DNA of 64,000 bases from a virus. This document shows, piece after piece, positions 1 through 64,000 of this stretch. How positions within the stretch are numbered: position 1 is the stretch's first letter; each line of letters opens with the position of its first letter. The position numbers were made by a program, and so were the translations under genes. The DNA lies in the IMG/VR virus record IMGVR_UViG_3300013094_000033, positions 1 through 64,000 of that record; one strand, 5' to 3'. The notes beneath the pieces were generated by a model, which saw nothing but the letters and a program-made list of their open reading frames with translations, was not told the DNA's origin and searched no databases.

Positions 1-74
1 CGGAGTGTACGGGACTCGAACCCGTGGCCTCATGCGTGACAGGCATGCGATCTAACCAACTGAGCTAACACTCC
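1..74 (-). tRNA. tRNA-Asp(GUC); the 3' CCA, if encoded, lies beyond the window edge
   Basis: Reverse complement GGAGTGTTAGCTCAGTTGGTTAGATCGCATGCCT-GTC-ACGCATGAGGCCACGGGTTCGAGTCCCGTACACTCCG forms a cloverleaf with a TTCGA T-loop and G discriminator. Confidence 0.95.
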
Positions 75-77
75 AAA

Positions 78-298
78 ACTATATTAAGATGTACTACAGG
101 AACCATTGTAGATCTATCTCTACCTAAGGGAACGTCTCCGCATAGGCCTCCACGGTCATTACTGCCTACATGATCCGTCATCTCATCCTATTGCTAGGAC
201 CTGACTTCGTGAACTCTAAGATTGCGTAGGGCGGCCCCTTTGCTCCTCTCTTAAAGTGCCTAACGGTGTAGGTAACCTCTAATACATTTTAATATAGT
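78..298 (-). ncRNA. Unidentified ~220-nt structured RNA, copy 1 of a tandem pair
   Basis: The ends pair in a long AU-rich stem. Internal hairpins include UCCUA-GCAA-UAGGA. Roughly 80-85% identical by eye to 304-529, with compensatory changes. No ORF in the track. Confidence 0.75.
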
Positions 299-303
299 AA
301 GAA

Positions 304-529
304 ACTATATTAAGATATATTATAGGAACCATTGTTGATCTATCTCTACTTACAGGAACCTTTCCACGTAAGTCTCAACGGTCATTACTGCCTACCGACT
401 CCGTCATCCGATCCCATTGCTAGGACCTGACTTCATGGACTTTAAGATTGCGTCAGTAGCTCTCGACTACTTGCACCTCTTTTTAAGTCCCTAACGGTGT
501 AGGTAACCTTTAATACATTTTAATATAGT
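304..529 (-). ncRNA. Unidentified ~225-nt structured RNA, copy 2 of a tandem pair
   Basis: Same architecture as copy 1. Most internal differences keep pairing on the minus strand through G-U wobbles or compensatory swaps. Confidence 0.75.
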
Positions 530-550
530 ATGAAACTATACTAATTTAAT

Positions 551-578
551 TTTTAAAGAACGTTGTTAATTTCTTAAC
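551..578 (-). promoter_or_regulatory. boxB-like hairpin plus boxA-like antitermination signal
   Basis: Minus strand reads GTTAA-GAAA-TTAAC then CGTTCTTTAAAA (rrn boxA consensus TGCTCTTTAACA), just after a promoter and before non-coding RNA genes. Confidence 0.55.
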
Positions 579-586
579 ATGTATGT

Positions 587-615
587 ATTGTAGCAAACTT
601 TTCTTTTTGGTGCAA
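587..615 (-). promoter_or_regulatory. sigma70-type promoter for the ncRNA/tRNA region
   Basis: TTGCAC-17 nt-TACAAT on the minus strand. Confidence 0.7.
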
Positions 616-692
616 CTGTTTTTTACAACTGTTGCTTTTTTGCTACAACGTTTGTTTGATAACAAACTTGGTTAATTTCTTAACTTGTTTCT

Positions 693-737
693 ATTGTATA
701 ACAAACGTCTTTATGTGTCTGTTGTATTTTTACAACA
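693..737 (-). promoter_or_regulatory. Second tandem sigma70-type promoter with an adjacent palindrome
   Basis: CAGACA-17 nt-TACAAT, followed by the same GTTAAGAAATTAAC hairpin (671-684) as the first promoter. Palindrome TGTTGTA-N4-TACAACA at 720-737. Confidence 0.55.
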
Positions 738-743
738 TGTTGT

Positions 744-784
744 TATTCTAAAACACACTAGTTTGCTTAATGTGTTTTAGAATA
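744..784. repeat. Perfect 14-bp AT-rich inverted repeat (processing stem or terminator-like)
   Basis: TATTCTAAAACACA (744-757) pairs with TGTGTTTTAGAATA (771-784). No U-tract follows on either strand. Confidence 0.6.
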
Positions 785-927
785 CCCTCTTGGTAGAGGA
801 TATGGTAGGGTTGATACCCTACCCAGGAGTCTTACTAAGTGCATTTTCGCTACACGTTCATGTATCCTGTCCGCCCGTTTTGCTTGTTTATTGTGTTGCA
901 GGGACCTCGTTTCCCATTCCACATAAC

Positions 928-959
928 AAAAAACCCTAGGGTTTTTAATCCTAGGGTCC
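928..959 (-). terminator. Intrinsic terminator of a putative attenuator
   Basis: Minus strand GGACCCUAGG-AUUAAAAAC-CCUAGGG-UUUUUU. Confidence 0.75.
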
Positions 960-981
960 TTGGAGTTTGTGTACTTTTTAG

Positions 982-1128
982 TTACACCGTGTCCTCCCGG
1001 ACCCTAGTAATCTCTGATGTGCGATCATTACTTGTAAACATCGGCGCACAAATCACAGACCAATAGGCTAACACGCCTAGTTTGGGCTGTTTATTTTGTA
1101 GCGAATGTCTTAGAGTTGTTTGCATCAT
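982..1128 (-). CDS. 48-aa putative leader peptide MMQTTLRHSLQNKQPKLGVLAYWSVICAPMFTSNDRTSEITRVREDTV (not in the ORF track)
   Basis: ATG at 1128 and TAA at 984-982 are in frame. AGGT and a GATAAATA late-type motif lie upstream. The 3' end overlaps the antiterminator strand. Confidence 0.6.
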   Translation of the reverse strand: MMQTTLRHSLQNKQPKLGVLAYWSVICAPMFTSNDRTSEITRVREDTV

Positions 1129-1159
1129 GTACCTATTGTAGTTTATTTATCTCTTGTTG

Positions 1160-2413
1160 TCAAATGTATTTATTAAATTCGGTAATCAACCAGGGAAAAG
1201 TTTTTGGCCAACTTGTGCCGCGTCTACGATCCATTTCAGTTAAAAAGTAATACAATCGTTTTATCATTTCCAAATTTGGTCGTTTGCTAGCAGATTGTTT
1301 AGCTATACCCAACAGATAATTTTTATTAGATTGATCTTCAGGGAATGTATCTGCTTTAAGAGCAATTGCTCGATTAAAATCATCAACAAAAATATCCCCA
1401 AAAATATCAATTAGGAAATGTGGTGGCCCACTTGGTGCACATTGATAATGTGCAACAGGTCTAATTTTATTCCATTCACGTATTTTAACTAATAAATCCG
1501 GCAAAGTCTTTACAGTCAACGGAGTTACTGTAGAACTAATAATTAAATTTATCCACTTATGTTGTAGTAGATAGTTAAAATTTTCTTCCCATATAGTTAG
1601 ATCCAATGGAAATCTAACGTATTCTTGTTCTGGCCCCCAACAATCTAAACTTGCAGTTATTTCAACCCCTGCAATTTTTTTACTGCCAACTAATTTGCGT
1701 AACCTGCCAACAATGTTGGTTAGATGTTTTAAATTTGTATTAAGATTAGTAAAGAATTGTAATTTTAAATGCGGTGCAGGATATTCATCAAATAAATCTA
1801 AGCATTGCTCAAATTCTTTTTGATACAATGGTTCTCCACCTAATATGTTAAAATTAGTCAGATACTTTCCGTTTTCCTTAAGCCAAGAAAATATCTTTTC
1901 TTTATTTGAATCTATATTTTTACTTTTTTGAAATTTGTCAGAAATATCAATTGCTTGACTTTTAAAATACCCAAATTTTTTATTTTCAGCGTCCCACAGA
2001 CTACTAAATTTAGGACTACAATACAAGCATTTTAAATTACAGGTATTGTCAAAGTAAACTTCTAATATTCGCGGAGTAACACGTATTGCAGAGCTATCAG
2101 TGTCTAGCTCGGGTGGCGGATACATACCTGGAAAATTTAAATTTGTGATCCTGTCACTTTGTCCGCCAGCATCTTCTATATTTTTACAGTATTCACAGCC
2201 ATCCCCGGGCCATTGGCCCTCTAGCATCAAAGATCTTTGCTTGAGTTTTTCGGGGGTGTTGTGAAAATCGAATGTGCTAGTGTCAAATTTATGTTGGTTT
2301 ACACGATGACAACTAGCAGTTTCTTCAGTTGTTAAAAAAATTGTACTCCAATTCCACTTTAGCTGGCAAGCAGTTTCGGTTTGAATTGGAAATAATTTAT
2401 GCTTTAACGTCAT
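1160..2413 (-). CDS. Radical SAM protein with N-terminal auxiliary Cys motifs
   Basis: CNLKCLYC (CxxxCxxC), GGEP, and N-terminal CQLKW/CH/CEYC. Confidence 0.9.
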   Translation of the reverse strand: MTLKHKLFPIQTETACQLKWNWSTIFLTTEETASCHRVNQHKFDTSTFDFHNTPEKLKQRSLMLEGQWPGDGCEYCKNIEDAGGQSDRITNLNFPGMYPPPELDTDSSAIRVTPRILEVYFDNTCNLKCLYCSPKFSSLWDAENKKFGYFKSQAIDISDKFQKSKNIDSNKEKIFSWLKENGKYLTNFNILGGEPLYQKEFEQCLDLFDEYPAPHLKLQFFTNLNTNLKHLTNIVGRLRKLVGSKKIAGVEITASLDCWGPEQEYVRFPLDLTIWEENFNYLLQHKWINLIISSTVTPLTVKTLPDLLVKIREWNKIRPVAHYQCAPSGPPHFLIDIFGDIFVDDFNRAIALKADTFPEDQSNKNYLLGIAKQSASKRPNLEMIKRLYYFLTEMDRRRGTSWPKTFPWLITEFNKYI

Positions 2414-2642
2414 TCGTAGTGGTGGTATTCAACGTTGGTTCGTTAATACGTTTAAGTTCATCGTCAGTCATAAAACGACTTGGTTGTTCATTTACTGTAT
2501 TCCAGTTTTTAAACCAACCCAGTGGTTTCCAGAATCTATAAATGATGTTGTTAACAACAACAATAAGAATTACTGCTACAAGAATTGCCAAACCAGTTAA
2601 AATACTTCCGGCCAAAATGTTAGCGGCGTTATCGATATCCAT
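2397..2642 (-). CDS. Small membrane protein
   Basis: One hydrophobic helix (ILAGSILTGLAILVAVILIVVV). AAGGA RBS upstream. Confidence 0.7.
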   Translation of the reverse strand: MDIDNAANILAGSILTGLAILVAVILIVVVNNIIYRFWKPLGWFKNWNTVNEQPSRFMTDDELKRINEPTLNTTTTNDVKA

Positions 2643-2664
2643 TGTGTTTCCTTGAAAAGTTGAT

Positions 2665-2741
2665 TGGTGCGCCGAGAGGGACTTGAACCCCCAACCAATC
2701 GATTATGAGTCGACTGCTCTAACCAACTGAGCTATCAGCGC
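2665..2741 (-). tRNA. tRNA with CAU anticodon, most likely tRNA-Ile2 (lysidine type)
   Basis: GCGCTGATAGCTCAGTTGGTTAGAGCAGTCGACT-CAT-AATCGATTGGTTGGGGGTTCAAGTCCCTCTCGGCGCACCA. The anticodon arm resembles ileX-type tRNAs and lacks the initiator GGG/CCC stem. Confidence 0.9.
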
Positions 2742-2750
2742 AAGTTTTAT

Positions 2751-2779
2751 ATTATACTAGCAAATTAGTATTGTGTCAA
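2751..2779 (-). promoter_or_regulatory. Perfect-consensus sigma70 promoter for the CAU tRNA
   Basis: TTGACA-17 nt-TATAAT, with the -10 box about 10 nt upstream of the tRNA 5' end. Confidence 0.9.
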
Positions 2780-4461
2780 GTTCTACGTTGACGTCCGGGC
2801 ACAGTCTGTGGCGTTGTAGCAACACGTTTTGTACGAGGAGTAGAATCTGCTGGGCCAAGACCATGTATGGCTACATCTTCTTTTTCTTCTTGCTGTTCTG
2901 CTTGTGCTCGAAGTTGTACACGAGTTGGGTCGCTGTTAAATTTCTGGAAATATTCTTTTGCTCTGGCACTTGTTGCACTTGGACCAAAATAAATTCCGGG
3001 ACTACACTTGGCTGCACTTCTATTCATAGTCATTGGACTAGGAAAATGTACCGTCGATTCTCCAGAATTAGAATCTGGTTTGTCGTTTAACAAGTTAACT
3101 ATGTCCTTGGCCATAATGATCTTGTACTCTTGCACACTACTGTTAAACAAGATAAACCCATCGTTGCCTTTGCCAGCTGCGTATTCAATTAATGCCATTA
3201 CACCCTGTTCACGTGCAATAGTTTTTGTATCCATGGTATCAATGGCCTTCATTAGGCGTCGCATCGCGGCTTTAAAATCATATCCTGGGAAATTTAAAGT
3301 ACTAGGAAACATAGATCCCATCATGTAGCCAATTAATCTTGGTGCGGCGCCCGGCTTTTTGACACTTAGCAAATTTAAAAATGTAACAAGATCTGGTAAC
3401 TTAGAACTACGGAAGTCTGCATTATTCCATAATGAATTCATTTTTGTATCCATTGTACCAAAGTTCTCTAGCAACCAATCATTGCCAACACTACGCAGTT
3501 GTGCACCCGATACTTCTTTACCAGCCGTGCTGTCTAACCATGCTTCGTTTGCTTTACCGGTGCTAGGCAAAGAACCATCTTTGTTACGCTTACTAGTAGG
3601 GCTCAATGAACCGCATTTAACTTCAAATTTGGTGCGTTTACCATTGATGTCAATTACAACATCGCCACCTTCATCAGCAGCAGGTTTCTTAGCACCGCCC
3701 ATGATAGCCAACATAGCTTCAAATGGGCCAGTGGCTCCGCGTTGTCCAGTACTTAAACTAATGTCTAACAATGTATCTTTAACACTTGCAAACACATCTT
3801 TAACACCAGGAACTTTAGTTGTAACTACATCATCAAGTGATCCTTGTCTACGTTTTAACATACCTGCTACGTCCATGGCAGTATGATTTTCGCAGGCCTT
3901 TAAGAACTTTACACGTGATTCTCTTGGAATAGAAATACTAAACATACCAACAAGATTACGTGCCCAAATTGGTTTAAGATCAAAGTCCTTGGCAAATTGT
4001 TGTGCAGTTCTTTCAATGTCGGCATCAAGTTTACCAATTTCGCCCTTGGTATTAAGCTGAATACCTTTAATTGCTGCTGTAGTTGCACGAGCAACTTCAG
4101 GTTGTTGTGCTAACTGTACTTTAGTACTTAATGCCGCAACATACTGTTCAAACTCAGCCAACTTAGCGGCTTGATTTGGATGTTCTTGTTTGTATAATGC
4201 AAGAGCCGCATTTAAATATGCTTCATTTGCATTAGCAATAAATTGTTTGTTAGGAGTTGCACCTGATTGTTGTTTGATTGCTTCTGTTATATCAGGTTGT
4301 ACAACACGTAAAATATCAGCAGTAGTACCAACGATATAATCAATAAATTGATTTAGCGGAGACCCAGCAGGCAATTTGCTTTGTGCTTGAATCAAAGTCT
4401 TTAAGTTTGCGCCAAAACTAGTGGGTGAGGCGGCTTCTACTAGTGTAATTAAATCTCTCAT
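2776..4461 (-). CDS. Putative virion-internal protein with a PD-(D/E)xK nuclease-like domain
   Basis: N-terminus MRDLITLVE resembles a capsid-targeting propeptide. GPFE...GGDVVI...FEVKCG fits a nuclease motif. TAAATA lies 4 nt before the ATG. Confidence 0.55.
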   Translation of the reverse strand: MRDLITLVEAASPTSFGANLKTLIQAQSKLPAGSPLNQFIDYIVGTTADILRVVQPDITEAIKQQSGATPNKQFIANANEAYLNAALALYKQEHPNQAAKLAEFEQYVAALSTKVQLAQQPEVARATTAAIKGIQLNTKGEIGKLDADIERTAQQFAKDFDLKPIWARNLVGMFSISIPRESRVKFLKACENHTAMDVAGMLKRRQGSLDDVVTTKVPGVKDVFASVKDTLLDISLSTGQRGATGPFEAMLAIMGGAKKPAADEGGDVVIDINGKRTKFEVKCGSLSPTSKRNKDGSLPSTGKANEAWLDSTAGKEVSGAQLRSVGNDWLLENFGTMDTKMNSLWNNADFRSSKLPDLVTFLNLLSVKKPGAAPRLIGYMMGSMFPSTLNFPGYDFKAAMRRLMKAIDTMDTKTIAREQGVMALIEYAAGKGNDGFILFNSSVQEYKIIMAKDIVNLLNDKPDSNSGESTVHFPSPMTMNRSAAKCSPGIYFGPSATSARAKEYFQKFNSDPTRVQLRAQAEQQEEKEDVAIHGLGPADSTPRTKRVATTPQTVPGRQRRT

Positions 4462-4476
4462 CTTGTATTTATTCTT

Positions 4477-5229
4477 TTAATTAGTTATTTGATAAAGCCC
4501 GCGATCTAACCATTGTACTACTAGATCATCTAATCTAGCATGCCCATATTTGTTTACGCTTTTAGCAAGATAATCATTTATTAGTCCTTTTTCTGCTAAT
4601 TCATACCATGACACTTGCTCAGTTATGGGGTCATTTTCTGTTGCGTATACTGCTGCGTACAACCAAGGACTATTGTCTACTCTATAAAAATAAGCATCAT
4701 TACAATCAAACCCTGATATGGCCAGCATATATATTAAGCTGAGTATATTGTGACTGTAATATTGATGACTATGGTTGGCTACTACAAGCCTATTATTTAG
4801 CAAATAAGTAGTCTGTGGGATAGCCATTATTAACATGCCGTTTATGTTCATTGAACGTTTCCATGTGGCTAAACATTTAAAAGGATCTCTAGCATACTGA
4901 AAACTATCATGTGCCCAAATTATATCAACGTCCCTGGGCAATAGTCGCTCTTCAAAGTCACCTTCAATGGGTATAATATTTTTAGTTGCAAGAACTTCAG
5001 GTTCTAAACGACCGATATCTTTATCAACTGCATATACTATATAATTTCTAGGTTCCGGCGGATCATCACGTGTTTCAAGATTGCCCCACCAGTATGAATC
5101 AAGCCCTTGCCCACAACCCATGTCTGCAACAGTGAGTATGTTGTCTAAGAAGCTGTCATATCCATAAATTAAATTTAAGATAGTTAAACTATGTTGATGA
5201 CTGTCGTATGCGTTTTTAAATAGAGCCAT
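4477..5229 (-). CDS. Class I SAM-dependent methyltransferase
   Basis: VADMGCGQG motif I, YAVD, and DIIWAHDSFQY. Confidence 0.85.
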   Translation of the reverse strand: MALFKNAYDSHQHSLTILNLIYGYDSFLDNILTVADMGCGQGLDSYWWGNLETRDDPPEPRNYIVYAVDKDIGRLEPEVLATKNIIPIEGDFEERLLPRDVDIIWAHDSFQYARDPFKCLATWKRSMNINGMLIMAIPQTTYLLNNRLVVANHSHQYYSHNILSLIYMLAISGFDCNDAYFYRVDNSPWLYAAVYATENDPITEQVSWYELAEKGLINDYLAKSVNKYGHARLDDLVVQWLDRGLYQITN

Positions 5230-5470
5230 CGGTTAATATATCCAGTACTACTGTTTCTTTAAATTTTTTAAGTCGAGGCTCAAGTTGGTGGCAAGCCTCT
5301 GCAATCTCATGATCACTGCCCCAGGCTCGTTGTGTATGTAAATGATTTGCCCACGTTGCACAACTTTCTTTAGCAATCTCAACATCTAATGCATTATGAT
5401 AAGGTCGGGCGCGGCAACATGCTGAGTACTCGTCTAGCATCTCATCTGCACGTGCTTTCCAATCTATCAT
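5216..5470 (-). CDS. Hypothetical protein
   Basis: ORF overlaps both neighbours in an operon-like arrangement. Confidence 0.7.
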   Translation of the reverse strand: MIDWKARADEMLDEYSACCRARPYHNALDVEIAKESCATWANHLHTQRAWGSDHEIAEACHQLEPRLKKFKETVVLDILTDGSI

Positions 5471-5919
5471 ACTATGATATCCTCCATACCAGCAGTACGT
5501 AACCTAACTACGTGTCCTAGCATAAAGTTTTTACTTTCAATGCCTTTCATAACGCCTAACCACTTGTTTCGTAGTAATGCGACTTCGTTAATGATGGTTT
5601 CCATGTCAATTACTTCATCTTCGGCCTCGGCGTACTTTTCAGCGTCCCTACTGGTTAATGCACGAGCATACGCTTCAAGATATTTTTTATAATGCTTTTG
5701 CCTAATCTTACGCAACTGTATATTTAAGAATTCCAATACAGCTTCAATTTCCTGTAATTGATTGAATCGTTGCTCAGTAATTCCCGGCAGATTACTTAGC
5801 GCACGCTCAACATTACCAGTGATGCGAATTTCTCCCTTGGCAATCTTTAATTCATGTTCGTAGTAATCAATAAATCCTGGAATTTCGCCCAGGTTTGCAA
5901 CAACTCTGTTATACCACAT
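5467..5919 (-). CDS. uvsY: UvsY-like recombination mediator
   Basis: 150-aa helical protein with KYLEAYARALTSRDAEKYAEAE; lies near uvsX. Confidence 0.75.
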   Translation of the reverse strand: MWYNRVVANLGEIPGFIDYYEHELKIAKGEIRITGNVERALSNLPGITEQRFNQLQEIEAVLEFLNIQLRKIRQKHYKKYLEAYARALTSRDAEKYAEAEDEVIDMETIINEVALLRNKWLGVMKGIESKNFMLGHVVRLRTAGMEDIIV

Positions 5920-5921
5920 GT

Positions 5922-6152
5922 TTAATCTTCGTAATTATAGTTGTCGTCTTCATCTTCTTCATCAGCTGAATACTCTTTGAAAGCACGTTTTAATGTAGAA
6001 TCAGTGCCTCCAAATTCTCGGAGATCCAAATCATTCAACATATCAACCATGACACTCATTAAGTTATCTGCTGCTTCTTGTCGGTCTTTTGTCGGGATAT
6101 ACTGTTTTAAAATAGTATACATTTCACTAAGGACTTCAACCTCGATACTCAT
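5922..6152 (-). CDS. Small acidic hypothetical protein
   Basis: Coupled ORF with an acidic tail (DEEDEDD). Confidence 0.7.
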   Translation of the reverse strand: MSIEVEVLSEMYTILKQYIPTKDRQEAADNLMSVMVDMLNDLDLREFGGTDSTLKRAFKEYSADEEDEDDNYNYED

Positions 6153-7609
6153 AATGTTTTACCTTCTGCAATTAATTGTTTAACTCTTATTAAGTTTATT
6201 CGTCCTGCAAATAAACTTGCATCATCAACTACTTTATGTATGACAATTTTTTCAATGTTAGGATTTTCTAACAATTCCCTCATTTTAACCAATATGTTTT
6301 CGTAGCACCTGTTAAAAATTGTTTGGCAACGTATACTCATTGGATAAAAGTTTAAAACTCTATCTGTGGCAGTAGGTTGATCAAACAAATATTCCGAGTA
6401 AGAATATATATCATCATCTAGTGCTAATTGTACTGCATTTTGAATATCAACTGGAAAAATTCTTGCGCCGCTGGGCAAATCAATAAATGATCTTCCTAGT
6501 ATATGATATTCGCCATTTTTAAATTCAACATAGTCGCCAGTATTAAAGTATCCATCTTCGTCTAATGATTTAACATGTACACTTTGACCTTCTGATTTGG
6601 CCCATAATTGCCCATTAACTACTTTAACTTCTGTGCCGGGATATATTTTACCAATTCCAGCACCAAATACATCAAAATTTGGAGTATCTATTTCAAGTAC
6701 TGCAATAGGAATAGAGCTTACCAATGATCCATAACAACTGATAATCTTATCTGCACCTGCATTAAAAATAACATCCATTGTTCTAGGACTAGGTTTATTG
6801 CCGCCTACAAATACTGTTGTACCTTTGAATACATTAGGTGGTAATGTAAAGTTAGGATGCCATTCTGTAATTTTTAAATGTACATCATAGAACCACATTT
6901 TAGTAAAAATATTTCTATTGGCCATCATAACCAAATCGTAGAAATTATTCATTGTATAGTATGTGGTTCCAGCAAGTAACGGTGCAATCACCACCTGGGA
7001 AGTTAATCCAATATGAGTAACACCATTGACAGATCCAAAATGATCATCTTCGTCATAAAACGATTTAGACATCATTGCGGCTCCGATATAGGTCCCGCTA
7101 GTATGGGGAACATAGGTATTAGCAAGTCCCAATACTTCTCCACCTATTAGATCCCGAGATGGATCAATGTATGTTGGTGTGTATGTTGGCCTATTTGCTT
7201 CAAATTCCGAATTCAACTCTTTTTCATTGAGTATATACAAAGGTAAATCTGCTATTGGACTATCTTCAACTTTGTTCGGATCAAACCATGTAGAACCAAA
7301 TGCTGGATTAATATAATTTATGTCAACACCTGCACCCCTGCGTCTAAAGGGCTCTGGTCCATCTGTTAAATTTGAAGTTTCAATCATTATACCAAGTTCA
7401 GCGGCAGCAAAAAACATAGCAATGCTGTCGATGATGGGAAATGTGCAAATAAGAATACGTTTATATCCTGCGGCTTGCCATTTATTTTTCCAGAACTGTG
7501 TGCGATCTAAAAAATATTGTTTATCTCGTTTATTAAATGCAAGATCTACTATTACAGTTTTATCATGTATTAGATCCTGAGTGCTAGTAGGAGTCGACCA
7601 ATCAATCAT
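6149..7609 (-). CDS. ANL-superfamily (AMP-binding / acyl-CoA synthetase-like) protein with degenerate motifs
   Basis: SCYG, GYFNTGD (A7), ILGR (A8). Paralogue of 7602-9056. Confidence 0.7.
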   Translation of the reverse strand: MIDWSTPTSTQDLIHDKTVIVDLAFNKRDKQYFLDRTQFWKNKWQAAGYKRILICTFPIIDSIAMFFAAAELGIMIETSNLTDGPEPFRRRGAGVDINYINPAFGSTWFDPNKVEDSPIADLPLYILNEKELNSEFEANRPTYTPTYIDPSRDLIGGEVLGLANTYVPHTSGTYIGAAMMSKSFYDEDDHFGSVNGVTHIGLTSQVVIAPLLAGTTYYTMNNFYDLVMMANRNIFTKMWFYDVHLKITEWHPNFTLPPNVFKGTTVFVGGNKPSPRTMDVIFNAGADKIISCYGSLVSSIPIAVLEIDTPNFDVFGAGIGKIYPGTEVKVVNGQLWAKSEGQSVHVKSLDEDGYFNTGDYVEFKNGEYHILGRSFIDLPSGARIFPVDIQNAVQLALDDDIYSYSEYLFDQPTATDRVLNFYPMSIRCQTIFNRCYENILVKMRELLENPNIEKIVIHKVVDDASLFAGRINLIRVKQLIAEGKTL

Positions 7610-9056
7610 TTATTGTATGCCCATCATTAATTAATTGTTTAATTCTTAGCAAAATAATTCGACCAGCAAATAAATTTGCATCATTAACCAGTGGATTTAT
7701 TTTTATTTCAGTTATACCAGTATTTTCCAGGATATTTTGTAGTGCAGATAACAAATTATCTTTGTTTCTTACCATAACATCTTTGGCACGTTTACTTAAA
7801 GGATAGAATTCAATGCATGAAGGTTGTTCTTCAAACATATATTCAGAATAATACAAATCTTCATCTAATGCTGATTGTACTGCATTTTGAATATCAACTG
7901 TAAAGACTTTTTTACCACTTGCAGTAAACCTACGCTCTCTACCTAGGTATTTATACACTCCGTTGGTTAAAGAAACATAGTCAAATGTATTAAAAAATCC
8001 GTCGGCATCAATATCTTTGATATATTTGCTTTGTGATGAAGTTTTAATCCAAAGTTGATCGTCAATGATCTTTACTTGTGTTTCATCATATACCCTACCT
8101 AAGTTTGAATTATAAACATCAAATTGATCATTGTCAATTTCTAATTCAAATACTGGGCCAACTGCTAAGAATGTACCATAACAGCTTACAATTTTATCTG
8201 CCCCAGCGTCGAAGACCACATCCATTAATCTAGGACTAGGAATAGACCCTGCACAAAATATTGTACAGTTTTTAAATGCATTAATAGGTATAGAAAAGTT
8301 TGGATGCCAATCAGTTAATTTTAAATGTACATCATAGAAAAATACTTTAGTGAATATATTTCTACATGCCATAAACAACAAATCATAAAATCCGTTGATT
8401 GTATAAAATTTTACACCAGCAAACAATGGACCAAGCACCACCTGCGACAATAATCCAATGTGTGTGATCCCGTTTACTGCACCAAATCTATCTGAGGTGT
8501 TGTACATAGGCATACATAACAATCCAGCATGCATAAATCTATCCGCAGTATGCATAACTCTACTATCAGGAATACCAGTTACTTCGCCAGTGATTAAATT
8601 TGCTTCAGGATGGATTAAATCAGGACTATACAAGGGCCTGTTGGATTCAAAATCTTTGGTAATGGCTTTTTCGTCAAGTATAAATACCGGCAAATGCCCA
8701 ATTGGGCTACCTTTTATATCACGTGGATCAAACCAACTTGATGAAAAGAATGGATTAATATAATTCATTTCGGAAGTATCTGACCTGCGAATAAATGCCT
8801 CAGGGCCGTCAGCTAAATTTGATGTAGCAATAACGACACCAAGTTCAGCAGCAGCAAAGAAAATAGCAATAGTATCAATTGTTGGGTTGCTTGCAACTAA
8901 TACTGTACGGTACCCATGTTCTTTAATATGGTTTTTCCAATATTGTACTCTATCAAGAATATATTGTTTATCTCGATCAATAAATTCTAAGTCCACAATA
9001 ATTGTATTATCATGGATTAGATCCTGTGTTGTAAAAGGTTTGCTTGTATCAATCAT
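7602..9056 (-). CDS. ANL-superfamily (AMP-binding) protein with degenerate motifs
   Basis: TGEVTGIPDSRVMHT at the A3 position, SCYG, GFFNTFD, YLGR. Confidence 0.7.
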   Translation of the reverse strand: MIDTSKPFTTQDLIHDNTIIVDLEFIDRDKQYILDRVQYWKNHIKEHGYRTVLVASNPTIDTIAIFFAAAELGVVIATSNLADGPEAFIRRSDTSEMNYINPFFSSSWFDPRDIKGSPIGHLPVFILDEKAITKDFESNRPLYSPDLIHPEANLITGEVTGIPDSRVMHTADRFMHAGLLCMPMYNTSDRFGAVNGITHIGLLSQVVLGPLFAGVKFYTINGFYDLLFMACRNIFTKVFFYDVHLKLTDWHPNFSIPINAFKNCTIFCAGSIPSPRLMDVVFDAGADKIVSCYGTFLAVGPVFELEIDNDQFDVYNSNLGRVYDETQVKIIDDQLWIKTSSQSKYIKDIDADGFFNTFDYVSLTNGVYKYLGRERRFTASGKKVFTVDIQNAVQSALDEDLYYSEYMFEEQPSCIEFYPLSKRAKDVMVRNKDNLLSALQNILENTGITEIKINPLVNDANLFAGRIILLRIKQLINDGHTIND

Positions 9057-9298
9057 TGAATTATTTCGCCAGCACTGGTTTCACAGTCTGCGTGATTAAA
9101 AACTTCATTTACTAATTCTTGCGTAGTCCATCCCATAGCATGTAGTACGTGAATAGAATTTACAAACAAACTGAATATTACTGTGCCAGGTTCGTAGTTG
9201 TCTTCTTCACGCTCAAATACATCGTCAAAAATTTCTTCTGCAATTTCTGCACCACGCTGAATCATTTCATCTGTAACTTCTTCTGTAGTGTTAGTCAT
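9053..9298 (-). CDS. Small acidic hypothetical protein
   Basis: ATGA overlaps with both neighbours. Confidence 0.7.
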   Translation of the reverse strand: MTNTTEEVTDEMIQRGAEIAEEIFDDVFEREEDNYEPGTVIFSLFVNSIHVLHAMGWTTQELVNEVFNHADCETSAGEIIQ

Positions 9299-10368
9299 TC
9301 TTCATCAACTCCGTCAACGTCAACAGATACATCAACTGTTGTATGATGTGGGTTTGCAATAAAATCTGCCATTACTTTGTCCAATGAACCGTCATCGTTG
9401 CGTTCCCATGCTTTACGGAACTGCTTAATAACTGTACCATCGCTTAAAGTATATTTCAAACTGTTACCTTCTTTGGCCAACAATCCTTTACCTTCAAATA
9501 AGTCAACTAGTCCGCTATAGGGATTCATGCCAGACTCATAAGGAATCTTAACCTGTACTGATTCAAATGGCTTTGCATAGCGTGTTTTCATGATCTTACA
9601 AGCGGCACGAATACCTTTTACTTCTGAGATCTTGTTACCGTCTTCGTCTTCTTTTAACTTCAACTTACGCATAGCAACTACAATACTACTGGCGTAGATA
9701 AAACCCTGACCTCCGGAAATTTTATCATCGGGGTCAAACATATCTTGGCTTGCGTATGTGTGGTTAGTGGCAACTAAACCAATATTCAAACTACCAAACA
9801 TGTTTACACAATTACGAACCAATGCAGTAAGTGCCTTAGGCTTACGACCCATGTCACCTTTTAAATCACCTGCTTCAAACTGATTAACATCAGTTGGTGT
9901 TAACAACATACCTAAACTGTCAAGAACAATTAAAACCTTGGGACGTTGATCTTCGGGCAAAGTTTTGTATTCTTTAACAAACTCTGTAATCATTTTAGCA
10001 ACGTCGTCGATCATTGCCATGTTAAGTTTAAGCAATTTATCTTCTGACGTATCTACATTTAGTGCATGCAACCATGCTTCATCTAGTGCGTTTTCTGTAT
10101 CAATCAAAATTACATAGATGCCTTGCTTTTGTGCATTTGCAACTAAATTACCACTACAGATAAAACTTTTACCTGCACCAGACTCGCCAGCAAACACCGT
10201 AACCTTGCCCATTGGGATACCTTTGGTGAAGTCACCCGAGATCAGATAATTAAGTGCATAATTGTTTGTGCTTACCCAGTCCGTCGGATCGTTAAATCCA
10301 ACAGAGATCCCGTCAATGCTTTTTGTAATCGATTTTCTAAATTTGCTTACGTCAAATGGTTTGCCCAT
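9295..10368 (-). CDS. uvsX: UvsX / RecA-like recombinase
   Basis: Walker A GESGAGKS, IDTENA, LDSLG, DMGRKPKAL, SGGQGFIYASS. Confidence 0.95.
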   Translation of the reverse strand: MGKPFDVSKFRKSITKSIDGISVGFNDPTDWVSTNNYALNYLISGDFTKGIPMGKVTVFAGESGAGKSFICSGNLVANAQKQGIYVILIDTENALDEAWLHALNVDTSEDKLLKLNMAMIDDVAKMITEFVKEYKTLPEDQRPKVLIVLDSLGMLLTPTDVNQFEAGDLKGDMGRKPKALTALVRNCVNMFGSLNIGLVATNHTYASQDMFDPDDKISGGQGFIYASSIVVAMRKLKLKEDEDGNKISEVKGIRAACKIMKTRYAKPFESVQVKIPYESGMNPYSGLVDLFEGKGLLAKEGNSLKYTLSDGTVIKQFRKAWERNDDGSLDKVMADFIANPHHTTVDVSVDVDGVDEE

Positions 10369-10379
10369 GATAATTTCCT

Positions 10380-11153
10380 TTAAGTGTAAATATTGAATTC
10401 ATCTGTATTTGTAGGTATTGTATGTATCAATTTGATCCGAGTAGGTTTATAGTATCTAATTAACAATGCGTGAACTATTGCTGTTTCGTAGTATGTTAAT
10501 TCGATCGGTTGACTTACTTTGTCTATTATAGATTCAAATACCTCAAAAGAATGTTGTACTGTATTATAGTACTTGCTGTGTTGTTTTGCAACCTGTTTGC
10601 AAAACTCGTTAACCTTTTCTGCAATGGGAGTGAACCCACAATTTTGAATTGTAGTACCAATTGATTTTGGGTCTTCCCAATACCATGTAATATCAATATC
10701 ATATTCGTGGAATACTTGGTCTGTATCCAAGATATTAACTAATGTTAAAGTATTGGCTTCTAATTCGTCAACAGAGTAATCGATTCCTATATCAACGTCA
10801 TTGTGTATTAAATGTAACAATAGACGTCCACGATCATCGCGGGCTACAGTACCTAACTGTTCCACTAGTTCGGTTGTATCAGTTAACCATCTATTGTCTA
10901 TGCACTTGGACCAACGAAGATCCGGCAAAGAGTTATCCAGCATTACCACTTTTACATGAGTAGTTGGGTCAATTGGTATACCAGTCTTACTTAAATTATA
11001 ATCTTGATAAAAAGGGCGCACTCGTTGATGATCAAACATATGATGCAACAGATGTCCAGTTATATTTGGATATCCATCTAACCCACCTTCCACTGTGCAA
11101 TAGTCTAGTAATGCAGATAGTGTGTGTATTTCGAAATCAACTAAATTAATCAT
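10380..11153 (-). CDS. Hypothetical protein
   Basis: 257-aa ORF coupled to 11150-12457. No motif recognised. Confidence 0.7.
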   Translation of the reverse strand: MINLVDFEIHTLSALLDYCTVEGGLDGYPNITGHLLHHMFDHQRVRPFYQDYNLSKTGIPIDPTTHVKVVMLDNSLPDLRWSKCIDNRWLTDTTELVEQLGTVARDDRGRLLLHLIHNDVDIGIDYSVDELEANTLTLVNILDTDQVFHEYDIDITWYWEDPKSIGTTIQNCGFTPIAEKVNEFCKQVAKQHSKYYNTVQHSFEVFESIIDKVSQPIELTYYETAIVHALLIRYYKPTRIKLIHTIPTNTDEFNIYT

Positions 11154-12457
11154 ACATTATATATTTTTGATCTATCCCAGTATTTGTATACTATGTTGCT
11201 TACGCCTGCAAAATTAAGTAGCTCCCCACGAAGAGCAGCGCAATTTGCGATAGTATCGTACGCCGCTTTTCTAAAACTGTAGACATATAATGTATCGTCA
11301 ACGTAATTGAGTACAAAATCATTTAACGTTACATCACTATTGATTATTCCAATCATGAATTGTTGCACATCTGCAATGTATTGATTATTAATCAGCTGAT
11401 TACCTTTGAAAAATACTCGGTTGTTATACTCAGCAACATAATTGCTAGTATCCCGACCATTGGCCCACAGTTTATTATTTTCAATTGTGTAATCTATTAG
11501 ACTATCACCTAGTTCATTTGAAAAATAGCTGTCATCTGTTTTACGAATTGTTTTACTGAAAATTGGTGTCAGTGATGTATCTGGAATATATAAGGCTGTT
11601 ATAGCATCCACACCTCTACTAAACAACCAATCACATACTTTGGCCGACGGTGCGGCTTTTTGTGGTCCAGATCGTGCAGTAATTATCCGAGCACCATCAA
11701 AATCAAATTTAAAAGACTCTGACCCAAACGGACTGCTTTTGTTCATGCTATCTTCAAGTAACTTAAATGCTTGTAAATGCGTCGGAGATATTACTATATA
11801 GTCTAGTCCTTGTGTTCGCAGTAGACTTGCTAGTTCAATCATATGCGAGCAAGAATATATTGTTGACTGCTCAATCATAAGAGGTGTAAGCAACATTGGC
11901 AAAGTTTCATGATGCATTGTATACTGTATTGTTGCAATATTTCCGCCGCTAAAAATTGATTTTAATAACGGCTTAGACGCTAGAATAAATTCTTCAACGG
12001 TATACTCTACTAAATTAGAAAATACGCGATTAGAATCCGCTACGTTTTTAATTAATATTGAATTTAATTTAAACTCTGTGGCTGTGTATACAGGATCTTT
12101 ATGATAATGATTGGCATTTAAAAATTTAGGTCTATCGGTTGATATTTCAGTTTTACCAAATCCAACAATAGTTAAATCTACTGTATTAGCCAATTCATCA
12201 ATCATGTCATTTGAATAAGTGCCTGTATAAATGGTAATGCCATTTTCCATGCATGCAAGTATTATAGCGATACAGTCCAAGCATTGGTAAAAGTGCATAG
12301 AAATAGTTGTAATTGATCGTTCGGCAAAATAATCTTTCCAATATTGAACTCTATTTAAAATATCTTTTTTTTCGTAAAAAGGAAATACCGAAGTTGAATC
12401 AACTATACAACCGCCGTATATTAAATCTTTGCTCGAAGCACCACTACGTATCGTCAT
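11150..12457 (-). CDS. Highly diverged third ANL-fold paralogue
   Basis: Shares ILNRVQYWK, CIAIILAC.E.GI, LWA..RDT and ADVQ segments with the two ANL ORFs. Confidence 0.5.
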   Translation of the reverse strand: MTIRSGASSKDLIYGGCIVDSTSVFPFYEKKDILNRVQYWKDYFAERSITTISMHFYQCLDCIAIILACMENGITIYTGTYSNDMIDELANTVDLTIVGFGKTEISTDRPKFLNANHYHKDPVYTATEFKLNSILIKNVADSNRVFSNLVEYTVEEFILASKPLLKSIFSGGNIATIQYTMHHETLPMLLTPLMIEQSTIYSCSHMIELASLLRTQGLDYIVISPTHLQAFKLLEDSMNKSSPFGSESFKFDFDGARIITARSGPQKAAPSAKVCDWLFSRGVDAITALYIPDTSLTPIFSKTIRKTDDSYFSNELGDSLIDYTIENNKLWANGRDTSNYVAEYNNRVFFKGNQLINNQYIADVQQFMIGIINSDVTLNDFVLNYVDDTLYVYSFRKAAYDTIANCAALRGELLNFAGVSNIVYKYWDRSKIYNV

Positions 12458-13629
12458 TTTAGTTTATAAAGTTCTCTAAAAATCTTACTACTATCTATGC
12501 TGCGGCGTTGATCTAGTTCTGCCAATTGAGCAAAGGATCCAGACAAATCTTTCGCCCACGGCTGTTCTAAATATTCCAATATGTTTCTGTAACTGTTTTC
12601 TAATAGAAATCCTGGCTTATTAGCAATACGTTGAGTAAATTCTTGTTTAACTTCATCTAATACAGTATCGGGCAAGTTTCGTACGTTTAAAAACTCAGGG
12701 GTAATAATACCGCCAATGATAAAACTATTATTGTGAAATCCCTGTTGTTGAAAATACTCAACGCAATCAAATAGACTCTGATAGTTTAACAAGAAATATA
12801 ACATGTTAAACGATATTTTATGATCCAACTGTTTAATTGTATTTAAGTTATCTAAAAAGTCAGTCCAAGATCCACCATAACGTATATATTCGTATTCCGC
12901 TTCAATGGTTTCTACACTTACAGTCCAATGTACATTTTTAAATTCACATACTAAATCAAATACTCGTGTGTCTGTTTTACTTAGGTTACTGTTAATGCGT
13001 AGATTAACTCCAGGATTTGTTTTAAGTAATCGTTCTAGTAATTCTACATTTTCTTTCATTAGCAGGGGCTCGCCACCGGCTAGATATACATGATTCAATT
13101 GACTGGTATGATCAAAAATATAGTTTTTAAATTCTTCACGCTGTTGATTAGTGGGCATTTCCTGTTGGATGTTTAATTCCGCAGCCCATTTACTGCTGAA
13201 TCTAGGAAAGCAATACACACAAGCAAAGTTACAAAGGTTAGTCCAACGTATATCTGTTTTACGTAGCCCAAATGTTGCAGGACTATCGTATAAACTTTTA
13301 TCAACGTGTTTCATTTCTTTAAGATAAAACACACGGTCACTGATAATATCAAAACTACGTTCGTTCTTTTCTAATGTGTAACAAGTATCACAAGTGGCAC
13401 AAGGTTCGCCTGCACGCATTTGTGTACGGTTCATTATATTAACAGGACTATTTACAATTTCTTCAATTGAATTGTCTTTTATATTTCCTATTTCGCCTGT
13501 ACTGCGTATGCAATTCTTTACTGCACCATCGTAGTTGTACATTAACCCAGTCCAGGGAATAGGGCAAAAACTTTTATTAGTTAAGTATTCCTTACTCTCC
13601 ATAATAAACACGTGGATAATCCTGTGCAA
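12454..13629 (-). CDS. Radical SAM protein (likely start 13602)
   Basis: CNFACVYC, AGGEP, and N-terminal FCPIPW/C/CDTC. Confidence 0.9.
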   Translation of the reverse strand: MHRIIHVFIMESKEYLTNKSFCPIPWTGLMYNYDGAVKNCIRSTGEIGNIKDNSIEEIVNSPVNIMNRTQMRAGEPCATCDTCYTLEKNERSFDIISDRVFYLKEMKHVDKSLYDSPATFGLRKTDIRWTNLCNFACVYCFPRFSSKWAAELNIQQEMPTNQQREEFKNYIFDHTSQLNHVYLAGGEPLLMKENVELLERLLKTNPGVNLRINSNLSKTDTRVFDLVCEFKNVHWTVSVETIEAEYEYIRYGGSWTDFLDNLNTIKQLDHKISFNMLYFLLNYQSLFDCVEYFQQQGFHNNSFIIGGIITPEFLNVRNLPDTVLDEVKQEFTQRIANKPGFLLENSYRNILEYLEQPWAKDLSGSFAQLAELDQRRSIDSSKIFRELYKLK

Positions 13630-14590
13630 TATCTATACCACGTAATCTATCCTGCATTGATATATATTGTTCTAACTCCATGATATTACTTTTGTCCACA
13701 GCAACAAATTGTGATATAATGTGGTCGCCTAATTTGTCTATTGCTCGTTGTGTAAGTCCATTAACATTCTTAATGCTGAGTACTTCGGGACTATGCAACA
13801 AAGCATAAGAATGTTTGAAATTATGTTCTTTAACAAACGATTCTATTTCTAGTAGATTGCAAATATTCAACACGCTCACTGTAGTCCATAAATTTAATTC
13901 ATGTAGATTCATCTCTTTGTAGGTCATAAGATTTGAATAAAACTTATCCCATTTAATGGGCCATCTGAGATAATCATGATAATCTCTTACACCATCGAAG
14001 CTAACAGTCACTGTTACTTTAACGCCACGTGCCACTAATTGTTCAAGTTCAGGAATCACTAAACTACAGTTTGTGTTAATGCGAATTGATTGCACGTTAG
14101 GTGGAAGGTTTGCTAATACGTTGCGATAGTTTTTACTGGCACTGGGTTCTCCGCCATTGATATCCAGATGCGTAATGCGATCTAGAGGCAAAGACCAAAA
14201 CTTATTTGAATTATCAACTATTGTATATTCTTTATCATACAAACTACCAATCTTGGTACTACAGTTCGGATTACATGTTTGGCATGCACTATTGCATACG
14301 TTATCTAATACTCCTCCTACTATAAGATAGTCTGATTTTGTTTGTAGTTCTTGATACCGAATATCATTCATTCGTATACTAGATTGATTCATACGTTCTG
14401 TTTCTGCACAACGAATACATTCTGCAGGGAACTCATCTATATCAAACTTATCTTTAATGCTTTGTTGCCATTGGCTAGCATTCATTTCTTCAAGAGAATC
14501 AAATCGCGGTGGATTAACCATGTGACCACAACGACTAACTTTTCCGTCTGGATTTAATCTTACAAAATGATTTATTCTAGGACATTGCAT
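13592..14590 (-). CDS. Radical SAM protein
   Basis: CNSACQTC, NGGEP, and N-terminal CP/C/CIRC. Confidence 0.9.
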   Translation of the reverse strand: MQCPRINHFVRLNPDGKVSRCGHMVNPPRFDSLEEMNASQWQQSIKDKFDIDEFPAECIRCAETERMNQSSIRMNDIRYQELQTKSDYLIVGGVLDNVCNSACQTCNPNCSTKIGSLYDKEYTIVDNSNKFWSLPLDRITHLDINGGEPSASKNYRNVLANLPPNVQSIRINTNCSLVIPELEQLVARGVKVTVTVSFDGVRDYHDYLRWPIKWDKFYSNLMTYKEMNLHELNLWTTVSVLNICNLLEIESFVKEHNFKHSYALLHSPEVLSIKNVNGLTQRAIDKLGDHIISQFVAVDKSNIMELEQYISMQDRLRGIDIAQDYPRVYYGE

Positions 14591-15189
14591 AAGTTTATTG
14601 ATCTTTGTATAACTTCTCGGTGTACTTCAGGGAATTCTTGTTTTATAGTGTCTACTATGTCAGTGAATTCAACTGTTTTTCCTAATAGATTATTTACTAA
14701 AACTTTATCTACATCTAAGTAAAAAAGTACTTTATCATTGTTTTCAAAATATTCAACTAACTCATCGTCGACTATAGATTTATTTCTTGCTTCGTTAGTA
14801 ATGGTTTCTACATAATGCAATGGCTTAATAGATAAAGCAGCATGCGAATATCTACGTAAATTAACTAACCAATAAAATTGTGGAGCAAAATGTCTATTTA
14901 AAAATAAATGATTTTCAATATAGTATAATGCTGTTTTTCGATCTAATTCCGGATCAAGTTTATCCAGGTATGTCTGAACGCCCGAGATAAATCTTTCAAA
15001 TGGATTGCGTACTAGTACTTCAATGGTTTTAATTTCTATTAGATTATCTTGATCGACAATCGAAAAGCCAGAGTTCATTAAAGAACTACTGGCATTTTTG
15101 AAAATAGGATAGATATACTTTTGCGATGGTACTATTTCTAATACCTCGCAACGATCTGGAAATATAATGTTATCAAGTTGCGATAACAT
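14572..15189 (-). CDS. Sulfotransferase family 2-like protein
   Basis: IFKNASSSL (5'-PSB-like), VRNPFERFISG (3'-PB-like), HFAPQ. Confidence 0.7.
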   Translation of the reverse strand: MLSQLDNIIFPDRCEVLEIVPSQKYIYPIFKNASSSLMNSGFSIVDQDNLIEIKTIEVLVRNPFERFISGVQTYLDKLDPELDRKTALYYIENHLFLNRHFAPQFYWLVNLRRYSHAALSIKPLHYVETITNEARNKSIVDDELVEYFENNDKVLFYLDVDKVLVNNLLGKTVEFTDIVDTIKQEFPEVHREVIQRSINLCNVLE

Positions 15190-15840
15190 TTAGTTAAACT
15201 CACATTTGTTATACCAATTTCTTGATTGAACTAATTTTAGATATGGTGCGTAATTAACATCAAGTTTAACACGCTCAACAATGTCAGATATTGTTACCGT
15301 CTCATTCATACAATTATTATATATTACCCTGTCAGGAGTAAAAGCTAATATTAAACCCTGAAGAAGTTGATGAGATACTGAATAATTTTCTGCTCTGGTA
15401 ACTTGATTTAAATGAACATTAGTTATTTTTGTTAATTCGTCCATGGGAATTATTTTAAATTTTATTCCAGGACAGTACATATCCATTTTTAATAAAGTCC
15501 AAAATTGGGGAGAAGAATGTGCGTCTAAAAATGGTATATCAAAACTTTTGGTCAGATAAATAACAAAGTCTGGTACACTTAACGCTAGTACATCTCGATA
15601 TGTGTTGCAAGCACTAAAAAATCTGTCAATTGGATCCCGTATTATAACTGTACACTGATTTATGTTAAATCGATCAATGAAATTTTTTAGACTAGTACCT
15701 TTGTAATGTCTGTACCGGTTGGGGTCAGTGTTATATAGGTTCACTAGACTACGTGTACCGTTTTTAGGTATTAGTGTGTAGCATACACCACCTTGCGGAT
15801 CGTATAGCAATTCTACATAATTTGATAAAATATTAAACAT
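15190..15840 (-). CDS. Sulfotransferase family 2-like protein (paralogue)
   Basis: IPKNGTRSL, IRDPIDRFFSA, HSSPQ. Confidence 0.7.
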   Translation of the reverse strand: MFNILSNYVELLYDPQGGVCYTLIPKNGTRSLVNLYNTDPNRYRHYKGTSLKNFIDRFNINQCTVIIRDPIDRFFSACNTYRDVLALSVPDFVIYLTKSFDIPFLDAHSSPQFWTLLKMDMYCPGIKFKIIPMDELTKITNVHLNQVTRAENYSVSHQLLQGLILAFTPDRVIYNNCMNETVTISDIVERVKLDVNYAPYLKLVQSRNWYNKCEFN

Positions 15841-15846
15841 AATTAA

Positions 15847-15868
15847 TTACAGGGGTTCCCCCCTGTAA
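15847..15868 (-). terminator. Hairpin after the SSB gene
   Basis: TTACAGGGG-GGAA-CCCCTGTAA on the minus strand; the U-tract is weak. Confidence 0.55.
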
Positions 15869-15875
15869 ATTTATA

Positions 15876-16871
15876 TTATTGCTTGCGATTTCTAATCATT
15901 GCTAAAATGTCTTCAGCACGTTGGCTAGAAGGTTTAGCGGCAGGTGTTGCAATTGGTGCAGTTGGTGCTGGAGCATCATCTTCGTCAAATGGTGCATCAT
16001 CAACTGCCGCTACAGGAGCAGGAGCAGATTGTGCTACTGGTGCAGGTGCTGTATCTGCTGGAGCAGAATTACCACCTTGGAAACCAGCTGGTTTGAAATA
16101 TGAACTCCAACGATCTGGGTCATATGGTTGACCGTCTACTGACGCTTCAAACATTTCTTTCATAACTCTAAGCTCAACATCTGTTGGTTTCTTTGGCAAG
16201 AAATCACTTAAGTTATACAATCCGAATTGTTCAACTGCGGCTGCTTCATCAGCAGTTAGTGCAGTTTCTTTACGTGCCCATGTGCTGGTATTGTAATCAG
16301 CATATCCACCTTTTGAAGTTTTCTTGATGTTAAAGTCAAGACCACCTTCATAGTCAGTTGGTAGATTTTCCATTTCTGGATCGATCAATGCATTTTTAAC
16401 CAAGTTAAAAATTTGTGGACTAATAACAAATCTGCGAATTGGATTTGCTGGTGTTTTGTCATCACTCAATGGATTGTCACGTACAAAACCTTGGAACAAA
16501 TAACTACGCTTTTTCCAATATTTACGGCCCATTTCTTCTAAATTGGGATCCTTAAACCATGTACGTACTTCTGCCAAGATTGGGCAAGCACTCCCGTCAT
16601 TATACATTTCCACGCAAGGAACTTGTACCATAACTGGTTTGCTGTCTGCTTGTCCTTTAATACCAGCAAATGGTAATTTAATCATTGCACGTTCAACCCA
16701 AAAGAAATCATTCTTTGTGTTACCGTCTGGTAAAAATCTTACTCTTGCTGTGGTGTTTTCTGGAATGTTCCAGTGTGCGTAAATGGCGTTATCGCCTTGT
16801 GACTGATTACCGCTCCCACGGGTCTCATTTGCTTGTAGTTTTGCGCGAATTTCTGCTAATGTCATTGCCAT
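15876..16871 (-). CDS. gp32-like single-stranded DNA-binding protein
   Basis: VRFLPDG, CPILAEV, YWKKRSY, KTSKGGYADY and a flexible acidic/Ala-Pro tail. Confidence 0.9.
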   Translation of the reverse strand: MAMTLAEIRAKLQANETRGSGNQSQGDNAIYAHWNIPENTTARVRFLPDGNTKNDFFWVERAMIKLPFAGIKGQADSKPVMVQVPCVEMYNDGSACPILAEVRTWFKDPNLEEMGRKYWKKRSYLFQGFVRDNPLSDDKTPANPIRRFVISPQIFNLVKNALIDPEMENLPTDYEGGLDFNIKKTSKGGYADYNTSTWARKETALTADEAAAVEQFGLYNLSDFLPKKPTDVELRVMKEMFEASVDGQPYDPDRWSSYFKPAGFQGGNSAPADTAPAPVAQSAPAPVAAVDDAPFDEDDAPAPTAPIATPAAKPSSQRAEDILAMIRNRKQ

Positions 16872-16980
16872 GATATGTTTCCTTTATAAATTAAGATGGT
16901 CTTTAAAAATGTGCCTAAATGTATACAGCACTCCCGCAGTATACAATAATATTTATCTAGTTGCTAGACTTTTGGTAGAT

Positions 16981-18450
16981 TTATTTTTTTAATCCAGCCA
17001 GACTACGAATGAATTCCAAATCGTCCGATTCTTTGACTACTGGATTTTCATTTGGCCAATCCATCCCAGTTGCACCGTATTCATGTGAATGTTCTGGATC
17101 TTGTTGTGGACTTGTCTGTTGAGCGAAATTGGTTTGAGCATCACGTCCATTTTGTTTTAGACTTGCTTGTACTTTTTCGAATACTTCAGGCATATTTGAT
17201 TTTAGCCAAATCTTAACTAACGCTGTTGCATCTGCATCCGGACCATGACTTATTGCCAGCTGTTCAATTGCATCATTCAATTCATCATTGCCAATGATTG
17301 GGCTAACGCTACTACGAGCATCCATGCCATCCATACCAACCGGCAACGGACTTTGCAATAGTTTAATTAATGCTGTTACTTTATCTTCGTTGTCGGGCTT
17401 TGCCCATGTGCCTTCAAAAACACCATCAGCCCATTCTTCCAACTCGTTGCCGTGTTGTGCAAATGCTTCTTCTTGTTGACGCTTGTATGCACGAGCAACA
17501 TATGGTAATGCATCGTCAAATCTTTCATCGTACATTTTTTTAACAAAACGTTCGCGCAATGTATTTACATCTATTTCTTCTTCTACGTCTGAGTCAGGTG
17601 TATAAGAATCTAAGAATTCTTGATAGTGTTTCTTATTTGCTAAATGTCTTAGTGTATTTTTAAGTTGTAGATAGTGGTGTGTTGCGGCCTGTGCCATATC
17701 AGCAGTTTCAGCATCTTCAAATTGACGACGTTTAGTTGAACGAACAAAGTGGCTCATTGCAGACATTTCAGCAACCATATTGTTAATGCATTCACCTATC
17801 TCATCGTACATACTACCACCTTCACTTAAGTGACGTGCAGTAGCACGAGCACCATGTAGGTTAGTGTGATCTAGTAAGAAACGCTCGCCACGTGAGTTTT
17901 CAATATAAATTTTTTCAATTCTTCTACCACGGTCGCCACGAACTTTATCGCTAACTGGTGCACCGTGTTTGATTAACAATCGGCACTCACCCATGTCTGC
18001 ATAGCTTTTATGAGTTGTGCCGTATAATTTACTTTCAGTTACTTTAATATCTTGAGAAGTTGATACTTCGTCTGATTTTGCCTGTTGTTTAATATCTTGT
18101 AATTGTAAATTAGATTTATTAATGTCTCGTGTATCAAAAGTTAATAAATTTCTTTTTGCAAATTGTCTTAGATTACGTAAAAATTCATACCATTGTTTTC
18201 TTTGGTCTCTATCCATATCTGCGCTGATATTTTGACCAAAATAAGCCTTTAAGCTAGTTTCATCGATTAAACTAATTGTTACTTTGCCAAATTCTGTGCC
18301 ATCACTGCCAGTATATGTAAAATTAAAAAATCGTGCATTTTCAGGATCTGTTTCAGCCTGTGCTTTTTCGTTACCCAAAGTTACATTGGGAAAACGTGAG
18401 CGTATCTTGTTAAACAGCTCTGTGGAAATGGATTCTATTTCTTTACTCAT
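16981..18450 (-). CDS. Hypothetical protein, probably virion-associated
   Basis: Late TAAATA motif upstream. C-terminal IRSLAGLKK is shared with the scaffold protein. Confidence 0.6.
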   Translation of the reverse strand: MSKEIESISTELFNKIRSRFPNVTLGNEKAQAETDPENARFFNFTYTGSDGTEFGKVTISLIDETSLKAYFGQNISADMDRDQRKQWYEFLRNLRQFAKRNLLTFDTRDINKSNLQLQDIKQQAKSDEVSTSQDIKVTESKLYGTTHKSYADMGECRLLIKHGAPVSDKVRGDRGRRIEKIYIENSRGERFLLDHTNLHGARATARHLSEGGSMYDEIGECINNMVAEMSAMSHFVRSTKRRQFEDAETADMAQAATHHYLQLKNTLRHLANKKHYQEFLDSYTPDSDVEEEIDVNTLRERFVKKMYDERFDDALPYVARAYKRQQEEAFAQHGNELEEWADGVFEGTWAKPDNEDKVTALIKLLQSPLPVGMDGMDARSSVSPIIGNDELNDAIEQLAISHGPDADATALVKIWLKSNMPEVFEKVQASLKQNGRDAQTNFAQQTSPQQDPEHSHEYGATGMDWPNENPVVKESDDLEFIRSLAGLKK

Positions 18451-18460
18451 GATAGTATAT

Positions 18461-20029
18461 TTATCCTAATACAGCTAGAAAAGGCATAGGTTCAATGAAT
18501 GTATCTATGCTGTCCCGCAATTCAGCATCAAGTCCTGCATCAAAATTCTGCATTAACTGTGCCATTCTAACTACAAGTAGCGTTGCCATGACCAAATCGT
18601 CATGCTCTCCCAATTTGGCTGCATAACTAGATCCTGTTGCTACAAAATTCTTTAATTCACTTACAAGCATTTTACTTGCTATAGCCATTCGTTTTGTTTC
18701 AATTAAACTCTTTAACTTAGAGCATGCAGCCAGCTTTGATTTGTTTAATGTAGTAAATCCTTTGCGATATCTGCCTGTGTGCCCTGTGCGTTTTGGTTCG
18801 CTTAAAAATATACCTGATATATTTTCTTCACCTATTTCATTTATAGCAACTAGTGCGGCTTCTCCCAAGGTATTGTTTTCTACACTATAGTAAACATTGT
18901 TATTACCTGCAATTTCAGCAAGGTACTGACAAATTTCTTTCATAATAACAACTTGGCGTTGTACAATAGTTCTATTATGACTCCACTCTGCAACTTGTTT
19001 TAATCCTGGTAACTCAAATACTTGGATGGCTGCCGGATCACCACCGGTACCTAGGCTTGGATCTAGCCCTACTACATAAGTACAATCTTTTTCAGGCTTT
19101 TTATACCAACGTACTTGTCCTTGTTTTTCTAACGGATCGATGCCCGCCATTTCAACTAAGAACAATGGATTAATAAGAGTTTCATCAAAAATAATGAACT
19201 CGCATTCCATTTCACGACGGAAACGTTCTTCGCCTAACTGCGCTCGCATTTGTTCTGCCCACGCCTCATCACGATCTGGATGTTCTTGCCACTTACTACG
19301 AAACGCTTTAAATCCATTTTTGCCAAGTTCTGTTTCGTTACCGAAATTATCAAATGTGTTGTTAGCTTGACGCCAAATTTGTGCAAACTGGTCTTCGTCT
19401 GAATTTGGTGTACTTGTAATAATACACTTACCACCAGTTGCTAGTGTAGGAGTAATAGAAGTCCAAAACTCTGACGCAATAGTGGGGCGGACGAACGCAA
19501 ACTCATCACAATACAATAAGGATATTGACATACCCCGGCCTGTGTTTTCTGTGGTTGTTTGACTTACAATACGACTTCCATTTTCAAAGTCCAAACTTCC
19601 TTTGTTGTAACTGGTAACACCAGCACGTATAAAGTCCGGACAGTTTTCATATGCATACCGAACACGTTGCATAATCTCTTGTGCGCCCAAGTACTTGTGT
19701 GCCGCAACTAAGATAGTGGAATCGGGCACAAACATAGCGTACCATAATAAGTAGCCAGCGGCAGTAGTTGACTTTCCAGTTTGTCGTGGCATCATACTAA
19801 TCGAAAATCTGTAATTATGATAAGACTCAATTAGTCTTTCTTGATATTCAAATGGTTCATATTGTATTGCACCCTTAGTTGGGTGCTGGATGAAAAAGTA
19901 ACGACTCATAAAATATGAAGGCCCTTTTACTGGGTCTGCACAACGGGCAATTTCCAGAATTTGTTGTTCTGAATAAGACATCTTTCGGTAAGGTGTCTTG
20001 ATAATTGCTGATTCTAAGTCTTTACTCAT
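18461..20029 (-). CDS. terL: Terminase large subunit (gp17-like)
   Basis: PRQTGKST Walker A, LLYCDEFAF Walker B, ITSTPN, GLDPS nuclease motif, HDDLVMA. Confidence 0.97.
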   Translation of the reverse strand: MSKDLESAIIKTPYRKMSYSEQQILEIARCADPVKGPSYFMSRYFFIQHPTKGAIQYEPFEYQERLIESYHNYRFSISMMPRQTGKSTTAAGYLLWYAMFVPDSTILVAAHKYLGAQEIMQRVRYAYENCPDFIRAGVTSYNKGSLDFENGSRIVSQTTTENTGRGMSISLLYCDEFAFVRPTIASEFWTSITPTLATGGKCIITSTPNSDEDQFAQIWRQANNTFDNFGNETELGKNGFKAFRSKWQEHPDRDEAWAEQMRAQLGEERFRREMECEFIIFDETLINPLFLVEMAGIDPLEKQGQVRWYKKPEKDCTYVVGLDPSLGTGGDPAAIQVFELPGLKQVAEWSHNRTIVQRQVVIMKEICQYLAEIAGNNNVYYSVENNTLGEAALVAINEIGEENISGIFLSEPKRTGHTGRYRKGFTTLNKSKLAACSKLKSLIETKRMAIASKMLVSELKNFVATGSSYAAKLGEHDDLVMATLLVVRMAQLMQNFDAGLDAELRDSIDTFIEPMPFLAVLG

Positions 20030-20089
20030 AATGCCTTTTACTGTATAATATAAGTATATTTAACATCAAACAAAAAATGGTAAATCAAA

Positions 20090-20629
20090 ATGTCAGATAC
20101 CCTATTGCTTAACAGCAACTACGAACCTATTAGTGTACTTCCATTAAGTGTAATCGGATGGCAACATGCAATCAAGCTCATGTATTTGGGCCGCGTCCAT
20201 GTGCTAGAAACTTACCCAAATTGGATTATTCGTTCTGAACGACTTGCGATAAATGTACCTAGTGTATGTGTGACTAAAGAATATTTTCATCACAAAAAGA
20301 ATGTTAAGTTTAGTCGCTACAACATGTATATGCGTGATTTGTTTCAGTGCCAATACTGCAATGATGTATTTGATTTTGAAGAATTAACCATTGACCACGT
20401 GATCCCACGTGCCGAGGGTGGAAAAACATCTTGGACTAACTGTGTGACTGCATGCAAACCATGTAATCATAAGAAAGGTAGCTCGATGAAAATTCGTCCT
20501 CGTATTATGCCGTACAAGCCAGATTACTATGCATTGGTTAATAAGTGGAAAGAAATGCCATTTACTGTTCGCCAAGAATCTTGGAATCAGTATTTAGGTG
20601 TTACTCGTCCTGTCCGGGCATCAGCTTAG
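20090..20629 (+). CDS. HNH endonuclease
   Basis: RDLFQCQYC...TIDHVIPRAEGG...WTNCVTACKPCNHKKG. Confidence 0.9.
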   Translation: MSDTLLLNSNYEPISVLPLSVIGWQHAIKLMYLGRVHVLETYPNWIIRSERLAINVPSVCVTKEYFHHKKNVKFSRYNMYMRDLFQCQYCNDVFDFEELTIDHVIPRAEGGKTSWTNCVTACKPCNHKKGSSMKIRPRIMPYKPDYYALVNKWKEMPFTVRQESWNQYLGVTRPVRASA

Positions 20630-20999
20630 GAACAAAACGTTGTTTGGGATTTTTTCTCAGATAGTCTTCAACTTGATCTTTAAGACTTTTGTGATTGATA
20701 CCGGGCTTGGCAAACATAATCAACATCCATAGTTGATCACCAGGCTTGGTATTATATTCTTTAATTAAATTATTACGCTCTTCAGCAGTCCAACTGATGT
20801 TACTGCCTACTGGACTTTCAATTCCAACTTCAGTACCTTGTGGTGTTGTTTTGTTTCCAGTCCATATACCTTCTTCGGTGATTGGTATGCCAGCTAATCT
20901 TTTTAAATCACGTAGATCAGCAGGATCCATTACTGCATCTGTTTCACCTGTTTCGCCACGAGGAACAAAATGCTCACTGGTTACACGATATTGTTTCAT
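20601..20999 (-). CDS. Hypothetical protein, putatively head-associated
   Basis: Contains LKRLAGIPITE. Confidence 0.6.
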   Translation of the reverse strand: MKQYRVTSEHFVPRGETGETDAVMDPADLRDLKRLAGIPITEEGIWTGNKTTPQGTEVGIESPVGSNISWTAEERNNLIKEYNTKPGDQLWMLIMFAKPGINHKSLKDQVEDYLRKNPKQRFVPKLMPGQDE

Positions 21000-21409
21000 T
21001 TTTTCTTAATGAGTTGTATATCGCCAACTACTCTATGTGGGCTAACTCTATGCACCGCTGAATGCTCTGTGCTATTGTTGTCGGTCATGTCTAACTGACT
21101 GAGTGGATCTCCGCCACGTGGGGGCAATCCAATTTGCTCTAATGCAAAATCAATCATATCGCCTTCTACATCAGTATATGTGGTCATTATAGGATCACCA
21201 CTGAAGGCACCAGTTTCTGGAGTCTTAATTTCAGGAGCACCAGCTAATGCTATTCCAAAACGATATTGTTGATAAAAACTACCATTGGATTTGTTCATGC
21301 TCAATGCTGGTAAGGATTTAAGTCCTTTTATTCCAGCAAACTGGTCAGGGCTTAATGCTTTGCCATTAGCTGATGGGACATCTTCAGTGATAATTTCGTT
21401 AATTTTCAT
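20996..21409 (-). CDS. Putative internal head protein (paralogue of 32504-33046)
   Basis: MKINEIITE N-terminus; shared Y..YR..(A/M)A.A and YT..(E/D)..M segments. Confidence 0.6.
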   Translation of the reverse strand: MKINEIITEDVPSANGKALSPDQFAGIKGLKSLPALSMNKSNGSFYQQYRFGIALAGAPEIKTPETGAFSGDPIMTTYTDVEGDMIDFALEQIGLPPRGGDPLSQLDMTDNNSTEHSAVHRVSPHRVVGDIQLIKKK

Positions 21410-21410
21410 A

Positions 21411-21941
21411 TTACCAAACTCTGCAAGACCAACGTCTTGTATCAGTATTAAGTTTTCTAATTCCGCTTACGTTTAATTCAAAAATTTTATCAGCATGACG
21501 TACATAAACTTTAGATTCATTTTTCTTTTTGTTTATTGCACGCTCATTTTTGTCTGCTATTTTTTGCATCTTTTTAACATGCGGCATATCTTGTATTTCG
21601 CCGTTAGGGCTATCAATTGAAGTGCCGTAATTCTTTACACTCTTACCCTCGGACTGATCGGTGTGTTCATCACTAAGTGGTTTAGGATTAATGTATGTAG
21701 GAAATATTTTCATTCCTTCTTCTTCATCAGGAGAAACAAACATACCTTCAGTTATGTTATAACGCTGTAATGCTTCTAGTAATGCACTATCACCTTCGAT
21801 TACTATACCATCTTCAGCTAACTCAATAACACGAGACTGTAATTTAGTTATTTCTTTAATAACAATATCAAAGCGATCGCCAACCACTGGATTGTGGCTA
21901 GCGTATTCTGCTTCAGCTAAGTAGTCGTTAAATGATTTCAT
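21411..21941 (-). CDS. Putative internal head protein
   Basis: MKSFNDYLAE resembles the T4 internal-protein capsid-targeting sequence. Confidence 0.55.
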   Translation of the reverse strand: MKSFNDYLAEAEYASHNPVVGDRFDIVIKEITKLQSRVIELAEDGIVIEGDSALLEALQRYNITEGMFVSPDEEEGMKIFPTYINPKPLSDEHTDQSEGKSVKNYGTSIDSPNGEIQDMPHVKKMQKIADKNERAINKKKNESKVYVRHADKIFELNVSGIRKLNTDTRRWSCRVW

Positions 21942-23845
21942 TTTACTGATTTTTTAATACTTTCGTACTCGGCTTCCATGTACGATTCTAATGTAGGAAT
22001 CTGCTTAACTGGTTTAGCAGGACGATCAGGTTGTGGTTTCATCTTATTGTCGCCAAGACCGTCGTAATTGTCCTTTTCGCCAAAATCGCCTTCGCCTGGA
22101 TTCATAGTAGAACCCTTCATTGATTGATACTTAGGTGTTGGTTTATTAACTGGATCAGCACCTGCGTCTTCAACATCTGTGCTACCATATGTAGCTGTAG
22201 TTTTTGCAAGAGCTTCTTCTAACTTGGAAGAATCTAAACCAGCAATCTTCATCATTTGTATTAGTTCGTTAGCTTCTTTAACTGCGATTTCTTTGCCACC
22301 AACAGTTACAGTTTCACCAGGTTGTACGCCATCCTTTTTGGCATCACGTACTGCCTTACCAAATGCGTTGCCTTCCATTTCTGGCTCTTCATCTAGTTCG
22401 CTAGTATCCGTATACTCTTTGCCATCTAAATCAAACTTTTCACCTTTTGGTGTATCTTTTAATTTAGCTGTAAATGCATTGCCTTCTTCCATACCCTCAA
22501 CTACGTCAAGCCCGGCTAAACGTGCTAGTTCGTTTAGTTCCTGATCTTCAAATGTATTAGATGGCTCTTCGCCGCCAGTAAAGAATCCTTTTAGGCCTTT
22601 ACCAATATCGCCAACATCTTTCTTAAACACATCTAAACGACCTTGTTTTTCTTTACCAAGCTCTAGTGTAGGCCATACTGCCATATCGCCATTGTTTAAA
22701 TGTACGAAACATTTGTTACCTTCGCAACGATCAACAATACCTTGTTGTCCACGATGGAATACTACATCACCTTGATTAAAACCCATATCGACCTGTTGCC
22801 ATGGATCTGCGGCTTGCGTAGCAGCTTCGTCGGCTAATTGTTTCTTGCTGTGATTATGTACTTTTAAGAAAGCATTTAGTTTATCACTGCATTCACCTGT
22901 TTGTTTGTAGTGATCCATGTCTGCATGTAACTCATTTAACATTTCTTCTAGAGTCATGTCGTGATCACGCATCATTTCAGCAAAGTTTACGCTTTCAACG
23001 ATACGACCTAATTTCTTTTCAAGTATGCTTAGACTTTCGCCCATAGTGTGTACTGTTCCTTTTTTGCCTTTTGGTGGCTCACCGGGAACACGACCAAATG
23101 GGTCATTAAATTTCTTACCAAATGTTGGTAAATTTGCTGCAGACTTTTCACTGTCGGCTTTCTTTGGACGTCCTTTAACACCTTTGTTGATAACACGCTT
23201 AGGTGCTTCGTCGCCGGTAAAGTCAGGATCATTGTAGTAACTACGTCCATAGCGATCTGGACCTTTGGTTACATTGTATGAATGCTCTGTACAATTGCCT
23301 TCGGCACACATAGCGCATTCTTCCATATAGTCCATTTTGTCATTGAAGTTTTTTACATCAGCATCTCTGTGCTTTTTAATCATGTCTAAACGTTTCTGTG
23401 CGTCTACATCACCGGCATCGGCTTTCTTTTTAAGTTCAGCATGATAGTGTGCTTTTGAGTCTCTAGCCTGTTGAGCATCAACATTATTTGGATTATATGC
23501 TTCTTCGATATCAGTTTCTTCTAACTTACCTTGCTTGGCTAATTTAGCACGAACAGCACCTGCCACACGGTCTCCAGCTTCTTTGCTACCATAACGCTTG
23601 GCAGCGTCTTTGCTAATTTTAGCAAAATTCTTACCTGGCTTGCCTTCGTCACGTTCAAACATCTGTTGAAGTTTAGTTTCAACTGGATCAATGTTACGCA
23701 ATCCAGATAGAATACTACCTTGTGATTCAACGCTTTCACGTATCATTTGTGCTTTGTCTTTAATAACTTCAGCAGGTGTTGGTTGCAATGCATCTAGCTT
23801 ACCTAGAATGTTGTAAATGTTATCGTGTGGGTGATTTTGTGCCAT
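21938..23845 (-). CDS. Large charged putative prohead core/internal protein
   Basis: E/K/D-rich, with LARLAGL and MMKIAGL motifs and a duplicated EGNAF segment. Confidence 0.6.
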   Translation of the reverse strand: MAQNHPHDNIYNILGKLDALQPTPAEVIKDKAQMIRESVESQGSILSGLRNIDPVETKLQQMFERDEGKPGKNFAKISKDAAKRYGSKEAGDRVAGAVRAKLAKQGKLEETDIEEAYNPNNVDAQQARDSKAHYHAELKKKADAGDVDAQKRLDMIKKHRDADVKNFNDKMDYMEECAMCAEGNCTEHSYNVTKGPDRYGRSYYNDPDFTGDEAPKRVINKGVKGRPKKADSEKSAANLPTFGKKFNDPFGRVPGEPPKGKKGTVHTMGESLSILEKKLGRIVESVNFAEMMRDHDMTLEEMLNELHADMDHYKQTGECSDKLNAFLKVHNHSKKQLADEAATQAADPWQQVDMGFNQGDVVFHRGQQGIVDRCEGNKCFVHLNNGDMAVWPTLELGKEKQGRLDVFKKDVGDIGKGLKGFFTGGEEPSNTFEDQELNELARLAGLDVVEGMEEGNAFTAKLKDTPKGEKFDLDGKEYTDTSELDEEPEMEGNAFGKAVRDAKKDGVQPGETVTVGGKEIAVKEANELIQMMKIAGLDSSKLEEALAKTTATYGSTDVEDAGADPVNKPTPKYQSMKGSTMNPGEGDFGEKDNYDGLGDNKMKPQPDRPAKPVKQIPTLESYMEAEYESIKKSVK

Positions 23846-23852
23846 TTTATTC

Positions 23853-24467
23853 TTATCCTCTAGGTTTGCGATATATTTTATTTTGATTACTACCTACAGG
23901 ATCTACATTTCCTTGTGGTAAATCATTTGTAGTTTTGCCGTATGATGGATCTTTAGCTCCGCCAATTGTAGTATCGTTACCAGCAATTTCAAACTTACGA
24001 CTTTCTAATTCTTTTAATAGGCTACCAATGCGACTTTGTCCAACCATTGCAGGGGCTTCTTTGCTACCGCCTAAGTCTTCTACATCCAATAAAGCACCAG
24101 TATGATCTTTGCCTGCGGCTTCTGCTTCATCTGTATAATTAGCTTCATGTAAATTACGTACAGCAATCCAGTCTGGATTTAAATGAGCACGTTCTTTTAA
24201 ACACTGGCGAATAGCAACTGTAGTTGTTGGGTATGTTACTTTAACATCAAATGTCCAGCACTCACAAGCACCGCCCCATTGAGGGAATTCTCTATGTTCT
24301 TGTATTGGTAAACTTTTAATTGCACTAATACTTTCCAATTGATAAGTTTCAAGAGCAGACTTGATTTTATTAATTGTTTCTGTAGTAGGCTTAGTACCTG
24401 CTAATTTAATACGAAACTCACTTGGCTTGCTAAGTTCGTATATGTACTGTTGGAATGGTTTCATCAT
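23853..24467 (-). CDS. Hypothetical structural protein
   Basis: Late motif, AGGA RBS and an MKPFQQYIYE N-terminus. Confidence 0.6.
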   Translation of the reverse strand: MMKPFQQYIYELSKPSEFRIKLAGTKPTTETINKIKSALETYQLESISAIKSLPIQEHREFPQWGGACECWTFDVKVTYPTTTVAIRQCLKERAHLNPDWIAVRNLHEANYTDEAEAAGKDHTGALLDVEDLGGSKEAPAMVGQSRIGSLLKELESRKFEIAGNDTTIGGAKDPSYGKTTNDLPQGNVDPVGSNQNKIYRKPRG

Positions 24468-24502
24468 TATATTCCTATATTGTTATATTTAGTCAAAAAG
24501 TC

Positions 24503-24994
24503 TTATTTGTCTTGCTTGTTGGCTAAGATCTGCTTTAGTAGATCGTTACGATCCAGAACTATACCTTGTCCATCCAATGGTATGTCCTCAACTTTGGTAT
24601 CTTTTTTAATCTGATGGTCTAGTTTAGCTTTTTGTAACTGCAAGTTAATCATACGCAACTTTTTATCCATTTTTGCTGTCTTAGCAGTTATAGCATGTCC
24701 TAGCATAGTACTAGCTGTTTGTAATATAACACCAGCAAATCTTGGATCACTGTTCATTCCCAAATCAATCATGTCTTCAGCACGTTGTTTAGCCATGTTA
24801 GCCAATTCGTCTAGCTCTGCATCACCGGCTTCTAAGTCTTTTACCAATGGCAATGCCGCGTCAATTTTACCAATGGCCGAATCAACTTCAGCGATTACAT
24901 CACGATTTTCTTGGATAAAATCCTGTGCGCTCTGAGCTGTGGGCTCATCAGGAATAGGTGGTAGATTTAATAGTTCTTCGAGTTTTTTAGTCAT
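24503..24994 (-). CDS. Helical protein, possibly the terminase small subunit
   Basis: Size, coiled-coil character and position next to the head-completion gene. Assignment is an inference. Confidence 0.4.
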   Translation of the reverse strand: MTKKLEELLNLPPIPDEPTAQSAQDFIQENRDVIAEVDSAIGKIDAALPLVKDLEAGDAELDELANMAKQRAEDMIDLGMNSDPRFAGVILQTASTMLGHAITAKTAKMDKKLRMINLQLQKAKLDHQIKKDTKVEDIPLDGQGIVLDRNDLLKQILANKQDK

Positions 24995-25002
24995 ACCAAT
25001 AT

Positions 25003-25437
25003 TTATTTGGCACGACCCTGGTGGAACAAATCATTTTCAGTAATAATTCTAAACTTAACATTATTTGCCTTGCACCAAGCTCCTGCAGCTTGCCATTTTG
25101 CCATGTTTAGTATAGCGGCCGCTTTGTCCCTGGTACTACGTGCATTTTCTAATGTAGTTTCCTTACTGGGTTTGATTTCCCATAATTCGCCATGTTGGCT
25201 TCCATTTGCATCTACAAACGTAACAAAAAAATCTGGTACATATATTGTATTTTTACCTGTAAATGGATTACGGTAGTTAATATGTATTGCTTCGTTTGCC
25301 CAATTGAGTATTGCAGGATTGTTATCGCACATTACCATAACAGAGTGTTCCCAACTGCTACGATAGTGCGGTGCTTTTTTACCTACATATTTTTCTGGAT
25401 TTTTTAATTGGAAGAATCCGTTTGCGTATTTGCTCAT
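25003..25437 (-). CDS. Head completion nuclease (T4 gp4-like, TnsA-like)
   Basis: NPEKYVG, YRSSWE, YVPDF, EIKP, KWQAA...ITE. Confidence 0.88.
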   Translation of the reverse strand: MSKYANGFFQLKNPEKYVGKKAPHYRSSWEHSVMVMCDNNPAILNWANEAIHINYRNPFTGKNTIYVPDFFVTFVDANGSQHGELWEIKPSKETTLENARSTRDKAAAILNMAKWQAAGAWCKANNVKFRIITENDLFHQGRAK

Positions 25438-25829
25438 GCTACTATTGTTCTTGCAACTACTGGATTAGTGCTTAATCCAGTCTTAACACCTATTAGGCTT
25501 GTAGGTATACGATTAATATTTAAAAATGCAATTAAATAATTACTCAAATCGCCAGCAGGCAATTTTTTAAAATCTGCAAGTACTTGCATGGGATTTAATT
25601 GTTGCGCGGTTGCTGTGTATAGAACTGCCGCGGCTAAATTATCTGCGGCCTGTTTGTTTGATGTGTACTCTTCAAAAAATGCTACCAATGCATCATTTGC
25701 AGGTCCTGTGCTCATATTAACAGAATACAAATTATTAAAATAAATGTTGGTATTTGATGTTCCTGGGGCCGCATTTACGTTTGGACCTTGTAAATTGGTT
25801 GCTGTTGAAACTTGGTTATTAATTGCCAT
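25434..25829 (-). CDS. Hypothetical structural protein
   Basis: Coupled ORF within the tail operon. Confidence 0.6.
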   Translation of the reverse strand: MAINNQVSTATNLQGPNVNAAPGTSNTNIYFNNLYSVNMSTGPANDALVAFFEEYTSNKQAADNLAAAVLYTATAQQLNPMQVLADFKKLPAGDLSNYLIAFLNINRIPTSLIGVKTGLSTNPVVARTIVA

Positions 25830-25830
25830 A

Positions 25831-27330
25831 TTATGGTCCTAATGAAAAATCTTGTCCGGTTATTGCATCTTTAATTGAGTTTAAAGCTGATGATGCAACA
25901 TTTTGTATTTCGCCGGTTAATGTAGTGCCATATCCAGCGCCAGCAAATACTGATCCAGCGGCACTATTTAAATAACTTAATCCTTCACTGACTTCACTGG
26001 CAACAAAACTACCGGCAGATTTTAATAATGGGGTTAGTAACGTTTGTGCTTGTTGTGATGCATAACTTGTTGCAACGCCAACTGCTAGATTCTCAGCTGT
26101 GGTAACTAACAGTTTAGGATTACTAATTGCAGCCGCCGCCAATGCAACTGTGCCAGCACCTACACTAGATTTTAACCCGCCTACTACAGAATTTGTAAAT
26201 GTACTAGTTAATTGTCCGGCAGTTGATGCAATAGCAGTTGATGTCTGGTTTAATAATCCGCTAGTTGTGATCCCACCATTGTTTAAACTTCCAAGATTAG
26301 GGATACTAAATCCGCCACCATTGGTACCACCATTTGCAACAGAAAAAGTAGTTGCAGCATTCATAGCGGCCGCACCAGTATTCACAATAGGAATACTGTT
26401 GTTTTGTATTAGTGTGCCAAATGTTGTGTTGTTAAGATTAACTCCAGCTAAATCAACTTGTTTATTTGGTGCATGAGTATAACCGCCAATGCCATTATCT
26501 ATTAGATCTGTGCCTTCTAATGGGGATATTGGACTGGGTTGATTATCGTAGTGGAGATCAATATATCCGCCAGCAGTACTGGTTGTTGTATATCCAGTGT
26601 AATACTTTACAGTTTCAAATTGAAGACTCATTGAGTGTTGTAATAGTCCACCTTCATTACCTTGTTGATGCTCGCCGTGTTCAAATCTAGTGATGATTGG
26701 ATTAATTAATTCATACTCGCTGAAATTCTTTTGATAAAGACTATAAATTCTTATTGCCTGTATGTATTGATAAGGCTGGTTACCATTGGCATTATTATAT
26801 CCTACACGTGCTTGTGGGCTATATCCCCAATCAAAACTAGGACGGTCTTGATACTTGTGTGGTGCAGTATATGTAGCATCAGCATAATCAGGATCTCGGT
26901 AATAAAAACTATAATAGTCATACCAGAAATTTCTTATTACATCAGATTGATCGTCATGAAAAGTTATAGTAACTGGATCATACTTGATTGAATTTTGTAC
27001 GTAATTTTTTCTATTGTACGCATTGTGTTCTTTTACCTGCACTGAAAATTTTGGTAAACTAACTGTTTTAACAACCATGCCCATTTCTTGTTGACTGTTA
27101 GGCGAACCATTTGCACCAGTTGATGTGGGGCCGTTTAAATTTGTAATTAAAGGATTTAAATCAAATTCAACATAAAATAGAAAACCGTATTTTGGACTTA
27201 ATCTATAATCAGCATCAGTAAAGATTCTTGCGGCATGCTGATAGTCACGCAATGTAACTGCGCCAGTATTACCGTTATCCATTGGGGCTCCCCAATTACC
27301 GGCTGGTTGCAGAAATTTATTAATACTCAT
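25831..27330 (-). CDS. Tail tube-like / baseplate tube-initiator protein with a low-complexity C-terminus
   Basis: VKTVSLPK...YDPVTITFHDD and LINPII..F tube-fold motifs; lies next to the tube gene. Confidence 0.65.
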   Translation of the reverse strand: MSINKFLQPAGNWGAPMDNGNTGAVTLRDYQHAARIFTDADYRLSPKYGFLFYVEFDLNPLITNLNGPTSTGANGSPNSQQEMGMVVKTVSLPKFSVQVKEHNAYNRKNYVQNSIKYDPVTITFHDDQSDVIRNFWYDYYSFYYRDPDYADATYTAPHKYQDRPSFDWGYSPQARVGYNNANGNQPYQYIQAIRIYSLYQKNFSEYELINPIITRFEHGEHQQGNEGGLLQHSMSLQFETVKYYTGYTTTSTAGGYIDLHYDNQPSPISPLEGTDLIDNGIGGYTHAPNKQVDLAGVNLNNTTFGTLIQNNSIPIVNTGAAAMNAATTFSVANGGTNGGGFSIPNLGSLNNGGITTSGLLNQTSTAIASTAGQLTSTFTNSVVGGLKSSVGAGTVALAAAAISNPKLLVTTAENLAVGVATSYASQQAQTLLTPLLKSAGSFVASEVSEGLSYLNSAAGSVFAGAGYGTTLTGEIQNVASSALNSIKDAITGQDFSLGP

Positions 27331-27347
27331 ATTATTATTTAGCCCAT

Positions 27348-27378
27348 AAAAAAACCCGGATTTTTATGTCCGGGTTTT
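27348..27378 (-). terminator. Intrinsic terminator after the tail tube gene
   Basis: AAAACCCGGA / TCCGGGTTTT stem running into a 7-nt U-tract. Confidence 0.8.
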
Positions 27379-27393
27379 AAGCATCGTTAACTT

Positions 27394-28026
27394 TTAGTTT
27401 ACTGTACTACCAGCAGTCTGTGATTGTACTGTTGTACCAACACCAACACCACCTGCACTACTTTGATTAATTGTTTGAACAGCATTGTCAAACTTAATCT
27501 CGCACATGATAATAACAGGATCACTGCTGTTATAAGCCATTTCGCCGTAATCAACATTACTCAGGAAACAACCCTCTAGGTCCCATTGCTCAAGAATAGT
27601 AGGAGTAGTTTGACCATTGCCACCATCAAGAATATCAAATGTCATTGAGAATTTATAATCAATACCACTTGGTGCACTTGACTGCTCCATAAAGTCAAAT
27701 TGCTTCTGAATTTGTTCGCCGACTAGTTGGCTAACTTGTCCAGATGCATCGTCGCGGAAGTTAATTGTTGTTGGTTGCCACTCAGGCTTACCTTGTAAGA
27801 ATACCTTGCTGTTGTAAACATCAATTGTGATTGGATTGAAGTTTACGCTTGGACGCTTAATATCCTGTACTTGTTTTGATAACGATGTAGTGTCCTTTGT
27901 TATACCAAAGTTAATAAAGTTCGCTCTAAAACGATACTTTAGTTTTGGCATTAACAAGCCTTGAGTACTGCTACTCTGACTTGTTAATTGAGGAACTGTA
28001 AATTTATTTAACGATGCGACTGCCAT
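27394..28026 (-). CDS. Tail tube protein (gp19-like)
   Basis: PKLKYRFR, GKPEWQPTTINFRDD, WDLEGCF; directly follows the sheath gene. Confidence 0.85.
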   Translation of the reverse strand: MAVASLNKFTVPQLTSQSSSTQGLLMPKLKYRFRANFINFGITKDTTSLSKQVQDIKRPSVNFNPITIDVYNSKVFLQGKPEWQPTTINFRDDASGQVSQLVGEQIQKQFDFMEQSSAPSGIDYKFSMTFDILDGGNGQTTPTILEQWDLEGCFLSNVDYGEMAYNSSDPVIIMCEIKFDNAVQTINQSSAGGVGVGTTVQSQTAGSTVN

Positions 28027-28054
28027 ATTGTTCTCCTATTACTATTATTTATCA

Positions 28055-31000
28055 TTAAGTTGATGCTATTTGTAAGGCAGAAATATCGCCTGGATTATAC
28101 AACGCAATAGGAATGTAAATAAATTCTACATCACGCATTGGCTCAATCGCTACATCTACATACAACTGCTGGTTAGCGATTGTAGTTGATGTATTGTTAC
28201 TTGTGTCGCAAATTACTAAGAAGTCGTATACGCCTCTCTTAGCTAATACATCATTTAATGCGCCTTCAATTTGTCTTGCAATACTTGTTCTTGTAATATT
28301 GTCATTAGGTTCAAACAAATATCCATTTGATATTGATTTGAAAATTGTTCTTAGATAATTCTCTAAACGAACAACGTTAATGCTATCACGTGAACTTGTA
28401 TCAGCTGAACGTGTTTGTTGTCCCCAAATTACAATGCCTGTACCAGGTAATTGTGTTAATGGATTAATTTTTAATGGGTATAACGCATCGCGCAACCCTT
28501 GATTAATACCATTATGTACAAACGAACCGCTATTAGCGTCAACGTAACCGATGTTGTTTAAGTTGCTTACTAAACCACGGTTAACACCAGCTGGGGCAAA
28601 CCAAGGATAACTGATTTGATCGCTGTACAAGAATGTACGCAATGCAGCATGACTTGCTGGAACTACTACTGTGTTACCTGCTAAATCATTTGTTAAACCA
28701 GCTGGATAATATAAACCAGTGTAAGGATCTGTTGCAGCTACTGCTGGCAATCCTGTACCATCTGTGTTGTTAACCCAGTTTGTAATGTCAACTGTGTTTG
28801 GTGCTAATGTTATTGGTGTATCACCAATAACAAAACCAGTGTTACTGCGATTATTGTTTAAGTTAATCAAGTTGCTAGTAATTTCTGGGTATCCAGGGCA
28901 TACTAATAAATTGAAGTTATAAATGTCTTCAATAATATCAGTGTTACTATCAACTGCACTTGCCAATGCAGCAACAACAATTGCTCGTTGTGCAGCACTA
29001 CCAGCATACATTACACCATTGCTGTTTAATCCGCTAGCAGATTGCCATGTGCTGGTCACAGCAGGCAATGAACCGCTTGAGCCGGGAATCAATCCAGGAG
29101 TTGGATATGCTGTTGCATTAAACTTGTTGTACACAAATTGCTTAACATTATAACCACTGCGACGTGTGTTAAACAATAATGTACCACGTGGATACAATCT
29201 GTAATCTGGAGCATCTTGATCAATATAATTACTAGATAACATTTCTGTTACAGGAATTAAACTTCCGCTGATAACATCAGTTGTTCCGTCTACGTCCCAA
29301 CGAGCATCAGCAAAAATAATACCATTGCTTGATGTATGATCGGCTGTGTTAATTGACACCCATGTGCTACCATTGTAACGGCTTAGTGCTGGGTAATCAA
29401 CTAAATTAGAAATGTCTAACCACAAATCACCAGCTACCAAGTTAGCACCTGTTGATTGTGCAACAGGAGCAGTACCTGCACTGATAATAACACCATTGGA
29501 GTCTGTATTAGAAAGATTATAACCGCGTACATCGCTGGTTACATTTTGATAACCTTTCCAACCATTGTTGTTAATCATAATATCAATATCAGCAGGATTG
29601 CTATAGTACCAATATGTTCCGCTAGCAGGAGCAGTATAAGGCTCGCTTGATTGATATGTAATTGTAGAAGTTATGTCTGACCAGTTATTAATAACAATCT
29701 TATTAAGATAGGTATTAACTACGAACCCTGTTCCTTTACCTGATACAAATTGTGCAGCAGTTAGTGGAGTTCCACTTGCCGGTGCTAGTGTAATTTGTCC
29801 GCCAGCAGTATGAATAATACTGATACTACCATATGTACCGTCAGTTGAATTAAATGCTGCAGATACATAAGGAATGTTTGCCGCTAACACGTCAGTAACA
29901 AATGACTGAGCTGTTGTTCCACTTAATGTAATTGTTGTTGTAGTAACAGCTGAAGTTCCAGGAGTTGAAGAAAATATATTAAAAGTATTGCTTGCTGTAA
30001 ATGGAGTAGCTGATTGTAGTTGTCCGCCTGTACCAACTGCAACATTTGCGGGCTTTTGTACATAGAATTTCAAACCATTGGCGGTAGTATCGTATATATC
30101 AAAATCCGCAAATGTTTGACCATGGGAGATATTAATACCACCACCAGTTGGATCTAAACCGTATACAGCATAGTTAAAGTTCTGGAACATTGGGGTGTTC
30201 AATGTAGACCATTGCATTACATTAGCATTGTAATTTTCTAATACTGGGCTAAATCCTGTACCAGTAGCAGATGTTTTCCACCAAATACTACCACTTGGAC
30301 GTGGTTGAGTATCGGTTGCAAACCAACCACCTGCTGGTGCCTGTGCATAGTTTCCGTAGAACAAATATGGGCAGTAGCAAGTATTCAAAGAAATAGCTGC
30401 AATTGCTGATAATGGAGTGTTAGTTCCATCAGTTAATAGTAACTTACCATCAGCAGGGGCACCAGAGCCACCACTCTTAGCTGCACTAGTAACAAATAAT
30501 GTTAAGCGTCCATTGTATGTTGATGCTTTAACACCAGTGATACTTGCACCGTTAATTGCTGTTGCAATAGAACCAATATTTAATGTTTCAGTGCTTGGCA
30601 TTGTAACAGTAACACCGTTGATAATAAAAGTTGCACTATTCAATGATGAAGCTTGTCCACTTGAAATAGATGATGCAATACCAGTTGCAACTGGTATAGA
30701 ATTTTGCCAATTTGTGCCGCCAACTTGTACCCAAGTGTTAGGACCAGGGCCGCCGGCACCTGTTGGTAATGCTGAAGCTGTAGTTTTGTAGAACAAACGT
30801 ATTACAGATGCGTCTAAACCATTTGTGTCAACAAATACTAATGCATATTGACCAGGAGATCCTACCGAATTTAATGGAGTAGGAACATTGTAAGCGTATG
30901 TGTTATCGTCGAATACGTGTGTTTTATCTGTAATTAACAATGGTGACACATGATCAAAACCGCTGATTGAATTATCAAGAGCATAAATTCCCCACTCTGT

Positions 31001-31417
31001 TGATTCTGTGTTTAACCAATATGTGTTATTAGCTGGAGCACCTTGTGGTCTAGCTGAAGTGCCAATTAATTGATTTAAATCAATATCTGCACGAATTGCA
31101 TACAACTGATTGCTTACGCCTAGTGCGCTGTATGCAGCTAATAAGCCATATTCATTTAATTCGCTAGCATTAACTGGTGTACCAGATGCGCTTACTTGGA
31201 ATGTTGGTGTACCAAGTGCAGTAACTAGTTCGCGTTGGCTACCAAAAGACTGCAACATTCCTGCGTTAGTTTTGCTTGTGCCAGTGGCAGAAGCACCGTT
31301 ATATGTTTTATCTTGTGCTGTCGCTAAAACAACTAGTGGGATCGAGCCAACATTGCTGTTAATGTACTGACTTTGATCGTTAATGGAAATCGAAATTCCT
31401 GGGGATACTAGTGCCAT
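28055..31417 (-). CDS. Tail sheath protein (gp18-like) with a large central insertion
   Basis: MALVSPG N-terminus; WFAPAGVNRG, INPL, INVVRL and DVAIEPMRDVEFIYIPI at the C-terminus. Confidence 0.93.
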   Translation of the reverse strand: MALVSPGISISINDQSQYINSNVGSIPLVVLATAQDKTYNGASATGTSKTNAGMLQSFGSQRELVTALGTPTFQVSASGTPVNASELNEYGLLAAYSALGVSNQLYAIRADIDLNQLIGTSARPQGAPANNTYWLNTESTEWGIYALDNSISGFDHVSPLLITDKTHVFDDNTYAYNVPTPLNSVGSPGQYALVFVDTNGLDASVIRLFYKTTASALPTGAGGPGPNTWVQVGGTNWQNSIPVATGIASSISSGQASSLNSATFIINGVTVTMPSTETLNIGSIATAINGASITGVKASTYNGRLTLFVTSAAKSGGSGAPADGKLLLTDGTNTPLSAIAAISLNTCYCPYLFYGNYAQAPAGGWFATDTQPRPSGSIWWKTSATGTGFSPVLENYNANVMQWSTLNTPMFQNFNYAVYGLDPTGGGINISHGQTFADFDIYDTTANGLKFYVQKPANVAVGTGGQLQSATPFTASNTFNIFSSTPGTSAVTTTTITLSGTTAQSFVTDVLAANIPYVSAAFNSTDGTYGSISIIHTAGGQITLAPASGTPLTAAQFVSGKGTGFVVNTYLNKIVINNWSDITSTITYQSSEPYTAPASGTYWYYSNPADIDIMINNNGWKGYQNVTSDVRGYNLSNTDSNGVIISAGTAPVAQSTGANLVAGDLWLDISNLVDYPALSRYNGSTWVSINTADHTSSNGIIFADARWDVDGTTDVISGSLIPVTEMLSSNYIDQDAPDYRLYPRGTLLFNTRRSGYNVKQFVYNKFNATAYPTPGLIPGSSGSLPAVTSTWQSASGLNSNGVMYAGSAAQRAIVVAALASAVDSNTDIIEDIYNFNLLVCPGYPEITSNLINLNNNRSNTGFVIGDTPITLAPNTVDITNWVNNTDGTGLPAVAATDPYTGLYYPAGLTNDLAGNTVVVPASHAALRTFLYSDQISYPWFAPAGVNRGLVSNLNNIGYVDANSGSFVHNGINQGLRDALYPLKINPLTQLPGTGIVIWGQQTRSADTSSRDSINVVRLENYLRTIFKSISNGYLFEPNDNITRTSIARQIEGALNDVLAKRGVYDFLVICDTSNNTSTTIANQQLYVDVAIEPMRDVEFIYIPIALYNPGDISALQIAST

Positions 31418-31447
31418 GGTTATCTTCCTTTATATACATGTTAAAGT

Positions 31448-31455
31448 TATTTATA
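31448..31455 (-). promoter_or_regulatory. T4-type late promoter TATAAATA for the sheath gene (one example of many TAAATA sites)
   Basis: Exact TATAAATA upstream of an AAGGA RBS. TAAATA precedes most structural genes in the window. Confidence 0.75.
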
Positions 31456-31517
31456 ATAAAGGTTGAAATTCTGGTAGTTACAATGCCCTTAATTAAGGTC
31501 TACAAATAAATATCATT

Positions 31518-31862
31518 ATGAGACCATTGTGCCCCACTTGTAACCGACGTCCTGTTGCCATTAATAGGCATATAGGAGATAAAATCTATTATAGAAAAAC
31601 ATGTGATATATGTTCTAGAGCTGGCAAAAAAGTAAAACCTGATTCGCCGCAATGGGCCAAAAGCGGATATACAAAAAAGCCACAATGTGAACGCTGTGGC
31701 TTTAAGTTTAAATTAGTTGAACAATCAAATGTGTTCTATGTAGATGGCAATTTAAAAAACAATAATTGGCTTAATCTTAAGACTGTATGTTTAAACTGTC
31801 AACAGGAAGTGTATAAATCTAGATTGCCGTGGAAACCTGCTCTACTAGTGCCAGATTTTTAA
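31518..31862 (+). CDS. Zn-finger protein with a degenerate HNH-like C-terminus
   Basis: Four CxxC pairs and VDGNLKNN..LNLKTVCLNC. Confidence 0.7.
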   Translation: MRPLCPTCNRRPVAINRHIGDKIYYRKTCDICSRAGKKVKPDSPQWAKSGYTKKPQCERCGFKFKLVEQSNVFYVDGNLKNNNWLNLKTVCLNCQQEVYKSRLPWKPALLVPDF

Positions 31863-32454
31863 TTTGACTATACAAGTCATCTATAGTTCCATTATTATCA
31901 ATTATAGCATCAAAGTCCGTGCCTACCCAAGAGGTTTCGCTGGCATGAATTTTGCGATTAATCAATTCCCACTTTGCAGATTCTGATCCATTGTTGCAGT
32001 CTAATGCAACATTGTACCATTCAGGCAATTCGCCTCTCTTAACCCAGATTACTTTGCCACCGGCGTTTTTGATCGATTTTATTTCATTGGGAAATCTGCA
32101 ATCGCTAATAACAATATTGTCTTGGCTACTACGTAGTTTGTTTTCCATACTAGCGATCCAAATATCATCATGAAATCCTTTTCTGCACACTTCAGTTCCC
32201 CAGTATTGTAATACCCAGCGTGGCGTAATATCTATTCCCAATCTATTACTCCACCAATCATCTCGTTGTTCGCGCCATTCACGGGCTTGCTTAGTGCGTC
32301 CTTCTAGCATAGTACGATCCCATCCAAAAACTGCGGCCACTGCATCTTTAAGAGTGCTAGCAAATGATTCTCGTCTGAACTCATGAAAGTTTTGCAAATA
32401 GTCTGCGGCTGTATCTTTGCCGCTGCCAATAAACCCGCAGATTCCTATGATCAT
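31819..32454 (-). CDS. Deoxynucleoside monophosphate kinase (gp1-like); start revised to 32454
   Basis: MIIGICGFIGSGKDT, SFASTLKD, PRWVLQYWGTE, ISDCRFPNE, HASE. Confidence 0.92.
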   Translation of the reverse strand: MIIGICGFIGSGKDTAADYLQNFHEFRRESFASTLKDAVAAVFGWDRTMLEGRTKQAREWREQRDDWWSNRLGIDITPRWVLQYWGTEVCRKGFHDDIWIASMENKLRSSQDNIVISDCRFPNEIKSIKNAGGKVIWVKRGELPEWYNVALDCNNGSESAKWELINRKIHASETSWVGTDFDAIIDNNGTIDDLYSQIKNLALVEQVSTAI

Positions 32455-32503
32455 AAAAAATGCTCCTGTATTAGGAGCATTATTACATATTTGTTTAATA
32501 GTG

Positions 32504-33046
32504 TCAAGTTCTCTTAGTTTTTTTCGACTTTGCTTTAGTTGTAACATACTGAGCTGATGCACTAGTTTTGTCATGACTATTTGATTTACGATCTTTTTTC
32601 TGGAAAACCTGTTCGTGTTTTGTATCAAGTTTTAAGTCGGGCAATACTTCTGGTTTTTCGCCTTTCTTTAATAACTTAATAGGTGGTTTAGGTTTTACTG
32701 CACTTCTATTGTAAATGTCTGGTAACTCATGGCTTTGTCTCCACTGGGTAACATTTTTATAGTCGCTATCTACGGTTGCAAACGCGGCTGCTAACATGTT
32801 GTCATCTGCCTGAGTGTACGGATATGCAGTATTATATTTTTCGTACCAGGATTCTTGCTCAAAATCTTTCATTACACCACGATCAATTCCGTTAGCTGCC
32901 GCAGCGGCCATCATAATACGATTTAAGTGATATATACGATCGTATCCACCAACATCACGAAAGCGCCAAGACGAGTGTTGAGCGGCAGAATGGCCAGCAT
33001 CGTATTCGCCTTTGAGTCCTTCAGTAATAATTTCGTTAATTTTCAT
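32504..33046 (-). CDS. Putative internal head protein
   Basis: MKINEIITE N-terminus, basic C-terminal tail and a late motif. Confidence 0.6.
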   Translation of the reverse strand: MKINEIITEGLKGEYDAGHSAAQHSSWRFRDVGGYDRIYHLNRIMMAAAAANGIDRGVMKDFEQESWYEKYNTAYPYTQADDNMLAAAFATVDSDYKNVTQWRQSHELPDIYNRSAVKPKPPIKLLKKGEKPEVLPDLKLDTKHEQVFQKKDRKSNSHDKTSASAQYVTTKAKSKKTKRT

Positions 33047-33055
33047 ACTTTATAT

Positions 33056-34009
33056 TTAGCCAATTACAAAAGTTAATGGTTGACTACCATCTACAAACAG
33101 TTTGAGATCTTCATCTAATTGTTTCATTTCTTCGTTGGCTTCTTGTACCATAGTAGCACCATTTAAACTTGTTCCGCCTTGCGGTCCGGCTATTTGACTA
33201 AACTTACTGTATGCTTGACCTAAAATACGTTTAGCAAAACTGTAGGCATATTCTTGGATCCACGGAAATGCCTGCGGATCATTGAATATCATTTGATCTG
33301 GTTTGGTATTGAAGACCCAAAGTAAAACTGATTCTTGTTGATTGGGATCTGGGTTAGCACCTTGGTAAGGCATCTTACGCACAAGTGTTAATTTTTTAGT
33401 AACTGGGTTAAATGTATAGTTCATGTAACCTCCGAACATTTTCATAGCTAACTTTTGATAGTCAACAAACATCTCGTAATTAGTTAAGCCACCTACACGA
33501 CCTGCTACTAACATATAAGTGTTCAAATATCCACTTGCAAAAGGTTCAAACTGACTTGCTGTTGTTCCTGTTGTACTACCGATACCACGTCTAAAAATAG
33601 CACGAACCTGTTGTATTTCTTTAGGGAGTATATATTCCTGAGTTTCAGGCATTAGTTGAAGTGTGGCATAACTTTCTTCTGTGCTATTTTGTGCACGTTG
33701 ACGATATTTAATTAATGCTTGATTAATTGACATCTCATAGTGTTCTTTTTCTAATTCAACATCTACAATTCCATCGCCTAAACGCATACGCACGTAGTCA
33801 ACAATAGAAGCTCGCATTGAGTCATTGGTGTTGCCATAGTCCCAATTTGGGTCTTGTACACCAGGGAATGTTACTGTTTTACTACCATCAAAAGCAATGT
33901 GTGCACCACTTTGCGTTCCGGTATTGGCATTAAAAAGGCTGTCAACTATAAGGTTGTTGTTTGCATCATACCCTGACTCGGCAGTGACAGGTGAGTTTGT
34001 AATATCCAT
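33056..34009 (-). CDS. Neck protein (gp13-like)
   Basis: LGDGIVDVELE, WIQEYAYSFAKRILGQAYSKF, GGTSLNG. Confidence 0.85.
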   Translation of the reverse strand: MDITNSPVTAESGYDANNNLIVDSLFNANTGTQSGAHIAFDGSKTVTFPGVQDPNWDYGNTNDSMRASIVDYVRMRLGDGIVDVELEKEHYEMSINQALIKYRQRAQNSTEESYATLQLMPETQEYILPKEIQQVRAIFRRGIGSTTGTTASQFEPFASGYLNTYMLVAGRVGGLTNYEMFVDYQKLAMKMFGGYMNYTFNPVTKKLTLVRKMPYQGANPDPNQQESVLLWVFNTKPDQMIFNDPQAFPWIQEYAYSFAKRILGQAYSKFSQIAGPQGGTSLNGATMVQEANEEMKQLDEDLKLFVDGSQPLTFVIG

Positions 34010-34060
34010 AGAAAAGTCCCGTTTATACAGTATTTAGTACTGCACAACGGGACTTGTGGG

Positions 34061-35233
34061 TTATTGTGTTTTTAACAATACAATATCTGCGTTTATACGT
34101 CCATTTAATTTAGTCTCAGTGGCTTTAATCTCATCTAAGAACTTACGTAATTGTATCTTGCCTGCTTTAGCAAACTCTTTCAATTGATCAATTGGCTTAC
34201 GCAATGTTTTGCACACACTTTTAGCTTCGTCGTAGCCTTCGATGCTAGTGCCTTTAACCCGCAATGGGCCTTGCAAACTGTCTGCTACATACTTGCCTAG
34301 CTTTCTAGTTTTAGAATTGTAGATCCACAATTCGTTTGCACCTAAAATATCAACTGGGTTAATACTAATTATTTTAAGAGCTTTGTCTTCTTTGGCGTAC
34401 TTGAGTTTTGCTACAACTTTTTCTTTACTTACTGCCCGTGGAGCACGTAATTTTTTAGTGGCTTTCTTTACGCCTCTATATTGCTCAATATCGTTAAGAA
34501 TACTATCTAAAAACACAAAGATGCGTTTGAAATCTGCCGCTTTGTAATGCTTGTAACCCTCAACTACTTGCTCATCTGCTTTTTCATATGCTAGTTTAAG
34601 TTCATCAAATCTCTTTTGATACACTTCTACATATTTGCTGAGTTGACTTTGTGGAACATTGTTAGCAACCAAAAAGTCATAGGTCTTAAACTTGTAGTCC
34701 TTGCTCTTAATAACTTCATCGTAATGGCCTTCTAGCTCGCCGATTGTTTCGCTAGTTTTTTCATTAAGACGATCCTGAATAGTGGGCACGTATGCTTTGG
34801 GTTTTTCCTCAGCAGTCTCTACCACTTCAGGCTCGGCTAACTCTATAGATTTGTTGATACAATCTGTAATAAACTCAATATGACGTCCACGGAATGGCAT
34901 ACCCACACGATGTGCCATTATAAGACTACATGCTGTCATTGACAAACTTCTGTCAGGACTGCGAATAAACGCACTTATGTCTCGTTTTGTAAACACCGTC
35001 GGTTGTGCTTGCATCCATTCTACTACATGTTTTTTGCAGTCTTTTTGACTGTAATAGTAATTGTAGTAATAAAAACTCTTACGAAGACAATGATCAAAGG
35101 TTTCGTTATCAAATTTTTCTGCACGTTCTGTATCCCACACGGGCTCAGATCCTGTGTACTTTTCGTCTGCAAAAGCACCGCCACGGGGTTTTGCTACTTT
35201 AGTTTTAATTTTGATACCGGCTACTGTGGCCAT
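34061..35233 (-). CDS. Basic hypothetical protein with its own sigma70 promoter
   Basis: 390 aa, AAGGAG RBS, TTGCAT-17-TATAAT at 35262-35290. Confidence 0.75.
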   Translation of the reverse strand: MATVAGIKIKTKVAKPRGGAFADEKYTGSEPVWDTERAEKFDNETFDHCLRKSFYYYNYYYSQKDCKKHVVEWMQAQPTVFTKRDISAFIRSPDRSLSMTACSLIMAHRVGMPFRGRHIEFITDCINKSIELAEPEVVETAEEKPKAYVPTIQDRLNEKTSETIGELEGHYDEVIKSKDYKFKTYDFLVANNVPQSQLSKYVEVYQKRFDELKLAYEKADEQVVEGYKHYKAADFKRIFVFLDSILNDIEQYRGVKKATKKLRAPRAVSKEKVVAKLKYAKEDKALKIISINPVDILGANELWIYNSKTRKLGKYVADSLQGPLRVKGTSIEGYDEAKSVCKTLRKPIDQLKEFAKAGKIQLRKFLDEIKATETKLNGRINADIVLLKTQ

Positions 35234-35308
35234 AAATGCTCCTTAACTTGACAATAATACTATTATATAGCAAAACCCATTTTTATGCAATGGGTTTTGT
35301 GTTGTATT

Positions 35309-35587
35309 TTAGCCACGACGTGCGAGCTTTTTGTACACTAGCAACGGCATTTTAATTGCTACATCCAGTGCATTTGCTTTTATACGCAAAGACTCTGCAA
35401 CAGAGTTTACCTCTGCTAGCGTAGATGTATTGGGATTGAGATCTACTAAAAATAGAGCTTTGTTTGCTGTAAACTCTGCGTAAGTATGAGCAACAATACG
35501 TAAAGATATTACATCATTTTTATATGGTGTACGCTTAAAGTTAACTTTTACATATAACTTGTTTGTAGGCATTGCGTTAAACAACAT
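35309..35587 (-). CDS. Hypothetical protein, probably early
   Basis: AAGGAG RBS; TAGACC-17-TATAAT at 35616-35644. Confidence 0.7.
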   Translation of the reverse strand: MLFNAMPTNKLYVKVNFKRTPYKNDVISLRIVAHTYAEFTANKALFLVDLNPNTSTLAEVNSVAESLRIKANALDVAIKMPLLVYKKLARRG

Positions 35588-35652
35588 ACGAGCTCCTTTT
35601 TATGGACAAGTATGCATTATACCCGAAATAGTATTTTGGGTCTACCAAAATA

Positions 35653-35904
35653 TTACATCTTTAACAACGAGCCAAATGTTAACTGTTGCTCTAAAACAAC
35701 AAGACTTTTGTCTAAATTTTCAGCAATTTCTGTGTACTTTGGTGTTACTTTTTGATAACGTCTACATTGCACAAATTCATTATCTAATTCATTCCACAAT
35801 CGTGCACAATTAGCCCACATTTTAGTAAGGTTATTATCCCGTAGTCTAAAAGTAACACGACGGGCATCTTCTAATCTGTTGTAAAGTTCTTGTGAATGAT
35901 GCAT
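35653..35904 (-). CDS. Hypothetical protein, probably early and leaderless; start revised to 35904
   Basis: TTGACC-17-TACAAT at 35912-35940 lies inside the longer track ORF. An ATG follows 7 nt after the -10 box. Confidence 0.65.
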   Translation of the reverse strand: MHHSQELYNRLEDARRVTFRLRDNNLTKMWANCARLWNELDNEFVQCRRYQKVTPKYTEIAENLDKSLVVLEQQLTFGSLLKM

Positions 35905-35973
35905 AACGGTAATTGTACTATAAAAATCATTCTGGGTCAAATCCATAAATACTACAATATTAGGATTAGATTT

Positions 35974-37335
35974 ATGGCACGGTTAAGCCTTTGGAAAAAC
36001 GGTAAACACTCAAATGATTATAAGTTTATGGATAGACGCATATCCGAAATGTTTACCATTGGTGGTACTGGAATACTGCTAAACAAATACCTAGGGCCAA
36101 TTGCACAAGGTACACAAATTGCTACTAGTGCTAGTCAGACTACAACATCCGATCCATTGGTTTTTAGTAATACAAATGGTGTTAACATCGGTGACTACGT
36201 GTATGGTAACAACATTCCAGGTGGTACCCAAGTTATCGTAAAATCAGCTACGTCTGTTACTCTAAGTGCAAATACATCTGCACTAGTAGGGACTGGGTCT
36301 ACAATCGGATTTAGCGCAGATGCTACCCAACCTAGTTACACAAATCAAAGTGAACTAAACATACAAGACTTGTTATGGCAAGAAAATCGTGATCGAAAAT
36401 ATGATACAAACGTATATCAAATGCGTGGTATCTACCAACGTGCAGATCAAGATTTTGATCTAAGCCAATTTGGCCTGTTCCTACAAACTGGTACTATTTT
36501 TATGGTGTTTCATTTGCGTGACATGGTTGATTTAATAGGTCGTAAACTAATGTCAGGCGATGTGCTTGAACTGCAACATTTAAAAGATTACGATGCATTA
36601 AACGGCGATTTACCAGCGGCACTAAAAAGATATTATGTAGTTGGCGATGCTAGTTTTGCCGCAGAAGGATTTAGCCCAACTTGGTGGCCACACTTATGGC
36701 GTGTTAAACTTAATCCGTTAGTAGACAGTCAAGAATACAAAGATATTCTTAACAATATTGCAGCCAGTGACACTACTACAACACCAGTGGGACAAATTTT
36801 ATCTACTTACAATGAATATTTAAACATCAATGAAAGTACAATAGCCCAAGCAGAAGTTGATGTACCATTAAGCGGGTACGATACTACACCGTACTACTCA
36901 TTGCCAGATCCAAGTATTGTAACTGGTGATATTACATCTGACTCAGGCGAGATTACCGCTGACAGTATTGATTTAACATCCGACAGTATCATTACAACTC
37001 CTGCTTACAAAATAAGCGGATACTTAACAGGTGACGGTACTCCGCCAAACAGTATTACATGCGGCACAGGAATATCATTCCCAACTAATCCAATCAATGG
37101 AGAGTATTTTTTACGCCTTGATTATCTGCCAAACAGATTATTCAGATTCAATGGTCAGTATTGGTTACGAATAGAAGATTCAGTACGTACAAACATCACC
37201 CCAGGTGATACAAATAATAAGACAATGCGCGAGGGTTATGTAAATAACACTAACACATACACAGACTCGCAAGGTGTAGTACACAAAGAAAGACAGTCCC
37301 TTAGTGAAGCATTGACTCCTAAGGCAGACAATTAA
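35974..37335 (+). CDS. Neck / head-closure protein (gp14-like); start revised to 35974
   Basis: MARLSLW, DFDLSQFGLFL, GDVLELQHL, WWPHLWRVK; ATAAATA and AGGA upstream. Confidence 0.75.
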   Translation: MARLSLWKNGKHSNDYKFMDRRISEMFTIGGTGILLNKYLGPIAQGTQIATSASQTTTSDPLVFSNTNGVNIGDYVYGNNIPGGTQVIVKSATSVTLSANTSALVGTGSTIGFSADATQPSYTNQSELNIQDLLWQENRDRKYDTNVYQMRGIYQRADQDFDLSQFGLFLQTGTIFMVFHLRDMVDLIGRKLMSGDVLELQHLKDYDALNGDLPAALKRYYVVGDASFAAEGFSPTWWPHLWRVKLNPLVDSQEYKDILNNIAASDTTTTPVGQILSTYNEYLNINESTIAQAEVDVPLSGYDTTPYYSLPDPSIVTGDITSDSGEITADSIDLTSDSIITTPAYKISGYLTGDGTPPNSITCGTGISFPTNPINGEYFLRLDYLPNRLFRFNGQYWLRIEDSVRTNITPGDTNNKTMREGYVNNTNTYTDSQGVVHKERQSLSEALTPKADN

Positions 37336-37344
37336 AGGATTATA

Positions 37345-38733
37345 ATGGCCGGACTAGTACAATTTGCTTACGATGGGCAAATCAGAAGATTTGTTATACA
37401 GTTTATACGTATGCTTTCAAACTTCCAAGTTGAGTTTGGACAAGACACTTCTGGTGCTATTGCATTGCAAACCATTCCAGTCTATTACGGAGATGTTAGT
37501 CGCCAGGCTGCAGTCATATTAAAAAATAACAGCGAAAACACATTAAATGCAGTACCAGCAATGGCCACATATATTTCTGCGTTAACATATGATCGTCAAC
37601 GCCTACAAAATCCCTATTACGAAAATACATTAACACTAAGAGAACGTGAGTACAACGAAAATACCGGAACATACAGTAGCGTACAAAATGGTATTTTTAC
37701 AGTTGAGCGATTAATGCCAGCTCCATATAAACTACAAATGAAAGTAGATATATGGACTAGTAATACTGAACAAAAACATCAAATTGTTGAGCAAATTGCT
37801 CCACTGTTTAATCCTTCGTTAGAAATACAAAGCACAGACAATTATGTTGATTGGACTAGTTTAAGTGTAGTAGAATTAATTGATATTTCTTATACAAATA
37901 GAAGTGTGCCCACCGGCAGCGACGACACCACAATTGATATTGCTACATTAACTTTTGAAATGCCAATTTGGATAAGTTTACCGGCTAAGGTTAAACAGGG
38001 CGGAGTTATTACACAAATTATTGCCAGTATATACGATGAAAACGGATCCATTACCGCAGACAATTATACAGCCGGTGTGTCGTCACTTCAGAGAATTACT
38101 CCACTAAATGCAGGAATTACATTTATCGGAAATGTACTAACACTATACAAAGACAATACAAATGCTGTTGGCGATACTGTATATGGCACAAAAATGCGTT
38201 GGGCAGATCTTGTTAACATATATGGTAAGCCATTAACAAATGGCATTTCACAGGTAAGATTAACATTTCCATTCCCCGATCAATATGGATTCCATGAGAT
38301 TGTAGGCACAGTAGCATACGATCCCACTGATGCAACACAACTATTGTTTACCACTATTGCACAAACATTGCCTGCAAACACATTGGATGCTGTGAGTGCA
38401 ATCATTGATCCAACTACAGTTACCGTAAACAGTAATATTTTAAGTCCAGCTACAGGAACAAGATATTTAATCTTAAGACCAATTGGTGATGCAAACACTA
38501 CATCGGCCGTGGCATGGGCAGGCACCGCAGGATCTAATTTATTAGCAAATGCAAATGACATTATAGAGTGGAACGGCACTGAGTGGACTGTAGCATTTGA
38601 AAGTCAAACTAATCCTGGTGTTCAATATGTAACAAACTTAAACACCACAGTACAATATCGTTGGACTGGCACTGAGTGGATTAAGAGCTACGAAGGATTA
38701 TACAAGGCCGGAAATTGGAGTTTGGTGCTGTAA
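37345..38733 (+). CDS. Tail terminator / sheath stabiliser (gp15-like)
   Basis: YDGQIRRF, IPVYYG, PAPYKL, EQIAPLFNP, TLTFEMPIWI. Confidence 0.8.
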   Translation: MAGLVQFAYDGQIRRFVIQFIRMLSNFQVEFGQDTSGAIALQTIPVYYGDVSRQAAVILKNNSENTLNAVPAMATYISALTYDRQRLQNPYYENTLTLREREYNENTGTYSSVQNGIFTVERLMPAPYKLQMKVDIWTSNTEQKHQIVEQIAPLFNPSLEIQSTDNYVDWTSLSVVELIDISYTNRSVPTGSDDTTIDIATLTFEMPIWISLPAKVKQGGVITQIIASIYDENGSITADNYTAGVSSLQRITPLNAGITFIGNVLTLYKDNTNAVGDTVYGTKMRWADLVNIYGKPLTNGISQVRLTFPFPDQYGFHEIVGTVAYDPTDATQLLFTTIAQTLPANTLDAVSAIIDPTTVTVNSNILSPATGTRYLILRPIGDANTTSAVAWAGTAGSNLLANANDIIEWNGTEWTVAFESQTNPGVQYVTNLNTTVQYRWTGTEWIKSYEGLYKAGNWSLVL

Positions 38734-39161
38734 TGACTGACCACACAGAAGGTTGTGGAGCATTAATATATGCTAAAACAACCAATCGATATCTTTTCTT
38801 ATTAAGAAATAAAAGCAAGCATGCTGGCTCATGGGGTATAGTAGGCGGTAAGATTGAGCGTGGCGAAAGTGTTATGCAGGGATTGGTTAGGGAAATACAA
38901 GAAGAAATTGGTATTGATTATACTAATAAAAAATTTATTCCCTTAGAAACATTTACAGCCGACAATCGTAAATTTGTATATTACACATTTCTAATAGGTG
39001 TAGATGAAGAATTTGTACCTAAGCTCAATGACGAGCATCGTGGATATTGTTGGGTAAACTTAGATGATTATCCTAGACCTTTGCATCCAGGATTATGGAG
39101 AAGTTTTAATTTTGATATTGTTAAAAAGAAAATTAAAACTTTAGAATCAATATTGAATTAA
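38733..39161 (+). CDS. Nudix hydrolase
   Basis: Nudix box GGKIERGESVMQGLVREIQEEIG; ATG overlaps the upstream TAA. Confidence 0.92.
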   Translation: MTDHTEGCGALIYAKTTNRYLFLLRNKSKHAGSWGIVGGKIERGESVMQGLVREIQEEIGIDYTNKKFIPLETFTADNRKFVYYTFLIGVDEEFVPKLNDEHRGYCWVNLDDYPRPLHPGLWRSFNFDIVKKKIKTLESILN

Positions 39162-39907
39162 CTAATAAAGCCAATGTCGGCTTCTAGTACAAAATCTCTA
39201 TAATCAATTTGTCTGAAATTAACTAAACCAGATAACGATTCTGGAACTGAGTATGTTTTAGCTGGAACTATTCTAATAAATTCTACATCAGAATATGTAG
39301 TCATAATAATATGCAATGCTTTTATCCAGATGTCATGATTCTGATGTTCTGATTCTGGTAGATAGCCGTTTGTATTTTTATAGATATTGTTGACTTTACC
39401 AGCCATATCGTATCCATCATAGCCCATCATAAAAATCTTTTTATGTCCATCAAAGCAAGCCAAATACACAGCAAGTGAACCGGCATCCCAAGGAATATTT
39501 TGTGGTATTAAATAAAACTTACCTGGATAGTCTAATAGGTAAGGAGCATTTGCATAAACAATATGCTCAGATGGATATGTCAATTTGGCAATTTCTTCGA
39601 CGATATCATCACCTGTTGCTACTAAAAAGTCAGGAGCAAAATCTCTATATAACGCATTACATCCGTAACTTTGTAAACTGTTTTCTCCACCCAGACCTGC
39701 TTTGTGACCTGAAATAAATCTGAGATCAAAGTTTGCACGAGATTCACCATTGGCAATTGCAATAGCTTGTGTAGTTGTAAAAGTATTAAACACACTATTA
39801 GCAATGTATTCAGTTTCAGGTGTCCACTCACTGTTACTTAATGTCATAGTTGTAACAATCGTTTCTCCTGCGTAATTGCTACGATATAATTGTTTTAGTT
39901 TTTGCAT
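39158..39907 (-). CDS. DUF115/Maf/MptE-like Rossmann protein, possible glycosyltransferase
   Basis: AIAIANGES, YGCNALYRDFAPDFLV, AGSLAVYLA..GHKKIFMMGYD. Confidence 0.5.
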   Translation of the reverse strand: MQKLKQLYRSNYAGETIVTTMTLSNSEWTPETEYIANSVFNTFTTTQAIAIANGESRANFDLRFISGHKAGLGGENSLQSYGCNALYRDFAPDFLVATGDDIVEEIAKLTYPSEHIVYANAPYLLDYPGKFYLIPQNIPWDAGSLAVYLACFDGHKKIFMMGYDGYDMAGKVNNIYKNTNGYLPESEHQNHDIWIKALHIIMTTYSDVEFIRIVPAKTYSVPESLSGLVNFRQIDYRDFVLEADIGFIS

Positions 39908-39908
39908 A

Positions 39909-41909
39909 TTAATGTTTTCCAACAACCACTTCAATGGTTTCTATATTATTAGTATTTATTGCGGCTAGTGCTTTGCCGATTACACACCCTGGCACAAATT
40001 TACTGTTATCAATTGCTTGTGCAACACCCGGAATTGAACTTGTTACTAGTACTTGTCCTTTTTTAACAGGCCCAAGCACTCTACAGGGAACACGACCTTG
40101 CAATGCTACTGGTAATCCAGTTGCTGTTGAATTCATCAAATAAGCTGGGTCTGTTGAAATAATTCCTGCAACAGCTGGGTCATGATCAATGGTCGTTACT
40201 GTGATTTCAGCTGGGCCACCAAAAACAACAACAGTACCAGGATCATACTCTCCGTCGGCGGCATAATTTTCTGCTAAGTCAGCGTATTGTGCATGAGATG
40301 CTGTACCGTAAATTGTTCCCCACCAAGCGGTAGTACTACCAAGATTATACGATGTATTTGCACTAGGAGTTACTGTTCCTGTAATTGAAATTGATGCCGT
40401 ACCAACAGTAATTTGATATGTACTTGAGTTGCCACCGCCACGAATATTAACTGAACCGCCAGTCCAAGAACTTAAATAAGTATTCTTATCAGTTTGCCCC
40501 ATTAGCAGACCGTACTCACTGCCACTCATACCAGCTTGTTGAACAGTATTGTATGTGCTATTTCCTGGCCATGAACCAATGAATATATTGCCGCCAGTTA
40601 AGCTATTTGTGCCTGCGGCTAGTGCACCTGTTAATGTAAGTCCAGCAAATGATGGGCTAGCTGAAGTTTGTAAATTTTGTGGAGTACCTATTGTAACAGT
40701 TTGGCCACTGGCACTAGCAGTTACACCATTTGTTCCAGCAAATGTTAATGTCTGTGTTAATAAAGATACACTACCTGTACCAGACGTTCCAGCAATCGGA
40801 AGAGTTGAACTTACTGTAGCTGTTGAGATACTAGAAATTCTACCAAAAGTGTCTGTGGTAATAACTGGAATAGCAGTTGCCGATCCAGTGGTAACTGCAC
40901 CCGGTCCAGTGATAGTCAAAGAAACTGCTGTACCAGAAATTGTTAAGTTGCCGGACCCAGATGATGTTGACAATACACGGTTGCCACTGTCGTATACTGA
41001 TCCGATGTAAGCGGCACCAGTAACTCCTAAACCTCCATTAACAACTAATGCACCAGTGGTTGTACTAGTACTCGTTGTGCCGGATTGTGCAACAATGTTA
41101 CCAAGAGAAGTAGTTGTGCCACCAGTATATAAAGATCCAGAAATTGATGCCCCACCAGTGACTTGTAAAGCGCCTGTTGCTACGCCAGTTGCAGCAACAC
41201 CACTTGCAGCAATCACATTTGCTGTTGTTAATATTTTATTTGATGCTATTGCTGTGTTAGTATTAATATTGCCAGACATTGATATGCCTGCCAAAGTTGT
41301 AAGACCAGTTACCGACAGTGAACCAGTATCAACAATACTTGTTGTTATGTATTCAGTTACCTGTTGATAAGTGTTGCCCTGTACAATTAAATTACCTTGT
41401 ACTGTTACGTTTCCGCCAGCATATACATTACCTCCAACGCCTAACCCTCCGTATATAGTAACAGCACCGGTACTGCTACTTATAGAAGGAATTGTATTGG
41501 CAAATATAGTAGCGTAAGGTACCGCACCACCGGCAAAACCACCTGACGCTGTCCAATATACTTTTGTTCCGTCTGATGCTAAAATTGATCCAGGAAATCC
41601 AATATTGCCATTTACATATATCCCAGCATTGTTAATCATCAATACATTACCAACGCTTACATTAGCATAATTTTGAACTGTAACATTGCTGTTTGTTACG
41701 CCAGAATTTGCAGTAATGGCATACATGAAACTTTGACTAGATTCATTCCAATAAAATGCCGCATTTGGAACTAAGCCGTTTGCACGATTCATAATAAAGC
41801 CAACATCCACATTGGCTTGGGTTGATGCTTGGTGCAACACCGTCAGCGGGTCCATAAAATACTCTACATTAGTATCTAAGTCCCATATTTTTGGTCTAGT
41901 TAATCCCAT
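39909..41909 (-). CDS. Tail fibre-like protein with a YADLAE C-terminal domain
   Basis: TGAL.V.GG repeats; C-terminal YADLAENY...ALQGRVPC...IGKAL...IEVVVG. Confidence 0.75.
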   Translation of the reverse strand: MGLTRPKIWDLDTNVEYFMDPLTVLHQASTQANVDVGFIMNRANGLVPNAAFYWNESSQSFMYAITANSGVTNSNVTVQNYANVSVGNVLMINNAGIYVNGNIGFPGSILASDGTKVYWTASGGFAGGAVPYATIFANTIPSISSSTGAVTIYGGLGVGGNVYAGGNVTVQGNLIVQGNTYQQVTEYITTSIVDTGSLSVTGLTTLAGISMSGNINTNTAIASNKILTTANVIAASGVAATGVATGALQVTGGASISGSLYTGGTTTSLGNIVAQSGTTSTSTTTGALVVNGGLGVTGAAYIGSVYDSGNRVLSTSSGSGNLTISGTAVSLTITGPGAVTTGSATAIPVITTDTFGRISSISTATVSSTLPIAGTSGTGSVSLLTQTLTFAGTNGVTASASGQTVTIGTPQNLQTSASPSFAGLTLTGALAAGTNSLTGGNIFIGSWPGNSTYNTVQQAGMSGSEYGLLMGQTDKNTYLSSWTGGSVNIRGGGNSSTYQITVGTASISITGTVTPSANTSYNLGSTTAWWGTIYGTASHAQYADLAENYAADGEYDPGTVVVFGGPAEITVTTIDHDPAVAGIISTDPAYLMNSTATGLPVALQGRVPCRVLGPVKKGQVLVTSSIPGVAQAIDNSKFVPGCVIGKALAAINTNNIETIEVVVGKH

Positions 41910-41945
41910 TTTATAATCCGTATTGTTCAGTATTTATGAAAAAAT

Positions 41946-41967
41946 AAAAGGGCCCAATGGCCCTTTT
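41946..41967 (-). terminator. Intrinsic terminator
   Basis: AAAAGGGCC-N4-GGCCCTTTT followed by ATTTT. Confidence 0.75.
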
Positions 41968-41986
41968 AAATTTAGCTACGGTAGAA

Positions 41987-44371
41987 TTATACTCTACCAA
42001 CAACTACTTCGATAACTGCTTTTCCAGTACTTGGGTAGTCCTGCAAGGCTTTACCAATTACTGATCCAACTGCGGGATTATTACTGGCTTTAGCAAATCC
42101 AAAACCAGCACTTACCATTAAATCGCCCTTCTTAACGGGTCCGATAATCTGGCATGGAACACGCCCTTGTAGTGCTAGTGGCACAACTGTTGCACCAGTT
42201 AGCCCGCCATTCATCAAGTGAGCTGGGTTAGTAGAAACGATACCTGCTACAGAAGTAGTATCTGCATCAGCTACAGTTACTTCAGCTGAGCCACCAAACA
42301 TTAATACTGTACCTGCAGAATATGTTTTGTCAGCTTGGTAGTTCTCTGCCAAGTCAGCGTATAGTGCATGAGTTGATGTACCGTATATATTATTAAACCA
42401 AGCACTTGTACTACCTATGTTAACGCTTGCGTTAGCAGTTGGCAATATTGTACTAGTGGCATTAATTGTTCCGCCAACAAATAGTGCTCCGCCAATACCA
42501 GTACCGCCAGTAACAACCAATGCACCCGTTGTGGTACTTGAACTAGATGTTGAATTAGCAACCAACAAGTTACCCAAAGATCCACCAGCAGGAGTAGTGC
42601 CTGCCCAGTTAACGGTATTAGATGGTTGCGAAGTTAATCCATCAAATAACTGATAATATCCAGTTGAGTGATTTTTAGCAAAACCAGTATAAACGTTACC
42701 AGCACCGTTGTAGTAAGATCCAACTAAACCTAAGTCATATGAGTTGCCAGGATTTAAGTTACCAACGAACACAATTGGACTTTGCACCGCTAAGTTTTGT
42801 GTAGTAACAGTTGTACCTGAACCACCAAAACTAATATTACCGTTAATGAAAACATTACCACCAACGTTAACGTTACCTTGTACACCTAAACCACCTGCAA
42901 TACGCATAGCACCAGTTGTTGTACTAGTTGATGTTGTGGCAATATTAACTGTAATACCAGCTGGTGCGCCTGCACGACTAGTACCAGTAATACGCATACG
43001 TTCGTGACCAGTGGTAAAACCACCTGTAGTAAACACAATATCGTTTTGTACACCGGATGAGTCTGTGGAAATAAAGATACTACCATTACCAGTTGTACCG
43101 CGTGGCGCACTCATGAAAATGTAGCCATCGTCTGGTCCAGTAATACCGTATTGACTTGCACTAAATTGTCCACCAGTGATACCCAAGTCAATCCAACCAT
43201 TTAAATTATCGCCGTTGGCACTATAAGCAATCAAGTCAGTACTTGAACCGGATCCATATCCATAATTCTTAAGTGCAAACTGTTGGAAGTTCGTAGTATT
43301 ACCAGTGAACACACCCGAAGCATTTGTCAGGCCATTGTAAATTTGCACAACTGCTGCAGATGAATTATGCGATGCAGCAGTAGTACCTCCTGCGGCACGA
43401 GCAATTCCTGTAAATTGAATGTTACCTGTGTTATATACCACACCAGTATAGTTAATTAGCTCACTGTCAATTTGAATTTGTCCATATGGATAAAACCCGT
43501 AAATATCCGGACCATTGAAATAATAATTACTTGTTACTCGGTTACCAATTGATGCTGCATTACCATTGTCAGTTGAATACGCCCAAGGTCCTGTTTGATT
43601 ACTAAAGTTTTGATATAAAGTATGATTAATAGTAATCGGTGAAGTTGACGAATTATTAACTGACGTTGTTAGCCCACCAATTAATGTGTTATTGTTATCA
43701 GTGTCTGGTGCGTTTGTACCTTGATATACAACGCCCATTTGCGAATACAAATTACCAACTACATATAAACCGTCATTTGGCACAATCTGAGCTTGAATAA
43801 CTGCGTTTGATGCGCCAAAACCGCCGGCTGAGAATTTAATAATACCATTCATTGCACTAGCTTGGTCTGTTGCTAGCACCAGATTACCACCAATTGCTGC
43901 AGAGTTACTTGCAAATACCGGAGCTGATGCTAAAATATAAGCATCGCCAGCATTAGTAATAATAAATCCAGAATTTGTATAGCCTGAACTTTCAATACCC
44001 ATATCAATGTAGCCAGTTAGATTATCGCCTAAATCACTGTATGCAATAAAGTCTGCAGATGCGCTGGGTCCATTGCTAGGATTATGTACAACCACTTGCA
44101 CAAATGCGTTGACGTTTTTACTTACAACTAGTTCTGCATCTGATAAGGGAGTAGATTGCCCGTTGGTAGAGTTAGTTGAGTGCGATCCATTGGTTATAAA
44201 CGATTGTGCTGTGTTGTCAGTACTAACAGTAATGTTACCTGCTGTGACATTGATGTCTGAGCTTAAATTACTCGGACTTGTACTTGTACTGGTAATTGCG
44301 CCATTACCTGCCCAAATTGTTGTTGGTCCTACTTGAAGACCGTTTTGTACTACGAAATTACTATTTGCCAT
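41987..44371 (-). CDS. Tail fibre-like protein with a YADLAE C-terminal domain
   Basis: Same C-terminal domain as 39909-41909; internal duplicated GYIDMGI/GWIDLGI module. Confidence 0.75.
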   Translation of the reverse strand: MANSNFVVQNGLQVGPTTIWAGNGAITSTSTSPSNLSSDINVTAGNITVSTDNTAQSFITNGSHSTNSTNGQSTPLSDAELVVSKNVNAFVQVVVHNPSNGPSASADFIAYSDLGDNLTGYIDMGIESSGYTNSGFIITNAGDAYILASAPVFASNSAAIGGNLVLATDQASAMNGIIKFSAGGFGASNAVIQAQIVPNDGLYVVGNLYSQMGVVYQGTNAPDTDNNNTLIGGLTTSVNNSSTSPITINHTLYQNFSNQTGPWAYSTDNGNAASIGNRVTSNYYFNGPDIYGFYPYGQIQIDSELINYTGVVYNTGNIQFTGIARAAGGTTAASHNSSAAVVQIYNGLTNASGVFTGNTTNFQQFALKNYGYGSGSSTDLIAYSANGDNLNGWIDLGITGGQFSASQYGITGPDDGYIFMSAPRGTTGNGSIFISTDSSGVQNDIVFTTGGFTTGHERMRITGTSRAGAPAGITVNIATTSTSTTTGAMRIAGGLGVQGNVNVGGNVFINGNISFGGSGTTVTTQNLAVQSPIVFVGNLNPGNSYDLGLVGSYYNGAGNVYTGFAKNHSTGYYQLFDGLTSQPSNTVNWAGTTPAGGSLGNLLVANSTSSSSTTTGALVVTGGTGIGGALFVGGTINATSTILPTANASVNIGSTSAWFNNIYGTSTHALYADLAENYQADKTYSAGTVLMFGGSAEVTVADADTTSVAGIVSTNPAHLMNGGLTGATVVPLALQGRVPCQIIGPVKKGDLMVSAGFGFAKASNNPAVGSVIGKALQDYPSTGKAVIEVVVGRV

Positions 44372-44422
44372 TTTTGTTTTCCTTTGGTTCCATATTCCCC
44401 AATAAAGGCTTTTACATTCCTA

Positions 44423-47005
44423 TTAGATAGGCACGTATTGTCTTGTTAATCTTACACTATTAGAAGAATTAACGCCAGTGAACTGTACAAGAACATTACC
44501 ACTGCTGATAGTTGCACTTGTTATACCTAAATTACCGTTGGTCTGAACAACACCATATTCACTTACATATGGAGTTGATCCGTTTTGTACAACAAGCACT
44601 TCACTTGTTTGATAACTTGTTCCATGAGTAACCTGCACGATATATTTTGCACTACGGTAAGTAGATGTAGAGAATGTATCAATAGTGGTTGCAGCTCCAG
44701 CGCTTGCAACAGCTACGTTTGCATCACCTGTTACTAAACCACCACCCAATGGCATAGTGAATGCCGGAGTTAATGTTGTATTAACTGGATTTGATATGAA
44801 TGTAATACCAGTGGAGTCGTTTACACCAACAGTAACATAACCTAAGCTACTTGTTAGCGAAGTAATCGTTTGTGTTGTTGTTAAAATACGAACGTCGATG
44901 ACGTCACCTGATGATGGTGGTTCGTTAAATGTTAGTGTAGTTCCACTTACTGTATAGGAATAACTCGGTCCACCAATTTGTAACACACCGTTAACGCTGA
45001 CTAATGTACCACCTGTGGTTGCGGGATTTGCAATTGTAAATGTACTAGTAGATCCGTCACCGTTAAATTGTTGTTCCTGAATAACAGTAAAGTTTGTAGT
45101 TGGGTGAGTCCATGATGTGCCATCATACCATTCTGGTGCACCGTATGTTAAGTTGAAACGGAACATACCAGCTACATCAGTGAATCCTGAACTTCCTGGA
45201 CGTTGTGCGTTGTAACCAATCGGCAACAACATAGAATCCGAAGAATTAATCTGGAATTTTGCACCTGGTATTAAATTACCAGCTGGAGCAGAACCACCAA
45301 CTAAAACTTGATCGTAAGTTGAATTTGGTCTTGCCCATAACAATGTGCTGTCATTTTTACCACGTATTAAAACGTCTTGATTTGCAGTCTGCGATGCATT
45401 AAATACTGCGGCATTACCAAAGTAAACATTACCCATTACACCCAGGCCGCCGTTATTGGTAACAACCAATGCACCAGTTGTTGTACTTGTACTATTAGTG
45501 CCACTTGTGGCAACTAGATTACCTGTTACCTTTGTAACACCATATGCATCAATACTCAAAGTTTGTGAGTTAGACAAACCACCACTGTAGAAAATTAAGC
45601 TATCATTGGCGCCAACACTAATGCGACCAGAGCCGGTGGTATAGTCGACAATAATACCATCTGAATATGTGCCACCAAACGAACCTGTGGTTAATAGACC
45701 ATTGGAAGTAACAGCAGCGGCACCACCGTAGATATTACCACCTATACCAATACCACCTGCTACTTGTACTGCACCAGTAACTGTACTAGTTGCTACAGTT
45801 GAGTTTTGTACAAAAACTGATCCCAATTTTAAACCATCGTATACAATATTGGAACTACCTAGGTTAACTACATTGCCACTGGGTTCGCCGATATTACTAA
45901 ACAAATACCAATCACCGTCAACATAGTTACGTACAAAACCAGTGTGTGCGTAAACGTTAGCGGGACCGCCAATAAAGTGAGAGTAGAAACCAACATCGTA
46001 GTTATATGGGTAAACACTATTTGTTGTTAAGTAAATTAATGGTTCTTCAACTGTTAAAATTTGAGATTGAGTAGCAAGAATGTTACCTGCGTAAACATTA
46101 CCACCTACCCATAAATCTTTTTGTATACTTGCACCACCAGCAATTTGAACAGCACCAGTTGTTGTACTAGTTGCTTGTGTAGTGTCAGTGCTGTACATGG
46201 TCGTAACTGTTGCAGCTGCTGGTGTAATATTACCAATAACTGTATTCTGCAACGCTGTAATAAAACTGTTTTTACCAAATGCATTTAAGTTGCCGCCGAT
46301 ACCTACTCCGCCGACTACAGTTAGTGCGCCTGATCCTTTGTCAAGACTCGGAGTTCCATTTGTAATAGTTAAATTACCATTGGCTGTAATTAAACCACTG
46401 GCCTGGACTGTGGTAAATGCAGCACTACCAGGAGTAACATTTCCGATTGCAACAGCTTGGAATCCACCAATATTGGCTGTTGTCATCTGTGTATCTGCGG
46501 TGTGACTGATAAAGCCGTTTAATGTTGTTGTGCCATTAACAATAAGATTACTTGAAATAGTTGATGAAACTAATAAAGTATTACCAGCTTGTAGATTCGC
46601 CCAACCGGAATTATTAATACTTGTAACGCCAGAACCTGTGTCAGTTGTAGCAATGAACTGGAACTCAGATGAGTTTTCTGCCCAAATTAATGCGGTATTA
46701 ACTGAACCATATGGATTTAACGTAGATAAATTTCTATTAAACAATACACCAATGTCGTAACCACTTAAACTTCCTGAATATCCATTGTTGAATACAACCA
46801 ACGGGTCATTGATATATGTGTTAATACTGTTGATTGTTGTAGGAGTTCCTGTTACTTGGAAGTTACCAAGAACGGTAATGTTAGATGCTAATGTTAAATT
46901 AGCTGCAAACAGATTACTTGTAAGTGTTTGATTAACTAGTTTAGTACCAGTAATTGTTGCATCAGTAATCTGATTATTCTTAATTCTTGTTAAATAAACC
47001 GCCAT
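44423..47005 (-). CDS. Tail fibre / baseplate-associated protein
   Basis: STTTGA repeats, FNGDGSTSTF...VNGVLQ module, C-terminal YRSAKY domain. Confidence 0.7.
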   Translation of the reverse strand: MAVYLTRIKNNQITDATITGTKLVNQTLTSNLFAANLTLASNITVLGNFQVTGTPTTINSINTYINDPLVVFNNGYSGSLSGYDIGVLFNRNLSTLNPYGSVNTALIWAENSSEFQFIATTDTGSGVTSINNSGWANLQAGNTLLVSSTISSNLIVNGTTTLNGFISHTADTQMTTANIGGFQAVAIGNVTPGSAAFTTVQASGLITANGNLTITNGTPSLDKGSGALTVVGGVGIGGNLNAFGKNSFITALQNTVIGNITPAAATVTTMYSTDTTQATSTTTGAVQIAGGASIQKDLWVGGNVYAGNILATQSQILTVEEPLIYLTTNSVYPYNYDVGFYSHFIGGPANVYAHTGFVRNYVDGDWYLFSNIGEPSGNVVNLGSSNIVYDGLKLGSVFVQNSTVATSTVTGAVQVAGGIGIGGNIYGGAAAVTSNGLLTTGSFGGTYSDGIIVDYTTGSGRISVGANDSLIFYSGGLSNSQTLSIDAYGVTKVTGNLVATSGTNSTSTTTGALVVTNNGGLGVMGNVYFGNAAVFNASQTANQDVLIRGKNDSTLLWARPNSTYDQVLVGGSAPAGNLIPGAKFQINSSDSMLLPIGYNAQRPGSSGFTDVAGMFRFNLTYGAPEWYDGTSWTHPTTNFTVIQEQQFNGDGSTSTFTIANPATTGGTLVSVNGVLQIGGPSYSYTVSGTTLTFNEPPSSGDVIDVRILTTTQTITSLTSSLGYVTVGVNDSTGITFISNPVNTTLTPAFTMPLGGGLVTGDANVAVASAGAATTIDTFSTSTYRSAKYIVQVTHGTSYQTSEVLVVQNGSTPYVSEYGVVQTNGNLGITSATISSGNVLVQFTGVNSSNSVRLTRQYVPI

Positions 47006-47097
47006 GGCGTAAGCTCCTGAATCGTATTAATTAATGTATTTACCTTAGCCGTAGGTATTTTGGATCGCTGTCTTTTTTAAAGCAAACCAATGAAAAA

Positions 47098-48552
47098 TTA
47101 TACGGAAATTAACGTTTTTGTTAAATTAACGTTATTGTTTGAGCTTGCGCCTGTGCCATAAATTACAACATTTCCCGAAACAATGTTTGCACTAAATGTC
47201 ATTAAACTATTTGCACCAGTGTAAGTAGTACCATACACACTAATTTTTGCAGTAGTACCATCTTGCACTACAATAATTTCACTTGCTTGATATTGAGATG
47301 ACGTTGTATTTGATACACTTACAACATATTTGCCACTTCTATAAGCAGTAGAAGAAAAACTGTCAATGATTGTTGGCGTTGTTCCTATATTTATAATAGC
47401 TGCAGAATCTATTAAGGTTGGTGCATAATTATAGCCATAAGTAAGACCATTACCAAAAACTATTTGTTTATTAGCGGCTGTACCAATATTTCCACTGAAT
47501 GCCGACAATTCTGGCACAGTAGTGCCAGCAATAAAACGTATATCAATAATATCAGTCGGTAGCGGAGCTTCAGCAAACGTTATTTGCGTCCCCGATACTG
47601 TATAAGCCGGATTTGCCCCACTGGGATTTTGTATTGTACCATTAATGCTTACTAACAAAGCTGATGCAGTCGACGCTTGAGATAATGTAAATGTTTGTGT
47701 TACGCCATCTGCATAGTCAATTGTTTGGTCATCTAAACTGTTAGTAAGTGGCATCCAATCAGTGCCAGTCGAAAATTCAAGACTACCTAATGTTGTATTA
47801 TATCTGATTTGCCCAACTAGAGCCGCAGATGGTCTTTGTGACTCGGACCCATAAGGAACACCAAGTGAAGTAGTTGAGTTAATTGCAACTATTCCTGTTG
47901 CATTTGGTACTAAATGTATATTTGCTGTTGATTGTGGGAAAATATAATCAGAATACACATTTCCATAAAATGTTGATGATACATTCCCAACTGTTATATT
48001 TCCTGGGAAATTTTGAATACCTGTAGGCCCGGTATAACGTGCACCAACTACATAAACAACATTACCAGTTACTGCTGTTGGCACGTTTGTGTCAGCAAAG
48101 TTAACAATACCAGCCATATAGTCAAAATACCAACTGTCATTATTACCTGATCCACCCACTGGTAAATTGGTGTATGTTATTGCTGTAGATGCATTTGCAC
48201 CAGTTGGGCCTGCATATAATTTAATCTGATAACCTGCACCAAACTGAGGACTAATCCAATTTGTTAAATTTGTTGCCCAGGTTTCATTTGCAATGCCTTC
48301 ACTTAGTGATACTGCTTGTACTACAGAACTTGTAGACCCACTGTAAACAGTTACTGCACTACTATTGCTACTTGGTAATGTTGTTACATTTGGTATAGCA
48401 TAATCTTGTTGCCAGATTGTTGATCCTGGACTCAACTGAGGGCTAGCGTTAGATTCGTTGGCCGGTGATTTAGCTGTGCTCGTGTCAGTCTTAGAAACCC
48501 CACTAAGTTTCTTATATAATATATCGACGATTTGTGTTTGTGAAATTGACAT
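47098..48552 (-). CDS. Virion structural protein
   Basis: GQIRYN and INGTIQ modules; C-terminal YRSGKY domain shared with 44423-47005. Confidence 0.7.
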   Translation of the reverse strand: MSISQTQIVDILYKKLSGVSKTDTSTAKSPANESNASPQLSPGSTIWQQDYAIPNVTTLPSSNSSAVTVYSGSTSSVVQAVSLSEGIANETWATNLTNWISPQFGAGYQIKLYAGPTGANASTAITYTNLPVGGSGNNDSWYFDYMAGIVNFADTNVPTAVTGNVVYVVGARYTGPTGIQNFPGNITVGNVSSTFYGNVYSDYIFPQSTANIHLVPNATGIVAINSTTSLGVPYGSESQRPSAALVGQIRYNTTLGSLEFSTGTDWMPLTNSLDDQTIDYADGVTQTFTLSQASTASALLVSINGTIQNPSGANPAYTVSGTQITFAEAPLPTDIIDIRFIAGTTVPELSAFSGNIGTAANKQIVFGNGLTYGYNYAPTLIDSAAIINIGTTPTIIDSFSSTAYRSGKYVVSVSNTTSSQYQASEIIVVQDGTTAKISVYGTTYTGANSLMTFSANIVSGNVVIYGTGASSNNNVNLTKTLISV

Positions 48553-48553
48553 A

Positions 48554-51172
48554 TTAGTTAGTTGGGTTCGCTATAGATAAGGCTGTTAAACTTTGGCTAC
48601 TGGTTAATTTTATTCGAACATATATTTCGTTGTTAGTCGAATTAGTTGAACTTGCTGTACCAAATGTACAGGTGTAACTTCCTCCACTCACTAGACTATT
48701 TAATACCGCGGCTCCACCAGTACTGCAACCTGCCGATCCATTGCCGCCGGTACCAGTACCAGGGACGCCAGAGCCGGCATAGGCCTGTGCCATATTAATC
48801 CATCCATGAGTAGGAGATGCTGTTGTATCAATAGTGCTTCCAGGTAGTGCAACCCATAGTCCAGCGATAGTTCCTGTGTAGCTGATATTAAATTTACTTA
48901 CTGCACTCTTAACAAACTTAAATGTAAAATATTGGCTTGTACTACGACCACTTAAATTTGGACCAACAGGCAAAAATCCAGTTGAATAATTTGTCTGATC
49001 GTATTGTATTTTTGCAGCTACATTAGTTGCATCTGTTGTATAAAATGGGCCTGTGGTACTGTTAAATGCGGCTTCACTACCAGTATATGAGGGATTATCT
49101 GCGGCTGTTCCTGCATCAGGATTCACAATACGATACGCAGCACTACCACCAGTATAACTATTTGTTATTGCTGTTTCTTCAATCTGTGTGCTGGTACCAG
49201 TTTTATAAAGTACGTAGGTTGATGGCGCACTAAATGCCCAACTAGTTGAATTGTAACTGTTGTTTACTGTGACGCTTGGTCCAGCAGTACCTAAAGAGTT
49301 ACCAAATCCACTAGTAATGTTAGCGGTTGTTGTAAAAGAAACGACTGCGGTGTTGTTTCTTGTGATTGGAGTTGTTACTCCAGCGGCAGCATAACTGACT
49401 AGCGCAGGAGCTGCAAACGCACCATTGGCTGCACTTGATGAAATTAAATTAGTTGAATTAGGATATGTATCGCCACTGATATTTTGTACATTACCTTTTA
49501 AAGTAAATCCTGCACTGGTAGTAAACATAGGAATAGTACTTGAATACTGTACTACGTTACTGCTTAACACCATGCTTGTGCCCGAGAATGATGGCGCACT
49601 GGGACTAGAACTATCATAGTACCAAGTAGCATCATTTGTTTGATTCCCAGTCGCCGAATCTGAAATATGTACTCTATTCCATCCCGGCGACATACCAGCA
49701 CCTGCTGTGGCATAAGCAGAGAATACTGTCCAAAATCCTGCTGTTACTGTTGATACTACAGAGTGATAATCTTCTACGTTATAAACATACAAGTTACCAT
49801 TTAAGGTATTGCCATTACTACCAGTTAGTGTTACATTACCATTAGGTACACCATTTACATAAGTCGTAATAGTTCCTGTACTACCAGGACCTACATTAGT
49901 GATAGGCGTACCAATTGTGCTAAATGAACTTGCTCTGAGTGTGCTAACTAATGTACCACCGGCTACGCTTAAGTTACCCCATCCCGAGTTATCAGTTTGT
50001 GTAAAGTTACACATTAGCCCACTATTAGTAGTTCCTACAGAAATTGTTGTACTGTTAGGAAAGTTTGGTGGGCTTGGTGGTACTAGCTTACCTAGTACAT
50101 AGTTTAATTCTGCAATTGCATTTGTCACTGTTGTCGATTGTGTGAATGTTACTGCATTACTTATAAAAGCCTGTACTGTGTTGGCTCCAAGAGTAACAGT
50201 ATTTCCATTTATTTCTGAAAATTCAGTATTAATAGTACTAAGGGTACTGAATATATTAGATATAGTAGGATCAGTATTAGATGCTAGATAAGTAGAAACA
50301 TTTGTATTTCCATACAATGCAGATACGCCATTAGCAGACCAATTAAGGCCATTGGTTGTATAGATATTGTTTATGTAGGCATTACCAGCAATGCCAATCC
50401 CGCCAGCAACTTGTAATGCACCACTTGTTGTACTTGTGGATGATGTTGTTTGTGCTAAAATTAAACCAACATTATTTTTAAAACGTCCTTGGTAATTATT
50501 AGTTGTGCTAAAACCGCCGGTAGAAAATACAATGTCACTAGCTGTCCCTGTGCCTATTAATAAGTTACCATTTAACCCCGATGTTCCTTGAACATACAAA
50601 TAACCATCTAATGGGTTATTAAGTTCGTTGCCTACACCACCTACAAAGCCTGAGCTATTAATACCCATGTCAATGTATCCGGCACCAGCAGTACCAGTAT
50701 CGGCTGTGGCTACATAATCAGTTGATGCGGCAGAACCATTGTTGATGTTTTGATGATTAACTTGACCATAACCATTAAAGTTTGTAGAGTTTTGTAATAC
50801 AGTTTGTGGCTGATAAACGTAACCAGAATTAACGCCAGCATATAAGGCACCAAAGCCTGCAGCATTACCAAAGAATCGACCAATATTTCCAGAAATATAA
50901 TTTGTATTTCCGTTTGTGGTTATGTTACCAGTTAAAACTATATTCCCAGCAGAAATATTTCCCAGGAATGACGATGTGTTATATACAATTAATGCACCAG
51001 ATATATTTGCATTACCATTAACATCTAATGTATAGTTAGGTGTAGCAGTACTGATACCAACATATCTATTGTTTACATCAAAGAACGCAAGGTTTCCGTC
51101 AATGGCAAGATCAACACCCTGTCTGTCCAGGTTGCTAAACAGCATTGGTCCTGTAATACGTCCAATTGCCAT
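48554..51172 (-). CDS. Virion structural / fibre protein
   Basis: VGISTATPNYTLDVNG and GYIDMGI modules; S/T/G-rich. Confidence 0.7.
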   Translation of the reverse strand: MAIGRITGPMLFSNLDRQGVDLAIDGNLAFFDVNNRYVGISTATPNYTLDVNGNANISGALIVYNTSSFLGNISAGNIVLTGNITTNGNTNYISGNIGRFFGNAAGFGALYAGVNSGYVYQPQTVLQNSTNFNGYGQVNHQNINNGSAASTDYVATADTGTAGAGYIDMGINSSGFVGGVGNELNNPLDGYLYVQGTSGLNGNLLIGTGTASDIVFSTGGFSTTNNYQGRFKNNVGLILAQTTSSTSTTSGALQVAGGIGIAGNAYINNIYTTNGLNWSANGVSALYGNTNVSTYLASNTDPTISNIFSTLSTINTEFSEINGNTVTLGANTVQAFISNAVTFTQSTTVTNAIAELNYVLGKLVPPSPPNFPNSTTISVGTTNSGLMCNFTQTDNSGWGNLSVAGGTLVSTLRASSFSTIGTPITNVGPGSTGTITTYVNGVPNGNVTLTGSNGNTLNGNLYVYNVEDYHSVVSTVTAGFWTVFSAYATAGAGMSPGWNRVHISDSATGNQTNDATWYYDSSSPSAPSFSGTSMVLSSNVVQYSSTIPMFTTSAGFTLKGNVQNISGDTYPNSTNLISSSAANGAFAAPALVSYAAAGVTTPITRNNTAVVSFTTTANITSGFGNSLGTAGPSVTVNNSYNSTSWAFSAPSTYVLYKTGTSTQIEETAITNSYTGGSAAYRIVNPDAGTAADNPSYTGSEAAFNSTTGPFYTTDATNVAAKIQYDQTNYSTGFLPVGPNLSGRSTSQYFTFKFVKSAVSKFNISYTGTIAGLWVALPGSTIDTTASPTHGWINMAQAYAGSGVPGTGTGGNGSAGCSTGGAAVLNSLVSGGSYTCTFGTASSTNSTNNEIYVRIKLTSSQSLTALSIANPTN

Positions 51173-51181
51173 TTTGTCCCC

Positions 51182-51604
51182 TTATGCTGCGTTGGTGCTG
51201 TTTAAATTATGAATAACAACAATTTGATTTGGGTTCACTCCTGGTGCAGGTGGAGGACTAGTAAAACTAATTCCGTAGCCACTAACTGAATAATTCGTTG
51301 TTGGTTGTTGATATACTCCGCCAATGAATACTGCAACTGCGGTTGGATCAGATTCGCTTTGTGTCATAGTAAATGCTTGTGTTAATCCATCACCAATGAA
51401 TGTATCAACTACTAGCTGAACTGATCCAATTTTTGCAACTTGACTCCATGCATTGTTGTAATAAAATTCTATTTTACTTGTAGCTTGGTTAAATCTAATT
51501 AGACCATTAACTGGTGTGTCACCATATGCACTACTTGGAACCATTGGTAATAATGCCGCTTGTGCCCCATGTGCAAGTTCTGGATTTTTAAGAAATCTTG
51601 CCAT
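51182..51604 (-). CDS. Small structural protein
   Basis: GLIRFN and FIGDGLTQAF...GGVYQQP modules shared with neighbours. Confidence 0.65.
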   Translation of the reverse strand: MARFLKNPELAHGAQAALLPMVPSSAYGDTPVNGLIRFNQATSKIEFYYNNAWSQVAKIGSVQLVVDTFIGDGLTQAFTMTQSESDPTAVAVFIGGVYQQPTTNYSVSGYGISFTSPPPAPGVNPNQIVVIHNLNSTNAA

Positions 51605-51606
51605 TA

Positions 51607-51915
51607 TTAAATTCCAATATAACTTATTGTTGAACTTACACCTGTGCTTGAACTTACGTTTGCATATACCGCATCGCCATTTCCAAGTGCGAATTTTTCT
51701 TGCGTGATTAATGTATTGTATGCGCTAATGCTTATATTTCCGTAAATTAAAGTTAACGAATTAGCACTAAATCCACTAGGTACCATGTATACGTTTGCAT
51801 ATACTGTTCCGTTAGTGTTGTTACAGATATGCATAGTAGATATTACGTTGTTACCAGAACTTGTATATATTGCTGCCGGTGAGCTATTGCTAAGTGATGC
51901 GTTTTGTAATGACAT
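51607..51915 (-). CDS. Small structural protein
   Basis: Beta-rich 102-aa ORF in the late operon; AGGA RBS. Confidence 0.65.
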   Translation of the reverse strand: MSLQNASLSNSSPAAIYTSSGNNVISTMHICNNTNGTVYANVYMVPSGFSANSLTLIYGNISISAYNTLITQEKFALGNGDAVYANVSSSTGVSSTISYIGI

Positions 51916-51926
51916 GTTTGTTCCTA

Positions 51927-52502
51927 TTATCCAAATAAAATACTGTAGGCTACACTACGAGTCTTAGACATTAACTCGGTGTTTGTATATTTTGTGTTTG
52001 TTACATATACTCCAGTTCCGCCAGAATTAACAGTATTAGATAAAAATATCTGTACGTTTGCGGTAGTAGTACTGTCCCATAATGTATGCGAGTGCAAATC
52101 TAAATTACCGCCTAGTCCCGGAGTTAAATCTTGGTTAACATTTCCTAGCAACGAACCCGAACCTGATGTAGTCGCAATGTTTCCGTACCCAATACCGTTT
52201 GTTGTAATTTGCCAATTCTTTACTGTTTCGTTCCAACGTAAAAATACATTGGCTGCTAAACCTCTATCAATTTCTAATCCTGAATATGTAGACGAAACAC
52301 CGTTTCCAGATTCGCCAGCATTTAGATAAAGAAAATTGTCAGATATACTTGTATTTGTTTGAGTAATACTTGTAGAATTACCACCAACTAATAAATTACC
52401 TTGAATAAAGAATGTACCGGTTGTAAAAGTAACATTACCCGACAGATTTGCATCTGAATTAATAACGTGATAATCACCGGAAATTCGCTTAGTAACACTC
52501 AT
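51927..52502 (-). CDS. Structural protein
   Basis: ISDNFLYLN...GLEIDRG...WNE module also seen in the fibre N-termini. Confidence 0.65.
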   Translation of the reverse strand: MSVTKRISGDYHVINSDANLSGNVTFTTGTFFIQGNLLVGGNSTSITQTNTSISDNFLYLNAGESGNGVSSTYSGLEIDRGLAANVFLRWNETVKNWQITTNGIGYGNIATTSGSGSLLGNVNQDLTPGLGGNLDLHSHTLWDSTTTANVQIFLSNTVNSGGTGVYVTNTKYTNTELMSKTRSVAYSILFG

Positions 52503-52536
52503 ATAGATATCCTGTTTATCAAGTATTTAGCAAAAG

Positions 52537-52558
52537 AAAACGGCCCGAAGGCCGTTTT
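52537..52558 (-). terminator. Intrinsic terminator with a C(UUCG)G loop
   Basis: AAAACGGCC-TTCG-GGCCGTTTTCTTTT on the minus strand. Confidence 0.85.
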
Positions 52559-52575
52559 GTTAACGCTTAATTTAA

Positions 52576-53277
52576 TTAAGCACTTTGTACTTGAACAAAT
52601 GTGCTGTCAGGAGTAGCTAAACGATAACGGAATTTGTTATAGTTGTAACTACCATTTGTGTTAGCACTTAGAGTGCCATCACTAGAGTAATCCCATACAA
52701 ATTTGTTTGTAATACGACTTGCGTATGTGCTAGTAGTAATAGAAACACCAGTTTGTCCTAAAACATTACCTGTTGTATTAACTGTAACATTACCAACTGC
52801 ATTAACAGCAGTAACTTGAGCTACTGCGGCTGCGCCAGTAAAGCCAATGATATAGTCTCCAACACGTGGGCTAGCAACAGGACCAGTTACTGTACTACGA
52901 GTATCATATGTTATATATGTAGAAGTAGCGCCACCTGCAATGTTAGCAGAAGCAATGTTAGCGGCTGTTGTATTCAAATTTATAAGAAGGTTCATTTGAC
53001 CAGCGGCTGGATTTGGTGTGTTTGCTAATGTGCAATCACCAACGTTTGCGCTAGCATCTTGAACGCGGAATTTTTTACTGCCTTTTTGTGCAATAATAAA
53101 ACCTTGTGCAGAACTTTGACCGTTAATATGAACTTGACCTTGGATTTGATATCCAGATTGTCCTGTATCACCACCAGTACCACCGTAGTGAGCACCGTCA
53201 ATGATTGTTTGACTTATATACTTGTCAACTACTTGACCAGATACTGAATTTGTTTTTTGTACTTTAAATTTTGCCAT
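52576..53277 (-). CDS. Structural protein, possibly head decoration
   Basis: Own late motif, strong RBS and terminator; FIIAQKGSKKFRV. Confidence 0.55.
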   Translation of the reverse strand: MAKFKVQKTNSVSGQVVDKYISQTIIDGAHYGGTGGDTGQSGYQIQGQVHINGQSSAQGFIIAQKGSKKFRVQDASANVGDCTLANTPNPAAGQMNLLINLNTTAANIASANIAGGATSTYITYDTRSTVTGPVASPRVGDYIIGFTGAAAVAQVTAVNAVGNVTVNTTGNVLGQTGVSITTSTYASRITNKFVWDYSSDGTLSANTNGSYNYNKFRYRLATPDSTFVQVQSA

Positions 53278-53366
53278 TTTATTTTTCCTTTATTGTTAGC
53301 GTTCTAGGCTACCCGAAGTGGTGCTCCGAGAGTTACTCGGCATGAGTGAACAATATATTTATCCAA

Positions 53367-53672
53367 TTAAAGATAAACTGAGTGTGCGTTTGTTGCGGCG
53401 CCAACCACTGTTACAGGATTTGTTTTTACTGTTTTTGGTTTTGGCGCAGTATCCGCTGGCTGTATAGTATCAGCGCCAGGAGTTGCGTTACCTCTTGCTG
53501 ATACCGCAGTGGTTTTGGTAGTTGCGGCTATAGAAGTTTTTACTGCGGCAGTACTGGTTACTGGCGCTGCTACTGGATTAGCAATTTTTGTTTTTACTGC
53601 TGCTGTAGTTGTTACAACTGGATCTGCTGTCTTAGATGCGATGGTTACTTCTGCTGGTTTTTGTACTGACAT
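53367..53672 (-). CDS. Low-complexity Thr/Ala/Lys/Pro-rich protein
   Basis: TAAATA and AAGGA RBS upstream; TAAVKT repeated twice. Confidence 0.6.
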   Translation of the reverse strand: MSVQKPAEVTIASKTADPVVTTTAAVKTKIANPVAAPVTSTAAVKTSIAATTKTTAVSARGNATPGADTIQPADTAPKPKTVKTNPVTVVGAATNAHSVYL

Positions 53673-53712
53673 AATACGTTCCTTAATTTATTAAGTATTT
53701 ATTATGTACTTT

Positions 53713-55023
53713 CTACTTTTTGGTTTGCAAAGCAAAATAGTTATAGTATCTTGGTTTTATCTGTAGTTTTTTAACTAGTGTGTCAACATCCTCATCCCAA
53801 TTTCCAGATTCTCTGATTACTTTGTAATACTCAGGAAATGTTATTTTAAAATCTTCTTGCCGATATTCATCTTTAGCCATAGTCCAAAATTTAAAATCTT
53901 CCCATGCACTGGCATCTGCAGGAGTTTCCATGAATTTTAAAACTCGGTCTAATCTTGGATTATTAAATTTGCTAAATTTTTCAACAACAGCAGATTTAAC
54001 TTGATCAGGTAAATTTTTAATATTATAGTATGAAGGATTTGTTGCTAGATTTAAATGAGGGTCAGTATCAGTTGCTTGTGTTAACCATTCTACTAACTCT
54101 GGCAAATAATATATATTCAAACTAGTAATAGCAATGCTAGGTAGTAAAGAAAAATAATTATTTGTAGATGCAAATTTTTCTCTGAGTACAGTATGAAACC
54201 AATTTATATTTTTTGATACATTACTCCACTTAGCAGGAAATCTAATATATTCAAATTGATCACCTAGCCCGTCAATACTTAAATTTAAATTAAAAGATTT
54301 AAAATGGCTTACAGAATCAACCCAGTCATCATCAGGTAACGTAGTTGTGTTTGTGCTTATATTAAGAAATATTTCTTTACTACGACCAGATTCAGCTAAT
54401 TTTTTTAATAGCTTTGGAGTTTGTGTATCTAGCAACGGTTCGCCACCATAAAATTCAAGTCTTTTTAAATTTCCAGTGAACTCATAAATTTCATCTAGCT
54501 GTTGATCTGTCCATTCATTACGATCTGGACCTCTTGTATAATAGTGTTCGTTAAGCAAATACTTTTCTTTATAATGCTCGCCTTCAATTTTGTATAGCAC
54601 AGAATCTGTACTGTTGCAACTACGGCATCGCAAATTACAAAAGTTGTTAACTTTCATAACTAACTGCATTGGACCATTTTTATAAAATGTTTCTTGTAAT
54701 GCAGTCTCAGGTGTTATATCAGTAAAATGTAGTTTTGTTTCTGTGCCGTCAGGATCTGTTTCGGTATCGTAAATAGACTTTCTTAGACTATATCCGCCAG
54801 CATCTTCTCTACTCCAACATATATTGCACTCAGGCATTTTTTCATTGCTTAGTGTTCTTTTTCGAAAATCTTGTAGTTCAACACTTTGCCATCTATCACG
54901 CATAGGTATATTATTAAAATTCCAAAGGTCACCGCCTAATGTAGGGCACGGTGCCTGATTACCTGATGGATCAATAGTATTAAAAATAAAAGGTGCAAGA
55001 CAAAGATTTTTTGGAAAAGACAT
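53713..55023 (-). CDS. Radical SAM protein
   Basis: CNLRCRSC, YGGEP, N-terminal CLAPF/CP/CNIC; TTGACT-16-TATACT upstream. Confidence 0.9.
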   Translation of the reverse strand: MSFPKNLCLAPFIFNTIDPSGNQAPCPTLGGDLWNFNNIPMRDRWQSVELQDFRKRTLSNEKMPECNICWSREDAGGYSLRKSIYDTETDPDGTETKLHFTDITPETALQETFYKNGPMQLVMKVNNFCNLRCRSCNSTDSVLYKIEGEHYKEKYLLNEHYYTRGPDRNEWTDQQLDEIYEFTGNLKRLEFYGGEPLLDTQTPKLLKKLAESGRSKEIFLNISTNTTTLPDDDWVDSVSHFKSFNLNLSIDGLGDQFEYIRFPAKWSNVSKNINWFHTVLREKFASTNNYFSLLPSIAITSLNIYYLPELVEWLTQATDTDPHLNLATNPSYYNIKNLPDQVKSAVVEKFSKFNNPRLDRVLKFMETPADASAWEDFKFWTMAKDEYRQEDFKITFPEYYKVIRESGNWDEDVDTLVKKLQIKPRYYNYFALQTKK

Positions 55024-55074
55024 AATCAGTTTTATTTATAGTACAGTATAGCACTAAAGAATATATAGTCAACA

Positions 55075-55098
55075 AAAAAGGACCTTGCGGTCCTTTTT
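55075..55098 (-). terminator. Terminator after the major capsid gene
   Basis: AAAAAGGACC-GCAA-GGTCCTTTTTT. Confidence 0.85.
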
Positions 55099-55143
55099 GT
55101 TCCTTCCCGTAAACCCAGCGTACTGGGCTCCCGAACGAGTGGA

Positions 55144-56328
55144 TTATTGGAATGATAGATTTGCTACAGCAATCTCACCAACGTAGTCGCCAGCGTTACC
55201 TAGAGACGATGCTGTGTTTGTTAACTCAACATAGCCGTAACGTGTCATAAACGAAACTACTGGTTCGAATGTGCTTGGATCTAGAACAACACCAGAAGAC
55301 ATCAATGGGATATATGGGCAATAGAACGCAGCTGCATCAGCTTCGCTAGAACCTTTATATCCAACCAATACTGCTTGGCTGTCGTTTGCATAACCGTCAA
55401 CATAAATCTTCATTGCGCCGTTCAATGTACCAACAAACTTAGTGTTTGTAGGTGCTTCGAATGTACCTTCTGTTGTACGAGCAAAAGCTGAAGTAGTTGC
55501 AGATTGCAATACTGTCAATGATGCTGGAGATACAACTGCCCAGTTACCTGCGCCACGACGTGTACGTTGAGCAATCAAGTTAGCTGTACGATTGATCAAT
55601 ACTGCTAAAGCAGCATGCTCATCACCAACGAATGTTGCTGTACCAGAAACTGCTGACTGGTCATATGTGTAGTCAGTAGCAGCTAGTGCACGTAGTGAAC
55701 CAAGAATTTCTTGGTCAATTTCAACTGTAATTTCTTGAGCCAAAGCTGCCATAATTTCTGCTTCAACATCTAGACCATGCATAGATTGTGCATCTTGTGC
55801 GGCCTCAAACGTCCAACGAGCTGACAATTTGCGAGTTTTAGCCTCAACAACTTGTTTCAAGATTTGAACGTTAATTCTGTTACCTGCAGTACCTTCAAGA
55901 GCTGCTGTACTTGATGCTTGACCAGTTGCGTTAGAACCAGAATAAGCAGTAGCAATCTTGAATGGTGATAATGCTTCATCACCAGCTGCAACAGAAGTTG
56001 CGTATGCTGAACCGTCAGCTACAGCGTCAGCATAACGTACACGTAGTGTATGAATCTGAGCAACTGGACCTGTCATTGGTTGTACACCAACGATTTCGTT
56101 AGCAATAACTGTAGGCATAACACGACGGATAACTGGTAGAATAACACGATTAAGTGTTGCTACGTTACCTGCTTGTGTACCACCTGGTGTTGCATTTTCT
56201 GCCAACATTTTACGAGTGTTTTCTAAGATTACGCCCATTGTTGTACGACGTGAACCTTGTAAGCCTTCTAGCAGAGCGTCTTTGGTTTCGCCCCAACGGC
56301 TTTCTAATAATGCTTGTGTCATTTCCAT
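55144..56328 (-). CDS. Major capsid protein (gp23-like)
   Basis: GVQPMTGP, EAKTRKLSARWTFEAAQD, EITVEIDQE, FYCPYIPL, FMTRYG. Confidence 0.97.
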   Translation of the reverse strand: MEMTQALLESRWGETKDALLEGLQGSRRTTMGVILENTRKMLAENATPGGTQAGNVATLNRVILPVIRRVMPTVIANEIVGVQPMTGPVAQIHTLRVRYADAVADGSAYATSVAAGDEALSPFKIATAYSGSNATGQASSTAALEGTAGNRINVQILKQVVEAKTRKLSARWTFEAAQDAQSMHGLDVEAEIMAALAQEITVEIDQEILGSLRALAATDYTYDQSAVSGTATFVGDEHAALAVLINRTANLIAQRTRRGAGNWAVVSPASLTVLQSATTSAFARTTEGTFEAPTNTKFVGTLNGAMKIYVDGYANDSQAVLVGYKGSSEADAAAFYCPYIPLMSSGVVLDPSTFEPVVSFMTRYGYVELTNTASSLGNAGDYVGEIAVANLSFQ

Positions 56329-56349
56329 TTTCTCCTATTTAGGGTTAAG

Positions 56350-57465
56350 TCACTTAAGCCCTGCTAAACGTTTGATTTCAAATACATTGTCTTGCGACTC
56401 TGTTACTTTAGTTTCAACTTGTGTTTTAGCAGATTTATCACCAGTTACTACTTGACGGCTCTCAGTTAATACTGCGGCCTTGGGGGCAGGAGTAGTAACA
56501 GCAGAACTGTTTAGCACAGCTGGTAGATATTTTTCATATGCAGATTGTAACTTATCTGTCTGCACTGATTCAAGTAAGTCACGCATGATTGCAGACTTCT
56601 CTTTGTTTAAAGGTTTCAACATTTCTGCAAGACGTTCCTTGCGTTCTGCTGATTCCTTAATGATACGGATTTCTTTTTCTTTTGATTCAACTAAAGATTT
56701 TTTCGCTTCAATTGCAGAAACTGCTTCTTGCAGTTTAGCAGTTACAGTTTCAACTTGTGATTGTAACTCACGGATTTGCTTGTTCTCATTTAAGTGAGTA
56801 CCTGCAAATTCGCTAGCGAATGCTTCAAATAGACGACGACCAAACATGTTCTCACGAGCAATTTGGATGTCTTCTTTTAGTTGAGTCAATTCTGACTCTA
56901 ACGAACTGGTAATAGCCTCTTGAACGGCTTGAGCAGATTGTTTAACAAACTTGGCTTGTAGTTCAGCTAGTTTAGCTTTACCTTCAGCAACTAAACGAAC
57001 CTTAGTTTCCACTACTGCTTGTTTGTCTGTTTCAAATTCTTTAATTTCTTCTGCAAGTGCGCGGATTGTGAACTTTTCTAGTTTGCTAATAGCAGACTCG
57101 TAAACTTTACGATCGTTGCGTAGTTCGCGGATTTCTTCTGATAATTTGCTTACCATAAAATCGTTAAACTTGCCGGCTGATTCGCTCATGTGCTGTTTAA
57201 ATTTCACACGGTCTTCAGCTAATTTCTTCTTTTCGTCTGCAAACTCATTGAGTTCAGCAGTTAGAGACTCGGTTACCATTTTGTCAAGAGCTTCAACCAT
57301 AACTTGTTTGTCATGTGAATAACGTTGTGCGAATTCTTCACGTAGTTCAGCACGAGCCTGCTCTTTTGCTTCAGTAACTCTGGCTTCCCAGGCTTCAGCA
57401 ATAGCTTGACGTGTGTCTTCGTTAATAATTCCGTTATCCAACAATGGTTTGATAGCATCTAACAT
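56350..57465 (-). CDS. Prohead scaffold protein (gp22-like)
   Basis: Coiled-coil, E/K/A-rich, lies between the protease and capsid genes. Confidence 0.85.
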   Translation of the reverse strand: MLDAIKPLLDNGIINEDTRQAIAEAWEARVTEAKEQARAELREEFAQRYSHDKQVMVEALDKMVTESLTAELNEFADEKKKLAEDRVKFKQHMSESAGKFNDFMVSKLSEEIRELRNDRKVYESAISKLEKFTIRALAEEIKEFETDKQAVVETKVRLVAEGKAKLAELQAKFVKQSAQAVQEAITSSLESELTQLKEDIQIARENMFGRRLFEAFASEFAGTHLNENKQIRELQSQVETVTAKLQEAVSAIEAKKSLVESKEKEIRIIKESAERKERLAEMLKPLNKEKSAIMRDLLESVQTDKLQSAYEKYLPAVLNSSAVTTPAPKAAVLTESRQVVTGDKSAKTQVETKVTESQDNVFEIKRLAGLK

Positions 57466-57477
57466 TGGATATTTCTC

Positions 57478-58116
57478 CTATAGTTTTAGTTCTTTGATAA
57501 AGCCTGTCATGGCTTCTTTCAGGTACTTTTGTACTCGTTGATCTTGATTGGCTTCTTTAGCCATCTCAAATATTTTCGCACCGCCGTTCATGTTCATCAA
57601 ACTTTCATAAATTGCTTTAGGATAAGCGTGAGGAGCACTAGGTTGTGCAACAATGTCCACAGTAATGATTTCAAAATCACTAACATGACCACTGCCTTCG
57701 TTAACATTACCAGATCCACGTGAACTTACACCTAGCTTAACGCCACTTGTAATCATGGATTCAACTAATTGTCCCATTGGTGTTGGTAATATCTTCAATT
57801 TGCCAAATCCACAAGGGCCGTCCATCCACATTTGTTCAATCATGTGGCTAACGCGATCCAAGTTAATTTTCAAATCGTCTGGATGATCTACTTCGCCTAG
57901 GACGGAGTATCCACCTTTAATCTGTTCGTTAATAGTTTCTACAGCCTTTTGTATTTCGTGAACGGGATAAACACGTTGGTTAGCGTTCTTCACGCCTCCC
58001 TCAATGAATATCCCTTTCATATAGAGATTCTTACCCTTCCCGTCAGTCTTTTCTTCAGTGATAACCTGAATACCAGCCCGGTCAAAAGTTAAGTTCTCGC
58101 GTAGGTACAAAGCCAT
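57478..58116 (-). CDS. Prohead protease (gp21-like)
   Basis: NANQRVYP, LGEVDHP, GVSSRGSG, DIVAQPSAPHA. Confidence 0.95.
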   Translation of the reverse strand: MALYLRENLTFDRAGIQVITEEKTDGKGKNLYMKGIFIEGGVKNANQRVYPVHEIQKAVETINEQIKGGYSVLGEVDHPDDLKINLDRVSHMIEQMWMDGPCGFGKLKILPTPMGQLVESMITSGVKLGVSSRGSGNVNEGSGHVSDFEIITVDIVAQPSAPHAYPKAIYESLMNMNGGAKIFEMAKEANQDQRVQKYLKEAMTGFIKELKL

Positions 58117-58128
58117 TTGTAGTTCCTA

Positions 58129-59181
58129 TTACTTCTTACCAGTGTTCTGCTTTTGAACACTCTTATCGTTAACTGGAATTGAGCCATCATCTCCGGCTAA
58201 TTTACCAGTTTCTTTTTCTTTAGTTTCTGCGCCACCACCTTGATGTGCTTGGTTAGACTTAAATCCAGTCTTTCCTGCGTCACCACCGGGTACGTTTTGG
58301 AATTTACCAGCGTGTGGCAAATTGCCTTCACCTTTGGTATATTCGTTGCTTGGTTGTGGAACGGGTTTGTTATCAGGGGACTCGTTAGCACCACCATTTG
58401 CAATGTTGTTTGACTCGCCACCAAAGTTAGCACCTGGGCCTACTGAGCCAGGCTTCTTATTGATAGTTGTTTTACCAGTTTTGTTGCCTGTACCAACTGC
58501 TGTACCTTCAGCTGCATCACCTTGACCGCCGTAGATATCACCAATCTTGTCAACATATTCACGCATTAATTGTGCTGTGGACTTGCTTTCCATTTTGCCA
58601 GAACCGCTTTTGCCGCTTCCAGACTTACCTGAACCGCTTACACCAGAACCGCTTTTGCCGCTTCCAGACTTACCTGAACCGCTTTTAGCAAAAGGATTAC
58701 CAGCTTCCATCATGCCCATACTTTCTTCTTCAGGATGTGGCTCTTCTTCACCAGCTGGCTCTTCACCTGCTGTTGCTATTTCCCCACCGCCCATGATTTC
58801 ATCAAACTTGGCTAATAGCTCGTCAAGTTTGCTGTCAATATTCATTACAGTACCTTCAATTTCTTGGTGCTCAGATGACAAATCATCAGCGTCTACTTCA
58901 CCATCAGCTGGCATGCTACCGCTCATATCGTCCATGTCATCCATGTCATCCATGTCGCCGTCCATTGGGGCTTCGTCGCCTTCGCCCATTGACTCTTCGG
59001 TACTAATTTCGTCAACCATGTCTTCAACTTGGTTGCCTGCGACTTCTTCCATAGATTCTTCATCCATGATAGATTCATAAATGTCGCGTGACTTCTCTAC
59101 AACGATGTCGTGAAATAAAGCACGAGCTTTGTCATCTTCATCGTTAATAATATATTCAATTAATTTTTCAAACTTGTTCAT
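58129..59181 (-). CDS. Acidic prohead core protein with (KSGSG)n repeats
   Basis: Lies between portal and protease; acidic N-terminal half and Gly/Lys-rich C-terminal half. Confidence 0.7.
   Translation of the reverse strand: MNKFEKLIEYIINDEDDKARALFHDIVVEKSRDIYESIMDEESMEEVAGNQVEDMVDEISTEESMGEGDEAPMDGDMDDMDDMDDMSGSMPADGEVDADDLSSEHQEIEGTVMNIDSKLDELLAKFDEIMGGGEIATAGEEPAGEEEPHPEEESMGMMEAGNPFAKSGSGKSGSGKSGSGVSGSGKSGSGKSGSGKMESKSTAQLMREYVDKIGDIYGGQGDAAEGTAVGTGNKTGKTTINKKPGSVGPGANFGGESNNIANGGANESPDNKPVPQPSNEYTKGEGNLPHAGKFQNVPGGDAGKTGFKSNQAHQGGGAETKEKETGKLAGDDGSIPVNDKSVQKQNTGKK
58598..58684. repeat. 42-nt direct repeat at 45-nt spacing, built from 15-nt units encoding KSGSG
   Basis: CCAGAACCGCTTTTGCCGCTTCCAGACTTACCTGAACCGCTT at 58598-58639 and 58643-58684. 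Confidence 0.9.
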
Positions 59182-59293
59182 TAGAACTCCTTAATAAGTT
59201 GGCTTTGTAAAGTTATTTACAAAACTACGCATATTTAGGGGTTAAATGGGTGTTTTTTGAATGATTTTAGAATACTATATAGTATTCAGGCTT

Positions 59294-59524
59294 TTATAAG
59301 CCGGGTGCACCGCCTTCGGCTGCCGGTTGATACTGTTTTGATACAGCTTTTAATTTCTTTTCATGTTCCAATTTACGAACATCGTGTCCTTTACGCAATT
59401 GGTTTAAATGCGCTAAAGTAAAGCGTGTAGCACCACGACTGTCAGTCTTTTTAGCTATATTCTGATCATCTTTCTCAGAGTAATAGCCTTCCGGTGCGTG
59501 ATCAAATAGTTCAAAAATGTTCAT
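59294..59524 (-). CDS. Small head-module protein
   Basis: 76 aa directly after the portal gene; TAAATA 5 nt before the ATG. Confidence 0.7.
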   Translation of the reverse strand: MNIFELFDHAPEGYYSEKDDQNIAKKTDSRGATRFTLAHLNQLRKGHDVRKLEHEKKLKAVSKQYQPAAEGGAPGL

Positions 59525-59546
59525 AATACTATTTAACCTTTTTTAA

Positions 59547-61256
59547 TTAAAGTGCTGGGCCACCGGCACCAATGGCACCTGCAGCGCCTTGCTCGCCGGG
59601 TCCACTTACACCACCAGGCACTCCGCCACCTTCAACACCTGTGTCAGGTCCCAATGATTCTAAGTCAGATGTAATACCACCCGGGCTAATACCAACACTA
59701 CGTGGGCTTGGTGCATCAGGGCTTGCAAGCTCAGTATCGCCGCGTTCTTCTGCCCATGCTTGTTCATTTTCACTGATTTCTTGTTCAGTCATTCCTAAAT
59801 AACGCTTCATTAACCAACGCTTACTAAAATAAGGCATAGGTTCTAGCTGTTGGAATGTAGCTATACGTGCACTATCAATGTCTGCTTGGCGATATTGTGC
59901 AAAGTTTTGTGGTTCATTAAATGTTAAATCAAATAATGATCCGTCAATATTAAAGCCTCTCCAACGCATAAACAGTTTAAATTCACTGTCTAACTTCTCA
60001 GCAATCATGCCTTGTAAACGTTGGCAGTATTGGTTAAAGCGCCATTCTTGTATAAGAGCTGTACCAACGCGACCATCTGTGTATGCTTGGCTACCGTCAT
60101 CAGCTGTAGTAGGCAAATAACTGCTAGGAATACGCAAACCACGGAATAACTTGTTAGTAAAGAAGCGCAAATCAGTGATTTCACCTAGATTAGCACCACC
60201 GGGTAGCACATCTACACTAGAACCACGTGCATCTGCTGTTACAGGGAAGAAGTAATCTTCATTTGTACTTAATGGATTATAAGTAGCATCCATCATTGAT
60301 GCATTTTGATTAGTTCCGCCACTCTGACTTGGTATACGACGTTGATGAATTTCGTTTTTGATACGTTCCACAAACGCCATAGCCAAGTGACTTGGCATGT
60401 TACCTACGTCAATTTTGAAGATACGACGTTCTGGAGCACGTTGCACACGGTAGATAATAATGCTATCTTCTAGCAATTCTTTTTGCTTAAAGACCTTAAA
60501 AATGTTCTCTAATACGCTGTTACCAAAGGGCCAATATACATCTAATCCCTCTGTTAAACTGATGTGTAAAACGTGTTCTGCGTTAATTGCAGCTTCATTT
60601 TTAGCGTGGCTAAAGCGTGAACCACCACCAAATGGGCTTTGTGGCTGTACATAAGCACCACTTGGGCCACCAGTTTGCGGGTGATTCATGTAAGTATCTG
60701 TAGTAGCAACCGCAGTAACTGTTAGATTTTGGAAATTGGGGTTTAAGTCTTTGATCAAGTACTGCTCAGGCTTTTTACCTTCGCCTTCGTTAACAATAAC
60801 TTTAGTAACTTTACTCATTTCTGTCCACATGAGTTTAAAGTTTTCTGGATCACGAATAAACACTTGATCGCCGTATTTTATTACGTTACGCACAATCTTA
60901 AACATGCGTTTGTTAAATTCATTAAGCGCAACCCACTGTTGCAGTTGTTCTTTAATAATGTTAACTTCGTTATCGCTAGGGTCTTCTTTAAATTTAATTC
61001 TGAAACTTGTGTGATTTTCTAAGTTCTTTTGGGTACAGAATTCAGCTAAAATGTCTAATGCAGCATTAACTTCTGAGTCCATATCCATTTGTTCGTACTG
61101 GTTATAACGCTCAACACGATTTGGTTGACCAGTGTAAACTTCAGGTAATTGGCTTTGATAGTTGCGATAAGACGCATCAGGCAAACGCCCAGCACCTAGT
61201 GGACTAATGTTACTAGGTAGATTGTTGGTTTTAAAGTACTTTTTCCAGCCGGCCAT
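59547..61256 (-). CDS. Portal protein (gp20-like)
   Basis: LLEDSIIIYRVQRAPERRIFKIDVGNMP, EDYFFP, LPGGANLGEITD, LRIPSSYL. Confidence 0.97.
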   Translation of the reverse strand: MAGWKKYFKTNNLPSNISPLGAGRLPDASYRNYQSQLPEVYTGQPNRVERYNQYEQMDMDSEVNAALDILAEFCTQKNLENHTSFRIKFKEDPSDNEVNIIKEQLQQWVALNEFNKRMFKIVRNVIKYGDQVFIRDPENFKLMWTEMSKVTKVIVNEGEGKKPEQYLIKDLNPNFQNLTVTAVATTDTYMNHPQTGGPSGAYVQPQSPFGGGSRFSHAKNEAAINAEHVLHISLTEGLDVYWPFGNSVLENIFKVFKQKELLEDSIIIYRVQRAPERRIFKIDVGNMPSHLAMAFVERIKNEIHQRRIPSQSGGTNQNASMMDATYNPLSTNEDYFFPVTADARGSSVDVLPGGANLGEITDLRFFTNKLFRGLRIPSSYLPTTADDGSQAYTDGRVGTALIQEWRFNQYCQRLQGMIAEKLDSEFKLFMRWRGFNIDGSLFDLTFNEPQNFAQYRQADIDSARIATFQQLEPMPYFSKRWLMKRYLGMTEQEISENEQAWAEERGDTELASPDAPSPRSVGISPGGITSDLESLGPDTGVEGGGVPGGVSGPGEQGAAGAIGAGGPAL

Positions 61257-61286
61257 ATTGTTCTCTGTTATGCTATATTTACCGCA

Positions 61287-63695
61287 TTAGGCTTGTGCCC
61301 ACAAGATCTTTTCCGAAGTATCTCTATGATCTTTAGTCACTGATAGCATTTGTGCCATTTTATCGTTTAGATCTGTTAAAAGTGCTACAGCCATATCGGA
61401 CTGAGCAGACTCAGTAAATCCAACTTTTTGCGAATTTGGCTTAGCATCTTGTTTTGCGTCTTTTCTAGCTTGTCTATCTTGCTCAATGTGTAAATGTTGC
61501 CCACCAGTTGGGTCTTCAGCATTAGAATGTCTTTCAGCATGATAGCCCGATCCCTTAAGCATTTGATTAATTTCATCTATATGGCTTAAAATATCTTTAC
61601 TGTTTATATCAGCAGCTTCGCCTTGTCTATGCAGACTATTTTCGTATTCTGCCCCTTGATGAAATCGATCGTTAAGGGCTGTAATCTTAGCACCAAATTT
61701 TTCTGCAATCTGTTCTGCAATTTTAACCAACGCAGGATCAGCGGCACCACCAGCAGTTGATTCTGCACCTTTATACAATGATTCTTTACCCGGAGTAGGA
61801 GTACCTGTAGGAGGTATAACATTGCCTGTATTACCTAAACGATTGTTTTCTTGTCTACGTTTGTTTGCTTCTTCAAGTTCTGCTTGTCTAGCGGCCCTGG
61901 CTTTTGCAATTTCTATTTGTTCTAGTTTTGCAATTTCGGCCGGATCTGCTCCGTTTTCTCTAGCACTTGCTACTGCTTCTGCAGCTTGATTAGCGTCTGC
62001 ACGTCGTTCGCTTACTGGAGCTGATGTGCCATATCCCGCTTCGCCTAATAGTTTATTAATAAGACCAGCAAATTTATCAACAGCATTTGAAAATATAGGT
62101 GTAGCAGAACCAAATTTTTCAATTAACACTTCATTAATTTTGTTTAACTTAGTTGCAATTGAGGCCATGTCGCCAAGACTTTTTATAGTAGTTTCATCGC
62201 CTGTTATTTTTAATTGATTAAGTCCCTCAATTGCACCTGCTATCTTAGGTATATCAGGACTAACTCCTGCGGCCTTTTGACGATCGTAAAAATCTTTTAC
62301 TGCTTCAACTGTATCAGCAGTTTTAGATGTACCTTTTAAAAGTCCCACTAACACTTCGTTTGCGTGTTTGACATATTCGTTGTCAGTATTTTGATTATAC
62401 TGTGCAACACCTGCCATTTGTTGTCTTTCACGTTCTCTAGCCGCAGTTTGATAATTTTGCAAATCATCTGCTTGTTTTTTAATTAATTCCTCAGTGGTAC
62501 CTTTCCACGTTTTGGTATAATCTAGTATGTGTTTAACTAATTCTGCTGTTGCACCAAACTGTGCTTGAGTAAACTGGTTATTGGTATTAATGATCTGACC
62601 GTTGCGCTGTATATATTCTGTGCCAAACTTGTCAAATGCTGGACCAAGTCTATCAGCAATTAAACTTAAAGTTTGATCTACTAGCGGTGCTGTTTCGCCA
62701 ATTTCTTTTTTAGCTAAAATATACCCAGCTTGTTCTTCACGTGCTTCTTGTTCTTTTTTAATAGAATCAAGATTTTTTCCAGTTAATTCAGTTAATGCTT
62801 TTTGTGCATACAAGTAATCCAGTGCACCTTTTTTAAGTTGCTCTTGATTTTTTATTACATCAATGCCAGCATTGGCTTGTCTGGCTGCATATTCCGCAAG
62901 TGCTGAATCAAATTCTGCAACACCACCGTACATCACCAATAACTGTTGATCGGTTTTTCTTAGATCTGCGCCCCACTTGCCAACAAAGTTAGCTGACGTA
63001 ACCATACTACCCGAGAACTTACTAAGGCTATCCGCAGAATCTGTTACAAATTTTGAAAAATAATCTAATCCTAAGTTTGATTTAACTGCTGCTTGTCGCA
63101 TTAACTCTAGGCTACCACCAAATGACAAACCTGTTTTACTCATTGAGTTATAAGTATTCAACATTTTTTGTGCATTTTGCAATTGCATTTCCATTACTTT
63201 AGTAGTAATGTCGATTGTTAATCCTAATGCTTTATCAGCAGCCGAGAATATTCCACCTATAAAAGGTATCCCAGTAAAGGCCGTTGCCACTACATCAGTG
63301 ACTGCCTTAATGGTATTGCCCATTAGTGTTAGTGTTGGCGCAACACTTGCAAATACTTCTGATGAATTATATGCTGAGTTAGCAGAGCCAATGGCACCTT
63401 CAGCAAAATTCTTTAATCCGCCAATGGATTTTTCCACTGCATCAGCAACTGCTTTATTACGCTGTTCTTCTTTTTTACCTAATTCTTCTTCTAGTTTAAT
63501 CTGTTCAGCAAGTTGCTCTGCTTGTTGAATGTTAACACCTTTTAGCTTTGCTATACTTTTAATATGAGCTTCTTCTTCTAATCGTCTTCGGGTAGCAGAT
63601 TTAGACAGTGATGCAAAATCGCTGTTTACAGACGAGATAGCAGACATGAGTTTGGTTAACTCGTCTGCTGTCATTGATGATGGGTCTAATGCCAT
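61287..63695 (-). CDS. Tape-measure-like / tail-associated protein with a C-terminal Zn peptidase (M15/LAS-type) domain
   Basis: Long helical Ala/Lys/Gln-rich body followed by SLHRQGEAADI...HLHIE. Confidence 0.7.
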   Translation of the reverse strand: MALDPSSMTADELTKLMSAISSVNSDFASLSKSATRRRLEEEAHIKSIAKLKGVNIQQAEQLAEQIKLEEELGKKEEQRNKAVADAVEKSIGGLKNFAEGAIGSANSAYNSSEVFASVAPTLTLMGNTIKAVTDVVATAFTGIPFIGGIFSAADKALGLTIDITTKVMEMQLQNAQKMLNTYNSMSKTGLSFGGSLELMRQAAVKSNLGLDYFSKFVTDSADSLSKFSGSMVTSANFVGKWGADLRKTDQQLLVMYGGVAEFDSALAEYAARQANAGIDVIKNQEQLKKGALDYLYAQKALTELTGKNLDSIKKEQEAREEQAGYILAKKEIGETAPLVDQTLSLIADRLGPAFDKFGTEYIQRNGQIINTNNQFTQAQFGATAELVKHILDYTKTWKGTTEELIKKQADDLQNYQTAARERERQQMAGVAQYNQNTDNEYVKHANEVLVGLLKGTSKTADTVEAVKDFYDRQKAAGVSPDIPKIAGAIEGLNQLKITGDETTIKSLGDMASIATKLNKINEVLIEKFGSATPIFSNAVDKFAGLINKLLGEAGYGTSAPVSERRADANQAAEAVASARENGADPAEIAKLEQIEIAKARAARQAELEEANKRRQENNRLGNTGNVIPPTGTPTPGKESLYKGAESTAGGAADPALVKIAEQIAEKFGAKITALNDRFHQGAEYENSLHRQGEAADINSKDILSHIDEINQMLKGSGYHAERHSNAEDPTGGQHLHIEQDRQARKDAKQDAKPNSQKVGFTESAQSDMAVALLTDLNDKMAQMLSVTKDHRDTSEKILWAQA

Positions 63696-63760
63696 ATTTA
63701 ATATACTCAGTTAATAGTACAAGATAAGTACTTATATCAAATATTTATGGAGATAAAAAC

Positions 63761-64000
63761 ATGTCAAATTCAGTCGCAAATCCTTTGGCTAAACATTTTA
63801 GACAACCTGCATTGTATTTAAAATTGCCCAGTAATGGCCGTTGGTACCCCGAGGGTACATTGGATTTGCCAGTCACAGGCGAAATTCCAGTGTACCCAAT
63901 GACTGCAAAAGATGAAATAATGTTTAAAACACCAGATGCATTAATGAATGGTACCAGTACTATGGAAGTTATACAAAGTTGCTGTCCAAGTATTAAGAAT
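63761..64000 (+). CDS. Baseplate hub subunit (gp26-like), truncated by the window end
   Basis: MSNSVANPLAKHFRQPALYLKLPSNG...IPVYPMTAKDEIMFKTPDALMNG; GGAG RBS. Confidence 0.75.
   Translation, partial: MSNSVANPLAKHFRQPALYLKLPSNGRWYPEGTLDLPVTGEIPVYPMTAKDEIMFKTPDALMNGTSTMEVIQSCCPSIKN

What the first reader, a model, noticed from the sequence alone, without database searches (positions are those of the whole stretch)
78..529. Tandem pair of an unidentified ~220-nt structured RNA abutting tRNA-Asp
Seen in the sequence: two copies (78-298 and 304-529), roughly 80-85% identical, 5 nt apart, ending 3 nt before tRNA-Asp. Each is closed by a long AU-rich terminal stem. Differences preserve structure on the minus strand: CCUA/UAGG becomes CUUAC/GUAAG (compensatory); GGAG/UUCC becomes GGAA/UUCC; UCCUA-GCAA-UAGGA becomes UCCUA-GCAA-UGGGA around an invariant GNRA loop; and one hairpin is swapped entirely (AGGG/CCCU versus AGUAG/CUACU). 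Invariant blocks include GGUUACCUACACCGUUAGG, GAAGUCAGGUCCUAGCAAU, GUAGGCAGUAAUGACCGU and UAGAGAUAGAUC. CCUAC near the 5' end can pair with GUAGG inside the ACGG/CCGU stem-loop, suggesting a pseudoknot. I do not recognise the family. Inference: a processed, compact multi-helix RNA (ribozyme, protein decoy or anti-defence RNA) co-transcribed with the tRNAs, kept as two diverged paralogues.
Basis: partly seen in the sequence, partly recalled or inferred. Interest (0 to 1): 0.85.

Follow-up and report, generated by a model that had tools for sequence, protein, structure and literature searches.

The report
Duplicated folded RNA of lake phages
The two repeats are real sister genes for a tightly folded, roughly 220-base non-coding RNA from a large family that matches no catalogued RNA family, carried by uncultured giant freshwater phages, usually just after a strong promoter and just ahead of their aspartate tRNA gene; its job is still unknown.

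Summary
Window 78-298 and 304-529 are tandem copies (about 80% identical) of a structured RNA on the minus strand. Copy A ends 3 nt before tRNA-Asp(GUC).

The RNA belongs to a large family. All 120 lake-metagenome loci returned were members, as were more than 100 IMG/VR viral loci, many on 320-380 kb phage contigs. Covariation is strong: 92.7% of cells are paired against 36-43% in slid controls, and 39 pairs change on both sides.

No Rfam 15 family matches. Group I intron, RNase P, Y RNA, retron RNA, 6S, SRP, hammerhead and T4 rnaC/rnaD were considered and are not supported.

New points:
- The copies are sisters from a lineage-specific duplication, and copy B evolves about three times faster.
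- The conserved 5' core carries interchangeable 3' domains.
- The gene nearly always sits directly behind a sigma-70-type promoter.
- When a tRNA follows, it is tRNA-Asp in 40 of 56 cases, often within 15 nt.

Best reading: an early, stable, trans-acting phage RNA whose ends are defined by the promoter or host RNase III on one side and by RNase P cleavage at the tRNA on the other. It would bind a conserved partner. The function is inferred, not shown. This scan had already flagged the family in other genomes.

The parts
78..298 (-). Copy A of the structured RNA (221 nt), the less diverged copy
   Evidence: nhmmer 192.5 bits. The CM of the 5' core scores 90 bits, E = 3e-21. Fold z = -4.0. It deviates at 1 of 79 family-conserved columns.
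304..529 (-). Copy B of the structured RNA (226 nt), the faster-evolving sister copy
   Evidence: nhmmer 160.5 bits. CM 82.3 bits. Fold z = -6.0. It is sister to A with support 98/86, and its end branch is 0.16 against 0.058 for A. It deviates at 6 of 79 conserved columns, including the P6 loop GAGAC -> GAAAG.
276..298 (-). Copy A, 5' strand of the closing stem P1 (pairs with 78-100)
   Evidence: MFE fold. P1 covaries across the family, with 6 of 10 inner pairs changed on both sides. Median P1 length in the family is 22 pairs.
78..100 (-). Copy A, 3' strand of P1. It ends 3 nt before tRNA-Asp.
262..275 (-). Copy A, 5' strands of the long-range helix P2: UUA, CCUACA, CCGUU
   Evidence: Pairs with 156-179. 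Column pair 20/147 reads CG 32, AU 4, GC 4, UA 2. Column pair 24/139 reads GC 32, AU 8.
211..259 (-). Copy A, P3 long hairpin with a variable tip
   Evidence: 7 of 8 basal pairs show changes on both sides. The tip is swapped entirely between A and B.
188..210 (-). Copy A, conserved junction (C)AUGAA plus the P4 hairpin with a GCAA loop
   Evidence: All 5 P4 pairs covary. Loops in the family are GNRA or UNCG.
156..187 (-). Copy A, junction and 3' strands of P2: GACGG, internal loop, UGUAGG, CAGUAAUGA
   Evidence: This is the most conserved stretch of the family. UAGG..GUAAUGA is invariant in 59 sequences.
101..157 (-). Copy A, 3' domain type 1: P5 (GACC-GUGGA / UCUAC-AAU-GGUU), the P6 hairpin with loop AGACGU, and the strand GUAGAGAUAGA
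   Evidence: P5 and P6 covary (columns 166/212, 167/211, 172-180). Other family members replace this domain with other modules.
315..518 (-). Copy B, same helices P1 (inner) to P6
   Evidence: Column-to-coordinate map. Alignment A2.
1..74 (-). tRNA-Asp (GUC), the next gene downstream. The contig starts here.
   Evidence: Rfam RF00005 65 bits, full length. tRNA-Asp is the first downstream tRNA in 40 of 56 tRNA-linked family members.
551..737 (-). Leader of the transcription unit: promoter-like sites and a boxA-like CGUUCUUUAAAAA that ends 42 nt before the GG at the inner end of copy B's P1 5' strand
   Evidence: CAGACA-17-TACAAT at 721-693. TTGCAC-17-TACAAT read directly from the sequence. The boxA-like motif is found upstream in 22 of 73 unique elements.

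Best explanation
The stretch holds two sister genes of a stand-alone structured non-coding RNA. They belong to a large family, absent from Rfam 15, of uncultured giant freshwater phages.

In this phage the host RNA polymerase starts at sigma-70-type promoters followed by a boxA-like leader (about 590-720, minus strand). It transcribes copy B, copy A and tRNA-Asp as one stable-RNA operon.

Each copy folds into a rod. A 21-23 bp AU-rich closing stem P1 stacks on a long-range helix P2 (UUA/UAA, CCUACA/UGUAGG, CCGUU/GACGG). P2 ends in a three-way junction with a long variable hairpin P3 and a GNRA hairpin P4. A side domain (P5/P6) branches off between P2 and P1.

The mature RNA is most likely released by host enzymes. 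RNase P cutting at the 5' end of the tRNA 3 nt downstream would define the 3' end. Either the transcription start or a cut in or next to the P1 duplex (RNase III type) would define the 5' end. The RNA would then persist as a stable early RNA that acts in trans by binding a conserved partner through the invariant junction nucleotides (GGUUACC, UAGG, AUGAA, GUAAUGA, UUCC).

Shown here: the gene, its strand, the fold, the family, the promoter-proximal position and the tRNA-Asp linkage.

Inferred: the processing, the stability, the trans action and the existence of a partner.
For: 1. Family size. 108 nhmmer matches in 106 IMG/VR loci, and 120 of 120 lake-metagenome loci.

2. Fold. On 42 sequences 92.7% of cells are paired, against 36-43% when partners are slid. 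39 of 63 pairs change on both sides. The covariation score is 0.446 against 0.06-0.09, with 0 of 500 shuffles as high.

3. Strand. About 12% of paired cells are G-U, which would be A-C on the other strand. Fold z-scores favour the minus strand. The element has the same orientation as the tRNA and the promoters.

4. Stand-alone gene. A sigma-70-like promoter lies within 170 nt upstream in 56 of 73 unique elements. In one class the -10 box ends exactly 30 nt before the GG at the inner end of the P1 5' strand, so P1 starts at the transcription start. In the other class a boxA-like motif sits 50-56 nt upstream. 62 of 118 elements have no tRNA within 450 nt.

5. 3'-end definition. 31 elements have a tRNA within 15 nt of P1, and it is tRNA-Asp in 40 of the 56 tRNA-linked cases.

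6. Constraint typical of partner binding or catalysis. 27 invariant and 9 nearly invariant core positions across 59 sequences whose P3 and P4 sequences are largely replaced.

7. Both window copies keep the core. The CM scores 90 and 82 bits, and they deviate at 1 and 6 of 79 conserved columns.
Against: - There is no expression data. No RNA run holds the sequence, so a discrete stable species is not shown.
- No partner is identified. Neighbouring genes are small proteins with no informative Pfam match.
- Five near-complete genomes encode no Ro/TROVE, reverse transcriptase, RNase III or RtcB.
- The constant promoter-proximal position fits a cis-acting role equally well.
- In some members the next promoter overlaps the 3' end of the RNA and no terminator is visible, so the RNA may remain part of longer transcripts.
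Confidence: 0.42

Rival explanations
1. A cis-acting co-transcriptional element, comparable in logic to the put RNAs of phage HK022 or the EAR element. Made first after the promoter, it would stay with the transcribing polymerase or the nascent transcript. It would promote read-through, folding or processing of the highly structured genes downstream (tRNA-Asp, tRNA-Glu and others).
For: It is the first element behind a promoter in 56 of 73 unique cases. No terminator is visible between it and the next genes, which lie on the same strand. It often heads tRNA arrays.
Against: Operon-head members already carry a boxA-like antitermination signal. The 20+ bp closing stem that joins both ends is typical of excised stable RNAs. 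In several members the downstream gene has its own promoter overlapping the RNA's 3' end (L003, L079, L076), so read-through help is not needed there. A tandem second copy has no obvious use in cis.
Confidence: 0.15
2. A ribozyme: either self-cleaving, to free itself from the tRNA precursor, or acting on tRNA precursors.
For: The junction nucleotides are conserved to a degree typical of catalytic cores. It neighbours tRNA genes. Small ribozymes are known next to phage tRNAs (my own knowledge of hammerhead and HDV-like 'theta' ribozymes).
Against: No match to any ribozyme model in Rfam 15, even at E <= 10 on 471 bases. The three-way junction does not fit the hammerhead core: CAUGAAAC and GGAGAAGC in place of CUGANGA and GAA, read. 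Half of the members have no tRNA nearby. Where P1 begins at the transcription start, no 5' cut is needed.
Confidence: 0.1
3. A tRNA-binding RNA that holds or shields tRNA-Asp, and perhaps tRNA-Glu, for example against host anticodon nucleases. It would act through codon-like triplets displayed in conserved single strands: GAC or GAU in the P6 loop, and GAA or GAG in the AUGAA junction.
For: tRNA-Asp(GUC) is the first downstream tRNA in 40 of 56 tRNA-linked members and tRNA-Glu in 7. This holds even in phages with only one or two tRNAs (L006, L104, L106, L040). The P6 loop keeps GAC in most 3'-domain types, and changes to the synonymous GAU in L076, L106 and L041.
Against: A triplet in a 7-nt loop is weak evidence. 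Copy B, L024 and L049 lack it. The loop does not change in members followed by Ser, Leu or Lys tRNAs. The linkage may be inherited gene order among related phages.
Confidence: 0.07
4. A ligand-sensing aptamer (riboswitch-like), whose conserved multi-helix junction forms a binding pocket.
For: The architecture fits: a closing stem, conserved junctions, variable hairpin tips and optional hairpin extensions.
Against: There is no expression platform. P1 is about 22 bp and too stable to switch. What follows is a tRNA or a fresh promoter, not a regulated ORF. No riboswitch model matches.
Confidence: 0.05
5. A diverged member of a known family that Rfam models miss (group I intron, RNase P RNA, Y RNA, 6S, SRP), or a DNA-level repeat or miniature mobile element with terminal inverted repeats.
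For: GUAGAGAUAGAUC...ACAAUGG recalls the J8/7-P7 region and 3' end of group I introns (recalled from memory, a lead only). The terminal inverted repeats look like those of a miniature transposable element.
Against: No Rfam match at E <= 10. The helix order is nested, whereas group I introns need the P3/P7 pseudoknot. The GUAGAGAUAGA segment is absent from other 3'-domain types. No TROVE or RT gene is present. Many G-U pairs and compensatory changes in P1 show selection on the RNA, not on DNA repeats. There is one copy per genome in five near-complete genomes.
Confidence: 0.04

Closest known systems
Phage T4 rnaC and rnaD (species 1 and species 2 small stable RNAs in the T4 tRNA cluster)
   Same: Phage-encoded small stable RNAs of unknown function that lie in a tRNA gene cluster, on the same strand as the tRNAs and directly abutting one of them (T4 annotation).
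   Different: No homology. The family's covariance model finds nothing in the T4 tRNA region with filters off; the best score is 5.9 bits, E = 1.4. rnaC carries a tRNA-like T arm (GGGUUCGAAUCCC) that this RNA lacks. The T4 RNAs are 139 and 119 nt, lack the long closing stem, and sit at the end of the cluster rather than its head.
GOLLD and ROOL RNAs (Rfam; ornate phage and prophage RNAs, often near tRNA islands)
   Same: Elaborately folded RNAs of phages with unknown function, often next to tRNA islands. GOLLD was found in lake metagenomes and has one universally conserved part and one variable part (PMC12286853).
   Different: No Rfam match to either. This RNA is 200-230 nt, against about 580 and more than 800 nt. 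The helix layout is different. Oligomer formation, shown for GOLLD and ROOL, is untested here.
16S rRNA in a bacterial rrn operon (as an operon layout, not as a molecule)
   Same: Promoter(s), then a boxA-type leader, then a long stem pairing the flanks of a structured RNA, then tRNA genes. In E. coli rrnB, tRNA-Glu follows 16S. The long flanking stem is where RNase III cuts in rrn operons (established knowledge).
   Different: No sequence similarity to an E. coli rrn operon: nhmmer E = 0.47, and only 8-16 nt BLAST words. The RNA is 200 nt, not rRNA.
Bacterial Y RNAs (YrlA type)
   Same: A long stem formed by the 5' and 3' ends closes a structured module. Some are phage-encoded near tRNAs (my own knowledge).
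   Different: No Rfam match. No Ro/TROVE gene in five near-complete genomes. No tRNA-like T arm.

Membership tests
Uncatalogued lake-phage RNA family (this report; also flagged earlier in this scan) | Conserved core GGUUACCUAN-ACCRY-UAGG ... AUGAA ... GRYGG ... NUAGG-NN-GUAAUGA ... UUCC, closed by P1 | tested here: met
   Both copies match the 122-position covariance model end to end, at 90 and 82.3 bits. All columns that are invariant in A2 and A3 are by definition kept in both copies.
Uncatalogued lake-phage RNA family (this report; also flagged earlier in this scan) | Helices P1, P2, P3, P4, P5 and P6 supported by covariation | tested here: met
   The count of structure pairs on A2: 92.7% paired, and 39 pairs changed on both sides.
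Any Rfam 15 family | Covariance-model score at the gathering threshold, or a consistent sub-threshold match | tested here: not met
   Only tRNA matches appear at the gathering threshold. Nothing relevant at E <= 10 on 3000 or on 471 bases.
Group I intron | P3/P7 pseudoknot order (P7 5' strand, then P3 3' strand, then P8, then P7 3' strand) and a match to RF00028 | tested here: not met
   All covarying helices are nested. GUAGG (the 3' strand of the CCUAC helix) precedes the GUNNA/UNNAC helix. No RF00028 match.
Group I intron | Interrupts a conserved host gene, with exon-IGS pairing and a U-G pair at the 5' splice site | tested here: not met
   The flanks pair with each other and covary in sequence (ACUAUAUUAAAAUG versus CAGUUAGAAAAGAG). 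No conserved exon exists.
RNase P RNA | P4 long-range helix with CR-I and CR-V, and a match to the RNase P models | tested here: not met
   No RNase P model matches. P2 closes directly after P3 and P4, unlike RNase P.
Y RNA / YrlA | Partner Ro60 (TROVE) gene in the genome, and a tRNA-like module | tested here: not met
   TROVE is found in 0 of 5 near-complete genomes, while the control rings in Deinococcus.
Retron msr-msd RNA | Reverse transcriptase gene next to the RNA | tested here: not met
   RVT_1 is found in 0 of 5 near-complete genomes. No RT among the neighbours.
T4 rnaC / rnaD | Sequence and structure homology | tested here: not met
   cmsearch with filters off on the T4 tRNA region gives a best score of 5.9 bits.
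Hammerhead ribozyme | Three-way junction with CUGANGA, GAA and a NUH cleavage site | tested here: not met
   The junction strands are CAUGAAAC, GGAGAAGC and AG. No Rfam hammerhead match.
Processive antiterminator RNA (put / EAR type) | Acts in cis on the transcribing polymerase to suppress downstream terminators | not testable with these tools
   Only the promoter-proximal position is seen.

The most novel reading that the evidence does not exclude
The RNA is a new class of functional RNA that works directly on the phage's own acidic-amino-acid tRNAs. It would be either a tRNA-Asp/Glu-binding chaperone or shield that protects them from host anticodon nucleases, or a new ribozyme that matures them. 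That would explain why tRNA-Asp stays welded to it even in phages with no other tRNA.
Probability: 0.1. Interest if true: 0.85.

Novelty: new variant of a known kind. Interest (0 to 1): 0.6.

Why it matters
Ornate phage RNAs next to tRNA islands, such as GOLLD, ROOL and T4 rnaC/rnaD, are a long-standing puzzle. None has an established function.

This family is smaller and very abundant in lake metagenomes, and its fold is well determined by covariation. It has a strictly conserved core with swappable side domains, and it sits behind consensus host-type promoters. These features make it an unusually tractable case for finding what such RNAs do during infection.

The tandem, unequally diverging pair in this phage is a natural experiment. 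Positions kept in both copies mark what the function needs.

If the tRNA-Asp link is functional, the family would connect structured phage RNAs to tRNA biology or to tRNA-targeting defence.

Tried and rejected
- **Rfam 15.** Searched at the gathering threshold on the whole window, and at E <= 10 on 1-3000 and on 70-540. Only tRNAs and noise came back (mir-2319, HYMAI, ceN65).
- **GenBank phages.** blastn of 1-1200 matched only the tRNA-Asp.
- **Cultured large phages and T4.** The CM found no copy next to tRNA-Asp in Burkholderia FLC9, Yersinia fHe-Yen9-04, Pseudomonas Psa21 or phage C48C1. It found none in the T4 tRNA region.
- **rRNA mimicry.** nhmmer and short BLAST against E. coli rrnB gave nothing above noise.
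- **Resemblances seen by eye and dropped.**
  - Group I J8/7-like GUAGAGAUAGA: the topology is wrong, and the segment is absent in other 3'-domain types.
  - RNase P CR-I-like GAAGUCAGG and 4.5S RNA-like GUCAGGUCC / AGAUGACG: these occur only in the non-conserved parts of the window copies.
  - 5S rRNA: no model match, and the size is different.
  - Box C/D or kink-turn reading of GUAAUGA(UGA): the strands are not placed as a kink-turn needs.
  - Hammerhead core: the junction sequences do not fit.
  - SRP Alu-like U-turn: not analogous in position.
- **Loop-loop contact between the P3 tip and the P6 loop.** The pairing is not consistent across sequences (read).
- **Cellular genomes.** My pattern was too degenerate. 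None of the 120 loci returned is a true member, so presence or absence in cellular genomes remains open.
- **Expression.** No RNA holder was listed.
- **Partner search.** TROVE, RVT_1, RNase III and RtcB were absent from five near-complete genomes. Conserved neighbouring ORFs gave no informative Pfam match.
- **Literature.** Word searches found no description of this family.

Full report
**Observation**

The window is the first 64 kb of a 75 kb IMG/VR viral contig that CheckV rates 22% complete, so the phage is probably around 340 kb.

On the minus strand the order is: promoters and leader, copy B (529-304), 5 nt, copy A (298-78), 3 nt, then a full-length tRNA-Asp(GUC) at 74-1, where the contig ends.

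- The two copies match at E = 2e-59 with 82% identity.
- Both copies fold much better than shuffled sequence on the minus strand (z = -4.0 and -6.0). The plus strand of copy A gives -2.9.

Lake-water metagenome contigs cover the region. One contig with no mismatch spans 270-593 in two runs and bridges the A/B junction. A joint 102->504, equivalent to a single hybrid copy, appears in three runs. That joint may be a population variant or a collapse in the assembly graph.

**A large family**

An 18-nt conserved block found 31 IMG/VR loci. Two further blocks raised this to 106 loci. nhmmer confirmed 108 instances, 79 of them distinct. Many lie on contigs of 320-383 kb.

Copy number is usually one:
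- Five near-complete genomes (92-100%, 320-356 kb) hold one copy each.
- One short metagenome contig (L325) has two dispersed copies, each with its own promoter.
I did not check whether it belongs to this family.

The scan has flagged this family several times on other genomes, always with unknown function.

**Fold**

The fold was derived on 42 sequences that share the window's type of 3' domain (alignment A2).

- P1 is a closing stem with a median of 22 pairs in the family.
- P1 stacks on a long-range helix P2 made of UUA/UAA, CCUACA/UGUAGG and CCGUU/GRCGG.
- P2 ends in a three-way junction with a long hairpin P3 (variable tip) and a short hairpin P4 (GNRA or UNCG loop).
- After the invariant CAGUAAUGA comes a side domain. 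It consists of P5 (GACC-GUNNA / UNNAC-AAU-GGUU), hairpin P6 with loop AGACGK, and the conserved strand GUAGAGAUAGA.

Support for this structure:
- 92.7% of cells are paired, against 36-43% when the partners are slid.
- 39 of 63 pairs change on both sides.
- The covariation score is 0.446 against 0.06-0.09, and no shuffle out of 500 reaches it.
- About 12% of paired cells are G-U. These fix the strand as minus in the window.

CCUAC/GUAGG is a nested helix; its fifth pair is C-G 32, A-U 4, G-C 4 and U-A 2. The ACGG segment pairs with the 5' CCGU (G-C 32, A-U 8), not with the 3' CCGU.

**Modularity**

Across all members, the 5' two-thirds up to GUAAUGA, together with the final UUCC, is nearly constant. 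There are 27 invariant and 9 nearly invariant positions in 59 sequences.

The 3' domain comes in at least four forms, from about 60 nt down to a single short hairpin in L054. Most forms keep a hairpin loop GAGAC(G). The core is therefore the likely functional part, and the side domain is probably an exchangeable stabiliser.

**The pair in this window**

A and B are each other's closest relatives in a maximum-likelihood tree (support 98/86). They sit next to L039 and L025, so the duplication is specific to this lineage.

- B's end branch is about three times longer than A's (0.16 against 0.058).
- A departs from the family consensus at 1 of 79 strongly conserved columns. B departs at 6, including the P6 loop.
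- B still scores 82 bits on the core model (A scores 90) and has the stronger fold z-score.

B is therefore maintained, and is either relaxed or diverging in function.

**Context**

A sigma-70-type promoter lies within 170 nt upstream of 56 of 73 distinct elements. There are two layouts.

- In the first, the -10 box ends exactly 30 nt before the GG at the inner end of the P1 5' strand, so transcription starts at the base of P1.
- In the second, the promoter is about 90 nt upstream and is followed by a boxA-like UGUUCUUUAACAA 50-56 nt before that GG.

The window belongs to the second layout. CGUUCUUUAAAAA ends 42 nt before copy B's GG. Promoter-like sites are CAGACA-17-TACAAT at 721-693, and TTGCAC-17-TACAAT read from the sequence.

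Downstream context, for 118 distinct elements with at least 300 nt of sequence available:

| Downstream within 450 nt | Elements |
|---|---|
| No tRNA | 62 |
| A tRNA | 56 |
| ... first tRNA is Asp(GUC) | 40 |
| ... first tRNA is Glu(UUC) | 7 |
| ... tRNA within 15 nt of P1 | 31 |

The RNA plus tRNA-Asp pair persists in phages that carry one or two tRNAs only. Stand-alone members are followed within about 20 nt by the next promoter. In L003, L079, L076 and L059 the P5 strand UUGACA itself serves as the -35 box of that promoter.

**What it is not**

- No Rfam 15 family matches, even at E <= 10 on 471 bases.
- Group I intron, RNase P, hammerhead, 5S, 6S, SRP and kink-turn readings were examined and fail on topology, or rest on non-conserved letters (see Tried and rejected).
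- There is no similarity to an rrn operon.
- The covariance model finds nothing in the T4 tRNA cluster with rnaC and rnaD, nor next to tRNA-Asp in four cultured large phages.
- Five near-complete genomes lack TROVE, reverse transcriptase, RNase III and RtcB genes. That argues against a phage-encoded Ro, retron or ligase partner, and means any processing is done by host enzymes.
- Conserved neighbours are small proteins with no informative Pfam match.
- I found no paper describing the family.

**Most likely mechanism**

The evidence fits an early, abundantly transcribed, stable RNA. It has host-type consensus promoters, an rrn-like leader, both ends locked in a long duplex, and a 3' end that RNase P cleavage of the abutting tRNA would define. 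Its core is under constraint strong enough for specific binding or catalysis.

I therefore favour a trans-acting RNA that binds a conserved host or phage component. I give this about 0.4, because expression, processing and partner are all inferred.

The main rival is a cis-acting role at the head of the transcription unit. Smaller shares go to a ribozyme, a tRNA-Asp/Glu-binding RNA, and a ligand sensor.

By context, the closest known things are T4 rnaC/rnaD and the GOLLD and ROOL RNAs. The latter are also phage RNAs near tRNA islands with unknown function (PMC12286853). This RNA is not a member of any of them.

**Verdict**

This is a real and well-supported RNA gene pair. The family matches nothing in Rfam 15 and I did not find it described in print, but this scan has seen it before. 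The function remains open.

Noticed in passing
window 925-1163, minus strand: A near-consensus promoter (TTGACA-17-TACAAT, 1163-1135) is followed by a 204-nt ORF-free stretch that folds with z = -6.0. It ends in a terminator-like hairpin (ACCCUAGG/CCUAGGGU, then U6). Parts of it are 71-89% identical in many of the related phage loci. It is probably a separate structured RNA gene of another family.
   Followed up: partly
window 771-914, minus strand: A second conserved non-coding block lies between that terminator and the tandem promoters. It is 78-89% identical over 100-150 nt in L070, L052 and L014. It contains hairpins such as GGGUAGGGUAUCAACCCUACC.
   Followed up: partly
window 921-1000: Summed contig depth in four lake metagenomes jumps to 150-950x here, against 5-50x around it. 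The terminator-like element is therefore shared by many other genomes in the same lakes.
   Followed up: no
window 1160-9056, minus strand: Upstream gene set with weak Pfam matches: radical SAM (1160-2413), a methyltransferase (4477-5229) and two adjacent AMP-binding-like enzymes (6149-7609, 7602-9056). A tRNA-Met (2665-2741) is wedged between ORFs. This may be a small-molecule or peptide modification cluster.
   Followed up: no
L006, L044, L048, L325 (directly after the RNA): A roughly 75-nt tRNA-like module (GUCCCGGGAAUCC...CUGAGUUCGCAACUCAG...GGGACGCCA). It has an acceptor-like stem and an encoded CCA end, no obvious D arm, and an anticodon-like loop UUCGCAA. ARAGORN does not call it.
   Followed up: no
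L033, L104, L106, L040, L006 (after the RNA): The tRNA-Asp attached to promoter-driven family members has an unusual D arm (GUCCUCGGGGAGGGC) and an encoded CCA. In L033 it was not reported by Rfam at the gathering threshold, although it is readable by eye.
   Followed up: partly
L003, L079, L076, L059: The 3' strand of helix P5 reads UUGACA. With a 17-nt spacer and TATAAT, it forms a consensus promoter for the next gene, so the RNA gene and the promoter overlap.
   Followed up: no
L032, L040, L080 (after the RNA): Another recurring small module contains ...GGUG-hairpin-UUAAACGAG-hairpin-CGCCC... downstream of the RNA. It may be one more family of small phage RNAs.
   Followed up: no
window 102 and 504: Metagenome contigs from three runs join 102 to 504, which equals one hybrid copy (5' part of B, 3' part of A). 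This is either a single-copy variant in the population or an assembly-graph collapse.
   Followed up: no

Follow-up and report, generated by a model that had tools for sequence, protein, structure and literature searches.

Why large phages carry arrays of tRNA genes, and how these arrays are used, is an open question. The locus described here raises it in a specific form: what is the role of a short open reading frame (ORF) that lies between a promoter and an intrinsic terminator, ahead of a phage tRNA array? An initial annotation of this DNA, made from its letters alone, had proposed a leader-peptide attenuator acting as a general sensor of translation stress. We followed up this proposal by comparing the locus with its relatives and by folding the predicted transcript in silico.

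The window, by which we mean the whole stretch of 64,000 nucleotides analysed, comprises the first 64 kb of a 75-kb viral contig from IMG/VR (IMGVR_UViG_3300013094_000033; GC content 38%). CheckV puts the completeness of the contig at ∼22%, implying a jumbo phage of ∼340 kb. The DNA sequencing runs that contain this stretch are lake-water metagenomes; no RNA run was listed for it.

Organization of the leader unit

All the sequence features listed in the initial annotation were recovered, on the minus strand and at the positions it had given. Together with the features added in the present analysis, and in the order in which they would be transcribed, they are as follows.

1135-1163, minus strand: sigma70-type promoter, with TTGACA (1163-1158), a 17-nt spacer and TACAAT (1140-1135); scan score 11/12
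1144-1151, minus strand: GATAAATA motif, read from the sequence, within the spacer of the sigma70 promoter
982-1128, minus strand: leader ORF, 48 codons followed by a UAA stop (984-982), encoding all 20 amino acids
1012-1067, minus strand: variable stretch inside the ORF, between two blocks of conserved nucleotides (1067-1051 and 1029-1012)
994-1007, minus strand: 5′ strand of the antiterminator, CUAGGGUCC-G-GGAG, codons 41-45 (from the sequence and RNAfold)
969-987, minus strand: inner hairpin GUGUA...UACAC, containing the stop codon and forming the top of the antiterminator
951-965, minus strand: 3′ strand of the antiterminator, CUCC-AA-GGACCCUAG, overlapping the 5′ arm of the terminator
928-956, minus strand: intrinsic terminator, with CCCUAGG (956-950), a 9-nt loop, CCUAGGG (940-934) and U6 (933-928); ∼-11 kcal/mol
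745-918, minus strand: conserved structured non-coding RNA directly after the terminator, with a GGGAAACGAGGUCCC hairpin (915-901) and AACGGGCGG (879-871)
1-74, minus strand: tRNA-Asp (GUC), first gene of a same-strand tRNA array that is cut by the end of the contig

The main sigma70 promoter (1163-1135) is near-consensus and was absent from the first account of the locus. Since the AUG of the leader ORF lies only 6 nt past the -10 box, an mRNA started from this promoter would be leaderless or nearly so. The leaders of relatives have Shine-Dalgarno-like sequences; the window transcript would start at or close to its AUG. A strong sigma70-type promoter, defined as having at least 5/6 matches in each hexamer, was found within 130 nt upstream of the leader AUG in 68/70 relatives among the matches listed. 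The GATAAATA motif, which had been claimed for the minus strand, is indeed present at 1151-1144, and a TAAATAA-like motif is kept in the promoter spacer of about one third of the relatives among the matches listed. Since ATAAATA occurs within 60 nt upstream of 11 of the 70 ORFs in the contig, against ∼0.7 expected, GATAAATA may be a phage late-type promoter element that overlaps the sigma70 promoter.

The unit recurs in uncultured jumbo phages

Relatives of the unit were collected in three ways. A profile search with the leader peptide gave 26 loci, and a first set of 24 distinct relatives was used for the alignment and tree tests below. A scan with an exact conserved 17-mer gave six further leader versions, as well as 13 chance matches inside one unrelated coding sequence, which were set aside. 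Finally, a scan for the motif formed by the terminator flank, which is blind to ORF content, returned at least 119 stretches; 18 of its matches were unrelated coding sequence, and two were members of the family in which the core helix carries one mismatch. At least 112 family stretches were left once chance matches had been removed (110 with GGGUCC intact and two with one mismatch). The leader unit thus recurs in more than 100 uncultured IMG/VR jumbo-phage contigs, with at least 74 distinct leader peptides of 42-50 residues. The GenBank phages compiled in INPHARED contained no match to the leader unit or to the neighbouring 561-residue protein, and no cultured relative was found there. An Rfam search of eight relatives showed that a betaproteobacterial-type tmRNA is present in relatives.

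The reading frame is kept while the peptide drifts

The 48-codon ORF (1128-982) of the initial annotation was confirmed, and its frame proved to be kept open in the relatives. Within the 40 codons upstream of an invariant GUC codon, only 4 in-frame stops were counted versus 155 and 318 in the other frames (77 distinct sequences, among the matches listed). Indels between conserved nucleotide anchors come in steps of three, and one clade carries -1 and +1 frameshifts two codons apart, with the stop position restored.

The peptide sequence itself drifts. The pN/pS ratio of the leader was 0.59 when pooled and 0.5-0.8 by region, and codon positions 1, 2 and 3 differed about equally between relatives (0.37, 0.33 and 0.33). 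A pN/pS ratio of 0.5-0.8 with no excess of third-position changes is atypical for a functional protein. We found no match to the leader peptide in Pfam, PHROG or NCBIfam. These comparisons indicate that the reading frame is under selection and that the peptide sequence is not; the leader peptide appears to be free of selection at the protein level. Such a pattern would be expected of a leader whose translation is important and whose product is unimportant, and from it we infer that the ORF is translated in vivo.

A few parts of the peptide are near-invariant: the surroundings of the Trp, a DRT-P/S-E block (including its Arg and Glu) and an RV-R/Q-E block. Conservation in these blocks extends to all three codon positions, and predicted RNA helices lie over the same stretches. 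The most conserved peptide positions are in the last ∼25 residues, about one length of the ribosomal exit tunnel. Conservation of the blocks could stem from a function of the peptide or from constraint on the RNA.

Two mutually exclusive hairpins at the end of the ORF

The intrinsic terminator previously read from the sequence, with its two arms, 9-nt loop and U6 tract, was confirmed as a 7-bp GC-rich stem; a consensus scanner had missed it because the loop limit of that scanner is 8 nt. The stem covaries in relatives, where it appears as UAGG/CCUA, CAGG/CCUG and CUGG/CCAG. Upstream of it, CUAGGGUCC-G-GGAG (1007-994) had been said to pair with CUCC-AA-GGACCCUAG (965-951), and RNAfold gives exactly that fold. 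The GUGUA/UACAC helix across the stop codon, also part of the original claim, is likewise found in the minimum free energy (MFE) structure. The MFE of the leader RNA was -69.5 kcal/mol versus -45.2 ± 3.7 for 200 shuffles (z = -6.5), with ∼-29 kcal/mol for the antiterminator segment compared to the ∼-11 of the terminator hairpin.

Both helices are kept in relatives, with some covariation. None of the 24 aligned sequences deviates from GGGUCC or GGACCC, even at the synonymous sites of GGGUCC. The pair adjoining this core helix is A-U in 19 sequences, G-C in 2 and G-U in 1, and the GGAG/CUCC extension occurs as G-C, G-U, A-U and U-A. In the antiterminator helix as a whole, 89.7% of alignment cells are paired, versus 18-66% when the partner strand is slid by 1-3 columns. 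The covariation score of the helix was 0.144 against 0.099 in shuffles, none of 500 shuffles reaching the observed value. The inner hairpin always folds in 58 distinct sequences, with a mean z of -3.6, and the stop codon is fully base-paired in 52/74 (both among the matches listed).

The two structures had been predicted to exclude each other. In equilibrium folds, which ignore co-transcriptional kinetics, the free RNA indeed adopted the antiterminator, and masking of the 5′ strand gave the terminator. The free RNA folds as the antiterminator in 22/24 relatives of the first set and in 74/74 among the matches listed, and masking the end of the ORF shifts the fold to the terminator. We then placed a ribosome footprint, masking positions -15 to +12 around the A-site codon, on the window transcript. 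The fold switched from antiterminator to terminator at codons 38-39: the probability of the antiterminator was at least 0.83 for A-site codons 1-37, and that of the terminator was at least 0.85 from codon 39 to the stop.

The initial annotation had argued that stalling at almost any codon would allow read-through. This held in silico for codons 1-37, a zone containing nineteen amino acids, but Glu falls at its edge. Glu is found only at codons 39 and 45, where a stall is predicted to favour termination, although the result is borderline and depends on the footprint assumed. Moreover, the sole Val is inside the antiterminator strand in 4/24 relatives. The 20 amino acids are therefore not all mapped cleanly to the sensing zone. 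In addition, read-through may be the default state and the regulatory range may be small, given how much the antiterminator exceeds the terminator in stability.

A further structure may lie within the ORF. The conserved blocks at 1067-1051 and 1029-1012 form a family-consensus hairpin in RNAalifold (A3 columns 77-90 and 119-132), for which the evidence is weak, the changes being mostly wobble, and the same region is paired differently in the MFE structure of the window itself. This hairpin may serve for pausing or timing.

The leader maintains a complete set of amino acids

No run of regulatory codons is present in the leader, which instead contains all 20 amino acids. As previously noted, 19 of them have been used by codon 35, and Glu follows at codon 39. 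Complete sets occur in 1.7% of random 48-residue windows of the proteins of this phage (1.0-2.5% for windows of 44-52 residues). In a single window instance, a complete set is by itself only suggestive; its significance comes from its persistence across the family. All 20 amino acids were present in 22 of the 24 peptides of the first set, the other two having 19. In the ORF-independent sample, 63/74 distinct peptides among the matches listed had all 20 and 10/74 had 19. Even very divergent leader versions of 42 residues carry the complete set.

Rare residues persist while changing place. Cys, usually present in a single copy, is found in eight different alignment columns, and within one clade it has switched back and forth several times between two columns. 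Tyr shifts between two sites, one directly preceding the Trp and the other directly preceding the DRT block.

We compared these counts with two phylogeny-aware null models on the tree of the 24 sequences, holding fixed the branches and columns in which changes occurred; both ignore some site-specific constraints. When new residues were redrawn from BLOSUM62-conditioned frequencies, a mean of 2.6 of the 24 peptides were complete, with a maximum of 14 in 1000 replicates versus the 22 observed. When the observed new residues were shuffled within their column, the mean was 7.2 and the maximum 18 in 2000 replicates. Taken together, the number of complete peptides in both samples, the relocation of rare residues and the failure of both null models to reach the observed count argue that completeness of the amino-acid set is itself under selection.

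The same cannot be said of codons. The 34 distinct codons among 48 in the window were found as described, with four different Arg codons, four different Ser codons and Pro and Ala codons ending in C or G. This diversity is high compared with random windows (P = 0.013), but it is unremarkable given the amino-acid sequence (P = 0.23). Across the family, the excess of codon diversity is mild and non-independent (mean z +1.7). The original label of an 'all-codon' leader was thus overstated, codon diversity in the window following from amino-acid diversity; the accurate label is an all-amino-acid leader.

A conserved RNA and tRNA arrays lie downstream

Past the terminator, the window contains in order the conserved structured RNA (745-918), a weak promoter-like site, two copies of an RNA of ∼220 nt and the tRNA-Asp gene at the contig end. 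The conserved RNA, which is the first RNA made upon read-through, was found in 70 distinct relatives among the matches listed, and on inspection its stems covary. The order differs in 18/24 relatives of the first set, where a second, conserved ORF (ORF2; 50-58 residues, with a Shine-Dalgarno sequence) starts 13-19 nt past the U tract and is followed by the structured RNA and the array. ORF2 is absent in the window, and those of relatives gave no match in Pfam or NCBIfam.

Rfam had no family for the leader or the downstream RNA: positions 1-3000 of the window returned, at E ≤ 1, only tRNAs and one sub-threshold match, and the eight relatives returned only tRNA and tmRNA matches at gathering score. 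The sub-threshold match, to Plastid-ycf2, lies on the opposite strand of a tRNA-Met gene.

The placement of the leader ahead of a tRNA region proved to be general. Among the matches listed, 54 units are followed by 1.5 kb of sequence or more. All 54 have same-strand tRNA genes within 2 kb downstream (median 9), the first of which starts ∼410 nt past the terminator, and none has an opposite-strand tRNA gene in these 2 kb. Within 2 kb upstream, tRNA genes were found in only 2/62 units among the matches listed. The relatives carry 8-24 same-strand tRNA genes downstream.

Two sigma70 promoters had also been placed downstream of the terminator (587-721). Of these, our scan lists a single weak site (721-693; 9/12), and it shows no strong promoter downstream within 500-1200. 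Another strong promoter lies between the terminator and the tRNA genes in only 15/70 relatives among the matches listed. This weak site in the window, together with the strong promoters of those 15 relatives, shows that the switch would not be the sole control of the tRNA genes.

A proposed attenuator of tRNA transcription

From the sequence comparisons and the folding models, we consider it probable that the unit is a ribosome-mediated transcription attenuator that heads a phage tRNA operon and is gated by the decoding of all amino acids. The general decoding-stress attenuator put forward in the initial annotation is supported, on comparative and in silico grounds, by the conserved frame, the two helices, the footprint folds, the linkage to tRNA genes and the maintenance of all 20 amino acids.

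The proposed mechanism would operate as follows. The strong promoter would give a transcript with the 48-codon leader ORF almost at its 5′ end. The last eight codons of this ORF would provide the 5′ strand of the long and stable antiterminator hairpin, which consumes the 5′ arm of the weaker terminator. A ribosome that keeps up with the polymerase, and has reached the final codons or the stop codon by the time the terminator is made, would occupy the 5′ strand; the terminator would then form and an RNA of ∼200 nt would be released. If the ribosome is absent, or stalled in the first ∼37 codons, the antiterminator would form and the polymerase would enter the non-coding RNA and the tRNA genes. 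With every amino acid represented in the leader, transcription of phage tRNAs should increase whenever any aminoacyl-tRNA species runs short or is inactivated. Candidate signals include starvation, phage codon usage that is poorly matched to the tRNA pool of the host, and cleavage of tRNAs by host defences. Decoding capacity would thereby be under feedback control. The direction of the switch follows here from the geometry of the model, and its kinetics, dynamic range and physiological signal are likewise what we infer.

A bolder version of this proposal, which we hold only tentatively, is that the loop is closed: any limiting tRNA, including one cleaved by a host anticodon nuclease, would raise a near-complete set of phage tRNAs, making the unit a counter-defence sensor. 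It would then be the first attenuator known for tRNA genes and the first leader known to be selected for compositional completeness.

If the proposal is true, a single leader samples every amino acid, and therefore at least one tRNA species for each. With respect to the use of tRNA arrays by large phages, the unit suggests expression on demand, set by directly probing whether the cell can decode all 20 amino acids. Leader-peptide attenuation would no longer be confined to sensors of one amino acid, to biosynthetic operons and to cells, but would include a sensor selected for completeness, tRNA genes and viruses. At ∼230 nt the element is small, and if the proposal holds it could be used to report translation stress in general. 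Finally, the all-20 signature with relocating rare residues is an unusual case of selection on composition and not on sequence, for which other genomes can be searched.

Alternative readings of the unit

The alternative with the best standing, which we nevertheless consider unlikely, retains the switch and changes what it senses. It could report only the coupling of ribosome and polymerase (whether ribosomes are available, whether they initiate, or whether a host defence or toxin inhibits them), or the C-terminal part of the peptide could be an arrest or sensor peptide of the exit tunnel. The default fold of the ribosome-free RNA is the antiterminator, so that any loss of translation would lead to read-through, and known uORF sensors respond to many ribosome inhibitors (PMC12121999). 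Coupling as such leaves unexplained, however, the upkeep of a complete set of 20 amino acids whose rare members change position. A tunnel peptide would agree with the concentration of conserved residues in the last ∼25 positions, about one tunnel length, but the conservation of these blocks at all three codon positions, on RNA helices, points to constraint at the RNA level.

We give somewhat less credence to the ORF being a small protein gene of the ordinary kind, equipped with a promoter and a terminator of its own, whose peptide is functional and whose 3′-end hairpin serves only to stabilise the mRNA. Conservation of the frame in more than 70 distinct relatives, along with a promoter and a terminator, would fit such a gene, as would the near-invariance of some residues (Trp and, within the DRT-P/S-E block, Arg and Glu). 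Against this stand a pN/pS ratio of 0.5-0.8 with the third-position excess absent, invariant stretches that are invariant as nucleotides and belong to structured RNA, and the absence of a match in Pfam, PHROG or NCBIfam. Nor would a small protein explain the all-20 set, the strict position before tRNA arrays or the competition between hairpin and terminator.

It is less probable still that the unit is a structured non-coding RNA whose open frame is incidental, such as a trans-acting small RNA or a signal for the processing or entry of a tRNA precursor (an RNase III or RNase E site). The RNA is certainly very structured (z = -6.5) and contains blocks invariant at the nucleotide level. Yet the 4 versus 155 and 318 stops, the indels in steps of three, the compensated frameshift and the all-20 set all require translation, and Rfam holds no family for such an RNA. 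RNAs derived from attenuators can act in trans (PMC6614838), and this could add to attenuation; the released leader RNA of the phage could thus act in trans in addition.

Lastly, the leader ORF starts 32 nt past the gene for a twitch-domain radical SAM enzyme (1160-2413), which could suggest that this enzyme modifies the leader peptide as a RiPP precursor. This reading was rejected for lack of linkage between enzyme and leader. The two are neighbours here and in a single further contig (L011/L125); the leader unit is missing from all of the other 78 radical SAM loci, and blastn and nhmmer searches of the element against 80 such loci matched only L011. Within 3 kb of the remaining leader loci there is no close homologue of the enzyme; L085 has only a distant match (26% identity), on the opposite strand ∼3.7 kb downstream. 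The Cys and Tyr positions of the peptide, moreover, are not fixed.

Comparison with known systems

The reading that we prefer, an attenuator in which the ribosome decides between read-through and termination ahead of tRNA genes, has well-known counterparts. The enterobacterial leaders trpL, hisL, pheL, thrL, leuL and ilv likewise combine a short ORF with an intrinsic terminator and an exclusive antiterminator, the choice between them being set by ribosome position. In leaders of the trp/his type, as predicted here, completion of the ORF results in termination and an upstream stall in read-through. These leaders contain runs of one or a few amino acids and control the biosynthesis of that amino acid, whereas the phage leader uses each of the 20 a few times at most and precedes tRNA genes. 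The phage leader also differs in that the 5′ strand of its antiterminator is inside the ORF, upstream of the stop, and that it has no helix equivalent to the 1:2 helix that would sequester this strand; its untranslated state is therefore predicted to give read-through and not super-attenuation. There is no sequence homology between the phage leader and the enterobacterial ones.

The functionally nearest systems are the whiB7/wblC leaders of Actinobacteria, in which a uORF, a Rho-independent terminator and an antiterminator together respond broadly to translation stress. Read-through of the mycobacterial whiB7 leader is induced by depletion of many amino acids, tRNAs or synthetases, and which starvations do so depends on the residues that the uORF encodes; the M. 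smegmatis uORF lacks only Cys (10.1101/2023.06.02.543512). However, whiB7 uORFs are 25-40% alanine, are incomplete in some species and control a transcription factor in a cellular genome, whereas the phage leader has 2 Ala in 48 residues, appears to be selected for completeness and precedes tRNA genes. The two are unrelated in sequence, and what follows the phage leader is a non-coding RNA and tRNAs, or ORF2 in relatives.

T-box riboswitches also convert the state of the tRNA pool into a choice between terminator and antiterminator before translation-related genes. They do so by directly binding one specific uncharged tRNA, with no ORF involved, whereas the evidence for the phage leader points to translation. 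No T-box covariance model matched positions 1-3000 of the window or the eight relatives searched with Rfam.

Many antibiotic-sensing uORFs use Rho and not an intrinsic terminator. The uORF of E. coli topAI-yjhQ is similar to the phage leader in that a short ORF reads ribosome stalling and transmits it to downstream transcription (PMC12121999). Such uORFs respond to drugs at particular codons, and no uORF of this kind is reported to depend on all 20 amino acids or to gate tRNA genes. We found no description in the literature of a leader of this kind ahead of phage tRNA genes.

Taken together, these comparisons suggest, from sequence and modelled structure, that the phage unit is a variant of the class of ribosome-mediated attenuators. 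The ORF, the terminator and the alternative helix of that class are all found in it; a run of regulatory codons is not, and the complete set of 20 amino acids in its place is the feature that makes the unit a variant.

A conserved structured RNA follows the leader terminator

The tRNA array is preceded by a conserved structured RNA, which is located directly 3′ of the leader terminator or, in most relatives (loci of other IMG/VR viral contigs that carry the leader unit), 3′ of a small ORF, ORF2.

745-918, minus strand: conserved structured RNA (examples in relatives, L112:3258-3447, L107:3399-3588 and L125:3342-3531)

This RNA, carried by 70 distinct relatives, contains two hairpins, the first having the loop AACGAGG and the second a CACUNUAAACA-like one, followed by an invariant AACGGGCGG and then by a long hairpin. 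Several stems show covariation as judged by inspection, and no Rfam family corresponds to it.

ORF2 was found in 18/24 relatives and is absent from the window.

L102:3207-3368, L104:3224-3376, L105:3224-3400 and L082:3679-3840: conserved ORF2, 50-58 residues

Starting 13-19 nt past the leader U tract, ORF2 has its own Shine-Dalgarno sequence and encodes the motifs HTLT, KLI and ERA; its product has no match in Pfam or NCBIfam. Where ORF2 is present, read-through of the leader would yield its product before any other protein.

A further RNA-like element, for which Rfam gave no match at E ≤ 1, separates tRNA-Asp from the downstream promoter-like sites.

78-529, minus strand: RNA-like element, two tandem copies of ~220 nt each

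Surroundings of the leader

On its upstream side the leader adjoins a radical SAM gene, and a single tRNA-Met stands further upstream, apart from the main tRNA array.

1160-2413, minus strand: twitch-domain radical SAM protein, 417 residues (NF033640, E = 2e-65)
2665-2741, minus strand: tRNA-Met (CAU)
2779-2751: perfect promoter, TTGACA-17-TATAAT, ahead of tRNA-Met

Relatives of the radical SAM protein are encoded at 247 stretches in IMG/VR viral contigs and show no linkage to the leader unit.

Close to the tRNA array, related jumbo phages carry a tmRNA.

L105:1104-1522 and L085:5891-6267: permuted tmRNA, betaproteobacterial type

This tmRNA hints at a betaproteobacterial host and also at a wider translation toolkit encoded by the phage.

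A recurrent ATAAATA motif

Across the whole contig, ATAAATA was detected ≤60 nt upstream of 11 of the 70 ORFs, compared with ~0.7 expected.

ORF starts 4461, 18450, 28026, 31417, 41909, 55023 and 63695, minus strand: examples preceded by ATAAATA

The motif, which resembles a late promoter element of the T4 type, is also present within the sigma70 promoter of the leader, where it lies in the spacer.
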